A stretch of DNA of 64,000 bases from Eledone cirrhosa (taxonomy: Eukaryota): the NCBI GenBank assembly GCA_964016885.1, contig OZ024740.1:303118001-303182000 (forward strand), given 5' to 3'. The translations under genes and the position numbers were made by a program. The notes under the pieces were generated by a model. It was given only the letters and a program-made list of their open reading frames with translations, made no database searches and was not told the DNA's origin. Below, in pieces: positions 1 to 64,000 of the stretch. Within the stretch, counting starts at the first letter, position 1. Each line of letters begins with the position of its first letter.

Positions 1-112
1 GAGGCGGATTATATAAATTCAAATACATTTATTGTCAATATTTCAAACCCTAGCCTATGAGGGTGATTGTTAGAGTTTTCAAATTTTGTATATCTTATAT
101 GAGTATACTATA

Positions 113-144
<32 letters not shown>

Positions 145-1151
145 AAGTTGATGGGACTAGCATGGGTTGCATCTCTGTGTACTCAATAGGTAATGTTACG
201 TAAAATCCCAGAGTAGACACATAGTTATTCGCTTCAATACAACACATGTAAATAGGTACCTTCAATCTATACCCGTACTGAAGTTCTGGCCACACTTAAT
301 GCAGCAATAGAGTTCACAGCATCCACTGTCTGTATCTATTATGCACCAATGCACAATTGGTGTATGTGGCTTCATCAGCGGGTTTCGCCTAATCAATAAC
401 CAATCGATCAACAGAATTTGATTCCAGCCTGTGCCAGTTATGACAGTGAATGTGACGGTCAATACATTAGCAACTGAAATCCCTATGCATCATCACAATG
501 CCATCAACTGATTGGCTACTGGTTCAGAAATTTACATGACGGTAGGAGATGAAATTCAAATAGTTCCGCTCCTGCCATAAGCACTCAGCCAACATATCTC
601 AAATACAAATTAACAAGCGAATGAAAAATTGGTTATTAGAGAAAATCAGTCTCCAATCGCTGTATAATAGAATGGTAGCATTCAATTCCAGTCTCCAAGT
701 ACCGTAGGGAGAAATAGTGCGACAGTAACAATGGTAGTTCCTAAAACCTTTCCGAACATTAAATGCGAACAGGCAATTAGACATCAATATAGAGTTAGTG
801 CGTTGGTTAGAATTCGAATTCAAGATATTTCGACCAACCACATGCGTAAACCTGTTAATATCACAACTTGCACAATTCAATAGGTGAGTGAGAGAGAAAG
901 ATAGAATATGTATTAGAGCGCATATTAAACAAAACACAATAAAAAAAATTGGAAAATTGTTCAAGTTACTCTCATTGTTAATGTGCTAGTTGAGAGAAAA
1001 TAATAATAATTTAATGGGACTAATATATATATATTAAACCGAGCTGATGCTTCATTAGGGTGAAACAAATTGTCCTCGGAATTAGTTTACTAACTGTTGT
1101 AGAACTACTTATATACATGTATATATGTGTGTGTGTATGTGTGTGTATGTA

Positions 1152-1194
<43 letters not shown>

Positions 1195-1359
1195 CTCTGT
1201 GTGTATGTGTGTGCAATAAAGGGTCAAGGAAAAGCAATGCTCAATCTATTGCAAGAGACCTTATTTAGTATAAATAAAGTTTTATACACTTAACATGTAT
1301 GCGCAATCTTAGGTTTTGGGGTTCAATTTTGAAGAGTTACTATATGGATTATTAGTTTG

Positions 1360-2900
1360 ACTCTTACCTCTTCTGATGCTTTTAGCCTCTCAGCAACTAT
1401 TTCTGATGCTCTCACAGTTTTATCTCCTTGATTGTGTCTTTGGCTCTAAAACTATCAACTTCAATAGGTGGTCTTTCCTTTGGATAAGTTGGGGGTAGTT
1501 TCTCTTCCTCCCATTCATTCTCTACATTCATCAATCTCTCAGTCACATTTCCAGGCCTCTTTCTTTGAAACATCAGTGGTGTTAAGTGCCTTGCAATATG
1601 GAACACTTCATGTCTCTGATCCTCACATCTCAAGACATTGGCAAATTTACTTTCTTCAGCCTCTCTCTGAGCTGTGTATACCTGTCACCTAGCTTTTTTC
1701 TTAGCTACTTGGTACCGGTCTCTGCTACCCTCATTTTTCCAGTCTGTCCATGCCTGTCTCTTGGCGTTAGTGGCTGTATGCTTGTGCTGTTCCACCACCA
1801 GGTCACCCTCTGTCCAGCTGGGGCTTTACTCCAGCCACAAGTCTCACCAGTAGTTCACAAAAGGTTGTCGTATAAAAATTTCTAGTTGCCCTCTACTTTA
1901 TATGTATCTAGTTCGTCATCCCTCTCATCAAGTGCAACCTGTAGGGCCTTTCTAAACTGATATTTAACCAAGAGGTCCTTTAGCTTCCACACCTTCCATC
2001 TCCATATTTTCCTGCGTATCTTGTTCTGTTTTTTGTTTATTTTGATGTCATTAATAACTAACTTGTGCTGGGCAGTGCATTCTTCCCCAGGGAAGGCCTT
2101 AGTATTTATTACAGTCCACTTGTCATGTTGTCTTACAAGTAAGTAATCCATTGGGCTTTTGTGATCACCTGATTGATATGAAATCAGGTGGTTCGTTGGT
2201 TGGTTTCCTGAAATTTTTGTTGCAGATGGTTAGTTCATTTGCATCACAGAGTTCCAGGAGTCTCAGCCCCTATTCATTCCTTGAGCCATAACCATAGCCA
2301 CCATGAACTCCACAGAGTCCATCCTGGTACTGTCCCATAGATGAGGTCTCTTTCATCAATACCTGAAGTTGTCTGTAAAAGTTCCTCATAGAACATGTCC
2401 TTTTATTCTTTAACCAGTTCTGCCTGCAGGACATAGGTAGTTGTGATTACCTTCAGTCTATTTCCTACAGTTAATCTAAGCTTGATGATACTGTCACTTA
2501 CTCTAACAACCTCTATCACCTTATCTATTCATTTCTCAGCTGGTACAATACCTACACCTCGTACTCCATTGTCATTTCCTACCCAGTAGAGTTTATATCT
2601 AAGTTGCTTGCCTATGATTAGTCGTGCTGAGGCACCCCTCCTAATCATTTTGTGTACACAGCATACATCTACTCCTCTTCTCTCTAACAGTTTGACAATT
2701 TCACTTGATTCGCCTTTCAGGGTACCAACTTTGAGGATAGCAGTCCTAGGATTTGTACCTTGATAGTTGTTATTACTCCCTTGGTTAGAGGTTTTATGTA
2801 CCTGAAAGGGAATGTGATTGTGCAATTGCTTGATGGCATTCGAGGGGTTCTCACACATGGTTACTCTAGCACCCTACACACACACTACTGTGTGCAGCAC
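1360..2900 (-). mobile_element. Degenerate RTE-clade LINE, AP-endonuclease region and downstream linker
   Basis: Minus-strand fragments VGTLKGESSEIVKLLERRGVDVCCV..YKLYWVGNDNGVRGVGI and DYLLVRQ..FPGEECTAQHKLVI, interrupted by stops and frameshifts. Confidence 0.85.
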
Positions 2901-3227
2901 TAACATTACTAGTGCTAGCCCTATGTTTGCAACTAGTGGAAATCATATTGATGATGCTTTTCATAATTTTGGGTGAGTTTCACTGGCTGGATGCCCTTCC
3001 TATCACTGCCCACTTTACAGCGTGGACTCAGTTTGTGAAGATCTATCTAACCCTTGCTAGCAGGGAAAGTGGACGTTAAATGATGATGATGATTATATAC
3101 AAGTTGTCCCAAAATGTAAACACACTTTGATTACCTGTACTGGCAATATTTATTCCCATGCTAGCGTGGAAGATGGACATTAAACGAAGATGATGATGAT
3201 ATATATATATATTCATATATATGTGAG

Positions 3228-3500
3228 TCATCATCATCATCATCATCAAGGTTTAGCGTCCGTGTTCCACGCTTGCATGGGTTTGGATGGGGGTTTTCCC
3301 ACTTGAGGCAAGAGTGGTTGTCTTGCTCGCATAGGACTGTCTGGCGGGTTTTCTACAGCTGGATGCCCTTCCTAACACCAACCACATTTACAGTGTGGGG
3401 CTGGGAGGTTTTTACCGTGTTGCCTACACGGCCACATTACAGCGTGGACTGTCTGGCGGGTTTTCTACAGCTGGATGCCCTTCCTAACACCAACCACATT
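3228..3500 (-). mobile_element. RTE LINE 3' UTR fragment with (GAT)n tail
   Basis: Near-identical to 50522-50735, which continues into RTE coding sequence. Has a (cat)n tail and an internal duplication of gctggatgcccttcctaacaccaaccac. Confidence 0.8.
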
Positions 3501-4072
3501 GTGAGTGTGTATGTATATTATTTATATGTGTCTGTGTGCGTACCTGTCTGTGTGTATGCACTTCTGTATGTGTGCGTGCCTGTGTGTGTATGCATCTGTG
3601 TGATATGCGTGCCTGTGTGTGTGTGTGTGTGCATACCTGTGTGTGTATGCATACCTGTGTGTGTATGCATCTGTGTGTGTGTGTGTGTGTCTGCCTGTAT
3701 GTATATGCACCAGTGCATGTGCGTTTATGTGTACAATATTTGTTTTATATTTATATGTATGCATTGCTATATATTTATCAATAACCAACACACATACAAC
3801 ATACACATGCAAACATAGTTTCAATACTGAATCTGTGTGATCCAGTGTTTGGAGTTTCTTGTTACTTATATTCAGTTAACAAGATACTATGTGTGTCATC
3901 AAATCATACTGACTCAGCTCTCAGTAAATATTATTCTATTCCACCTAATCCAGAAGCAGGTGTGACGGGGAGTATTGTCCCCCCTCAGAGAACATAACTC
4001 TAGCCACGCTTCTAATTTCATTATTCTGACTATTTTTAATATTTCTTTGCAATTCATACCAGAATGAAATCT

Positions 4073-4132
<60 letters not shown>

Positions 4133-4133
4133 T

Positions 4134-4298
4134 ATATATCAGAAAGAGTCATGGTACAACAGTTGAACTCTTGCCATTTCAATAGTTAGTTCCAGTCTCG
4201 AACTAGCTGTTGAAATGGCAAAAGCTCAGTCATCAGGCCCTGACTCTTTCTGATATAGTCACACTCTCCTATCCTAAGTATAGAGTACTTAACTTAAG
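4134..4298 (+). mobile_element. (TA)n-flanked short retroelement fragment with 5' inversion (hairpin 4134-4257), family A
   Basis: Arms tatatcagaaagagtca..gccatttcaatagttagttc and gaactagctgttgaaatggc..tgactctttctgatata. Its tail is homologous to 4681-4712 in the opposite orientation. Confidence 0.65.
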
Positions 4299-4595
4299 TA
4301 TATATATATATATATATATTTCTATTAGTTAGATAGCTCTGTATTTTTTTTATTAATTAAATAACTCTGTATTATACATAGAGCACTCTTTTTCCTTTGC
4401 TTTTTCTTCGGAAATACTTAACACATATATATGTGGCATATAAGAGGCTGCTTTCATTTATTTATCAAATATTTCTTCATAGGAGCCTTTATTCTTATAG
4501 CCTGGTCTAATTGATTTTTTTATGTGGTTAATTATGCTAATTGGGAGAGGAAATAGTGTATATATTTTATCAAATGATTCTATGGACATAATTTA

Positions 4596-4635
<40 letters not shown>

Positions 4636-4637
<2 letters not shown>

Positions 4638-4825
4638 CGAAGGAAATGCGGTAAGGAACCAGGTGGACCATAACGCACCAAAGTACTCAATACTTAAGGT
4701 AGTAGAGTGGGTAATAGGAATGAGTAGGACCCCAACGGCTGAGCTCAAGCCATTTCGACGGCTAATTCTGGACTGAATTAGCCGTCGAAACGGCTTGAGC
4801 TCAGCCATCGGGGTTCCTACTCGTT

Positions 4826-4830
<5 letters not shown>
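4636..4830 (-). mobile_element. (TA)n-flanked short retroelement fragment with 5' inversion (hairpin 4714-4830), family A
   Basis: 55/56-nt arms around the loop tggact. Contains gtcgaaacggc, resembling the GAAAC half of a hammerhead. Bounded by (TA)n on both sides. Confidence 0.7.
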
Positions 4831-4856
<26 letters not shown>

Positions 4857-4859
<3 letters not shown>

Positions 4860-5711
4860 AAAGTTTTATTTAAAATTGTTGGGTTACAACGAGTAAATAT
4901 TTTATAACTGATATAAAAGCACTCAACAGTTTTTGGAGTAGGTTTACGATATTAAACAAATGGAAACTATATTTATAAAACCATATTTATTTCGTTATAT
5001 ATATTTCTGGGATATCATATTAAAAATATGGTATGCCTTCTTCAGACAAAATACAATATATAAGCTGTTTTATAAATAATTTTGACATACTTTAGAATAA
5101 TGCAACTTCCATTTAAAAAGTTGATTTGGTAGTGAAACTGTTAAGGACAGTTATAGAAAAAGAAAGACGAAGAAAAACGAAGATAAAAAGAAGAAGATGA
5201 AGAGATGTATGTAAAGAAAAACAACAGAGCGAGATAGAGAGAGATGGAGATATGGGAGAGAGAAATATATTGAGGAAGTGAAAAAATAGTAGGCAGCTTG
5301 GGGACAGATGATCAGCGTACAAGTGAGAGGTTAAGGAGGGAAGGGATACAGTTAAAATAGCCGACACATAAATCACGTCCAGTGTAGAGGAGAAAAAGAA
5401 AGAAAGATGATATATTTAAAATATATTAAAAATATATTATGTCTCATCCGTTTGAGTTATCAATTTTTATGAATTAGGTATTATAATGTAAATATCAGTA
5501 TTCATGAATGAGACACATATCCATAATGTGTGAAGTTGCATAAATGGAAGTTGCATTATTCTAAGGTATGTCAAAATTATTTATAAAACAGCTTATATAT
5601 TGTATTTTGTCTGAGGAAGGCATACCATATTTTTAATATGATATCCCAGAAATATATATAACGAAATAAATATGGTTTTATAAATATAGTTTCCATTTGT
5701 TTAATATCGTA
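4857..5711 (-). mobile_element. Penelope-like non-coding insertion in (TA)n with an inverted 171-bp repeat (4945-5115 / 5541-5711), family B
   Basis: The two arms are reverse complements with 2 differences, and each contains a hammerhead fold. (TA)n on both sides. A related copy is at 59864-59990. Confidence 0.75.
5603..5668 (+). ncRNA. Type I hammerhead ribozyme-like motif (mirror copy on the - strand at 4988-5053)
   Basis: Stem I UAUUUUGU/ACGAAAUA, core CUGAGGA (CUGAAGA in the mirror copy), long stem II GGCAUACCAUAUU/AAUAUGAUAUCCC, GAAA, minimal palindromic stem III, AUA cleavage triplet ending at 5660. Confidence 0.65.
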
Positions 5712-5854
5712 TATATATATATATATATATATGTATATAGGTAAAAGTGGCTAACTGAACACACACATGGTTTCCTCCTGGAAATTGTTCCTTTACATTT
5801 CTTCCTCTTCTTACTCTCATCTATCTTTCTATTTCTTCTTCTATCTCCCATTGT

Positions 5855-5893
5855 ATCTTCTGATGAAGGACTAACATCCAAAACATTCAGATT
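5855..5893 (+). ncRNA. Degenerate minimal hammerhead inside a (TA)n-flanked fragment (about 5745-5985)
   Basis: atctt-CTGATGA-agga ctaaca tcc-AAAACATTC-agat. GAAACG appears to have decayed to AAAACA, a CpG-deamination pattern. Confidence 0.5.
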
Positions 5894-5997
5894 CTTTACC
5901 TACTATATCAACCATTAAACTAATACATATCATCATTGTATTGTATTATTCTGCTGTGTTGTTTTCCTCATTGACTTTTCTCACACATACACACACG

Positions 5998-6058
<61 letters not shown>

Positions 6059-6557
6059 TTGGTTTTTGCATTTACTTTGCAAAATTCTTGATATGAAAGT
6101 GTGTGTTCAAACAGACATTGTCATACTTTTGAGGGGTGGGATGTCATGCTACCAATAAAACATGTAACTAGTTGAGTTTCGCTTCAGTTCTTTTCATAAT
6201 TAATCAGGTAGCTAATCCATTCATCAGCTCTTTAGCATAGTGGTTAATGCATTCACCCATCATCCAAAAGATGCAATGTTAAATTCCTCTTTATCAACTT
6301 TTCCCATCTATAGGCATATTTTACCTGATATTTTTTTTAGCTATTATTTATAGAGATTGACTATTATTATGGTAATTTCCTCATTGGAATGACTACATTA
6401 TCCAATGTTTCATAAGTCAGCCAATTGTTTGTCATGACAGATGTTATATGGCAAAAGGCCTGACAGTTATTTAAGAGATTTGGAAGTATTCATTAGTCTT
6501 TACATAGATTTTTGTTGGATGTATGTAGTCAAGTATATATAAGTATATATATATAAG

Positions 6558-6594
<37 letters not shown>

Positions 6595-6878
6595 TTATAA
6601 TTATTTAAATGTTTGTATAAATATTAGTATATATATATATATATATATAAAAATAACAAAAATAATAATACTGATGTTACATAAATCGTTTAATCATTAT
6701 CATTATTTCCATGGTTCCAATGCAATCGAGAAGTCCTTCATGCATTTGTTGTTGTTATGAGAATGGTATCCTCAGATGAAAACCGATTTATTGATATGCT
6801 GCTGGCATATCTCCATCATAACTAAAAACTACAAATGTTGAGAGCTTTCTCCTGCTTTACCAAAACAATCTCTTTGGA

Positions 6879-6974
<96 letters not shown>

Positions 6975-7911
6975 AACTTTGTTTACAGCTGTTTGAAAGA
7001 TAGCATTGCATCCTTCTGTGCAAATGCCAAATCTAGCATGCATGCATTGTTTGAAACTGAAGGTAGCAACTTTTATGTTGATGACATTAACCATAATATT
7101 TGTGAGTGTGTGTGTGCGTGTGTGTGTGTGTGTGAATGGGAAGATATGATATGTGAGCAGTTTCCTCCATTTTGAGAGGAACATATATCCTATAAATGAC
7201 TATCAGCTATCCAAAGCTGAGGCATACTTCTTGCTTGCCAAAAATATGTGCTATATTTTTAAACAGGAAAATTATTAAACATGGTGATATATAGACATGA
7301 ATTTAGTTTCTAAAAATTTATTTTATATCTGAACATTTCATAACAACTTGCCTACAAATTTCACTAATTTAAAATGTGGTTCTGAAAATTCACTAATCCA
7401 AGAATATACTTTCATTAATTGTAAGGATATATATCATATGTACAGAGATAGGATAAGTCAATTTTTAAAATAATTGTTCTGTTTATGATATTTTCTATTA
7501 TGTGTATGCATGTGTGTGGTTATATATGAATTATATAGCTACTTTTATATAAATACTTTATTTTAAAATGAAAATCTAACCCCAAAATAGAGATATTGAT
7601 TTTCTCTAGTTGTTACATTATTACTCTACACAGTATTAAATCAATTTTCTTCTACCTTCCCCTTCAGTTGACTTGTATTTCTGAAGAGTTTGCTTAGAAA
7701 TAGCTTCAAAATATTTATGATATATATATACAATGCACTCTAATCCTTAGATTTGATATAACAAAGAAATCATTTTTTTCCATACATGATAAAAGGAAAC
7801 TGTTTTTAAAAATCTTTAATAAACAATTTTCAGTGTTCTGGATAGCAGTTTCCATGTTTTTAACTACAGTTGGTGTTTTTTTCTACTTCAGAAGACTTAT
7901 CATGTGTGGGT

Positions 7912-8038
<127 letters not shown>

Positions 8039-8767
8039 TCTTTTTTGATACCTGAATTTTAGAAACTAAGTTTTTTGAAGATATTCATTTTATGACATTA
8101 TTCCTATAAAAATATAGGGTATTTTGTTGCTTTTAGTTTGTTTTATCTAACTTGGATTTCAGTAAAGAGGAAGCATTGGTTTTGGATTAACTTAACAAAA
8201 TTTCTACTGTGTTAGCTTCCAGTTTCGCTATGTGTAAAATCTTTCATTTTGCTCTTGTTGTTGTTGCTGTTGCTGTTATAATTCTTATAACAGCTGCTGC
8301 ATTCAACAAATTTAAGGCTCATTATTAAATAAGTTATCTGAATATTAATTTTAATTTAATTTCAACAAGAGAAATTCGTATATAAGAATTAAATTATCTT
8401 GTATTTAATATTTTCTAAATTAAAAGAGAATATCTATTTAGTTGAAAATAAATAAATATTATATTTTAATTTAGAGAAAAATAAAATATTTCCTAATTCT
8501 GCCTAATAGCCCATTTTGAAGTGGTAGATAACAATAAGTAGTGTAAAAGAAGGTAACTTATTCAACTAAAGAATAAATAATAATATTTGCTTATTATGAT
8601 AAAAGAATACTACCTACTATATATATAATGAAGCATCACTACCCAAATTGTGAAATAGCTTAATGGATAAAATTAGCAAGTGAACAAATTATAATTTACA
8701 CTATGATAACTAAGACTAAAGTAAAATAGTCGATGAGATGTACCATAACTGTTGAGACTAAATCTAT

Positions 8768-8897
8768 AACAAATAACCTTAACAGTTTGATATAAGGGTG
8801 TCGTTTGGGGACTACGTGACAGAAAAATTGATAACAAATAATCACAATACTTTGATATACGGATGTTGTTTGGGGACTATGTGATAGAAAGATTCAT
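8768..8897. repeat. Diverged tandem duplication, 2 x about 64 bp
   Basis: aacaaataa..tttgatata.gg.tgt.gtttgggacta.gtga.agaaa occurs twice in tandem. Confidence 0.75.
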
Positions 8898-9634
8898 AAA
8901 CTAATTGGAGTGTAAATAAACATGACTAGAGTCTAAAACTTAAATCATTCAAGACTGTTTGCAGAAACTTCAACTTAACATTATGAACAGCAATCAAATC
9001 AAAAGAATTAATACACAGTAGTGATTCAGTGAGAGGATATAAGAGTCTCATTTTTAATCCCTTTTTGCTTTAAGACCACCATAAATGAATCTCATACATA
9101 AATCAATGTACTTAAAATCTGTAATTTACTTACAATGATGAAGTTTCTTGTCCAACTTTCATTTAGCCAGTAATTTAAGCCATTGTGCAAAGATATCTCG
9201 CTGTTCATTATTCAACTAATAATAACAAATTTACGGAAAAGTTCTTAGACTAAAATTAGAAAGCAACTAAATTCATTTTCAAACTGTCACAATAGTAATA
9301 ATGGTTCTAACAACAACAATAGCAATAATTGATAATAGCAATAATGATGATATCGATATATTATTTTTAAATGTATTATTTATTACATTTCTAAATAACA
9401 GTCAATCAGCAATGACTTTATATTCAGAAAATGGTGCTTAAGAAAACAAAAGAAGCATCAACAATAAATATAAACTACATAATTTATCAGATGCAGAAGC
9501 AAAAAGACTAACATAAAATTGGAAAATCCTTTTTTTAAAGGATACTAGTATTCATTCTTTTAATTCTTCACACCTCATCTGTATACACAGCATGCCATAT
9601 TCTTACATTTATGTTATCTAATTATCTCTTTCAG

Positions 9635-9745
9635 GTGAGCAAATGAGTATATTCAACAACCAAGCTTACATATACATTGGTGGAAAGAAAGATACAAAAA
9701 GCTGGGACACACAGATTCAGAAGGCATATCGTGGAGAAATATCAG
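9635..9745 (+). CDS. NRXN: Neurexin internal exon, LNS6 (laminin-G) C-terminal half: (G)EQMSIFNNQAYIYIGGKKDTKSWDTQIQKAYRGEIS(G)
   Basis: Acceptor ctctttcag|G and donor CAG|gtattt; 111 nt, phase 1-1. The peptide resembles vertebrate neurexin GRQLTIFNSQATIIIGG...QGQLSG and joins in frame to the 13875 exon. Confidence 0.92.
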
Positions 9746-9869
9746 GTATTTTCAGATATCTTTTAATGTTATGTTGTTTTTGTATTATTGTTGTTTAATC
9801 TTAAGCTGATCAAAAGTTTTTTTCAATCTATTTTGAAACATAATATATTTAGAACCACATTATCTTATG

Positions 9870-10047
9870 CAGGTGTGTCAAACTGAGGGTCGCCCAAGAG
9901 TCACATGGGTCACATATGTGTTATCTGAGGGCCACACATGACAACTAATTGCGCATATATAACTAATTTTTTATATTTTATATTACTAAGATAAAACATG
10001 CTCGTGCTGTAAAAACATTTGTATGGGCTGAATGTTAGACATGCCTG
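9870..10047. mobile_element. hAT-type MITE
   Basis: TIRs CAGGTGTGTCAAAC / GTTAGACATGCCTG and an 8-bp TSD atcttatg / atctaatg (7/8 match). Confidence 0.8.
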
Positions 10048-10816
10048 ATCTAATGTGTCCATCTTTCCCTATGATAGTATGGTGTAATTTGAGGAAGATT
10101 TGTTTGCTGTTTCTGGCCTGTCAAGTGATCACAAAGAGGTTCCTTAACTGGCTTGTGTTTGATTGCTACTGTTGTTATATCTGTTTCCTCACTCAGAATG
10201 TATTTCTAACTCAATCTCTATTATTCTTGGTTCTTTTAACTTCTATTCCATCTTAAGTCTTCTTTGTCTGACAGTTAACTACCACCAAGCTTACATTCAT
10301 AAAATATTTCCATTTTTACATTCACTATAAGACAACACTACCTACAGCTTATTTCTTGAATGGAACACTTAATTAGGTTTTAGATTTAATGAATTTATTC
10401 AATTTATTTCCTTCAAGCTAAATAATATCATTTTCTTTTACTAATCCTGGCCTATAACTACTGTTACATGAAAGTATTTCTCATAATATATGTTACATTA
10501 TTTTCCTTTTATCTACAAAAGAAATTCTTTTACTGAAAGCATTTTCTGGATTTTCTTCCAGCTTCTGCTTTGGCCAGAGAATAACTTTTTATTCTGATTC
10601 ATCTCTATGATATAATAGTGTCACACATGAAACATTTCATGCTGATGTAATAAGTATTACAAGTATTATAAGATGTAGTAGCTTCAAATATATTTTTGAG
10701 AATCTTATTGTTTCTGAGTTAAAAGGAAATTGTTTTTATCATTGCATTTAATTTGTATATATCTTGGTATATCTTATTCTATCTTGAGACTATGGTTATT
10801 GGCAACCACAGTTTGA

Positions 10817-10995
10817 AGGCACTTGGCCTAGTGGTTAGGGTGTTGGACTTACAATTATATTGTAGTGGATTTAATTTCTAGACCAGGTTGTGTCTTGTGT
10901 TCTTGAGCAAAACACTTCATTTCATGTTGTTCCAGTATACTCTGCTGAAAATGTGTACCAGCACTAGATGTGGATTGAACCCTGTGACAGACTGT
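10817..10995 (+). mobile_element. tRNA-derived SINE (CORE-like)
   Basis: A-box tggcctagtggtt, a degenerate B-box, and core ttgagcaaaacacttcatttcatgttgttccagt shared with 58672-58950. Confidence 0.7.
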
Positions 10996-12192
10996 ATTTC
11001 TCTTTTTAAGATAGTAGAGTATTATCTAAAGAAGATTTTAGCAACTAGATTGATGTGTTTGAATCCCAATTGCCTCTGATATGTGTTGATGATTGGCGAT
11101 CTAGCATGAAATTTGTGCCTCATGCAGCAATCATATTTTCCTATGAGTTTGACAAAAGCTGAGGAATAGTGTTCATGATATTTACAACAACATCCCATAT
11201 CTGTAATCTATACTGTAGTGTAGTGTTTATTTGAGCTTTGTAGATTAGTAGCTGATGAGAAATACTAAATCAGAATCATAGTCTTTGTGATGTGGCTTTG
11301 ACAATGTTATTTGTAGCAACTTTGAGGTTTTTACCTGTGTGTTATTCATCTTTAGAGTGTGGGGTATAAGTCACCTTCCTTTATATGTGTAGTGAATGAC
11401 TCTTTGTGCTGGTGAAAGAGATAATGTTGTTATGTTTTCATTAAAAGGTTATTCTGAGGGTCTCTAGCCATGGAATCATTGAATGTATGGTGTCAGCTGT
11501 TTAGGTTTTGTGTAGATAATGTCAGGATGTAGAAAGTTAGGAAAGATTGAAGTATAGTACCATCTGCATAGAAGTGTGTGTAGAAGTGACAGTAAGTAGC
11601 ACATTAATAAGAATAGTTTGAACATTACTGAAACTGAGAATATACCAGAGTTACTAGAACACAGATTAGAGAGAGAGCTTTGCCTGCACTTGTAGCAAAC
11701 AGATGGCCTACCAAGAAATGAGAAATGGGATGATAGGTGAGGAATTTTTATGCCAAACATTTCTCAGGCTTTGCTAATGTCAAGTTCAGTGCTGCAAATG
11801 TATCTCTTTTAATGATAACATGTGTTGTATTTGTTTGCACATTGAAGGTTTTCCAAAGGATACATTTAGTTATCAATTTGTTTCATGTCTTTTAATGTCC
11901 TCAGAGTTTGTTGTTTTTGTTTGTTTGTTTTTGGTGGGATGGGTTTATATGGGAAATGTTAATTTGTTGATTTTGTTGTGTTTAATCTGAGGTAAAAGAT
12001 GAAACTAGTATTGCTAGTGAATATGTTTTGTTTTAGAATTAATCTATTTTGAAGGATGGCATTAATCAGTAATAGAGCATCTATCCATAGATATAATACA
12101 AGTGTACCATTATGGGATATATATGCATATAAATAGCCTTAATGATTCAAATAAGTTTTACTCTAATAATGTAGATACTTAAAACAATGTTA

Positions 12193-12978
12193 TCTGTATA
12201 TATATATAAAATTAAGTGTGTGTGTGTGTCTGTGTATTACCTACATCTTACGACCGATTTTCATGAAACTTTACAGGCTCTTAGATTAGTCATTGGGGAG
12301 TGTTTTCTATATATTAGCGCATCGTTTTTTTATTCCGGGGTCATTCTGCAGATAAATGCTTTTTTTAGGTATCGAAAAATAAAATTTTTGGCTCTAGCTC
12401 CCACATTTTGCCACCAATTTCGTTCAAATTTTAAAGCAAAATAGAATTTATCATTGCACATCCGGTAATGGCTTTATATTTTGCATTTGTTGTTCAGGAA
12501 CGGCGTGGCAGCTGCTTAAATATTCAAAAATATCACTTTTAGACTCCAATTTCCACCTTTTCGGCTCTAGTTCCCACATTAATCAACCTACTTTGTTCAA
12601 ATTTTACACTACGCTAGATCTGATTATTTCCCGTCTTAACGTGGCTTTACATTTTGGATTTTTTGTTCAGGAACGGCGTGGCAGCCGCTTAAATATTAAA
12701 CAATACCACCTTTTCGCTCAAATTTCCGCCTTTTCGGCTCTAGCTTCCACATTTTTCAACCGATTTCGTTCAAATTCGAAACCCCCCCCCCCCCTCCCTA
12801 GCATGCCCCTTCGTCAGTCACCCGCGTTTCTCAGTGATAGAAGTCATCACCACCCTCCCCCGCATGTCCTGTGTGTGGCCATAGATGAGTCATCGAGAAG
12901 CAGTCGCTAAGATCAACACCTTTTCATCAAAGCAGATATTATTCTACCTACCCAGGCAACGCTGGGTACTGCTGCTAG
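12193..12978 (+). mobile_element. Non-autonomous Helitron with internal tandem repeats of about 175 bp
   Basis: Starts A|TCtgtatatatatataaaa; subterminal hairpin cccaggcaacgctggg; ends CTAG|T. The motif ggctctag.t.ccacatt occurs three times (about 12390, 12563, 12736). Confidence 0.85.
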
Positions 12979-13874
12979 TACCATATAAACTGAGAGGACT
13001 AACATAACTGAACTTTTATGACTTATTCTACAAATATTTTCTATTTCAAAATTATCTTTTAAAATTTATGTCAAATAATATTAATTTTCACTCATAGTTT
13101 TTATAATTTGATTACACTTAGAATCCCTTTCTAATCTTTATGCATTCATAAATCACAATGTTTAATTTTCTTGTGAATTTGAATGATTTTTATCTTAAAT
13201 TGTTGCTAATTATACTCCATCTTTTACTGCCTGTCTCTGCTTGTGAGCATTTATCCACAAAATTAACCTTTAGCCCTGTATGAACTATTTAGAAGCATAA
13301 GCTAATGTTTTATAAACAGCTTCTGACCCTATGAATTTGCCAAGCCTAAGCAACTGATTGAATTTATATTCCGACTTCAGTATGCCCTTCCCTAGAATAA
13401 GCATTAATGGAACATTACAATCCTCTCTAAAACAGCATTACGCTAAAACATACTTATTTTTGCTTATTTTTATCAATTCCTTATCTTTGATAATTCTGGC
13501 AGATTATTTAACCTACCAGTTTACCTAACAACTCCAGATTGTTGTTTCTAAAGAACCAATGAATTTAACTACTTTTTTTTTTTTCTTAAATCATAAATTA
13601 TTTCCGTTTTCCCTAATTTTCTTTCCAGCAGTTTTATTCGACCTTTTCCATTTAAGAATTAAAACCTACATCCAAACCTAATACATAGTTATCCTTTGCT
13701 AGATCATTGCTTATTTCTATTTAAGAAATGATTAAAAACACAACCATTAATATTAAATAAAAAGAAAATGTTTTTCATTGTTCCATGCTCCATTAAATTT
13801 GATGAAAATATTTCATTTACCCTTTGTATTTCATTATACATTATTCTACATGTTATATCCACCTTTAATTCCAG

Positions 13875-13962
13875 GTTTAGTCTTTAATGGACTCAAAGTT
13901 CTTGACCTGGCTGCTGCCAACAACTCCAGAGTAACCATAGAAGGGAATGTAAAATTGGTGAA
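13875..13962 (+). CDS. NRXN: Neurexin exon, end of LNS6: GLVFNGLKVLDLAAANNSRVTIEGNVKLV(K)
   Basis: Acceptor ttccag|G and donor AA|gtatgt (phase 1-2). Matches neurexin [29 protein letters not shown]. Confidence 0.93.
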
Positions 13963-16900
13963 GTATGTCTACTAATTATAAATTTTTTTTCTTTCGATGT
14001 TTTATGTTTTAAATACTTAATTTCATTTTTCAACAGTTCACTTCATATCATTACACCAGTTATATGGAAAGATAATGATTCCTTTAAAATCATTCATATT
14101 GCCATTTTAGTTACATATTATGAGACTAACATGGCATAGCTCTCATCTCTTTGTTATGTTATAAAATGAAGTAATAGATATATTTAAATTCATTTCATTT
14201 ATAAAAGAACATCTAAAGAAATAATGTACACATTATTGCTGTGGTGTATAGAGAAACGTTTCACCTTATGAAGGTAAGCAATAAAACAAAACAAAATGTT
14301 ATCTGAAACAAGTTCTCTAAAATATGGTACCTTTGATGATGAAAAAAAATCAAATAAGAAATAAAATACAGATTTGTATTTTCTGCTCTCAAGGAAGTTG
14401 ATTATATATTGTACTCTGTTCATTATAACTTATTTTTTACAGTAAAATCAGGTAATACAAGGTCCTTGATCAAAATATCACTAATAAATATTATTCAACT
14501 TTTTCATTTATTTTCATACATAACTTCATTTCTGGATTTCTACAACAAAAGAAAACTTTTTTAATAATGCTGAAAATTTTATATAAGACAAAGTGTATAT
14601 TGTACTTGTATATTAATTATGTGTATATACATATTATGCATATAAATATATGAAGTTTCTTTACATATCTGAATAAGTATATACAAATATACATATATGC
14701 ATATATTTGTGCCTGCAATTGTATGTATGTGTGTTGATATATGTGTGTCTGTTGTTATGAGAGTGTGTATGTGTGTGTGTGATTGACTACACTTAATATA
14801 TTTCAGGCATGCTTGCATCTAAATATATTTTTATGCATGCTTGGTTGGTGCTAGGATTTATCTTGACATCTTCCTCAAGACATTGTTCACTTTACATGTG
14901 GATTATTTCTCCATATATCCTCAGAGAAAGTTCTCTTCTCTAACGTAATTTTGTTTCCATTTTCCACATGATAATTGATAATTAAAAATCAAAAAGTATC
15001 TTTTGTTATTTTAGTTTTGTATCTCTCCTCAAACATGAAATTTTATAATTATAATTGACAAGATTCTTCATTCATTTTTCCCCACAATTCATTTTATTCT
15101 TCCCTAAATTGCAATACATAATAATAAACTCATTCAATTCTTACTGGTGTAAAATTTCTCATAGACATATTTTCTTTTGGATATGATTAAATATCACCAC
15201 AAACTTTTATTTTTTTGGTTATGCAATGTCACCAAGATCTTTTTGTTTTTGTATGTGTGTTTCAAGAAAACAAAAGGCAGTATTTATTTTCCTTTGTTAC
15301 TCTGATACTATTCAGAGAGATGTTGAATACAAACTTGTTATTAAAGTTTGATTTATTAAAGTTGTTTTCAAAGTTTGGCGGATGGAATTTTTTATTGATG
15401 GTACACCGTACTTTTTGAGATTTTTCAGTATCTTTCCTTTATTTATGAATCAAATAATCAACCCATTTAAAAGCATTTACTATATCATTCTGTCTGTCTG
15501 TCTGTTGGCCAAAAGGGAAATTGAAAAAAATGAAAAGAAAATAACTGAAATTTTGCACTAAATATTAAAGAAAATAGCCCATGACTGCCAGTAAATCTAA
15601 AACCTCAACATCATTCAGTTTTATTGCCATTATCATCAACTTCATCATCTTATATTTATTTATTTATTTCAATTTTAAAGCCAAAATTTTGTTTGCTTCT
15701 GTTACAGATTATACACATCACTACAAACATAACTATTCCACTAGATAGAAATTCTTTTGAAATGAATTCAAATAAAGATCATCCATTTTTACTTTTCTTA
15801 TTTTATTTCATTCTTTAACTGTCTTACTCATTCTTTCCTTCACTTCTGGATATTGTTTCCTCTCTTACTTTCCCTTCATATCTCACAACAATATTCCTAC
15901 TTCTACAAATCTTTCTTCCGACCATTTATTACTACTTTTCTCCAATAGAATTCTTGCAGTGTTTTATTTAAAATTATCCCAAATCCTCTAATATTTACCA
16001 CCATCAAAATTTTAATAAGTTTTTAAAAAAGTATGTTCTTAGGAATCATGTCAGTTTGTACTAATGATTTGACAAAAATTAATAGAAAATGTTTAATTCG
16101 TAAATAAAAGAAAATATAAATTATATAACTAACAGAAACGTCAAGAGGAAAATGTTGCATGTAAATTAATTTCAACCCAGCATCACCCAATTATTATTAT
16201 GGGGTTTTAATTTCACTTCCAGGATGCCTTATACTTGTGTTAGTGTCACCAGTTCTCATTTAAAAAAAATAGATTATATTTTCTTTACAGATACTATTTT
16301 TCATTAATTAGATTTAAGTTATATTAATTCAGAAATGTTTCTCAGTAAAGGATAATAAAAAAAAAAAAGTGGTTTGAAGCATGACTAATTATTGTATATT
16401 TTAGAAGTAAGGATACTTAAAATATTCCAAATGGTTTCTAGTAAGCACTGTTATGAAAACTATAAACATAGCTAAGAGGAACATCCAAACTTTTATAATT
16501 TAAGCCAAACTGTTCTTAAAATAAATAAGATTGGAATATTTTATGTGAACCTTATATGCATGTGAATAGACCAAACAATATATTTGTATATATAAATAAT
16601 ATGTATCTATTTCAAGCATGCCTATCTGGGTATCTAACTATGCATGTAAATGAATGAGTGAGTAATTAGTTTCAGTCTTACATAGTAAAGGTTTATTGAG
16701 AAAGCAGCCTTTTCACATTTAATGTAAATATATGCAAAAATGTCTCTGAATAATTAGAAATTTGGAATATGTGTACATATGACATAAGGATAAGTTAATA
16801 AATAACCAAATTGTTATCCTTACTATGTATATGTGAATTCGTACCATAAAAGAATGAATGTCTTGTTCACAGTTATTCTTTGTTTAACTGCATACAATAT

Positions 16901-17964
16901 TTTGCTAGAGCTTTTACTTTTCGATTTCTTTAATTATTTTTAATAATCACTCTTTGTATTACCTCCTTTTTATAAGCCCACTCAAGTTGAAAATTTTTCA
17001 ACAGTGAAATATATGTTCTTGTTCTACCAGTGTCTTATATATTACATCCAATACATCATATACTCTATACTTAGAAGGAATGTGAATTTCATAATATAGT
17101 CATGTTATAAATTAAATCCTTGATAAGCATTGCCCAATGTTCCTTCCGTAAAAGTTTTTTCCATTAGTATTCCTTCAGGAACATTCCTCTTTTAAAGAGA
17201 TATAGCATAAATAGAGATCCAACTTCTAAGACCCTAATAAATTAAAACAAATCTTCATGAATACAAATTTTTCTGATTCTCGTATAATTTTTCTGATTCT
17301 GGTATATAATTTCCTTATCTATATCTAAAGACTGCACAGACTTTGTGCAGTGTTAGTTAGAAACTAAATGTTTTTATCTGAATTCTCACTATCTGTTTTG
17401 TAGCTAGTCAGTGGCAACATTTTTTCTAAATTGCTGTAGTCACAAACAAACATGAAATTATATTTTACTATCCATAAATTAACCAGTTAAAAAATCTATA
17501 AATAAACTAAAATGTTCAAAGAATGCATTTTAACCATATGATCAGATGCAATTATTGGAGATATAATAAACTTCTGTTTATTGTTCTGGAAAGTCATGCT
17601 TCAATGCTACATACATTCAAAATCTGTAAACTTGCCATGGCTAATTAAATAGGATATGATCTGCATACAAAGGCACTACTCTAAAGCCACAATTTTGGCG
17701 TGAATTTCTTCGCTCACTAATCTATTAGGCAAAAAGTTATAGAGTGTTATATATATGCAAATTTGGTAAATATTTTAATATGCAGTGAAGTTAAGATGCC
17801 TTACTACTTGACCAAATGGGATTTGCAAAGCATTATGACTGACAAGAGGTTTCACTTCTAATTCAATGTTCATAGGAGGAAAAGTGTTCAATATTACAAG
17901 ATGTATTTAGGTAGCATGAACTTATTGATTTCTCATTTATGCACAAGGCCAAAGTTGATTAAAT

Positions 17965-18115
17965 CTTGACTGGCACTCTATTTTGTTGACCTCAAAAGGA
18001 TGAAAGGCAAAGTTGACCTTGGTGAGAATTAAACTCAGAATATAAAAAAGTCGAAACAATTACTGTAATGGCATTTTATCTGATGTTCTACAAATAGAGC
18101 CAATCTACCACCTTA
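17965..18115 (-). mobile_element. SINE fragment
   Basis: gatgaaaggcaaagttgaccttggtgagaattaaactcaga is the reverse complement of the SINE motif at 20540-20590; the motif is also seen at about 21960 and 50410. Confidence 0.6.
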
Positions 18116-20467
18116 TTAATATGCAAATATTTAAAAATATTCATCCTTGTTCGAGTGAAAAGAGATATCAAACAATAAAAGAAAAATATTACAGAACTGA
18201 GGAATAACTTAGAATTTATTAAAGACTAAAATTTAAATGTGGCCATACAAGGAGTGGACACAATATGAAAAAAGGAAGTACAAGTTGGAACTGAAGCCTA
18301 AATTTTCTCGTAAATACTTTGATGCATTTTCACTTATATTATTTAGGCCTTTATAAATTTAACCAAATCCTTATAAATATATTTCAAGCATCTGAGTCCT
18401 CATTATCAGCTGTTTACCAATTTGCTGAGGTCTCAAATAAACACACACACACACATATATATACATAAGAAGTGTAAGTTGGTAATTAAATAACACATAC
18501 TCGAATTAATATATACATATATATGTAAAGCCTCAATTTGTCAACCATATAGTTGTTTTCTCAACTTGTCTGAACTTTTATATATATATACATATATTAT
18601 TTATAATCCATAAATTAGCCAATTGATATAATTATATATCAAGCAAGATCTTCAAAGAATACATTTCGATATTTTGAAACTAAGTAAATAAATAGAGATT
18701 TTTAAAATATTAGAACTAGCTGTCACGCAAACCTAAATCTGTTAGTAGGATTTTTAAAGTAGGTTTGACATCCATCTAATGCTTACCCTTTAATTTCTTA
18801 TGTCCTGTCTTATCACAGACTTAAATTTTTTTTAAATAATAAAAAGAAAACTAAATATTAACATAAGTAGATATCTTCTGTAATGCTGAATTTGTTGTAT
18901 ATAGTTCTATATCCGCTTTGTAAATATATTAGTAGTTTAAACTCAAACCTCCTCATGCAATGTTATTTGCAATAATGCATCTAATTCTATTAATTTGTTC
19001 CAGGCTGTGTACCTTAACTATATATTTATTTATGTTACCACTGTTTTTATAATCATTACAAGCTGTTTTCTCTCTCCCTATGTAAAGAATATATAAGTAG
19101 ATGGAAATGTATGCGAGTTAGGCATTTCCATTGTATTTCTATTTTACATTTTCTACACCATTTATAAACACAATATGTAGTCATTTAAACATTTATTCTA
19201 TTAAACAGTATTCAAAATTACCTTATATTCAACACACATTCAAATTACTTTAGAAAGACATGAACCCCATAACTTCTATGTTCATTCTATGCAGAAGTAT
19301 TTAACTGATAAAGTTAATCACCTTCATTATGAAACATCAGGTGGTTACTTCTCTATGCAAGAAACAAATGTAATAAATATGATATTTCTTCATGCCACTA
19401 TATAGATGTGAATGTGTGCATGAAGGTGAAAAAGTAATACTACATTACTATAACTTTTGTCACCTGTTAATCTAAAAAAGAATTGCCAATAATTTGCTTC
19501 AAGGTTCATGACATAAATAAAGGCTGTAGTAGTTAATTTAAGATACATTTGATGGTGTTTCCCTGTATGTGGTTTTTCAGGATATTTAAAGCAAAGCTTA
19601 TGATCTATGTATACCCTCCCCAGTTAGTGATTTATTTGAACTCCTGTAGGTTAATTCCTATAGGGAAAATGTGGGCATGAAGAAATTCCAAGTGGTTGTT
19701 TCTAGGTAGAAGAAATTGGGCAAAATGCTTAGTTCAGAATTCATATATGTGGAAGAATAGAGAGAGGATGTTTTCAAGGTTTCCTTTCATGAAAGCAATG
19801 TAGATGTGTTTACATTGTATGAAGGCTAATATTGAAATGCATAATGTTGATTATAAGTGGTATAAACTACATAAGAGTGCCTGTTGTTTGAATTAAGATC
19901 ATTAATGTATAATAGAAAACTTCTATTCAAAAAGAAAAAAATAACATGATTTCATAAGTCATGAAACTGAACTAGGAGGCTCTTTTACTAGGTACCTATA
20001 AATATATATATAATTAGATGAATATATATATATGCGTGGGATGTAGATATTTTTTGTTGAATCATCAGTCTGAAGAGCAGATTGATAATGGAGTCAGGTC
20101 CATAACTTCTATGGGTGACTCTCTACCAAAAAAAAAATTCTACTAAAGAAACTGCTTGAATATGTAGTGCAGGAGCCTTCTGAGGGTGTATCCAATCCAG
20201 TACCACATTCTCCACTTGATCTCTGCTGGGTTTGCTCTCATAAACCTTTTCTGCTGATCTACTTCGATTTGCTGATTCTAAGTATCCCCTTAAGGCAGAG
20301 TTGATGCTGGTCTGAATGTTTTTAAAGTGTTTTTCACATACCTTCAAGTCTCAGTCCCATACAATATGACTGACATCATGTTTGTATTGAAATTACAAAT
20401 TTTAATGTTCTTGACGATTAGTCTCAACTTCAAAATGATATTTAGCAGGAGTAATGTGAGGCATATA

Positions 20468-20612
20468 GGCCGCGAATTGGCAGAGTCATTAGAACATTGA
20501 ATAGAATATTTTGTGGTATTCATTTCACTTCACTGCTCTCTGAGTTTAAATCCTGCCAAGGTCAACTTTGCCATTCATCCATTCAAGGTCGATAAAAAAA
20601 AATGTACCAGTC
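20468..20612 (+). mobile_element. SINE fragment
   Basis: ctgagtttaaatcctgccaaggtcaactttgccattcatcc..gtcgataaaa, a degenerate B-box plus core. Confidence 0.6.
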
Positions 20613-22003
20613 TGGTTCAATTTCCTCTGTATCTCTTTCTCACTTCCATTCTCACAAACTTTCTATTCTTCTCTGGACGAAATCTACTGTATTCAAACCA
20701 GGAGAGGGATGGGTTCTGTCAGGTTTAAAAAAAGCCCTAGAAATGCCATTTGTCAATACAGTGCCCCTACAACTCCTTCAGGGCTTATGGGACTATGCAT
20801 GCAATGTGAGGCACGTGAATATATAACCAAGCCAAATAGTGAAATATAAATATCTATAATATACACAATCTCCAAATTATATCTATAGCAGATAGCAATA
20901 ACACAATGCCTATGTTGTGAGTTGTGGAAATACACAGTAGGATGTAAACCAATGATATGTAAAAACAGCCAGAATACCAATAACAAACAATTTGCTACAA
21001 AAAAATGAACTTTTTGCAAGTGATAAAGTGCATTGAAATCAACTTGATTTCAGAAAGTTTGTGCACTATGTTATATATATAAACAGCAACACACAACTTA
21101 TGAATTTCTTTGCACAGTGCTGTTGAGACATGAAGTCATCAAAGACTTTTGTGAACTTGACTACCAGAAAAAGACTGTGTCTGGAAATTAGTTATATTGT
21201 AGATATTTCTATTTCAATATGAATATGTGGTTACTTTGATAACTTTCGGCCAGTATTGGCACAGGCTATGTCTAACTTAAAAGCAAACTCAAGTGCTTTT
21301 TTATTTGAACATTATCTATACACATTGGGGGTGAGGGAGACAATACACAGGCATATGCAAGTGTGGAATATTAAAGGAAATATATTTAAGTACTGCATTT
21401 GACTACTAACTACATAGACATGAATTCCAATCTTCCCAATATAGCCATTGGATTATGTCTTTGGTAAGCACATTCCACAGCATGATAGAGTTTACTAAAT
21501 TAATATGTTCACTACTACTTCATGGATAAATAGGTAATATTTAGAGGGGCATTTAGCTGTAAAATCATTTTCTCCACAGGCTTTCTCATTCATGTTACAA
21601 TGAAGAGGTTAATGTTAACTACATACACACATACATTCATACATACATATACATAAACACATGTATATATACATATATATATATGTGTGTGTATGTATGT
21701 ATATAGTTCAAGGAAATGAAAAACAGAGGTACAAAAAGTCTTATTATTTTCATGCCTTATATGGAAAAGGGGATATATATATATATATATATATATATGA
21801 ATGCATGCATGGTCCTGCTTTTCCAGAGGTCATTTTTATATCTGTCAGAACCCATTTCTCTCCTGGCAGATTTCTTCCAGAAAAGGATAGAGAGATTGAG
21901 AGAATAGAAGTGAGAAAGAGATATAAGGGAAAAATATACCCCAGTACTTGACGTTAATTCTTTTTACAGACCTAAAAAGAATGAAAGGCAAAGCTGGCCT
22001 CAA

Positions 22004-22038
<35 letters not shown>

Positions 22039-23715
22039 CATAAAACATGCTATTAGCTAAATATTACTAAAGTGCTTTGATGTCTCTACCATATTCAAAT
22101 AAATTTCTGTATAGCATTATATGTTTCTATGTTAATATATTTTCTCACTGGCATTTGCTTTGATTAAATATTTTATTAGATTGCTAGCATTAGATTAGAT
22201 AACTAATATTACATTATTAGTTGTATTGAATTACTTGTCCTGCTACCAGATATAGAATTTTACAGACTTTTGAATTATTCCAAATATTGCTTTCCATAGG
22301 ATTAATGATCTATCATATCTCAATTATAGAAATGTTTACCTCCCACCTGTTCCATTTCCATTTCCCCATATCCTTGACCATGTCTGATCCTTTCATTCAA
22401 TAAGTTCAGGATTAGGAATTGCTGACCACAAGTCTCTGGCATTTAATTTGGTTTCCAATAATGAACAGTATACAATTTTGTAAACATTTGGAAATTGCAC
22501 ATATTTACTCTTTTAACCAAAGATACATTATATCCCTTGCAAAAGGAGGCATATATATGTATGTTTTATTTATTAGTGAAAGTAAAAGAGTTTCCTATAG
22601 CATTTTGAGTCACTTCTAGACTATGTAAATTTAGAATTGTTAATATAAAGAGGAATTACTGAAGGTGAAACAAAACATTTGATGAGGATATAGTTCTTGC
22701 AAAAATTAATTGGAAAATATTTCCATGCAATGTCTGCTAGTTAAAAATCTCGAGTTGGTAAGCAGATGCAAGATGGTTACATTGAATGAATTTCAAAGGG
22801 GCCGACTACTCCTGTAATAGAAGAAGCAAAGAAGATCCAATGAAATACTTAGCTCAGTATTTGGGTGAATGGTTATTGCATGTATGTATGGTCCTGTAAC
22901 TTTAGAGGGGGTCATAGGGTGTCATATTGACATACAGCGTTTCTATGGCATGTTTTAAACCTGATGGAGCCCATCTTCTCTCTGTCTGAATACAGCAGAT
23001 TTCTTCCAGAGAAGGATAGAGACAGTAAGAGAATGGATGTGAGGAAGAGATTATAGAGGAAGGATCGACCTCAGTAGTACCATGGTCATTAGAGTGTTGA
23101 TAAATGGAAGACTTACTATTGGTCAGACTGTTTTGATAGATAAATGAAAGTCTTGCTATTGGTCAGACTGGTTTGAAAGATAAATCTCAGACTTCGTTAA
23201 ATTTGAGCTATGTAAAAGTATGGAATATTTTAAGATATGTATTCAGAATATAAGAGACATATTTAGTGATCATAGTCTCAGGTCAGTTCAAGTCTTGTGT
23301 GGGAAATTGTGTTGATGATGAAAACTCTAGAATATAAACCATCAGGTGGATTATATTTGCATTTTACACTGATTTTTCCTGGGAATTACATTAAGGATAA
23401 GCATATATTTGGAGTACTCAAGCTTATGTGTGGTTGAGTACTCCACATGGATCAGACATTCCGTTGGTCAAACAGCTGAATGTTCAATAATGAAACTAAC
23501 AGAGGATCCATCCATATTCTCATCATCAACATCCTCATCATCATCATTATCATATATTTATGTACATGTTGCAAGTAAACACAAACACTTGAATCATATA
23601 CCAAATATAATTTTACAAATGAAAATGAAATGCAAAGTAAGAAGAGTGATGTAATAGCAATAATATATTGTTTGATACATAATAGGCACTAAATTATTTT
23701 ATTTATATACCCACA

Positions 23716-23748
<33 letters not shown>

Positions 23749-23750
<2 letters not shown>

Positions 23751-23823
23751 CTATGACTACTGTCCAATGGTTATATATATATATATATATATATATATAA
23801 CCATTGGACAGTAGTCGTAGCTT
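23749..23823. repeat. Palindrome: 25-bp arms around a (TA)n centre
   Basis: agctatgactactgtccaatggtta-(TA)n-taaccattggacagtagtcgtagct, with one T.G difference. Confidence 0.9.
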
Positions 23824-25014
23824 TCAAGGGTTTTAGTTGATCATATGCTTAATTTATCACTCCCTATTTGTTAAACCAATGAGTTTTGTGACATAAAGAA
23901 ACAGAACATAAGCAACAGTAAATGGAACATTGGTCAATTTCTCTTAGATTTTGAGGAATTAAACTCCCCTGAAGAGAATGGTTGATTCTTCAATTATTGG
24001 TGGTTTCAATAAAAATTCTTCCCCATATGAAACTATGGTAGGTAGATCTATGTATAGGCAAGTTTAGATAGACTATTTTATTCTCATCTATCTTGTTTAT
24101 ACTCCCATGAATTGAGTTTTTTCTCATTTAATTTTAATATGTATATTTTCCATGCTTGCATGGGTTGGATGGGTCCTTCTCAGCATGGCATTTCTCCACT
24201 CATGTTCCTTCATCATCTCCTCTGTGAGTCTCAGTGACTTGAAGTCAGCTAGAGAGAGAGAGAGAAAAGGAGGAGGATGGGAGGCATGACTGTGTGGTGA
24301 CGAAGTTTGCTTTATGACATTGTGGTTCCAGGGTTGATAGTTGAAGCCTCATCAGGCCGTTGCTTATCCTTGGTTTCCTTAGTGTTAAGCAACTATCCTC
24401 AGTTTTCTTAGTGTTAGTACAAGTCTCTCCCTGGATAGGATGCCAGTTTATTGCAAGATTAACTCACCAGCTACAGCTGGTACTCACTCTCAGCTGATTG
24501 TACTCTAGCAACTTGAAATAAAATGTTTTGCCCCAGAGTCCAACACACAATCTGATCTAGGAATCAAATTGATCATGCATCAAGCATCCTAACTAAATAT
24601 TTTCTATTCTATTCTTGGATTGATTTATTCCATATGAGTGGAATTTGATAGATGGATAGATAACATTTTTAGACATGTCTAAAAAATAATGTTGTTATTT
24701 ATATTGTTTATATTTTATAAATATATATGTATATATATATAAATCATCATCCTCCTCATCATCATCCTCATATTTTAACATCCTCTTTCCCTGCTAACAG
24801 GGCTTGGCTAAGTCTTCATAGACCAAGTCAGTACTGAAATGGGGCTACTGACCTCCCAGACAGATCCTCCCAACCCCTTATTTGGTAAAATTTCTATGGC
24901 CAGAGCTCAGCGATTGGGTCCCAACTCTTTATGATATAACCATACTCTACTACCCCAAGTATTGCGTACTCTGTTGAGTAATCGTCAAACCAGTTTCAAA
25001 CTGAATCCATCCTG

Positions 25015-25068
<54 letters not shown>

Positions 25069-25082
25069 ATATATATATATTT

Positions 25083-25470
25083 ATTAAAATAACAGATTAA
25101 AGTTTAAGCAAAGAATCGCTGCTTTCACCCTTAACAGGATCTTCTGAAACTAAAAAATCAATCTGTGAACTCAGAAATAAATGTTTCAAAAAACGTTGCA
25201 GCCGAAGGAAAACAGGAAGACAATACTTTGGTTTGTGAAGACGTTCCCTGGCAATGAATGGAAAAAAGCGAAGATGATACGTTGTTATGTGGAGCGATGA
25301 GAACAATTACACGCAAAGACAAACCCCCGTTTATGGTATAAATGGAGTCATTAGACTAATATTCCATTTAGGAAACCGAATGATTCTTGGCTTCAGAGTT
25401 AAGAATAATGTAAATAAATTAGTTGAACGAAAATGGCAGAGGTTATTAAAATCATAAACGCAATAATAAT
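25083..25470 (-). mobile_element. (TA)n-anchored non-coding element with a terminal hammerhead, family C copy 1
   Basis: Aligns over about 290 bp with 60011-60300, and both copies end at the same base against (TA)n. Confidence 0.75.
25092..25166 (-). ncRNA. Extended type I hammerhead-like fold with a variant core (CAGAAGA)
   Basis: ACAGAUUGA-uuuuuu-AGUUU-CAGAAGA-U-CCU guuaa GGG-U-GAAA-GCAG cgauucu UUGC-UU-AAACU-UUAAUCUGU; all three stems pair. Confidence 0.65.
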
Positions 25471-26788
25471 TAAATATATACATACATGCATCTATATACG
25501 TACATACATGTGCATACACGAAAACACCTGCCATGCATGCATATACATGCATGTACACATAAACACGCACACACATACATAAATCCGTGCGACACATGTA
25601 CCCGCACACATACGAACATATACACCAAATACACATAAAAAAATATATATGTGTGTGTATATATACATATAATTATATAAACGTATATAAATATACACAC
25701 ATAAATACGTATATAACACACACACACACATACCTAAAGGTAAATCCACATATGTTCACCAAACGTACGTCAACCAAAACACAATGTACACATATACACA
25801 CCTTACATAAGTGCAAACACACATACACACATACACACACAAACACAAAATACACACATACACATATACCAGTATATATAATATAATATATACACCTATA
25901 ACAAATACAAGCATATATACGTACGAGAAAGTATACGTACCTTCACAAAACATACGGGTAAGGTATACTTACAAATAAGTAATGGTATAAACATAAAATA
26001 TACTTAGCTAACACATCAAGACGTAAATTATCCACGTATTGTTCGTACTATCCGTTAGGGTATAATGTGGAGCTGTAATACAGGAAGGTTTTATGCAATT
26101 TGTGTTTACAAATCATCATGTTTGCTCTAGGGTTCTTATATATTTGAAATATATTTATCCTTATCGAGCCCTCTTTGGATTTTAGTCTTCACATTTATTA
26201 TTATTACTATATATATATATATATTATTCATATATATACAACATATATAATATATGACATATAGTATATGTCATATATTATTATATGCATATATGCCTAG
26301 GACATCTTTTTATGAAGTGTTTGCCCAATGAAAGCTGAACAATTACAGCTCTTGCTAACTAACCACAGTGAATCAGTCACTTTGGATGTTGACTATGCTA
26401 GTTATCACCCATTTATAGTGTTGGCTAGTCAGCTATTGCCTAATTTCCTGTCACACAGTTACTACAGAACCATATATTTCTAATCAACATAATACTCTCT
26501 GCAATACAGAAGTAAATTTAATTCCTATAGTTTTAGAGATTGCTACAGTGGAAAGTATATATGATAATAAACCAAAAGACATTATTTATCATTTTTATTT
26601 ATTAATATGGGAGAAAGATGTAGTGCCATGGTTTCTCTGGAATTTTTAGACTATGAGATTGAGATAACTGTATAATTCTTGCTGAAGAGTATTTGAGGCA
26701 AAAATATGGTTAGATTTGTAATGATACAGCTTTATCGAAAAATGTAGAGTTATTTGGAAAGTATTTTGATATGGGTTTAGATATTTAA

Positions 26789-27016
26789 CCCTTTCATAAC
26801 CACATTTCTAAAGAAATACACTCTATTTTAATTAATTAATGAAGAATTTTGAGGGATTTACTAAAATTATCATTTCATTAGTAAGATAGTAACTTAATGT
26901 AAGGTTCTTATATAAAATTATGTTCTAAGATTTTAATTTGAATTGGAAACATTCAAAGTGTGTGGTTTTATTTCATAGAACCAGAGCTGGTTTGGGCCGG
27001 GTTGGTAACTAAAGGG
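26789..27016. mobile_element. piggyBac-type MITE
   Basis: TTAA|CCCTTT...AAAGGG|TTAA termini; 228 bp. Confidence 0.75.
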
Positions 27017-28007
27017 TTAATGACCTAACAAATAGCACGTGTATTAGATTTAGGATAGCATTACTTTCCACTTGTCTATATGAAGTAGATATCCTCTCAA
27101 AATACAAGAAGTATTTGAATTGTGCATGTGTTAATATAGTAGTACTTTAGTTGCATGATGCATGTGTCAGATGTTTACAGATAATATATTAAATAGTTTG
27201 AAATTACCATGAAATATTGAAGAAAGAGATAAGTGAACTACAACTAAAGACAGTTCAATGGAAGAGAAAGGATTTAGGTGATAAAAGCATAAGTGTAATA
27301 AAAACTGTAAATAGGGCTTATAAGAGAGCCAGGGAGAGCCCCACGTCCCATAAATCTTATGTAAATCCCACTCACCTCCCCAAAACTTCTAAGCCTCCTT
27401 GAATTTTTAGGGGACCCCTCCCCTCTTTGGAGTCTGAAGGAAGTCTTGTTCTGTCTTGCAAAATTTTTTTGAAAGCCTTATGTATATGTGTCAGGAGGGT
27501 GTCATAAGAATTTTAGCCTAAATACCTGTTAAAGAAGAAAGGATTCATATAGTTCGAAGTCAATTAGAAAATTTTAAATAAACTGAAAAAATAGTTATGC
27601 TTAAGAAAAACACTTAGAGAGGTTCTTTTGCTGTACTCTTTTGAATTATATGTAGTGCATGTGCTTGCTTCAATATCTTTATATAGATGTGATTCTGAGT
27701 GTATTTGTGTGTATTTAGAACTATATGGCATACTGATATGTATATGTTTACCCACATGATACATGTATAGACAAACTGTCACTCTGTTATACTTCCAACC
27801 ATTATGTTATTGCAATCTAATAAACCTTTTAAAGAACTTACCTGTTTAGATGGCTTAATGAAAATTTACCAATAAAATTTATATATAACTTTATAAAAAC
27901 AACTTACACTCGATAGCCTTATAAATTTTAAAAGGCTTTCATTTAACAACTCCTAAAAGTCAACTCCTTTCCCCTTCAATTTTATTAATTTGCTTTACTT
28001 ACTACAG

Positions 28008-28074
28008 GCAGTTTGTTCCCAAGAAGAAGGAAAATACAGAGGTACAAGAAATGCAGTCGACAATGGGTGTCCGA
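28008..28074 (+). CDS. NRXN: Neurexin short stalk exon: (K)QFVPKKKENTEVQEMQSTMGVR
   Basis: Pyrimidine tract plus actacag| acceptor and a strong donor CGA|gtaagt. 67 nt, phase 2-0, which exactly bridges the phases of the flanking exons. Confidence 0.8.
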
Positions 28075-28393
28075 GTAAGTAGTACTGAAACAAACAAATG
28101 TACTGTGGTATATGTTTGTAACATTTTCACATGTAGAAACCAGTTAATAGCTGTCAGCAAGACATTTTCATAGAATAGCTATTTGTCCAAAGTAGTTTAC
28201 CCATTAGTGACTGTCTATCAAGTAGACACTAGTTTAGAAACATAAGGATTGGTCACTGACTAACTTGGAAATTTCCTCTTTTTTCCATACCTTCTCTGCC
28301 TGAACTTGATTCTATTTAGATTCCCTAATTCATCCAAAGCCCACCCTCAGCCCCATTAAGAATTGTCATTTTGAAATTAATTCCACTTAACAG

Positions 28394-28566
28394 GTAACTC
28401 CACGCCAATCACCAAATGATGACATCATATATTCTGGAAATGATGCTGAATGCAACAGTGATGACGAAGATGAATGCAGTTCTGTTGGATCTGGACTGGT
28501 TGATGAAATCATCACTCCAACAGTGATAGTCATCACCACACCACGCCCAATTGACTCGTCTCCCAG
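28394..28566 (+). CDS. NRXN: Neurexin stalk/Cys-loop exon: VTPRQSPNDDIIYSGNDAECNSDDEDECSSVGSGLVDEIITPTVIVITTPRPIDSSP(R)
   Basis: Acceptor ttaacag| and donor CAG|gtaggc (phase 0-2). DDIIYSG..AECNSDDEDEC matches the neurexin Cys-loop [20 protein letters not shown]. Confidence 0.92.
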
Positions 28567-30589
28567 GTAGGCTACACCCAATGCAAGCATTCCCTTCAGT
28601 CACTGCAAAACAATCTGGCTGAAACCTTAAAACATTTTCTTTATTTTCAAAGAGCAAAAAGATATTGAACATTTTTTTCATTAATAATGTGTATCACGTG
28701 GCAAGTATTTACCACATAAAATTTTAAAAGTCAAATTATATTTTTTTTAATTATCATCTTGCCACATAGGGGTTGCTAATAAACAGACAACCAGACAGAC
28801 AGACAGAGGTTGTGCTTTGAGGGTTGATTACCATCAGTTTCTGTGTATGAAACTGGTTTGCTCTTTGTTCAGAATTGAATTTTCTTAAAAATACAATTAT
28901 TTTTCTCCAGTATGGATTATGGCAAATACTGTCTTTTATTTTCATTTTCTCTCTCTAAAGATTTTTTCCTTCCCAAACACACGACTACATACATGTTTGT
29001 ATGTGTTCTTTTGTATTTAAAATGTATAAATAACCTGGACATTCAGTTGATAGGATTTATTTTTATGTTGTAAGTGCTGGTGTTCAAAATTAACATTTAA
29101 TTAGCTGGGTGAAACTAATAGAAAACTTAATTAGATATCAAACATCAATTCTAGAAATGAATCTATAAAATTTTTTATAGAAAGTATATTTTTCATTGAA
29201 TTTTCATTTACTAAACACTTTTTAAAAATTAGTAGGATGTAGTTCTCATCTGACTAATATGTTTGTTTTAGCTTATGAAAATAGTAATCTCAGTGTAATT
29301 CACAATTAACGTTTTTTTTTTAATCTTCAATCAATATACACTCAAAAGACACTCTTTGTACTGTAAGTAGCAGATATTTTCACTGATCTGTATGGATAAA
29401 ACAAATAACTGCTTGCATTCAGTATGATACAATATAGATTTTAAGGGAAATATATATATTTTTTTTATATTTTCATTTTCCAATATTTCTTTGTTCAATA
29501 CAAATCAAAGGTTTTCACTACACAATTCATACACTCTTTTCTAAATGGACTGTGAAAATCCTATTTTTATGTATTTCTTTTGATATTTAAGTCTATATTC
29601 TGCTTAATGTCTCATTTGCTTGGCTTTTAGGAAAATCATTCAAACTATTTCACCTCTCCTTCGACATTTCTACATATCTTCTTTTTGTTTTGTTTTTTAA
29701 CATTAAAGTTAGACTTTCTTGGAAAACAAGCTATAGACTTTTGAAATATGTTTCATTTTCTACAGCATTTCACTAAAAATATTGATTTTACAAAGTTTGG
29801 GTTATTTTCATTTTTTTTTTTTTTTTGTACCATAAATTATATGTATGTGTGTGTATATTTGTAAATTTGATTGTTTTTGTTGCTAGAATGTTTCTGAAAA
29901 TTCCTACTTTTGCAGGTTTTGTTAGAAATGTTTTATCAAACGATTCCTAGTCACTGACTCCCCAAGCAAGGAGCTTGTAATAATTTGTAACAATAGCTAT
30001 TTGAGGCTAGAAAGGAAAGGCAATTCCTTCTTTGACTAGAATGTGATGCATGTTCCTTGTTTATTCTTTCAGTCACAATCTCAGTATATCATTCATAGTT
30101 ATGAGTTATATGCATGCACAGGGAGGTGGTTGGAATGGATACTATAGAAACCCTGTGCATGTGCATACATTTTTCCAACATATAGACCAACTAGGGAAGA
30201 AAAGTCTGAAAACTCTGATCACTCGTTTGTTTTGTCTGGACTGTTTCAGCTTCGCATCTGATAAAAGGGTAATAGCCCTGAAATATATGCCAAAATATAC
30301 TGGGTAAAACATTACTTTGTTTTGTTTCATTTGTTATCATTTTCCCTTCGTATTTTCTACCACATTGTACCGACATGAAAAAAAGCATTTATTGGTCTTT
30401 TACTACATATCTCACATTACTTTGGATAAACTCCAGTATATATATAAATATATTAACATATATGTTAACATATGTTATAAGAGATGACTACAAGGGTTAG
30501 TATCAAGAAGAGCATCCAGCTATAAAACACTGCCCCAAAATTCCTTTCCAACATAAGCCAACATGGAAACTACCCTTCGCACAAGTTGC

Positions 30590-30880
30590 TGGCCTTGTTT
30601 TTACATCCATTTTTCCCTGCTTGTCTGCATTGGATGAGACCTTTTCAGCACAACATCACTCCACTTGCTGTATTGCTTTGTCATTTCCTCTGTGAGATTT
30701 GGGGATTTGAGGTCAGCTCTCACCACTTCTCCCTAGGTCTTTCTTAGTCTACCTCTACTGCAGTTTTCTTCCACTGGTATTTCCTGACACTTCTTCACCC
30801 ATCGATCATCATCCGTGTGCATCACGTGTCAGTACCAACATAGTCTTCTTTCCAACATCCCATCTCAGATTCCTCAAATT
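30590..30880 (-). mobile_element. RTE LINE 3' end fragment
   Basis: tgcatcacgtgtcagtaccaacatagtctt matches 51085-51115, the RLCWYGHVMR region. Confidence 0.65.
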
Positions 30881-32489
30881 AGAAATCATTATTTCTTCCT
30901 GATGAATTTTGGCTCTTAGCATTCTGAGTTCAAATCTAATTATGACCTTCTTCATTTGTAGACTTAATCTGTCACCTTGTTCAACCCCACAACCTGTCCC
31001 TCCACTGTAATAGTAGAAACTATTATATTATTAAGAGGAATAGTATTTTTCTCAAATACACCTCTAAATGAAGAAAATTGTTTCAGATTTAAGCTATTTT
31101 GCAAAGAGAAATTCATCACTTTTGTATTTTTTCTTGGCCTGCAGTAATTTAGATAGGCCATAAGAATATTAAAACCTCTGAAATTAACTCAACCTTCTGT
31201 ATAGAAAATGTACACAGTTGAATTTCTGAAGTTATTCTTTGTTTTAAATCTTCTGTGATCTCATTAATATGGCATTTCAAGGAACTAGTACTCAGAAAAA
31301 TAACCTTAAGAATAAGTTCAGAGCCCTTCATAACAGCTGGCATGACAATATCCCTTCGGATTGTATTTGACATTCATATCTTTTCTTGTTATGTTAAAGA
31401 ATATATTGTGAGAAACTTTTATTTCCCCTTTAAATATGAGAGAGATGTTGACTTAAGAAAAGATGTTAAAGTTGGATATTTTTCAAAACATCCATTCAGT
31501 CTCTTAAATAATTGAAAATATATTTGTTTATTTATGTGAATTCATACTCTCAAGATATTTTATCATCTTCAGAGGTGTTATTGCATCATTTCCAAATGTC
31601 TTTTCACATAATAAATGTATAGGTATTGTCTTATGAGTGAAGGAATAAACAAAACCAAATTTTTAATATTTCTGTGAATATTGCCAACACTTTCCCAATA
31701 TTTGGATGTGTGCGTTGCCTCTGGACATGCGAATTTCAACGTGTTATAAGGATGGTTTTATTTTTAAGGGTAGTCTACTTCCCTGTTACTAGTCCCAGAG
31801 ACCCTAGAAATGATCATGAACACAGTTCTTTCTTTGCTGACTAAACAATGAAAACAAAAAGAATTTCAAGTAAAACTTTTATACAATTAGTATTTAAAAT
31901 GAAGCAGAACCATTTTCACTTTCACTTAATCATGTGTTTTTATTTAATATGCATGAATTAAATATATGACAACTACTAATTTATGGGTAATTATGAAATA
32001 CCCATTTATATTGAAGGCATACTTGTGGCACTAATATAAGCTGTGGTCCATTAATAGATACTTCACAACCTTGGCAATACAAGGTATTCTAGAAACAATA
32101 GAAAAACGCCCAATACAAACACATGTGCATGCACACACATGCGCATGCACACTCATGCACAAAAAACAAAGAACTCACAGACATACACACACATACACAC
32201 ACACATCAACACACACATCAGTGTGCACACACCAACAATATAAGACTCTGAGACACCCACATTTTCACATACGCACACACTGACTGAAACAATGCACACC
32301 TACCAATTTCATCCCTTCAGCACACACGCAACCACACCCATAATACCTCTGGACCCTCCACTTTGGCCCCCAGTCCCAATGCCAGACCTCTCACTTAGCA
32401 CCCCAACCTATCAATCTCTTCCCAACACCCTTTTCCCAACTTCCTTTCCTAACTTTCATACACTACTTGCTTGTTCTCTCCTTATCCAA

Positions 32490-32527
32490 ACTTTCCTGAT
32501 GAAGGACTTCTCTCCGAAACATTGAAC
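32490..32527 (+). ncRNA. Minimal hammerhead core in a Penelope-like 3' fragment
   Basis: CTGATGA-AGGA cttctc TCC-GAAAC is intact, but stems I and III are weak. Followed by an AT-rich tail and (TA)n. Confidence 0.5.
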
Positions 32528-32627
32528 CATCCTCCACTTCCTCCAATATTATGATTTTCTGTTTTTGCATCCCTATATTTGTGTTGTTTCATTTATCAAG
32601 TATTCTATATATATATACATACATATA

Positions 32628-33345
32628 TGATGGTCCAGAAAGAAATTGGGTATAGAGGAATAGCTTGTAAGAGCAATGCAAGCCATGTTGAAAGGAATTG
32701 TTAGTAAAGTGGGAGAAGGTAATGAATTGCGTGAAGAATTCAATGTATGGAAAGGCTCCATGGATACTTAGGTGACCTAATTAGTAGTGAGGGGTGCTCA
32801 GAACAGAATGGAAAGAATGCGGGAGCTACTATGTCTGTTGATACAAAATGTTTTGGCTCTATAAACAGAAGGCCTGCTATATAATTTCCGTTCATGCAAA
32901 GTGCAATGCTGCATGGTAGTAAAACATGAGCAGTGAATGCAGAGAATGTGCAATGGTGGAGAGTAATGAAGTGAACATGCTTCTATGACTGTATGAGGAT
33001 AATGTACATGAACAGCAAAGCATGCATGAGCTGAGAGTAAAACTGGGTATAAGAAGAATCACACGTGTGCATGTAAGACAATTGAATTGGTATGGACATG
33101 TGATGCATATAATTGATGATCATAGGGTGAAGAAGTGCTAGAAGTTGCTGATCAAAGAAAGCTGCAACAGAGTAAGACCAAGGACGACCTGGACAGAAGT
33201 GTGAGAGCTGTTTTCAAAATGTTGAATCTTACAGAAGATATGATGAAAGAATACAAAGATAGAAAGAGGTTGTTTTGGAAAAAATCCATCCAACCCATGC
33301 AAGCATGGAAAGGCAGACATAAAAAGCTAATGATGTGATGGTGAT
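32628..33345 (+). mobile_element. Degenerate RTE LINE 3' portion
   Basis: gcaatgctgcatggtagtaaaacatg (AMLHGS.TW-like), tggtatggacatgtgatg (WYGHVM), and a (GAT)-like tail. Confidence 0.75.
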
Positions 33346-35040
33346 ATATTACATGCACGTGAATGTATGTCTGTATGGATCTATTTAGCTATGCAGATGG
33401 ACACAAACATATATAATAACAATATTCATCATTATCATTGTTTTTACAGACCTCTTAAGAAGCAACCTATCATATCAATCAGTTCTTTTATTCCATAATG
33501 TTATCTTGAAAATATTCTTCTTTCTGTGCCTAAGTATGTTAATAACAGTTCTTCAGGTATCTACAATCCTTTGATTACCTTTTAGGTAATTATTAAATAT
33601 CAGAAAGAAAAGTGTGTCACAAGAAGATAGTTTTGTTAAATACTTCAAATTCAAAAGAACTGAAAATTGTTTAATAGCCTAAAAGATAATGATGATGATG
33701 ATGATTGAAGAGCATTGTAATGAGGGCAGTTTTAATTTTTAGCAATTTTTGGTTAAATTTTTAGTGCCACTGAACATCTAATAAAACGTTAATTCACAAT
33801 TTGATCTTGATTCTTCAACCTTATTGTGAATACAACAAAGAATAATTTGGTTTTTTATTTACTTATTTAAAATTTCTTTCAATAGAACACACAAGAAGTA
33901 AACAGTTCTTAACTTTGACAATTTGTTTCTGGATCATACTCAAAAACTTGGATTGCGTCACTTGCAAAAGAAGTATTGATTCACTTTCAGCATGACTGTA
34001 AGGTCATGGCTAATGCATATATATTTCTACGTCTATTTGTTAGAATGATTATCTTGTATAACTTTCGTGCAAATGCTCATTTTGTTAAAAAGACATGAAT
34101 GGCTTCATAACTAATCAATTATTTTATCATGAATCTTGTTTCAGTAAAGAAAAGTTAATTGTGATTATAACTACAATTTTCTTCATTGCAACTCTCATAT
34201 CATCTTCTATATCTCCAAGTCAGTCACAAAATACCTTTTTCTTGCTTTAGAATTGTAATCAATGCTATAAAAATTTAGCAAGTTAAGCATTTATTGACAT
34301 AGCAAGAAGTGATGGATAGACAGAGCTGGGAATCAAATATTTCAGAAAACATCAACTTTCTTTGTGAAGAGTAGATTACTTCTAAATCTCCTTTATTTAT
34401 TTTAGTGGAAATATATAGAGAAACAGAAGACTCACAAGCGTTCTAGGGTTCTCTTTTTGATTGTTATCAAACAACTGTATGGATGTAAAAGACATCACAA
34501 GTTGTATTACTCTTTTCTGAGTCAAGGTTTATAATTAAATTGTTAGTCATAGAGGAAAGGAGAGAGAGACGAAGGCAGAGCAACAGACAAATGACCATTA
34601 TGCCACAGTCAGTGGGTATCTGTTTTTCTCCTCAGTCCTCAACCATCCACTTGTTTCAGTGTTAGTCAGTTACCATTTATTATCTTATTACTAATATATC
34701 TTCATACATACTATATTTTCAATTATATCGTGTTATGGAAAAACTTGAGCTTAGTATAAACCTTCTTTCCATACACTCTTGATAATTACCTGTGACTGAT
34801 ATTAAATTAAATATATAACATTCTAGTCAATTATATTTCCAACTTACAAACACTGTAATGCCAAAAATTATGTCAAATTATGTCAAATTATGTCGTTCAA
34901 AATATTCTCTTAAATATTTATGAGAACATTCTAAAATAAAAAAAAATTGATTGACTTAAAGATTTGACAAGGCTATCAAAGTGTATTGTATGTTTGTGAG
35001 CACATGTGCACATGCAAACAATACATTCATACATACATGC

Positions 35041-35126
<86 letters not shown>

Positions 35127-35169
35127 TATATACACACACATGCACACTTATATATGTATTCACATATGC

Positions 35170-35545
35170 TTAGATGAACTGAAAGAGAAGCTGAGTTTAA
35201 GGGGAATCCGAGTTGGTGGGCAGGAGAGAAGATTGTGTTGATATGGACATGTGATAAACATGAATGATGATCAATGGGTGAAGAAGTACTAGGAAATGCC
35301 AGTAAAAGGAAACCGTAGTAGAAGAAGACCGAGAAAGTTCTGGGCAGAAATGATGCAGCATTCTTCAATGGATGTTAATGTGCATGAACAGTGAAGTATG
35401 AATTACCTGAAAGAGAAACTGGATATAAGAGGACTCAAATGATGACTGTGTTGGTAAGGACATGTAATGCATATGATGGTGAACATTGGGTGAAATGCCA
35501 AGAGTTTGCAGTGGAATGGAGCTGCAATAGAGGCAGACAGACCTA
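35170..35545 (+). mobile_element. Two short RTE LINE fragments
   Basis: [19 protein letters not shown] and a second similar copy. Confidence 0.65.
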
Positions 35546-36070
35546 TGATCAAAGGCATCCCAGCTTTGACTATGCCATATGTTTTCCATCTACAGGAAAT
35601 TCAGGACCACATTATCCAATGGGACTTTTTCTAATACTGTGTGGTGTGATTTGAGAAAGATTTAGCTGCTATTTTTAGCAGATTTAACTCTGGTAGAGTG
35701 CTATACAAAACGTTTGAGGTTTTTACTTATCTGTCCTTATGTTCTCATACTAATCCTGCCAGAGCCAGCTTTACATTTTATCTCTCTAGATAAATGATGT
35801 ACTAGAGCTATTTCAAATTACTAAACCCTCCTTCTACAATTCGTGACCTTGTATTACTTTGAGAGACCAACAATATTACTAAATTAATGATGATCTGAGC
35901 CAACAGTAGATTAAATTTGAATGTGTGAATGAATGTGTATGTATAGACGTATATGATAACATGTGTGTTCATGCTTGCTGAACTTCTAACAATTATTTAT
36001 TCCAACACAAAATCATATATTTCTTACTGATGTCTCAATAATAGTATCACAATTCTTCTCTGTACATAAG

Positions 36071-36720
36071 TATTCTCAGGTCCCAAATAATAGGGTGGTG
36101 GAATAAGCGAGGGAGTTGGAATAAGCAGGTGTGGTTGGAATAATTGGGGTGGTGGAAATTTTTCTATGTTGTCTCCATTGATTTTTTAAAAACCAGAATT
36201 GGTCATTTAGTTTATATATTGAGACCCCAACTCATCCTATTTATTTTATAATGTATGGGATTTCTAGTAATGTTTTTTTTTTTTGGGGGGGGGGGGGGGG
36301 GGTTGCCATATACAATATTTTTTAATGTATAAAGAAAATTAACTGTCACAGAAATGCTAACCCTTAACCCTTTAGCATTTAAACCGACCATATCTGGTCA
36401 GAATTTACTCACCTCTTTCTGTACAAACCAGCTGTAACCAGCTGCTAATACTGAGGTTAAGGTATTGTTCTCAACATAAATATCAAAATCTCATAGATTC
36501 GATATTATGTGAGATAATTATGTGAAGTAATGCCTTTACCATGAAAATGTAATAGTATATATAGAGTAATGTAAATGCTAAAGGGTTAAAATAAAATTTT
36601 GCCAGAGATAAATCAGCAAAATTTAATAAGCAGGGGTGTTGAAATAAGAGTGGGGCTGGTGGGAAAAATCTGAATGATTGATAAGTGGTGAGCGGAGACG
36701 ATTATTTGAAACCTGAAAGT
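36071..36720 (+). mobile_element. TA-terminated Tc1/mariner(pogo)-like MITE, interrupted by a piggyBac MITE
   Basis: Imperfect TIRs tattctcaggtcccaaataat / attatttgaaacctgaaagta and repeated ggaataagc motifs. An uninterrupted copy is at 55332-55690. Confidence 0.7.
36368..36585. mobile_element. piggyBac-type MITE
   Basis: Perfect 14-bp TIRs CCCTTTAGCATTTA / TAAATGCTAAAGGG and a TTAA TSD. The empty site is visible in the 55.4-kb paralog. Confidence 0.92.
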
Positions 36721-37221
36721 ATTTAAATAGGTCCATGTTTATGTTTACATATACATTTTAAAGAGACCACCTCTTCTACACAATAGACATGTATTTCTTG
36801 CCATATTCCATCTTGGATTTTTTTCAGTGATAATACCTCACTGAAAAACATTGAGTTAGTTGTTATATCAAACAATCTCGTAACATTGTTGATTGCTTAC
36901 AATGAAATTCATTCAACACCAAGCAATGAGTTGTTTATTGTTACATGCAATATGTAAACAAAACTCGTCGTAAATATAATTTTGTTGATACTATTTCATT
37001 GAGTTTTCTTACATTAAATAAATTTGTTCTTGTATACTTATTCATAAGCATTTTTTAAAAAGAAATATCATGGTTTCATACACCAATTGTTGCTAACAAT
37101 ATATTTTCATTATGTTTTAATATAAATATAATTCTAGTATAGTTATATGAATGTATATACATATATATATGCGTGTGTATTGTTATATATTAATATATTT
37201 TCTTGTTATTTTTTTTTTCAG

Positions 37222-37720
37222 GAGCATAAATCCTCCAGTTCAACCCCCTGCAATTGGGAAACCTACAAACCCTAGCAACACGAATGATTACCATGAGACA
37301 CGGCCAAGCTTTACTCCAAGCATTGGCAACACTGAAGATGGCTTTGAAACAGGAACAAATAAATTCCCAGAGACAACCTTTGAGAACTCAGATGATTTGA
37401 ATATTGGTCTGATTGTTGGCATAGCTGCTGGTGTTCTTGTGGCTTTGATAGTTCTTATTATTGCGCTTTATAAATTTCGAAGTCGAGATGAGGGCTCCTA
37501 TAAAATAGATGAGAGCCAGAACTTTGCATACTTGGACTCAAAGCAACAGCAGAGCAACGGAGCATTACTACCTCACAACACCACACCTGGTGGCGGTATA
37601 GGCGGAGGAATAGGTGGTATGGGAGGTATGGGAGGAGGCATGGGTGGTAGCATTGTTAGTGGAGGAGGTGTGGGTGGCAAAAGTGGCAAGAAAAAAGATG
37701 TGAAAGAGTGGTATGTATAA
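37222..37720 (+). CDS. NRXN: Neurexin terminal coding exon: S/T/P-rich stalk, TM helix (IGLIVGIAAGVLVALIVLIIALY), 4.1m motif (KFRSRDEGSYKIDES), Gly-rich insert, PDZ-binding end KKKDVKEWYV*
   Basis: Poly-T acceptor tttcag| in phase 2 with the previous exon. Diagnostic neurexin motifs RDEGSY and KEWYV. TAA at 37718-37720. Confidence 0.96.
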
Positions 37721-38783
37721 AGATTGCACATTCTACCAACCGACCAACCGACCAACCAGCCAACCGACCGACTGACTGATATTATTGTTATTGTTATTGT
37801 CCCTTCTAATCTAAACAAATTTCTATGACCAGCAGGATTTCGGTCGGTAGGTAAAGGGGGAGGGGAACTAAGGCAGAGCAGTTGCTACTGCTGCTGCTGC
37901 TGCTGTTGCTGCAATTAAAGCTGTTTAGCTTTTGCACCAAGCATGATTGCCTCAGCAGGAGTAAACACTCTTCAGATTTTAAATACTAAGCTGGATTTAG
38001 GAAAAAATAAAAGAAGGAAAATACAAATTGCCACATTACAATATAAAATCTTTTCCTCTCCTCATAAGCTTTTTTTTAAGTGGGGTGTAAAAAAAAAGAC
38101 ATCAAGGACACAGAGTTTGTACCAGGTTAAGGAATGTTCATTTGTAATTAAATAAATTTCCTTATTTACTTGGAAAAAGAAAAATTGCCACATTTGAGTA
38201 ATACTCTTGGAGTGAATTTTTTTTTATTCTATCTATACCAAAGATAGTGAAAATATTGAGGCAACGGTAAACAGGTATTGTCTTTAAATTCTTAAAGGCA
38301 AAAGTCATTATATTTTCAATAGAGAATGTCTTAGGATTACATATTTTAATCAATTTTGTTCTGGCATATATGTATATATGAATGACTGTATATATGCATG
38401 TTTATGTGTTTGAGTACATATTCATTTATGGCTGTATATAAATATATACTTATATATACACATATATATGTATACATATGTATAATTATATATATATATA
38501 TGTGTGTGTATGTATATGTATATATATATATAATGTGTGTGTGTGTGTGCATGTGTGTATGTGGGTGTGTACATATTTATGAATTTATACATGCATGTCA
38601 GTGTTTGTATGTATGTGCATATTTGTGTGTTACAGAATGCATTTATAAAAGCATGTTTCTGTATAATAGGACAAATATATACACAGGCACTTACATAGAC
38701 ATATATACCCACACAATCATATCCACACACACACACACAGACATGTATACATGCATATATATATATATATTATATATATATAC

Positions 38784-38817
<34 letters not shown>

Positions 38818-39286
38818 TATACATGTATATATATAAACCCATATTAACCAGTGTGAAATATTTTTCCACATGAGGTAATAGGTGCATTTTAATGCCCTTG
38901 GCATCACATGGGAGATAAAATTTGACATTGTTCACAAGAAGATAGTTATTTTAAAAAAATTGAAAAGATTTTTGCATCAAATGGAGGTTACTACTTAGAC
39001 ATTACATTGTTTAAAATATATACCCACTCTCAAAGAAATGTTTTAGTTTGCATGTTAACTTTAAGCAGGGCATTTATATGATTTCAAATTTTAATTGCAT
39101 ATTTTTCAAGTATCATAACAATCTATAATTTCTGTAAATTTAAACTACGACAGTTATAATATATCGCTCACTCTCTCTCTCACTCTCTCTCTCTCTTTCT
39201 CTCTCACACACACACATACACATACACACACATGTATAAGTGCATGTACTTAAACTTTGTACATGTACATAGAAATCACTATATAT

Positions 39287-39368
<82 letters not shown>

Positions 39369-39793
39369 TATATATATAAATATATGTATATGTAGATATG
39401 TATGTATGCATGCATGTGTGTATATATATATATATATAGGGTTTCAGAAAGCTATATACAAATAATTATGTATAAATATCAGTACATGCATGTGTGGTGT
39501 CCATAATTTCATGCATATATATAAGCCCATTTGTATGTATGGTGCGATGAAGAATATAATCATATGTCTTTTTCCTCCCTTTTCAACAGATATAAATATG
39601 TTTGTCTATACATGTGAGAGTTTGAGTGTGTGCATGTGAGCTTGTTTTTATATTTATACACCCAAAAGTTGTATAGTGATACATATGATATTAAATAATA
39701 TAAATATTTGCATATATATATGTCTGTGCGCATAGGTGTGTATACAAAGTTTATTTTAACTATATATACATACATATATATATATATATGTGA

Positions 39794-39848
<55 letters not shown>

Positions 39849-41268
39849 AACACTGAGATGTACATAAAATTGTACATAATATACATATGCAAATTTATGC
39901 ACACAAATGTTGAAATATTGTATTGATGTAAGCTAAATTTATACATATGTATATATAAAGATGCACAGACACATGATCACACATATGAGTGCAGATACAC
40001 GCACACTCTCACACATACACCCATATACATGCTCATGCTCACACAAATACAAACACACACATACCACCACTACTCCCTCTTAGTGCATGCTTCTAGAATT
40101 TACTTTACAACAAATTATTTCTTGTTTCTTTATTTTCTTGTCTAACTGAACGTACTACTAACTGTTACTAATACCTATATTGTGCCATGTTGCATTGGTA
40201 TAAATTAGTGGTATTGAAACCTCAGGTTTTTCATTTGTCTTTCACAATAACTATTTCCCTAATAGATGCACTTTTTTAATCAAAATAATTGAAAAGAAAA
40301 GAAAAAATATCCAAACAAAAGATCATATGCTGTGTCACTGTGATATTGACCGTTACTGTTCCTGTAATATCTGTCATTGGTTGCAGTCACGATTTCTCCA
40401 TTTTATTCATTATATCTTCATTATATCTTCTGTTTTCATTATACTTTCTATCTGTCTAGAGGTATATATGTCTTGGTTCATTTGTTTAACTGTTTCAAGC
40501 TAGTCTCTTTTCTTTTTGGAAATGTCTAAACGACATAAAAGCAGAGATATCAGAGATAAGACCAATACAAATTATTGAATTCAATATATTTCCTTTAGGA
40601 CAAATGGAGATCACATTCATTAATAAATAATAAAGGTTGGAATAAATGTATATAGACTTGCATTGTAATCAACATTGATATCTAATTTTAGAACAATAGA
40701 CATTACTATATATTTTTGGATTTCTATATTTCATACTTTTATTCATTTAGCTAATTTATGTTGATTGTTATTTACAATTTTGCTTTATAAGCTTTCAAAT
40801 GCAAAAACTGGTTTCAGTTCTTGTTTCCTAACAATTTCTTCTGTAGATAACTACAAACAAAACTATGTTCATTTCTTATTTTAAAAAATAATATGTCTCT
40901 TCAAAGAAGGAAACACATACATTCATTTCAAATATTTTCATATTTAAGTAAGTTTTAGAAACATGAAACATTTATTAGTATTTAATAAAACAGTTTTAAT
41001 GATATAAATTTAACATTTAGTGAACAAATTTATATTGGTTTAGTGAACAAAACAACTCATTTCCTGGGTGTTAGTTGAACTTACATTCATTATTAGAGAT
41101 TGCTTCTGCTTAACTCAGCAAATGGTCAAATAAAGTCTTAGTATTTTAAGTGCTATTCTTTGGTAAGCATTTGGTTGTCATTCATTAAATTCTTTTTTTA
41201 CTAATGCTTTATTCATATTATGGTTAAACTTCATATGGGTTGAACATTTGCTTTCTTAAACCAATTTT

Positions 41269-41327
<59 letters not shown>

Positions 41328-41405
41328 GTATATATATGAATATATATATGTATATATATATGCATATATGCATATATATGTATATACATATATATATATA
41401 CAATA

Positions 41406-41486
<81 letters not shown>

Positions 41487-41697
41487 TGGCAAGGAATTTG
41501 ATCTGAAATTGTAAGATGAAACCAGTTTCAATTATATAAAGAAGGGAGTTTAATAGTGTATATGTTTTGATAAATGGCTGATATTACTCAACTAAAATTC
41601 AACAAAACATACAGGCATAGGAATACACACATAATATATATATATACATATGAAATGATGACTTTTACACACACACACACAAATATATATGTGTTTG

Positions 41698-41733
<36 letters not shown>

Positions 41734-42511
41734 TATACTTATATACACATATATACATATAAAAAAAATAATATATATATATATATATAATATGTCTGTG
41801 TATGTGTGTGCCTATGTATATATGTCTATATGTATGTATATATATAACATTTCCATACATAGATACATATTAAACTATTATTCAAATTCTCCTTGTCCAC
41901 CAGTCCGTCCAACTATTTCTATCCCATTTATTTTCATTTTAGTTATTTGACTGAAAAGCTTATTTTCTAAACACTAGTTATCCCTTCATTAGTTCTATAT
42001 AGTGTTGATATGAAATATTTATGATGGTTTATGACTTCAAGTATACACTTTAGTCCATAATAATTCTAACTAATCTAAATAGCAAATACACTTGCCTTGT
42101 CTACAAATCATTACTATTATTAATTATGATATTAAATGAAAATATTATTGTAAAATAATTTCTGAAACAGTTAATCAAAGTTTCATTTGATAACTGCTAT
42201 ATCCTGGCCGAACTAGAAAAATATGTCTATAAAGTTGAGCTACCTATCAAATACAGATCTTTTTATTAAACGTAATTCATTTAAAAATTCATTTCATAGA
42301 TCTTTGTTATAGTATTTGTCCAAGTTTAGAAAATCAATACATATTTCAGTTGATAAAAACATAGGTTTTCATTATTAATGTTTCATTAGATTTGGCACCA
42401 GAAACAATTAGAATATATTTTCTTAAACATTTGAATAAACAGAAATAACAAAGCAAATGATGCAGTACATTGGAGAAATATATTATTTTAATGCTTGAAA
42501 TAACAGGAAAA

Positions 42512-42549
42512 ATGTCTTAACCATTTTGGCACTAGTCCTTCATCAGAAT

Positions 42550-42550
<1 letters not shown>
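42512..42550 (-). ncRNA. Degenerate minimal hammerhead remnant abutting (TA)n
   Basis: Minus strand reads CTGATGA-AGG actagtg CC-AAAAT, with GAAAC decayed. Confidence 0.4.
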
Positions 42551-42615
<65 letters not shown>

Positions 42616-45299
42616 TTGTCAACATTCTAATATCAAGGATTACAAAAATATATTCTCCAGATGATAAAGATAACTTTGAAATTCTTTGCTTCAATCATTT
42701 TGCCATAGTATCTGATAGAAATGTGTTTCAACACAATCTTTCAAAGAATACTTATCTTCTGTTGTTATTCAAGCTAGTTATAAAATGTTCAGAAATTTAT
42801 GTGTCTTTGACATTATAAAAGAAAGCAAATAGATACCCTATTTACTTGGACACTAACTAAATCCTATCACTAAACATCTTTCAACTATTAACCTTTCCTT
42901 CATCCAAATATATATACACCTTAATAATAATTACTTATACAAACTCATACAGAAGCAATTCAAAACACACTCAATACACTACTAAATCCTATATATGCAA
43001 AATGAATGTACCATAAGGAAATTTAAAGTAAATACAAACTAAACTTCTAGTAGTATATATTCCTTTATGTGTTTCAATAAAGAGAGACTGTTACAACAGA
43101 GTTCTGGAAGAATCTATTCACTGTGAGGGATACCTTTTAATCTTTCAATGTTGTTTATTTAAACACATATTGCTTGGCTACTTTACTATTGATGTTGTTT
43201 AGATTCTACTTTATTATATGGTTTACAGCAAGTTAAAGTTTTGCTTACTGTAATTAAGTTAGCTTTCTGTCAGCTTTAATTTCTTTAAATCCTTTCTCCT
43301 GTCTTTAGTTTTATTTATCAGCTTAGCCCTAAAGTTTAAGTTAATAGAATAACTAATCTGAACAATTCATTTGCAATTCTGTTCTCTTCGTATATTCTGC
43401 CTTCTCTATTTAAAAATTAACCCAGACAAAAGTAAATTTATATGAATTTATTTTCATTTAAATTCATAAATGAACCGCAAATTATAAAATTTGCTTCTGT
43501 TATTGTTGTTACTGATGTTGAGGCTGCTGGGTTGTTGTTGATTAGAAGATTGTTCTTGTTATATTGTTGATTAGTTTATGTTGATATATTTTTACAAATT
43601 GTGAAAACTTGATGATAGAACAGCAATTGAAAAGAAACTATAAATAAAAATATATGTTGTGGATAAAACTCTACTACAGGCACAGTAGTAGAAATCACCA
43701 GAGATCTAATGAATATTGTATACATATTCTAAACTATCAAGTTACTAATGTATTTTATCTTTATATATATATACATCCTTATACTAACTTTTAGTTTCAT
43801 TTCATTTAATTAAATTTAATTAATTTCAACCAATATACAATTACCTTTGTCTTTAAATTATTTCTGTTAATTTATTTCCATGCAATTGCAATTAGATTCT
43901 GACACTGATTTCATGTAATAATAGTTCATAGATAAATACATCATCTCACTATACAGAACAGTAAGATCTCTATCAGCCCTTTCTTCCAACAGTTCCTTTA
44001 AATAGGATAGAATATCTTCTTTCTAAAATCAAACAATAATTTAGGCTAGTAAATATCAAACTCAGAAAGATATAGTTATAATATACTGAGGGCTGTTCCT
44101 ACAGTACATTTTGTAAATAATTAAACATAATACAAAGAACATATTTAAATTTATTTAATAAAACATAAATACTTCCAGCTTTTTAAATATGTGCGTTTGT
44201 AATGTGCATCTATTCCATAACCAACTTAGTAATTTCTTTTTAAAAAAATTGATCTCTATATTTAAAAAGATGCTTAATTGTCATTCTCTCTTTCTCTATA
44301 TATATAATATATATATAAGCTTAGGTATATGATATTAGAAATCAAAACTAGATTAATTGATTGCTTCATAAGCATTCTTGATATAAAGATGTTTCAGTAA
44401 ATTAACAGTTTAGAAGAAAAACTGAATATTTTTCAAGGCATTAGAATTATTTTATATGCAGAAGCAGATCTATGTGCCATTGGAATAATTCTACTTAACA
44501 TTACAGATTAGATGCATATATAAATAAATGTTTTTCAGTTGATTAATATAACAAATCTCCATGACAGGGAGCTACTCAAAGAGTATATGCCTATGTCACA
44601 TATACAAACATATGCACAAAATACACATACACACATATGGACATCAAGTTTTTCATTAAACCAGGTTTTGTGCCTGTATGCATAAATGTGTCAGAACAAA
44701 TTCCAAATTCTATTTCCCCCTCCCAAAAAAAATAAAAACTCTTAATATATACAGTTCCATTTTCAGCTGCATCTATGTGTGAGAATTTGCATGTTATATG
44801 TGTGCATGTGTATGAATGTGAATCTATACATGCATATATATGTGTATGTAGGTCATACATTATATGTATATGTAAATAGTACATATTTCGCTTGTTGGGA
44901 TGTGCCTCTATTTGCATATATATATATGTATATATCTATGTACAAGTGTGCATCCATATGTATATATATATAGAATATAAGCAAATATATGTGATATCTT
45001 TGAAGATATATTTAGTATATTATAAGGGTATTGTTATATAACAAGTAGTATGTAATACATCATATGATAACCTCAAGGGGCTTGGCATTGCTGCTTCCGT
45101 TAGATTAAAATTCAGTTAAATCTCTTGCCTTTCTTATGCTGATATTTAATGAAAAAATATTAAACTTTCTGGTTAACTATTTTATTATTAAACATTAAAT
45201 ACAGTATCTAAATATAATGAATATTTTTATAGATATAACTTATAAAGTTATCTTTATTCTCTTTTCAATATAGCTTCTAATATATATATATATATATAA

Positions 45300-45349
<50 letters not shown>

Positions 45350-45640
45350 ACTAATTTTCATTTCCTGACCTGCTGCCAAATAGCAGAATAGATGAGTCAG
45401 AATAAGTTTTATTGGGAAATATATTTTTTTAATTTTTTTCTTTACACTTTTTATTTTTGCAGTTTTAAAAGAAACTCTTTAAATTTCCTATATCACTCCA
45501 AGAGGAAAACACAGTATTTAAATGTTACCTTAATAACTACCAACCGATAAGCCCCATGAGCTCCTAGACAAGTATCAAATATTAAAGCCCTCTTAACAAA
45601 CACAATGGTTAGCTTTATTGGAATAAGTAGAATTATGAAC

Positions 45641-45819
45641 ATTATTATTGCTCTTGTTGTTGCTGTTATTATTATTATGATTATTATTATGATTATTATT
45701 ATGTTTATTATTGTTATCATTATTATTATTATTATTGCTATTATTATTAAAATCCTTCTCAACATCACCATTGATATCATTGGTATCATCTGTATCACAT
45801 CATCATCATTATTATTGTC

Positions 45820-45867
<48 letters not shown>
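45641..45867. repeat. (ATT)n/(CAT)n trinucleotide microsatellite
   Basis: Seen directly in the sequence. Confidence 0.92.
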
Positions 45868-45872
<5 letters not shown>

Positions 45873-46505
45873 TCCTAATGACTATTGTAACTATTTTAGT
45901 TCAGAAATGGATTTGGAGACTTTTTGTGATTTAATTGTATTGCAGATTATTGTGTTACTTTCATAAATTGAAAATTTTGTCTTGTTTCCAGTTAATATTT
46001 TTTACTGCAATAACTTTAAGTTAGCTTTGCCTAGCCCTCACCACAAAATTAATTTACAATATATGTTGGCTATGTTGATACCCAACTTGTTGAAATCATA
46101 AAATTACCTAACAATCAGAGAACCATTGCTCCAATGTTGAACAGATTGTCGCCAATCAATTACACAAACGAATTCGAAATTACCATAAACTAACCAAAGA
46201 TTCTAAGAACTATGCCAGAATCTGCTGGCTAGCCTTGTAGTACAGCAGCAGCAGCAGCAACAACAGGCAGCTACACGAGCAAAAGATGTTGCAACAGCGC
46301 TGCTTTGCGCATGTATATGAAAGGAGACATTATCAACTAAAACAGTACAAATATAATAACAAAGGAATGAAGATAAATTGTGGGATTATCACATTAAATC
46401 TATCTTTTAGATTAAATCTACAAATAGATTTATGTGAATATGTATGGGAAAATATGTGTATGTATACATTGTGTACACACACATATGTAAAAGATCTATA
46501 AACCT

Positions 46506-46537
<32 letters not shown>

Positions 46538-46632
46538 CATATATAATACATATATCATATGCATGTATGTACCACTGTGTTTATATATACATGAAAATAC
46601 ATATATGTCTAAATATATGTATATATATATAT

Positions 46633-46715
<83 letters not shown>

Positions 46716-47955
46716 TATATACACATACATATATACATATATATGCAAATATAAATTATAAATATACATTCTCATATATATAAATATGTATGTCTGTATA
46801 TTGGAGTGTATAGAAGTCTTCTTGTTACATATAGGTGACGAAAAAAGAAAGCATTTTTGCGGGGGGAGGTAATAATTTTTTTTTTTTTTTGGCATTCAAT
46901 TTCAGGAATGTTACCCATACTTAAGATGCCAACAATTGTTTTGAACTCTTTGCTAACTTTTGTGTGTTAAACTAGGCAGCTGAAATCTAAAAGCATCGGT
47001 ACATATTTGTTATATTCTTCATGCATATTTGGAGTATGTTTCCTCTTAATTTAATCAAATTCATCTTATTTCTTAGATAATGAATACATAAAAGTCTTTG
47101 TCTACTTTGAAAATAATTAAGCAAAATAAAGATAAGCTATGAATAGAAGTACATTAAGTAAAATGAGCTTTGTGAGAATAATAGTGTCCTTCACCTTCCA
47201 TTTATATTCTTTAGATTAAGTACAGTTTGTATGTTCTTAAAAGTAAATAATTTTCTACTATAATCAACTTCTTTCTACATGTAAGATGTGTGTATGTATT
47301 TTTGTGTGTGTGTGCCTGTATATCTGTTCAATCCAAAGTAGTTTGTTGTTCCAGCTACAATTAAGTAAGTACTGTTCTAAGCTGACTAACTTAAAAGTAT
47401 ATTGACAATAAATATAAAAGAACAGTTTCAAATAGAAGAGATTAAATACATCAAAGCATACAAGAGATAAATTTTACTTCAAATATACATGCTCACATTT
47501 ACTTGCATATATGTATATGAATACATGCATGCTTACATAAATAAGTGGCCATATCTTGCTATAGAGCAAACAAAACATATGCCAGCATGTTGTTTCACCT
47601 TTTTGCTGGAACAAAATCATAGTAACATATTGTTGCTTTCAGTCAAACATTACTCATTTCAAAACCTGGCAGTTTTTTTTTTTTTTCATTGCTTTCAAAA
47701 GTGCAATTTACTTTAGACATTTTTTTTTTCTTCACATTATAATGAGAAGACTTCTATATGCATATTTCATTGATAAAAATGACCAAAATCTCTTGTATAT
47801 TGTACTGAAAACACTAACAACAGAAGGTAATACATATTTTTTTCATAGCTATAAAGATCTCACACTAGAGAAAAATTAAGACTATTCTTAAGGAAAACTT
47901 TTTTTTTTGTCAAATGAAGTGCATTTTTTTTATTCTAGCACTGAAAAAAATGCAC

Positions 47956-48220
47956 TTCTATTCCTAATTGCCTCACTGAGGGAATATGTCTCTATAATCA
48001 TCTACCCCATTGAGGAATGTATGCTTCTGTTTCTACCTGCCTTATTGAAGTTGATGTGTTTCTTTAACCACCAACTCCATTGAGGAAGGTGTGTCTCTAT
48101 TCTCATCTACTCCCCTGAGGAATATATACTTCAGTTTCTACCCACCTCATTGAAGTAGATGTGGTTCTATCACCAACTGCCCCAAACAAAAGGGTGCTGT
48201 GTATCTATTTCCATCTATCC
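47956..48220. repeat. Diverged minisatellite: about 35-bp subunits in an about 105-bp higher-order repeat
   Basis: Recurrent tcta...c.cattga.g units; catctac.cc..tgaggaat recurs at about 47999 and 48103. Confidence 0.7.
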
Positions 48221-49014
48221 TGTCAAAAAAAGCATTATAATAACTAAAATTAATTTTAAAATTATTGATAATGGAAAAAATTTATTAATCACTGTCTACT
48301 GTTTATACCGTTTCAAATAGTATATTTCTAATTAACTTCCTTGGTGTTTTGACTAAAATCTAAGAACACGGGAATTTCAACTAGGACATTTTATTTATAT
48401 TTTTAAGCTTCAATCAATGACTTATCTCCTACATTTTGGGCACTCTTATAGAGAGATGGTATATTCTAGAAAGAAAAGCCCTTTCTTTAACCCTACTGCT
48501 TAATAACCCTACCAAAAACCTCCCCTTCTCAATATCTTTCCAATATGAACCTCTTTATGATATTTTTCTTTTATATTTTCATTTGATTCAATTCCAAGTT
48601 TTACTGAACATTACCCTCCTTCTCTCTATTGTTGCTCTGTTTCTATATTTATCTTGCTCCTTACTCCTGCTCCTTCTTTCTAAATATTTCCATTTGTCCA
48701 AAGCAGCAGATGTCTTGTGCTCAGGCATAACCTGTTGGAGAGTTTGTCGTGAGATCTGAGACATTAAACTTTTACAAAATGCTGGCTGCTTCCTAAATAT
48801 ATGTGCCGAGTCAGAAAATAAGTAAAGTAAAAAAAAATATAAAAGGAGAAAATAAAAAGAAAAAAGAACATTCTTTTGAAATGTAATGACAAATGACTTT
48901 GGTTTATTATTACCAACTATAAAAAAATAATAATTAAACAGTAAACAGAAATGATAATACTAATTTGTCTTGTGTAGAGCTCGCTAATTGCAGTGTCCAA
49001 CTTAATACTGATTT

Positions 49015-49115
49015 TGTATGACTGTACAGACTATATATGTGTAATTAAGAAATAAAATGGTTTGTTTTCCTAAGAAAAACAAAAATAACTCTTGTATTAT
49101 TTATTTTTATGTTAA
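49015..49115 (+). terminator. Candidate distal polyadenylation signal
   Basis: AATAAA at 49051-49056, three upstream TGTA motifs, and a downstream U/GU-rich tract (cttgtattatttatttttatgtt). Confidence 0.5.
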
Positions 49116-49116
49116 T

Positions 49117-49388
49117 TATGTAAATTTTGTATAACAAATAATGTATTATATGTTTACAAATAAACATTTGAAAGCCTTTATCTATGAAGTTTAAAAGGTA
49201 GTAACAGGGTGCCACCTAGTGAGTTCCCACAGAAGCTAAGCCAGAAACAGCTGTCAGTAATTTCCCCTTGCTTTTGTTGGAACTCGCCAGGTAGCGCCCT
49301 GCCACCACCTTTTAAAATTTATTGCTAAAGGCTTTCAAATATTTATTTGTAAACATACTGTATATATTCAATATACAAAACTTACATA
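49117..49388. mobile_element. Fold-back MITE-like element (imperfect arms of about 118 bp)
   Basis: tatgtttacaaataaacatttgaaagccttta..cagggtgccacctagtgagttcc pairs with ggaactcgccaggtagcgccctg..taaaggctttcaaatatttatttgtaaacata. Confidence 0.8.
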
Positions 49389-49905
49389 CTTATATGTATA
49401 CAGCTATGTTGGAGTGAACCCTTTAATTCTTTTATATTAATGTATGACATTAACTTTCAGCATGTGAAATATAGAAGTTTTTTTTACAGATACTCTACAG
49501 AATGTTTACTAGATATCAAACAAAAGCTACTACTTAATTCTTGGATTTCTATTCTCCTAGTCTATCACTTCTAAAAAATAATGTATGGTATGAAAACAGA
49601 CTCATATACAGCATCTTTGACTGAATGTGTTTTTGATCCTCAACAAAAATAAACTAATACTGACATTAGAATACTGCTTATATGTATGGAGTAGTGCAGC
49701 TGCACAAACAGGTATTCTAGACCACACACCTTGGGGAGGAGGTTCCCTTCATATACGTTTCCTGCAATCTTAAACTACAAGGTTTCGGGTTTATTATCAA
49801 CTACACCAATCTCGTCAGTATGGAAGGACCTGCAAACGTCATAAACACTGCTCCTTTTCCTAACTTCCAAAAAGAAGCTTAACAAATACCTCACTGTTTG
49901 TTTAA

Positions 49906-50116
49906 CCCTTTAACATTTAAACAGGCCATATCCGGCAAGAATTCTCTCACCTTTTTCTGTTCAAACTGTCTGTAATGGCTACTCATATTGATGTTTAGGT
50001 ATTTTTCTCAAAATAAATAACATCAAAATCTCATAGCTTCTATATTATGTGAGATAATTATGTGAGGTAAAGCCTTTATTGTGAAGATACAATAGTAAAT
50101 ATAGAGTAATGTAAAT
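49906..50116. mobile_element. piggyBac-type MITE with truncated right TIR
   Basis: TTAA|CCCTTTAACATTTA start; the body aligns with 36368-36577. Confidence 0.8.
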
Positions 50117-50521
50117 ATATTAAGCAACTAAACCAACTACAGTTCATAGAATACTACTTTCATATCAATCACTTATGCCTCTAAATGTATCTGGAAAATA
50201 AAAATCATTGAATTTACAATCATTCCATGAAAATGTTATTACTGATAGAGTCATAGGGACACTGTCGTGACCAAATAAACCTGGCGGAAGCCATCCCTTT
50301 CTAGACAGGAATACCGCTAATTTCTTCCTGAGAAAGAAAAAGGGAAAAAGGGATAGTGAAAAACAGATATAGAGGAAAAATCAATCTTGTACTGGACTGT
50401 TACTTTATTTATCAACTTCAAAAGGGTGGAAACCAAAATTGACCTTGAAAGGATCTGAACCTAGAAAGCCAGAACCAATACTGCAATCCAATATTTTAAT
50501 GGCTGTTAATTTGCCACCTAT

Positions 50522-51790
50522 ATCATCATCATCGTTTAACGTCCATATTCCACGCTTGCATGGGTTTGGACGGCAGTTTTCCCACTTGAGGCAAGAGTGG
50601 CTGTCTTGCTCGCATAGGACTGTCTGGCGGGTTTTCTACGGCTGGATGCTCTTCCTAACACCAACCACATTTACAGTGTGGAACTGGGAGGTTTTTACCG
50701 TGTTACCTACACGGCCACATTACAGCGTGGACTGTGTGTTTTTTTTTGTCGTGACACCTACACAACCTCATTTGTTTTGGGCTGGATGTTGTGGTACCAA
50801 CATAACTTTACATTGAAAGGGGTGGTGTGGATGGGGTGGGGTAGTGGGACGGAGGTGTATTTTGTTAAAGGTGCCTACTGACTGTAGTAGGTTTCACTTT
50901 GTACTTAGGAAAGGTTCTCTATTACTGTGTAGCACCAAAGATCTTGGTCATTGTCTTGGAGAGGTGTAAGTGTGTGAGGTCGGAATTTGTCAAGTCGTCC
51001 CAGGTTTTTCTGGGTCTGCCTACTCCGTGGCTACCATTTATTTTTATTGCCCTTCACTTTTATATACAGCTGTCGTCTTTCATGCGCATCACGTGACCAT
51101 ACCAACATAGTCTTCTCTCGAGTAAACAACATCTGATCCCTCTTATTTCTAATTTTTCCCTTAGTTCGTTTATGCTTTGCCGTTCACGTATATTACTATT
51201 ACACATCCAGCGGAGCATGCAAGCTTCGTTCCTCTCCAGTCTGCATATATCCTCTGCACACAATGCCCAGGTCTCACTGCCATGTAACATTGCTGTTCGT
51301 ATGCAGGCATCATACAGCCTGCCTTTCATTTTTAGGGAGAACCCTTTAGCGGCTAATAGTGGTATAAGCTCTCTGAACTTTTTCTATCCAGTTCTGACTC
51401 TAGCTACTGTACTTTCAAAGCACCCTCCCCCACTGCTGATTTTGTCACCCAGGTTACGGCAGCTGTCCACTATTTCTATAGAACCATCTGTGCAATGGAA
51501 TGAGCTAGTATTCTGTGGGCACTTGCTGCTACTTATTGCACCAGAGCACCGGCCACATATAAAATCTATGTTCTTAGTTAGCTTACCTGTGATCCCACTA
51601 CATCTTTTATGCACCCATACTTTGCCTTTGGGACATAAAATGGAGTTTCTACCTACTCTTTTCCTACACACTGAGCATGGCCATTTCCCAGATGGGACCA
51701 GCGCCCTATTTTCCTTCCTACAAACTAGAACTTTAGTCTTAGACAGGTTAATTTTAAGGCCTTTTGATTCTAGGCCATGCTTCCATGTAT
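50522..51790 (-). mobile_element. RTE LINE 3' portion with a Cys/His (PHD-like) insertion in the RT C-terminal region
   Basis: C..CRKRVGRNSILCPKGKVWVHKRCSG..FICGRC, then KGRLYDACIRTAMLHGSETW..RRLCWYGHVMR, a 3' UTR and a (GAT)n tail. Confidence 0.9.
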
Positions 51791-52559
51791 ATCAACAATA
51801 AATACTTGACAAACAAAGTATATTCAATACTTAACTCAATGTTAAATCATTTTTTCTTTGTACTCTTTCTTAGATTACTGAATGAATCTAAACTACACAT
51901 AACCTCACAGCCATCCCTGTGCCTTAGAAGTTCATTTTTCAACCATGTGATTCTGGGTTTGATGCTACTACTTAGCATATTGGACAAGTGTCCTCTACTA
52001 TAGTCTCAAGTTGACTTTGTGAGTGGAGTTTGGTTGACAGAATCTGTGTAGAAGCCTGTCATTTGTATATATATGTGTGTGTGGCTGCATCTGTGTTTAT
52101 TGACACAACACTACTGATCAAAACAAAACTGTTGTTGTGCGAAAACAACAACTTACTTAATCAATAGAAAATAGATGGATAAAACAAGAACCAGACTGAA
52201 ATATATATACTGGGGTCATTATGATTGATTAAAACCCCTGAATGTGTTTCTTCAGTATAGTTATGGTCTAATATCTGACACAAGAAAATAATAAAAAGTA
52301 GTTTACTCAATCTACTATTACTCTAACTGCCATATGTTTATTGAAGCCGACATATCCATCAAACTTTCCACTTTTCTACTCACCAAAACCATATGCCACC
52401 ACTTTCTTAAGAAATAAATCTCAATTATAGGCTTTCAACATTTTATGAAAAATTCTATATCAATCTTATTAAAGTGTATCTTCCACAAGTTGATATAAGA
52501 TAGTAGAGTAGATACAATAGTAATTCAAATAGGTTGTAGACCCTTTTCTGTCACAAATG

Positions 52560-53720
52560 ACCATGGTTTATGGCCATGAGCCCATGAATAACTCCACAAA
52601 CCCACCTTGCTCCGGCATCCCATTTAACAGATGTGACAAACATGAGTCTCTTGGACAGTCCTGAATGTCACTTGCTCTTTATGCACTCTCATGTTCTGCT
52701 TCAGTTCAGCAGCAGATCTACAAGCTTTGTTGCAAATCTCACACAAATACCCTGCAGGCCTTTCAGGGAGGACACTAACATAATCAGCCCCAGACTCCTG
52801 ATTGCTGTGGGTTCTTAAATGACTAGCAAACCCAGTGAGAGAAAGAACAACCTTTCTGCAGGTGTTACAGACATCTGGGACTGAGTCTACATCACTTCCT
52901 GAGTGCTCTTTTAAACACTGAATGTTCAATCCTTTTGATCCCAAAGTGATCACAAACATCATAAACCAGACATTCTCCAACCAGATCTACTCATCTTCCC
53001 AATCCTCAACACTAATACCAAGTGTCTTCAGGTTTGTGTCTGGGGCAGCTACCAAGAGTTAACTCTCCATAACAAATTTGCTTAAACAACCTCTCATCCT
53101 CCATCCACCTTAAATGTCCTGCCCAATGCAATTTGTTTTGAATGAGTAGTTTTTCTATGCTGGATGTATTGGCCCACTTCAGAACAATGGTATCTGTTAA
53201 TGACTGCACTTAATGTTCAAAATATGCCTTAGGCACTTTTGATGAAATCTTTCCAACTTGCCATGATGCTGATATGTGGTCCAAGTCTCAGAAGAGTACA
53301 AGAGTTCAGTCAGGAAACAGGATTTGTAGACACTTATCTTAGTGCCAAACGAGATGCCTCTGTCAACCCTCCAACCTACCAAATGCTTTGCTGGCTTTCT
53401 CAATCCTTAGTTCGATTACAGAATACAATGAATCAAGGTAGACAAATGAATCAACAACCTTCAACCTCTGACCCTGAACAAAGAAGTTGAGCTTGGCATA
53501 ATGTTGCTCAGGAGGTGGTGTATGCATGAGCTTGGTATTTTCTGTGTGGATAGAAAACCCAAAAACCTTGCATGCCCCAGAAAACAAGTCCATGATTGCT
53601 TGCATGTCCTTCTCAGTATGACAAGGCCTACATCATCAGCATAGAGCAACTCTCTGATGACAGACTGGAAAGTCTTTGATTTGACCCTAAAACGTGTCTA
53701 GTTAAAAATCTTGGCATTGA
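52560..53720 (-). mobile_element. RTE LINE 3' portion with C-terminal C2H2 zinc fingers (second family)
   Basis: LYADD, LLYSSETWT, LERFHQKCLRHIL, LHWAGHL, CNTC..HLRTH and CEIC; frameshifted. Confidence 0.9.
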
Positions 53721-53724
53721 CATT

Positions 53725-54010
53725 AGCATGGTCAAGGTGCTGCAATTTCAGGTCCTCCTGAATTTGTTTTGCCCATGTCTTCCTTGGGGACTGCATTGGT
53801 CACTGTTGTGACAAAAGTTGGTGTGGTAGTTTTCCTATGCTCCTATGGCAGATGTGACCAAACCACTGTAGCCTGTGTCTCCGGATTTAGTCTTCAATGA
53901 TTGGCTGCTGCTGGCATTGTTCTCAGATGTTGTTGTTTGAGATTTGGTCGCATAGAGATACACCAAGGATCTGATGAAACAGCAGTTAGTAGAGGACAAC
54001 ATTAACATTG
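53725..54010 (-). mobile_element. LINE 3' fragment
   Basis: The minus strand encodes an RRHRLQWFGHIC-like motif and RKTWAKQIQEDL. Confidence 0.6.
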
Positions 54011-55331
54011 CAGACACATGTGCAAGACCTAAGGGAGAATATGCTATGAGATGATTCAGTTGGGTAGGCTTAGATGGGTGTGGCATGAGAATAGTCATCT
54101 TTAAGGAGTGGAGGCCACAGTAATAGTTGTAGAAAAAACAAAATGTGGTAGCAGCTTATTTAAGGACCACAGACTAGAATGTGTTCATAAGTAACTCCAT
54201 ATTTATCAGTTGGGTCATCTTTTTATCGATGTCTATGTGTGCAGCAGAACCATTGCAGATGTGAGAGCAGTATTTGATATGGATATTTACTGATAAAAAC
54301 ATGCTAAAACATTTCCTTTGTTTCTAGAAATTGTTTCAAGAGAGTGATGAGATGGAAATAAATGAGTGATAAACTATGTAGTTTAAATGTATTTATTTTC
54401 ATTCTTCTATGTGTTTCATGATACAATTCTTTTTTACTTGTTAAAAAAGAAAAAAAAAACAATAACAATTTTATTTTTCTATCTGACATAAAGATTATGT
54501 CATAAATATTATGTCAAATATATTTTACAGACAGAAGTTATACAATGATGGAAATATGAAAAAAAAATTAAGTAATGAAATACGGAGGGAAGGTGTAAAG
54601 AAGGGAAAATCTGGCTATATAGGAAAGTAGAGGAAATGACTATAAATACCATAAATGATAGGAAAGGGAAGGAATTAAAATAGCAAAACAAAAGTAACTG
54701 ATATATATTATAATTACTGAAACTACCAGATAAAAGAGATATTTTGTTATGATCTGGATGGTTGTCAGGATGTTTTTATATGAATATAATAATTTTGATC
54801 TGAAGAATAAGTTCAAGAACTGCATGATCTACAGATGGTGACTTAAGACAGAGATATATACTTGATAACATGTAAAGATTCATATAGAAATATACATTTT
54901 TGAGAGATATAGCAACAAAATACCTGAGATTTGGGGTAAACTGTTTTAGGTTTTAAGTAATAAAGTAAATAGAGTTGTATGAAATTAAAACAAGTATTTA
55001 GATAACAATGAAAAAAGATTACAGTAATTTGTCTTAAATATAACAACCAAATCGACCAAATAATTTTAATGATATATTATTAAAATGTAGATTTTTATTA
55101 CATAATTTAATAACATAATTTAATTACATAATTTAATAATCTGGTCAGCAAATGTTTTCAAGTAGTTGGCTCTGATAAAGGATGTACTCTGTTGAAAACA
55201 TAAGGTTTAAAGATGATAAAACTGCCACACATCATGATGGACCCAGCAAGCAGAGTAAAACTGATCAAACCTCCACATGCCCATCTTCTCATATTTGTTA
55301 CCTGCATAAAAAAAACATAAAGAGCTGGAAA

Positions 55332-55690
55332 TACACTTGGATCTTGAATAATCATCCTCCTTCGCCCTTGCTTATTAATATTTCAGATTTTTCCAACCCT
55401 CCCCACTCTTATTCCAATCTCCCGTTTATTAAGCTTTGCTAATCTATCTCCAGCAAAATTTTATTTTAAGTGGTAGCATTCATGTGACGATTTTCTTTAG
55501 ACATTAAAAACATTATACATGAGAAAAAAAGTACATTACAAGAAATCCCATACGTCATAAAATAAATTGGATGGGTTGGGGTCTCAATATGTAAACTAAA
55601 TGACTAATTCTGGTTTTAAAAATCAAGAGAGACAGCCTAAAAAATTATCGATTTTCCAATCCCCCTTATTATTTGCGACCCAAGGTTTAT
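55332..55690 (-). mobile_element. Tc1/mariner-like MITE, uninterrupted paralog of 36071-36720
   Basis: The reverse complement aligns with both flanks of the 36368 insertion and has a single TTAA. Confidence 0.75.
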
Positions 55691-55900
55691 ATTTTGCCAA
55701 GTAGATTTGAAGTATTCAAGGTGTGTGGTATTAGACTCAAGAAAGGATCCTAAGAGATGATTATTAACCCAAATGAACATATGCACACAAATATATACTG
55801 TTGAGCATGTAGATATAAAGATCCTTTGATTTCTTGAAGTTTGTGAATTCAACATTGACTGGATGATCATCTAGTCGAGGGCACTAAAACAAAATTTCTA

Positions 55901-55941
<41 letters not shown>

Positions 55942-55979
55942 CATACACACACACATATACATATATATATATATATGCT

Positions 55980-57610
55980 TGCCATCTTTTGATCTCAATG
56001 GTGTCACTGATAAGCTGAAAGAACCATACACCTCTCTGAGTGCAGATTACAGCAGTTTCACATTGTTGCCATCAGATGCTGCTTGAACTTCATCTGCATT
56101 GTTGTTCCACCAGGTATTTTGCATGGCCCTGAGTTTCACCTGCACCTTTTTTTTTACCTCTCTGTAACGCTCATAATTGTCACTAACAGAGCTACCACCT
56201 TTAAGAACTTAAACTTTTCTGACCAGCAGAGCCTTGACCTCCCGGTCATTCTCATCAAACCAGTCCTTGTGTTTTCTTGTGACAAAGCCAAGGACCTCTT
56301 CTGAAGCCTAATAGACCGAGCTCCTGAAGTCATTCCAATTGTTCGCACAATCAATGCGACGCAGCTCTTCCTTGACACCCTTATCTTTCATACAATCTAT
56401 ATTCAAGTGCTTTGGAATTTTGACACCATTTGCTCTTGTTTGAGGTTTGATCACAAAGTTTCTTCACAAGAACATAGTCGATCAGATGCCACACCTTCGA
56501 CTCAAGGAAGGTGCATCCATGTTGTCTTGAACTTATCCTTTTGCTGGAACATCGTGCTTGCAATGAACAAATCTAACTCCACACACATCTGTAGCAAGAG
56601 GAGACCATTGCTGTTACATTTCCCTATACCATGTCTGCCGATCACATCCGAAGTCTCATAATTCCTGCTAACGTGTGCGTTGAAATCACAAAGTACAACA
56701 ATTTTGTCTGCTGAAGGAATCTTTTAGACAAGTTCCTTCAGAAACCTGTAAAAGGCAAGCTTCTCGACTTCATTGGAGTTCATCGTTGGGGCATATACAC
56801 TGACAATGGTAAGGTATCATGTACATCAGAGGAATTCTCTTGACATGAGACGATCACTGATGCCACTTGGAAACTGGTCAAGTGTCGACACCAAAGACGT
56901 TTTCGCTGCAAAAACCACACCTGCCTCCCTTTTGCCTCCTGCTGCTCTGCCACTCCAGTAAAACGTGTAGCCACTGGACATCTCAGTGATACGACCTTCT
57001 TTGAGTAACCTTGTTTCAGATAAGGCAACAATATCCATATTGTATCGTCTCAGCTCTTTGGCAACAAGAGCTGATCTTCTTTCTGGCCGTGAGTCTGAAG
57101 ACATCAAATCTAATAAGGCCCGGATGTTCCAGCAACCTATATTCATAGGTTTCAACTTCCTCTTCTTTGCAGTGGCAGGATGATGACTGGGCCGATGCTG
57201 CAGTGCCATGGGACACCTGCCGTGCCAGACCCTTTCACCATCAGTTTCAGAGCCCCCATTGCCATTAATTCGTACATTACCATGGTTCATCATAGAATAT
57301 TTATGCCATTTTTGGCTACGGCCAGCCACAATGCAACAAATTATTTGTTCAAATCGATCAGGCGATACCTGTGCTTGAAATTTTTTTGTCTGATGAAAAG
57401 CCTTGCACAGAACTATTCCCACTCTCTGGGCATGGAGAGCATGTACCAAAAAGAAGAACTGGTCAACATCATCGGGTGCCCTCAACACCGCAGATGTTTA
57501 TTCAGAGTTTCCCTCTCCTAGAAAAGTGTTGTTACACCAGCTAAGGGGGCATCTCACTCCTAGCGGGCTATCTGCACGCCTAGGCGCCAACCCAAGTATT
57601 TCCTGTCCCC
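55980..57610 (-). mobile_element. RTE LINE 5' portion: 5' UTR plus AP endonuclease
   Basis: MNIGCWNIRALLD..RPERRSALVAKELRRYNMDIVALSETR..GYTFYWSG and WHLIDYVLV; disabled downstream. Confidence 0.92.
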
Positions 57611-58037
57611 GTGTACACACCGTTGAAAAAAAAGTTGAAATGTATATGCAAAAGCAGACTTTTGAGACCAAGGATTTAAAGATTTAAAGAGTTAAAAGAA
57701 TTTAAAATGTATACAAAAAAATATACGTATGTAATTAGACACCCAAGGATATATCAATTATATACACACACAAAAAAAATGCATATAGATAAATATATAC
57801 AGATAGAGTACTCATACACCCACTCACATGTACACAGTATTTGGTTGGCCGTTGACTATTGAGTTCCTCCGCCCTTTGTCGAGTTTTCTTTTTTCATCCC
57901 GCAGATTGTCCAAGTATGACCCTCCTCAGCAAGCAAGCTCGGTGGGGTTGCCAGTTTAGTCTCCGACGACCCGACCATGCAACAGGTTGTACTGGATTAC
58001 ATGTTACTGGTAGCGCTCAAGAGCGACCTGTCATAGA

Positions 58038-58047
58038 TTATATACAT

Positions 58048-58084
<37 letters not shown>

Positions 58085-58137
58085 CATACACACATACACA
58101 CATATATATATATACACACACACATATGTATATATAT

Positions 58138-58184
<47 letters not shown>

Positions 58185-58670
58185 TATATATATATACACA
58201 CACACATATATATACACACTCACACATATACACACACACATATACACACACACATATATATACACACACATATATATATATACACACATATATATATATA
58301 TACACACACATATATACACACACACACACATATATATATATATACACACACACATATATATAAACACACAGACATATATATATATATACACACACACACA
58401 TATATATACACATACATATATATACACACACACACACACATATATATATATACACACACACACATATATATATAAACACACAGACATATATATACACACA
58501 CACACATATATAGACACGCACATATATATACACACACACACATATATATATATACACACATATATATATACACACACACATATACACACACACATATACA
58601 CACACACACATATATATACACACACATACATACGCACACATATATATATATATATATAACATACACACAT
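58038..58670. repeat. Compound (CA)n(TA)n microsatellite
   Basis: Seen directly; it is the source of several long spurious ORFs. Confidence 0.95.
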
Positions 58671-58671
58671 A

Positions 58672-58950
58672 AACGGAGTCACTCCGTTGGTTACGACGAC
58701 GTGTATTCCAGTTGATACTATCAACGGAACAGCCTACTCATGAAATTAACGTGCAAGTGGCTGAGCATTCCACACACAAGCGTACCCTTTACGTAGTTCT
58801 CAGCGAGATTTAGTGTGACACAGTGTGTAACAAGGCTGGCTCTTCGAATTACAGGTACAACTCATTTTTGCCAGCTGAGTGGACTGGAGCAATGTGAAAT
58901 AAAGTGTCTTGCTCAAAGACACAACGCGCTGTCGGCAATCAGACACACGA
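58672..58950 (-). mobile_element. tRNA-derived CORE-like SINE, 5'-truncated
   Basis: The reverse complement has ttgagcaagacactttatttcacattgctccagtccactcagctg; same core as 10817-10995 and about 24470-24540. Confidence 0.75.
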
Positions 58951-59384
58951 CATTATACCTTTCTCACCCTCTCTCACTAAACCACCACACTCTCTCCCCC
59001 TCTCTATATCCGACTACATACCGCACTCACTCTCACAACTCCCCCTCTCTCACTAAACCACAACACTCTCTTTATAATTCCTACTATATACCTCAATTTT
59101 TTCACTCTCACAATTACCCCTCTCTCATTAAACCAAAATCAATTCTACCCCTCTCTATATACCACTACATATCTCACTCTCTATAATTCTCACAATTGCT
59201 CCTCTCTTACTAAACCACCAAACTCTCTGCTACCCTCTATATCCCACTACATACATCACTCTCACAATTCCCCCTCTCTCCCCTCTCTATATACCAGTAC
59301 ATACCTCACTCTCTCTCACAAGACCACCAAATTCTCACCCTCTCTCTCTATTCCACTACATAACTCACTATCTTTCTCTCGCTT

Positions 59385-59651
59385 CTGCTTTCAGAACATC
59401 CACCTCTATTGCTAATCAGGTCGCCCAGGTAACGGAAACTATCAACTACTACTTCCGGGTACTCTGGCCATTTAAAGGAGTTAGTATCGTGTGGACTGTT
59501 GCTACTGACTGCACCTGTGCAACGACCACATACAAAACGTGCGTTCTTTGCTAGCCTACCTGAGATCCTATTTGTGTACCCATAGTTTTCCTTTGGGGCA
59601 TAGGATGGTGTTTCTACCTACTCCATCCCTGCACATTGAGCAAGGCCATTC

Positions 59652-59654
<3 letters not shown>
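59385..59654 (-). mobile_element. RTE LINE fragment (Cys/His insertion region)
   Basis: [26 protein letters not shown], homologous to 51410-51690. Confidence 0.8.
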
Positions 59655-59750
<96 letters not shown>

Positions 59751-59804
59751 TAAATATAAATATATATAAATATATATATATTTAGTCTTCAATTTTATTA
59801 TTAT

Positions 59805-59863
<59 letters not shown>

Positions 59864-59866
<3 letters not shown>

Positions 59867-59990
59867 GATATTAAATAAATGGAAACTATATTTAATATCG
59901 TAAATATACTCCAAATACTTGTCGAGTGCTTTTATATCAGTTATTAATATTTACTAGTTGTAACCCAACAATTTAAATATAACTTTCCAT
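59864..59990 (+). mobile_element. Short family B copy with 5' inversion, in (TA)n
   Basis: 59890-59986 is the reverse complement of 4860-4955. It is preceded by the inverted piece tacgatattaaataaatggaaactatattta. Confidence 0.75.
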
Positions 59991-60010
59991 ATATATATAT
60001 ATATATATAT

Positions 60011-60354
60011 ATTAAAATAACAAATTAAAGTTTAAGCAAAGAATCGCTGCTTTCACCCTTAACGGGATCTTCTGAAACTAACAAAGTCAATCTGTAAACG
60101 CAGAACTGGATATTTCAAAAAACGTTGCAACCGGAGGAAGACAGGAAGACGATACTTTGGTTCGTGGAAACGTTCGCTGGCAAAGAACGGGAAAGAACGA
60201 ATAATACGTCATTAATAGGAGCGATGAAAAACAATTACGCGCAAAGACAGAACCACGTTTATGGTATAAAAGAGGTCATAGACTAATGTTCTCTTAGGTG
60301 GTGCATAGAGACGTTCTCTGGCAATGAACGAAAAAACGAAGATAATACGTCATA
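60011..60354 (-). mobile_element. (TA)n-anchored hammerhead element, family C copy 2, with an internal partial duplication
   Basis: Homologous to 25083-25370; 60308-60354 repeats 60168-60212. Confidence 0.75.
60020..60095 (-). ncRNA. Extended type I hammerhead-like fold with a variant core (CAGAAGA), second copy
   Basis: ACAGAUUGA-cuuuguu-AGUUU-CAGAAGA-U-CCC guuaa GGG-U-GAAA-GCAG cgauucu UUGC-UU-AAACU-UUAAUUUGU; differences from copy 1 preserve pairing. Confidence 0.65.
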
Positions 60355-60375
60355 CATATATATATATCTATCTAT

Positions 60376-60523
60376 CTAAGGCGGGTAAAATTCCCGAGAT
60401 CCATGGACGAGTTCTCTCCAGCGGTCTCTGTCCCTCATTATCGCTGCCATATCCTGCATCTCCAACAGACCAGTGTCTGTCCTTAGGGCATCAACATATG
60501 TTAACCTTGGTCTTCCTCTTCTA
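60376..60523 (-). mobile_element. RTE-like LINE extreme 3' end
   Basis: RRGRPRLTYVDALRTDTGL..MRDRDRWRELV followed by a (TAGA)n tail. Confidence 0.75.
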
Positions 60524-60602
60524 GTGTATATATATATATACTCTTTTACCTGTTTCAGCCATCCGGCTGAGGCCATGCTGGGGCACCGCCCTTGTTGCTA
60601 CA

Positions 60603-61467
60603 CATTTTATCTCCAGCCTGTATAGGTTGGCCACTGGTGTAAGAGGGAGTTTGTTGCTGCTGCCCTTAGGTTTCCCTCGTGCTTTGCTCTGGGCTCATCC
60701 GGGATGCTGGATAGCAAGGTGTCGAGATGTTTCTTGAAGACATCCACCTCCACGTCATGCAAATCTCTCATATCCCTCGGCAGCTTGTTGAAGAGTTGAA
60801 GGCCCTTGAATCCCAGGCTATTGTAATACCTGTTCCTTATTCTAGATGTGGAAGACGGGACCTTTGGCACCACACAGTGACGTCCTGTTCGACGGTTGGT
60901 CCAGCTCCCAATGCCAAAGTTTGGTGCTAATCCCTCCAGGATTTTCCACATGTAGATCACTGCGTATCTCTCCCGTCTTCGTTCCAAGGAGTAGAAGTTC
61001 AGTTCCTTTAGCCTCTCCCAGTAGCTTGTCTCCTTCGTCGTGGCAATCCTCTTGGTGTAGCTTCGTTGGATTGCCTCAAGCTCCGTGATTAGTTTGACAC
61101 TATGGGGTGACCACAACTGAGAGCAGTAGTCCAGGCGGCTTAGGACAGATGTCCTCCATAGTGTCAACATGGTGTCTCGGTCTCTTGTCCGGAAAGTCCT
61201 CAAGATCCAGCCAGCGAGTCGGCTGCACATTGTCGTCACTTTCATGATGTGTGAGGAAAAAGATGCATCATGTCTATGCCCAGGTCTCGTATCGATTTTG
61301 ACACGGGGATATCGGTCCCTCCTGGTCCTGTGTAGTTGTGTTGTACTATATTTGTGTTTGCAGGTTTGTTTGGAGGTTTGTATTGTGGGGCTTGGAATTT
61401 GCCCATTTGTATATGGCATCCAGATCTTGTTGTAAAAGGGCAGCGTCAGCCGGGTTTTTGATATCAT
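60603..61467 (-). mobile_element. CR1/L2-like LINE 3' portion
   Basis: LLQQDLDAIYKWA (in another frame), GWILRTF..SRLDYCSQLWSP..LEAIQRSYTK..YWERLKEL..SLERRRER and FKKHLDTLLSSIPDEP. Confidence 0.9.
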
Positions 61468-61772
61468 ATTGTATAATATATTGATATTTTATACCTTATA
61501 TTTTATATTTTATGTTATGGTATTTTACCGTTATTTTATGGTATTATGTTTTTTATTGTATAATGTATTTTTAATTTTTAATTTACGGTTTTGTTTATAT
61601 ATGTATATGTGTAAGCACATGTGTGTGTAGGCAAATATGCATATATGCAGGTGTATGCATGTGGCAGCACGTGTACGTATGCATATATAGATGTATATAT
61701 GTCTGTATGTGCGTAGGTATATGTATGTATATATGTGGCTGTGCGTATGCATGTTAGGTTGTTTTTTGTGTG

Positions 61773-61872
<100 letters not shown>

Positions 61873-62395
61873 TGTGTATGTAATTGTGTGTACGTATGTG
61901 TATTTTGTATGTATGTGTGGGCATGTGTGAGTATATATATATATATGTGTATGTATATGTTTATATATATATATATGTGTGTGTGTATAAGTATGTATGT
62001 GTATGTATGTGTGTATGTATATATGTGTGTTTATGAGTGTGTATATATATATATAAATGTATATAAGGTTTTGCGTATGTATGTGTGCGCGCGTATGTAT
62101 ATATGTGTATGTTTGAGTAGGCCATGCTTATCCTACCGGATGCATGGCGCGACTTAAGCAGCCGTTATAAGGCTTGTGGCGATATGTATCTACAAGTGGG
62201 TGTGAATGGGTCCGTGGATGTGAGGGAGAGAGTGTGTGTGTATATATACATATATGTATATATGTGGGGGGTCTGAGCATGTAGGCGTACGTATGTCTAT
62301 GCATGAATGTGTCTGCATGTGTGTGTGTAATATGTGTGTGTATATTCGTATGTGTGGGTGCTTACTCTGAAGTGTGAACAGAGTTAAATTATTAA

Positions 62396-62774
62396 CCCCA
62401 CTATCAGGCTAAATAATTTCTTTAATTTCTTTAGTCAAAATACGGCGATAGCTTACATTTCTAATAATTTCAAACCCACTCGCTGTTTCGAAAATATTCT
62501 TACTTGACATTACAGTCGTCAAGTTTATAGCTCCTAATTTGAATGGAAAGAGACGGGTGATGTGTTGGTGTAAATGGTAGCACAGTGGTCCGGATAACCA
62601 AAGATGTGGGTTCGACTCCCATGTACGTCAATACTCATCTTTTCCCATTTCTCCGAGGGTTCTTACCCCCACTATCAGGCTAAATAATTTCTTTAATTTC
62701 TTTAGTCAAAATACGGCGATAGCTTACATTTCTAATAATTTCAAACCCACTCGCTGTTTCGAAAATATTCTTAC

Positions 62775-62775
<1 letters not shown>
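62396..62775 (+). mobile_element. Terminally redundant 271-bp unit: identical 109-bp direct repeats flanking a tRNA-like head
   Basis: 62396-62504 is identical to 62667-62775; the element ends against (TA)n. Confidence 0.75.
62559..62630 (+). pseudogene. tRNA-like sequence (SINE head or tRNA pseudogene), apparent anticodon GGA
   Basis: A-box TGGTGTAAATGG, B-box GGTTCGACTCC, and a cloverleaf that pairs with several G.U. It lacks U33 and the long variable arm expected for tRNA-Ser. Confidence 0.65.
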
Positions 62776-62805
<30 letters not shown>

Positions 62806-62934
62806 ATTAGAATTGGCGCTCTGAAATAGCGATATATATATGAATGTATATATAGTGTATTTTGCAATACACTGTATGTTTAATTAAAAGCATTTCGAAG
62901 ACCTTGCGCTATTGTTTTAGAGTAGTGACAGTCT

Positions 62935-64000
62935 CACTTACTTTTAATTTTCAGCAAACAGGAGAGATAAAGCTGACAGAGCTGTGTTTCGTACTGATTG
63001 GTACTTATCAAAGCCAATTGGTACTTATCAAAGCGTAAGGTCTTGTACACCTTTACCTTTGTCTTCTTGCATATGTCTCGCTGAACCCAGAGTCGCCTTT
63101 CTAGCTTTCCGAAAGCATCACTTGTTTTCCTAATCCTAAGGGAGATTTCACTATCAAGGTTGCTGTATCAATTGACAGTGCTTCCCAGGTAGACAAACTG
63201 ATCAACCACTCCAAGTCGTTTACCATACACATAGATATTTGGTTCACTCTACTGCTTACCAGGAGCAGGTTGGTACATGACGACGGTTTTCTTGAGACTG
63301 ACAGTCAATCCTAGGGCAGTGCAAGCGTCAGAAAATGCATTCAAAATGTGCTGCATATCACTCTCTGTGTGCGCTACAAGATCGCAATCATCTGCATACA
63401 AGAGGTCTCTTATGATTGATGTAAATACTTTTGTCTTTGCAGCAAAGCGCCTGATGTTAAATATGCTGCCTGAGGTTCGATATCGGATGTAAACACCATG
63501 CTCGCAATTCCTGAATGCAATACAGAAAACCATTGCAAAGTATATGGCAAACAGGGTCGGTGCTGGAATATTCCCCTGTTTCACTCCATTTTTTACTGAG
63601 ATAGGCTCCAACATGTTACCTCCGACATTAACCCAAGCATTCATGTCGTCATGGAAAGACCTAACTAAAGCAAGGAACTTATCAGGGCAACCAAGTTTCT
63701 GGAGAACCTTCCATAATGAATTTCTGTTAACAGTATCGAAAGCTTTTGTCAGATCGACAAAAACCTGATACAGATCTAAACCTTGTTCCATGCACTTCTC
63801 CTGGGGCTGTCTAGCTGAGAAGATCATATCAGTAGTGCCGCGTCCAGCACTAAAACCAGATTGACTTTCAGGAAGAACATAATCTGCAATGTGTGTCAGC
63901 AGACGGTCCAAAAGCACCCTACATAAAACTTTCCGTAGGACAGAAAGCGATGATATACCTCTGTAGTTCCCACAATCATTCCTATTACCCTTTCCCTTGT
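62935..64000 (-). mobile_element. RTE LINE reverse-transcriptase core (runs off the window end)
   Basis: LPESQSGF..GRGTTDMIF, FVDLTKAFDTVNR, GVKQG..APTLF and LLYADD; premature stop at 63249. Confidence 0.95.

Follow-up and report, generated by a model that had tools for sequence, protein, structure and literature searches.

The window examined here, a 64-kb stretch of the Eledone cirrhosa genome, carries on its minus strand two copies of a type I hammerhead motif, each close to the 3' end of a 5'-truncated Penelope-like retrotransposon (Table 1). The longer remnant represents the 3' 1.04 kb of the element, namely the last codons of its open reading frame (ORF), a 3' UTR of ~900 nt, the hammerhead and an end that runs into (TA)n, and is accompanied by an inverted piece of the ~100-nt "tail" that comes after the hammerhead in longer copies. 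The shorter one retains the last 0.3 kb, in which the end of the 3' UTR with an internal repeat is followed by the hammerhead and then by (TA)n. Copy 1 probably resides, in antisense orientation, in an intron of a neurexin-like gene; both motifs are antisense to this gene and thus give no sign of taking part in host RNA processing. The window also holds a remnant of a second Hydra-type family (family B), a young MITE-like element, LINE fragments and a tRNA-like match.

Table 1 Features of the window discussed in the text (positions refer to the 64-kb window)
Feature	Position	Strand	Remarks
Head-to-head family B remnant	4637–4830		Between (TA)n runs
MITE-like element	4945–5711		Terminal inverted repeats of 171 nt with 99% complementarity, separated by 425 nt
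(TA)n microsatellite	25016–25078		Target, at the 3' end of the copy 1 element
5'-truncated Hydra-type Penelope-like element	25077–26111	-	89.5% identity over 1060 nt to complete copy L101
Hammerhead copy 1 (subfamily A1a)	25092–25166	-	Type I; predicted cut between 25106 and 25105
Copy 1, extension	25166–25158	-
Copy 1, bulge	25157–25152	-
Copy 1, stem I	25151–25147	-
Copy 1, core positions	25146, 25145, 25106	-	C3, A4 and U17
Remnant of the RT-endonuclease ORF C-terminus	26048–26111	-	From CKH motif to stop codon
Inverted tail piece (93 nt)	26118–26210	+	Typical inverted Penelope junction
Second (TA)n near the copy 1 element	about 26211–26240
Neurexin-like gene, last exon	37151–37720	+	Syndecan domain; C-terminus KDVKEWYV
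LINE fragments	60607–61488, 56826–57497	-	RT C-terminus; AP endonuclease start
Short 5'-truncated copy of the same element	60005–60351	-	86.5% identity over 296 nt to L101
Hammerhead copy 2 (A1b bulge)	60020–60095	-	Predicted cut between 60034 and 60033
Copy 2, core positions	60074, 60073, 60034	-	C3, A4 and U17
Repeated piece inside the short copy	60309–60351
tRNA-like match	62559–62630	+

Candidate hammerheads at the ends of a Hydra-type element

Consistent with the original prediction, made from the letters of the window, a full type I hammerhead can form at both sites and all of its listed parts are present: a 9-bp extension, a bulge and a 5-bp stem I, a CAGAAGA core with a basal U·U, a 3-bp stem II closed by a GUUAA loop, GAAA, a 4-bp stem III and a CUU site. 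The two copies differ within the motif only in the bulge, by one C>U in stem II and by one C>U in the extension, as had been described, whereas the G·U swaps read at the time as preserving the pairing represent copy-level decay. A descriptor that leaves position 4 free matched the window twice, at precisely these copies, and gave 0 matches in 40 order-1 resamples; no hammerhead was found on the opposite strand (the sense strand is fixed, because the ORF of the element sets it) and the complete element contains no second candidate besides the terminal motif. With stem I open, 21 pairs are possible in the three helices around the core, and 98% of the corresponding cells are paired in an alignment of 11 copies. 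A larger set of 138 distinct aligned copies (166 before overlap removal, gathered by several targeted searches and hence not a random sample) retains C3–G8, G5, A6, A9, G12, A13, A14, A15.1–U16.1 and the NUH triplet each in 134–137 of its members, the triplet of the family being CUU; the Watson–Crick pair 10.1–11.1 is absent and replaced by U·U. The motif is therefore real at both sites, as a candidate hammerhead, and its adenine at position 4 makes the predicted ribozyme a variant, not a canonical member, of the type I class.

Nearest-neighbour calculations show that the hammerhead fold is possible, but that it lies above the predicted minimum-energy fold (by 8.6 kcal/mol for copy 1, 3.2 for copy 2 and 2.8–7.5 for four other copies), and the energy model assigns stem II of copy 1 a pairing probability of ~0. 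The same holds for three canonical families of this genome, designated C, D and E, whose hammerheads are likewise not their minimum-energy folds. The proposed check against the Rfam hammerhead models turned out negative, with no match at E<=10 for copy 1 and no hammerhead among the matches listed for the whole window; a natural copy with U4 is missed at the same threshold as well, so A4 is not the sole reason.

The two remnants belong to an element with a unit length of ~3.2 kb, and the (TA)n found at the 3' end of its copies bears out the proposal that the motif lies at the end of a (TA)n-targeting retroelement. Longer copies (L091, which contains pLTR and ORF, and the complete copy L101) begin with a truncated upstream repeat bearing a hammerhead, the ~100-nt tail and an ATG, and continue with an ORF of ~700 codons, the ~900-nt 3' UTR, a hammerhead and (TA)n; in partial tandems the ATG falls ~150 nt past the cut site of the upstream hammerhead. 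This single ORF encodes an RT (YRDD) followed by a C-terminal GIY-YIG-type endonuclease (YIG, E and N motifs). Natural copies contain RWR, DKT, YRDD, CxCX5C, YIG and CxxC-E-N-CxH (the linker CNCRNRVDC fits CxCX5C and the endonuclease reads CDLC..E..N..CKH), while a CCHH motif is absent from the natural ORF pieces; one copy (L023) carries RWR and DKT, where the Hydra-clade criterion is RWK and DKT. Because this set of motifs marks the Hydra clade, we assign the element to the Hydra type of Penelope-like retrotransposons; the motif is its type I hammerhead, situated in the pLTR at the 3' terminus. The family shows (TA)n insertion, partial tandems, the tail and truncated copies in inverted orientation, 33 unnamed or hypothetical proteins of 600–950 aa match the ORF at 33–44% and Pfam returned no match for the ORF pieces. 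A non-LTR retrozyme (tandem non-coding hammerhead units of 150–400 nt) was rejected: the source is a coding element, and its copies are truncated ends at dispersed sites.

Hammerheads are abundant elsewhere in this genome. Families C, D and E are further high-copy families (L201–L230, L426–L455, L087, L114), among which D has a Neptune-like endonuclease upstream of its canonical hammerhead and E, a distant Hydra type with a 2-bp stem II, gives 4,307 exact matches. One locus (L139) consists of a 310-nt tandem hammerhead repeat and looks like a retrozyme. The hammerhead-bearing 3' end has in addition been captured and spread by a non-autonomous element with a TC start, a 3' hairpin and a CTAG end (L003, L006, L008, L009, L011, L014, L021, L026), which we take to be Helitron-like.

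Adenine at position 4 is the state of the family

Exact-pattern counts with stem I intact in the 3.0-Gb source assembly place A at position 4 in 20,276 of 20,491 copies, U in 85 and C or G in 130, so that, as supposed, the family consensus is A4 rather than U4; 137 of the 138 aligned copies agree. Contigs from two public runs (of unrecorded type and from one sample) show no alternative letter at or above 5% at this position, nor elsewhere in the stems and core except at CpG sites. Dropping stem I from the pattern yields 606 exact T4 matches, yet 27 of 30 that were sampled proved to be head-to-head inversion junctions centred on the near-palindromic core, and the 85 U4 copies with stem I intact are scattered across subfamilies. 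A U4 subfamily was thus rejected, most T4 matches being junction artefacts and the remaining 85 background, as was the apparent canonical sister at L019, which is also a head-to-head inversion junction. We conclude that A4 is a fixed state of the family and not decay from a U4 consensus. Among the matches listed for a loose and noisy pattern, we saw no second family with a fixed A4. Inversion junctions centred in the core occur in family A, to which both copies belong, and in family C (L061–L090, L177), and produce false U4/A4 variants in counts.

Individual copies decay neutrally: across the 138 copies, 113 pair changes break a pair, 43 still pair through a one-sided change and 1 is two-sided. 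The covariation anticipated across copies was found in neither the 11- nor the 138-copy alignment, where the stems are invariant between subfamilies and the test consequently has no power. A comparison of three subfamilies (99, 17 and 22 copies) is more informative, as 0 of 55 stem and core columns differ between them against 9 of 23 in loops and 14 of 58 in flanks (0/55 versus 23/81, Fisher p = 2e-6, with the caveats that some of the compared columns had served to define the subfamilies, that the U-run bulge is prone to slippage and that the flanks include three CpG columns, the removal of which gives p = 6e-4). This contrast indicates that the structure, including A4, was held through successive amplifications. 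The unpaired core taken alone changes in 0 of 13 columns (p = 0.03, or 0.06 against the flanks alone), with G5, A6, C3–G8, A9, G12–A14, A15.1–U16.1 and NUH all unchanged, which would only marginally support the idea that catalysis itself is held by selection.

These data largely refute a neutral relic or chance look-alike carried along by one successful master copy, a reading we regard as very improbable. It could account for the lack of covariation and of an Rfam hammerhead match, and part of the copy number does come from the Helitron-like carrier, but the motif sits exactly at the position of Hydra hammerheads, has no chance counterpart in the resamples and is under significant constraint at the subfamily level, and Rfam overlooks the natural U4 copy too.

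The most similar family sampled, family B (47–50% protein identity, 2,149 exact matches), has cores of two kinds: UUGAGAA (U3–A8) in a young burst and CUGAGAAGAU (CUGAGAA, C3·A8) in older subfamilies (7 of 11 rows). The U3–A8 core is already known (Cervera 2014, PMC4209133). Judging from these sequences, A4 could be the former A6 after slippage, since the loss of two bases converts CUGAGAAGAU into CAGAAGAU; alternatively, the central part of the near-palindrome TTC-x-GAA may have flipped. A quick tree of the relatives did not resolve whether families A and B are sisters, and family E was rejected as a canonical parent, its stem II being similar but its protein identity only ~32%. Intact family B copies have a loop II of ~40 nt and a palindromic loop III.

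Element ends and the possible activity of the hammerhead

Had the ribozyme defined the end of the element, as originally proposed, the ends of copies would coincide with the cut. Instead, 3' ends fall 20–30 nt past the cut site, with maxima of 40 copies at +22 and 43 copies at +26, or at ~+125 nt, after the tail, so that cleavage is not what generates the 3' end of the element. Among 30 copies picked solely by the sequence downstream of the site, 1 starts there, truncation within the motif accounts for 25 (17 at 37–49 nt upstream of the cut) and 4 extend further; in a junction-enriched search the ends are spread, and ~8 of ~70 rows, counted by eye, start at the site, 4 of which are explained by microhomology in stem I. 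In neither set do 5' ends clearly accumulate at the cut site. The cut sites of families B, C and D likewise do not coincide with the starts of their incidental copies, so 5' ends do not separate a slow hammerhead from a dead one. Reverse transcription usually ran upstream across the site, as it did in canonical-core families, which indicates that the RNA being copied was uncut or re-joined. Truncations at the 5' side do pile up ~60–75 nt from the inferred RT start (17 of the 30 copies, L270–L299; also in families B and C), yielding thousands of nearly hammerhead-only insertions. Distance or fold-back of the cDNA at the stem ends could be the cause; the hammerhead core was not established as such, because family B stops at a similar distance with its core further upstream.

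We lean slightly towards a terminal hammerhead with A4 fixed throughout the family that would act as a self-cleaving RNA, likely slowed and possibly assisted by protein. The proposed scheme is that the element's own RT would initiate internally on the RNA, immediately beyond the extended stem I, and that a second start would yield the tail, as occurs in vitro with an anole Penelope element, whose RT begins internally at two tail-defining sites with uncut RNA as the main template and whose hammerhead cuts only with protein and is dispensable for insertion in vitro (Frangieh 2024, PMC11167929). Inefficient cutting would from time to time free unit-length RNA from read-through or tandem transcripts and leave most of the element RNA intact as template, which would render U4A tolerable through >20,000 insertions. 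The shift in family B from C3·A8 in older subfamilies to U3–A8 in the young burst suggests that selection still sees the core.

Several observations speak against a slowed ribozyme: there are no compensatory pairs, the constraint on the core alone is marginal and the hammerhead is not the energy minimum. A pairwise scan of an extended hammerhead assigned low activity to all single and double changes in the CUGA turn, the C3G/G8C swap excepted (Roberts 2023), and U4 is nearly universal in relatives. The strongly deleterious effect of U-turn changes in that scan also favours a catalytically dead hammerhead, in which U4A would have abolished cleavage long ago and whose three-way junction is kept as a binding or positioning signal for the element's protein near the RT starts. 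Uncut templates, 3' ends lying 8–12 nt beyond the extended stem, the insertion of the anole element in vitro despite catalytic mutations (Frangieh 2024) and the success of Naiad elements without canonical hammerheads (Craig 2021, PMC8557442) fit such a role too. We nevertheless hold it to be clearly less probable than slowed cleavage, given that the remaining catalytic nucleotides are fixed in the three subfamilies and that the repair to U3–A8 in family B points to selection on geometry relevant to chemistry.

Less probable again is a monomeric ribozyme that cuts fast because docking between the stem I bulge and loop II offsets A4, a reading that we consider unlikely. The closed 4-bp stem III, an extension whose 9 bp are invariant and the customary spacing of the bulge would allow for it, and distal contacts have been proposed to offset variant cores (Perreault 2011, PMC3088659). 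However, no other parts of the motif vary as much as bulge and loop II (7 of 14 columns differ between subfamilies), weak features coincide in it (A4, U·U, CUU and a U-rich stem I), and rapid cutting would strip the 3' end that the copies carry, unless the RNA were re-ligated.

Going beyond slowed cleavage as such, the A4 core might truly cut in a re-registered form, tuned down to keep most of the element RNA whole for internal priming and switched on by the element's own protein, an idea that we rate as doubtful. If it were true, it would represent the first natural U4A ribozyme, surveys based on CUGANGA would be missing whole high-copy families, and two sister lineages would have repaired a damaged core by different routes. 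The roles proposed for hammerheads in Penelope elements range from the processing of tandem RNA to parasitism. A U-turn change accompanied by >20,000 insertions, with the other catalytic bases and the stems kept, constitutes a natural experiment on this question, for which this genome supplies its own controls in the form of natural copies with U4 and sister families with a canonical core: cutting by the A4 motif would imply that the natural sequence space of hammerhead cores is wider than search descriptors allow, and its failure to cut would imply a non-catalytic job for the fold in Penelope transposition.

Comparison with known hammerheads

Like Hydra-clade elements (Craig 2021, PMC8557442), the element carries a type I motif with a closed stem III near its 3' end, inserts into (TA)n and encodes an ORF of ~700 aa with CxCX5C, DKT and CxxC/CxH and without CCHH; its unit is ~3.2 kb, compared with <3 kb in that clade. 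Stem II is short in the Hydra hammerheads listed in File S2 of that work, and a U frequently opens it and, ahead of GAA, another closes it. As U after A9 and U before GAA are common in these rows, the U·U is a trait of the clade, and both it and the terminal position, initially taken as novel, were already present there. All cores listed in File S2 read CUGANGA, in contrast to the A4 found here. The present motif has in addition G15.2–C16.2, CUU and a 9-nt loop III, where Hydra has ACNN..NNGU and loops of 1–3 nt, and its stems are other than those of Hydra-1_oBim, the sole mollusc motif listed. Basal U·U, (TA)n targeting and a 3' hammerhead are thus published Hydra traits, and only A4 is new. 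The expectation that CUGANGA-based searches overlook the motif was borne out for the descriptors used for these elements (Craig 2021), whereas the notion of an overlooked ribozyme family goes too far, the motif being a variant of known Penelope hammerheads that is confined to a single retroelement family. The 76 related metagenomic loci contain 40 hammerheads of the C3 type, of which 39 have U4, one has C4 and none has A4 (reversed controls gave no C3-type match), and families C, D and E have U4. Our literature search, which left some key papers and figures uncovered, found no report of U4A, of CAGAAGA-type cores or of cephalopod Penelope hammerheads.

The resemblance to Poseidon (PAc) of Anolis (Frangieh 2024, PMC11167929) extends to ends and a tail at two positions past the cut and to an uncut template. 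Unlike the predicted motif described here, which lies ~150 nt before the ATG, the PAc hammerhead has a canonical core, has been tested, is assisted by protein and overlaps the ORF start. As with the minimal and U3–A8 Penelope hammerheads (Cervera and De la Pena 2014, PMC4209133), the motif resides in a pLTR, occurs mostly in solo truncated copies and would be expected to have low activity; those hammerheads lack helix III and act as dimers, whereas stem III is closed and non-palindromic in the present case.

In minimal hammerheads, U4 ranks among the core positions that are least sensitive to change. The closest parallels for the core itself are the natural variants collected by Perreault 2011 (PMC3088659), which include U4C (in a viroid), U3–A8, A6C and U10.1–U11.1. 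The natural U4C lowers activity while the viroid remains infectious, and U10.1–U11.1 is tolerated; neither its text nor its text supplements mention U4A, though Fig. 5, S6 and S7 of that work may bear on it, as may the figures of Roberts 2023. Like these variants, the family described here combines a single departure in the core with an otherwise intact catalytic set and a U·U at the base of stem II, but they are rare singletons, whereas A4 is fixed in >20,000 genomic copies.
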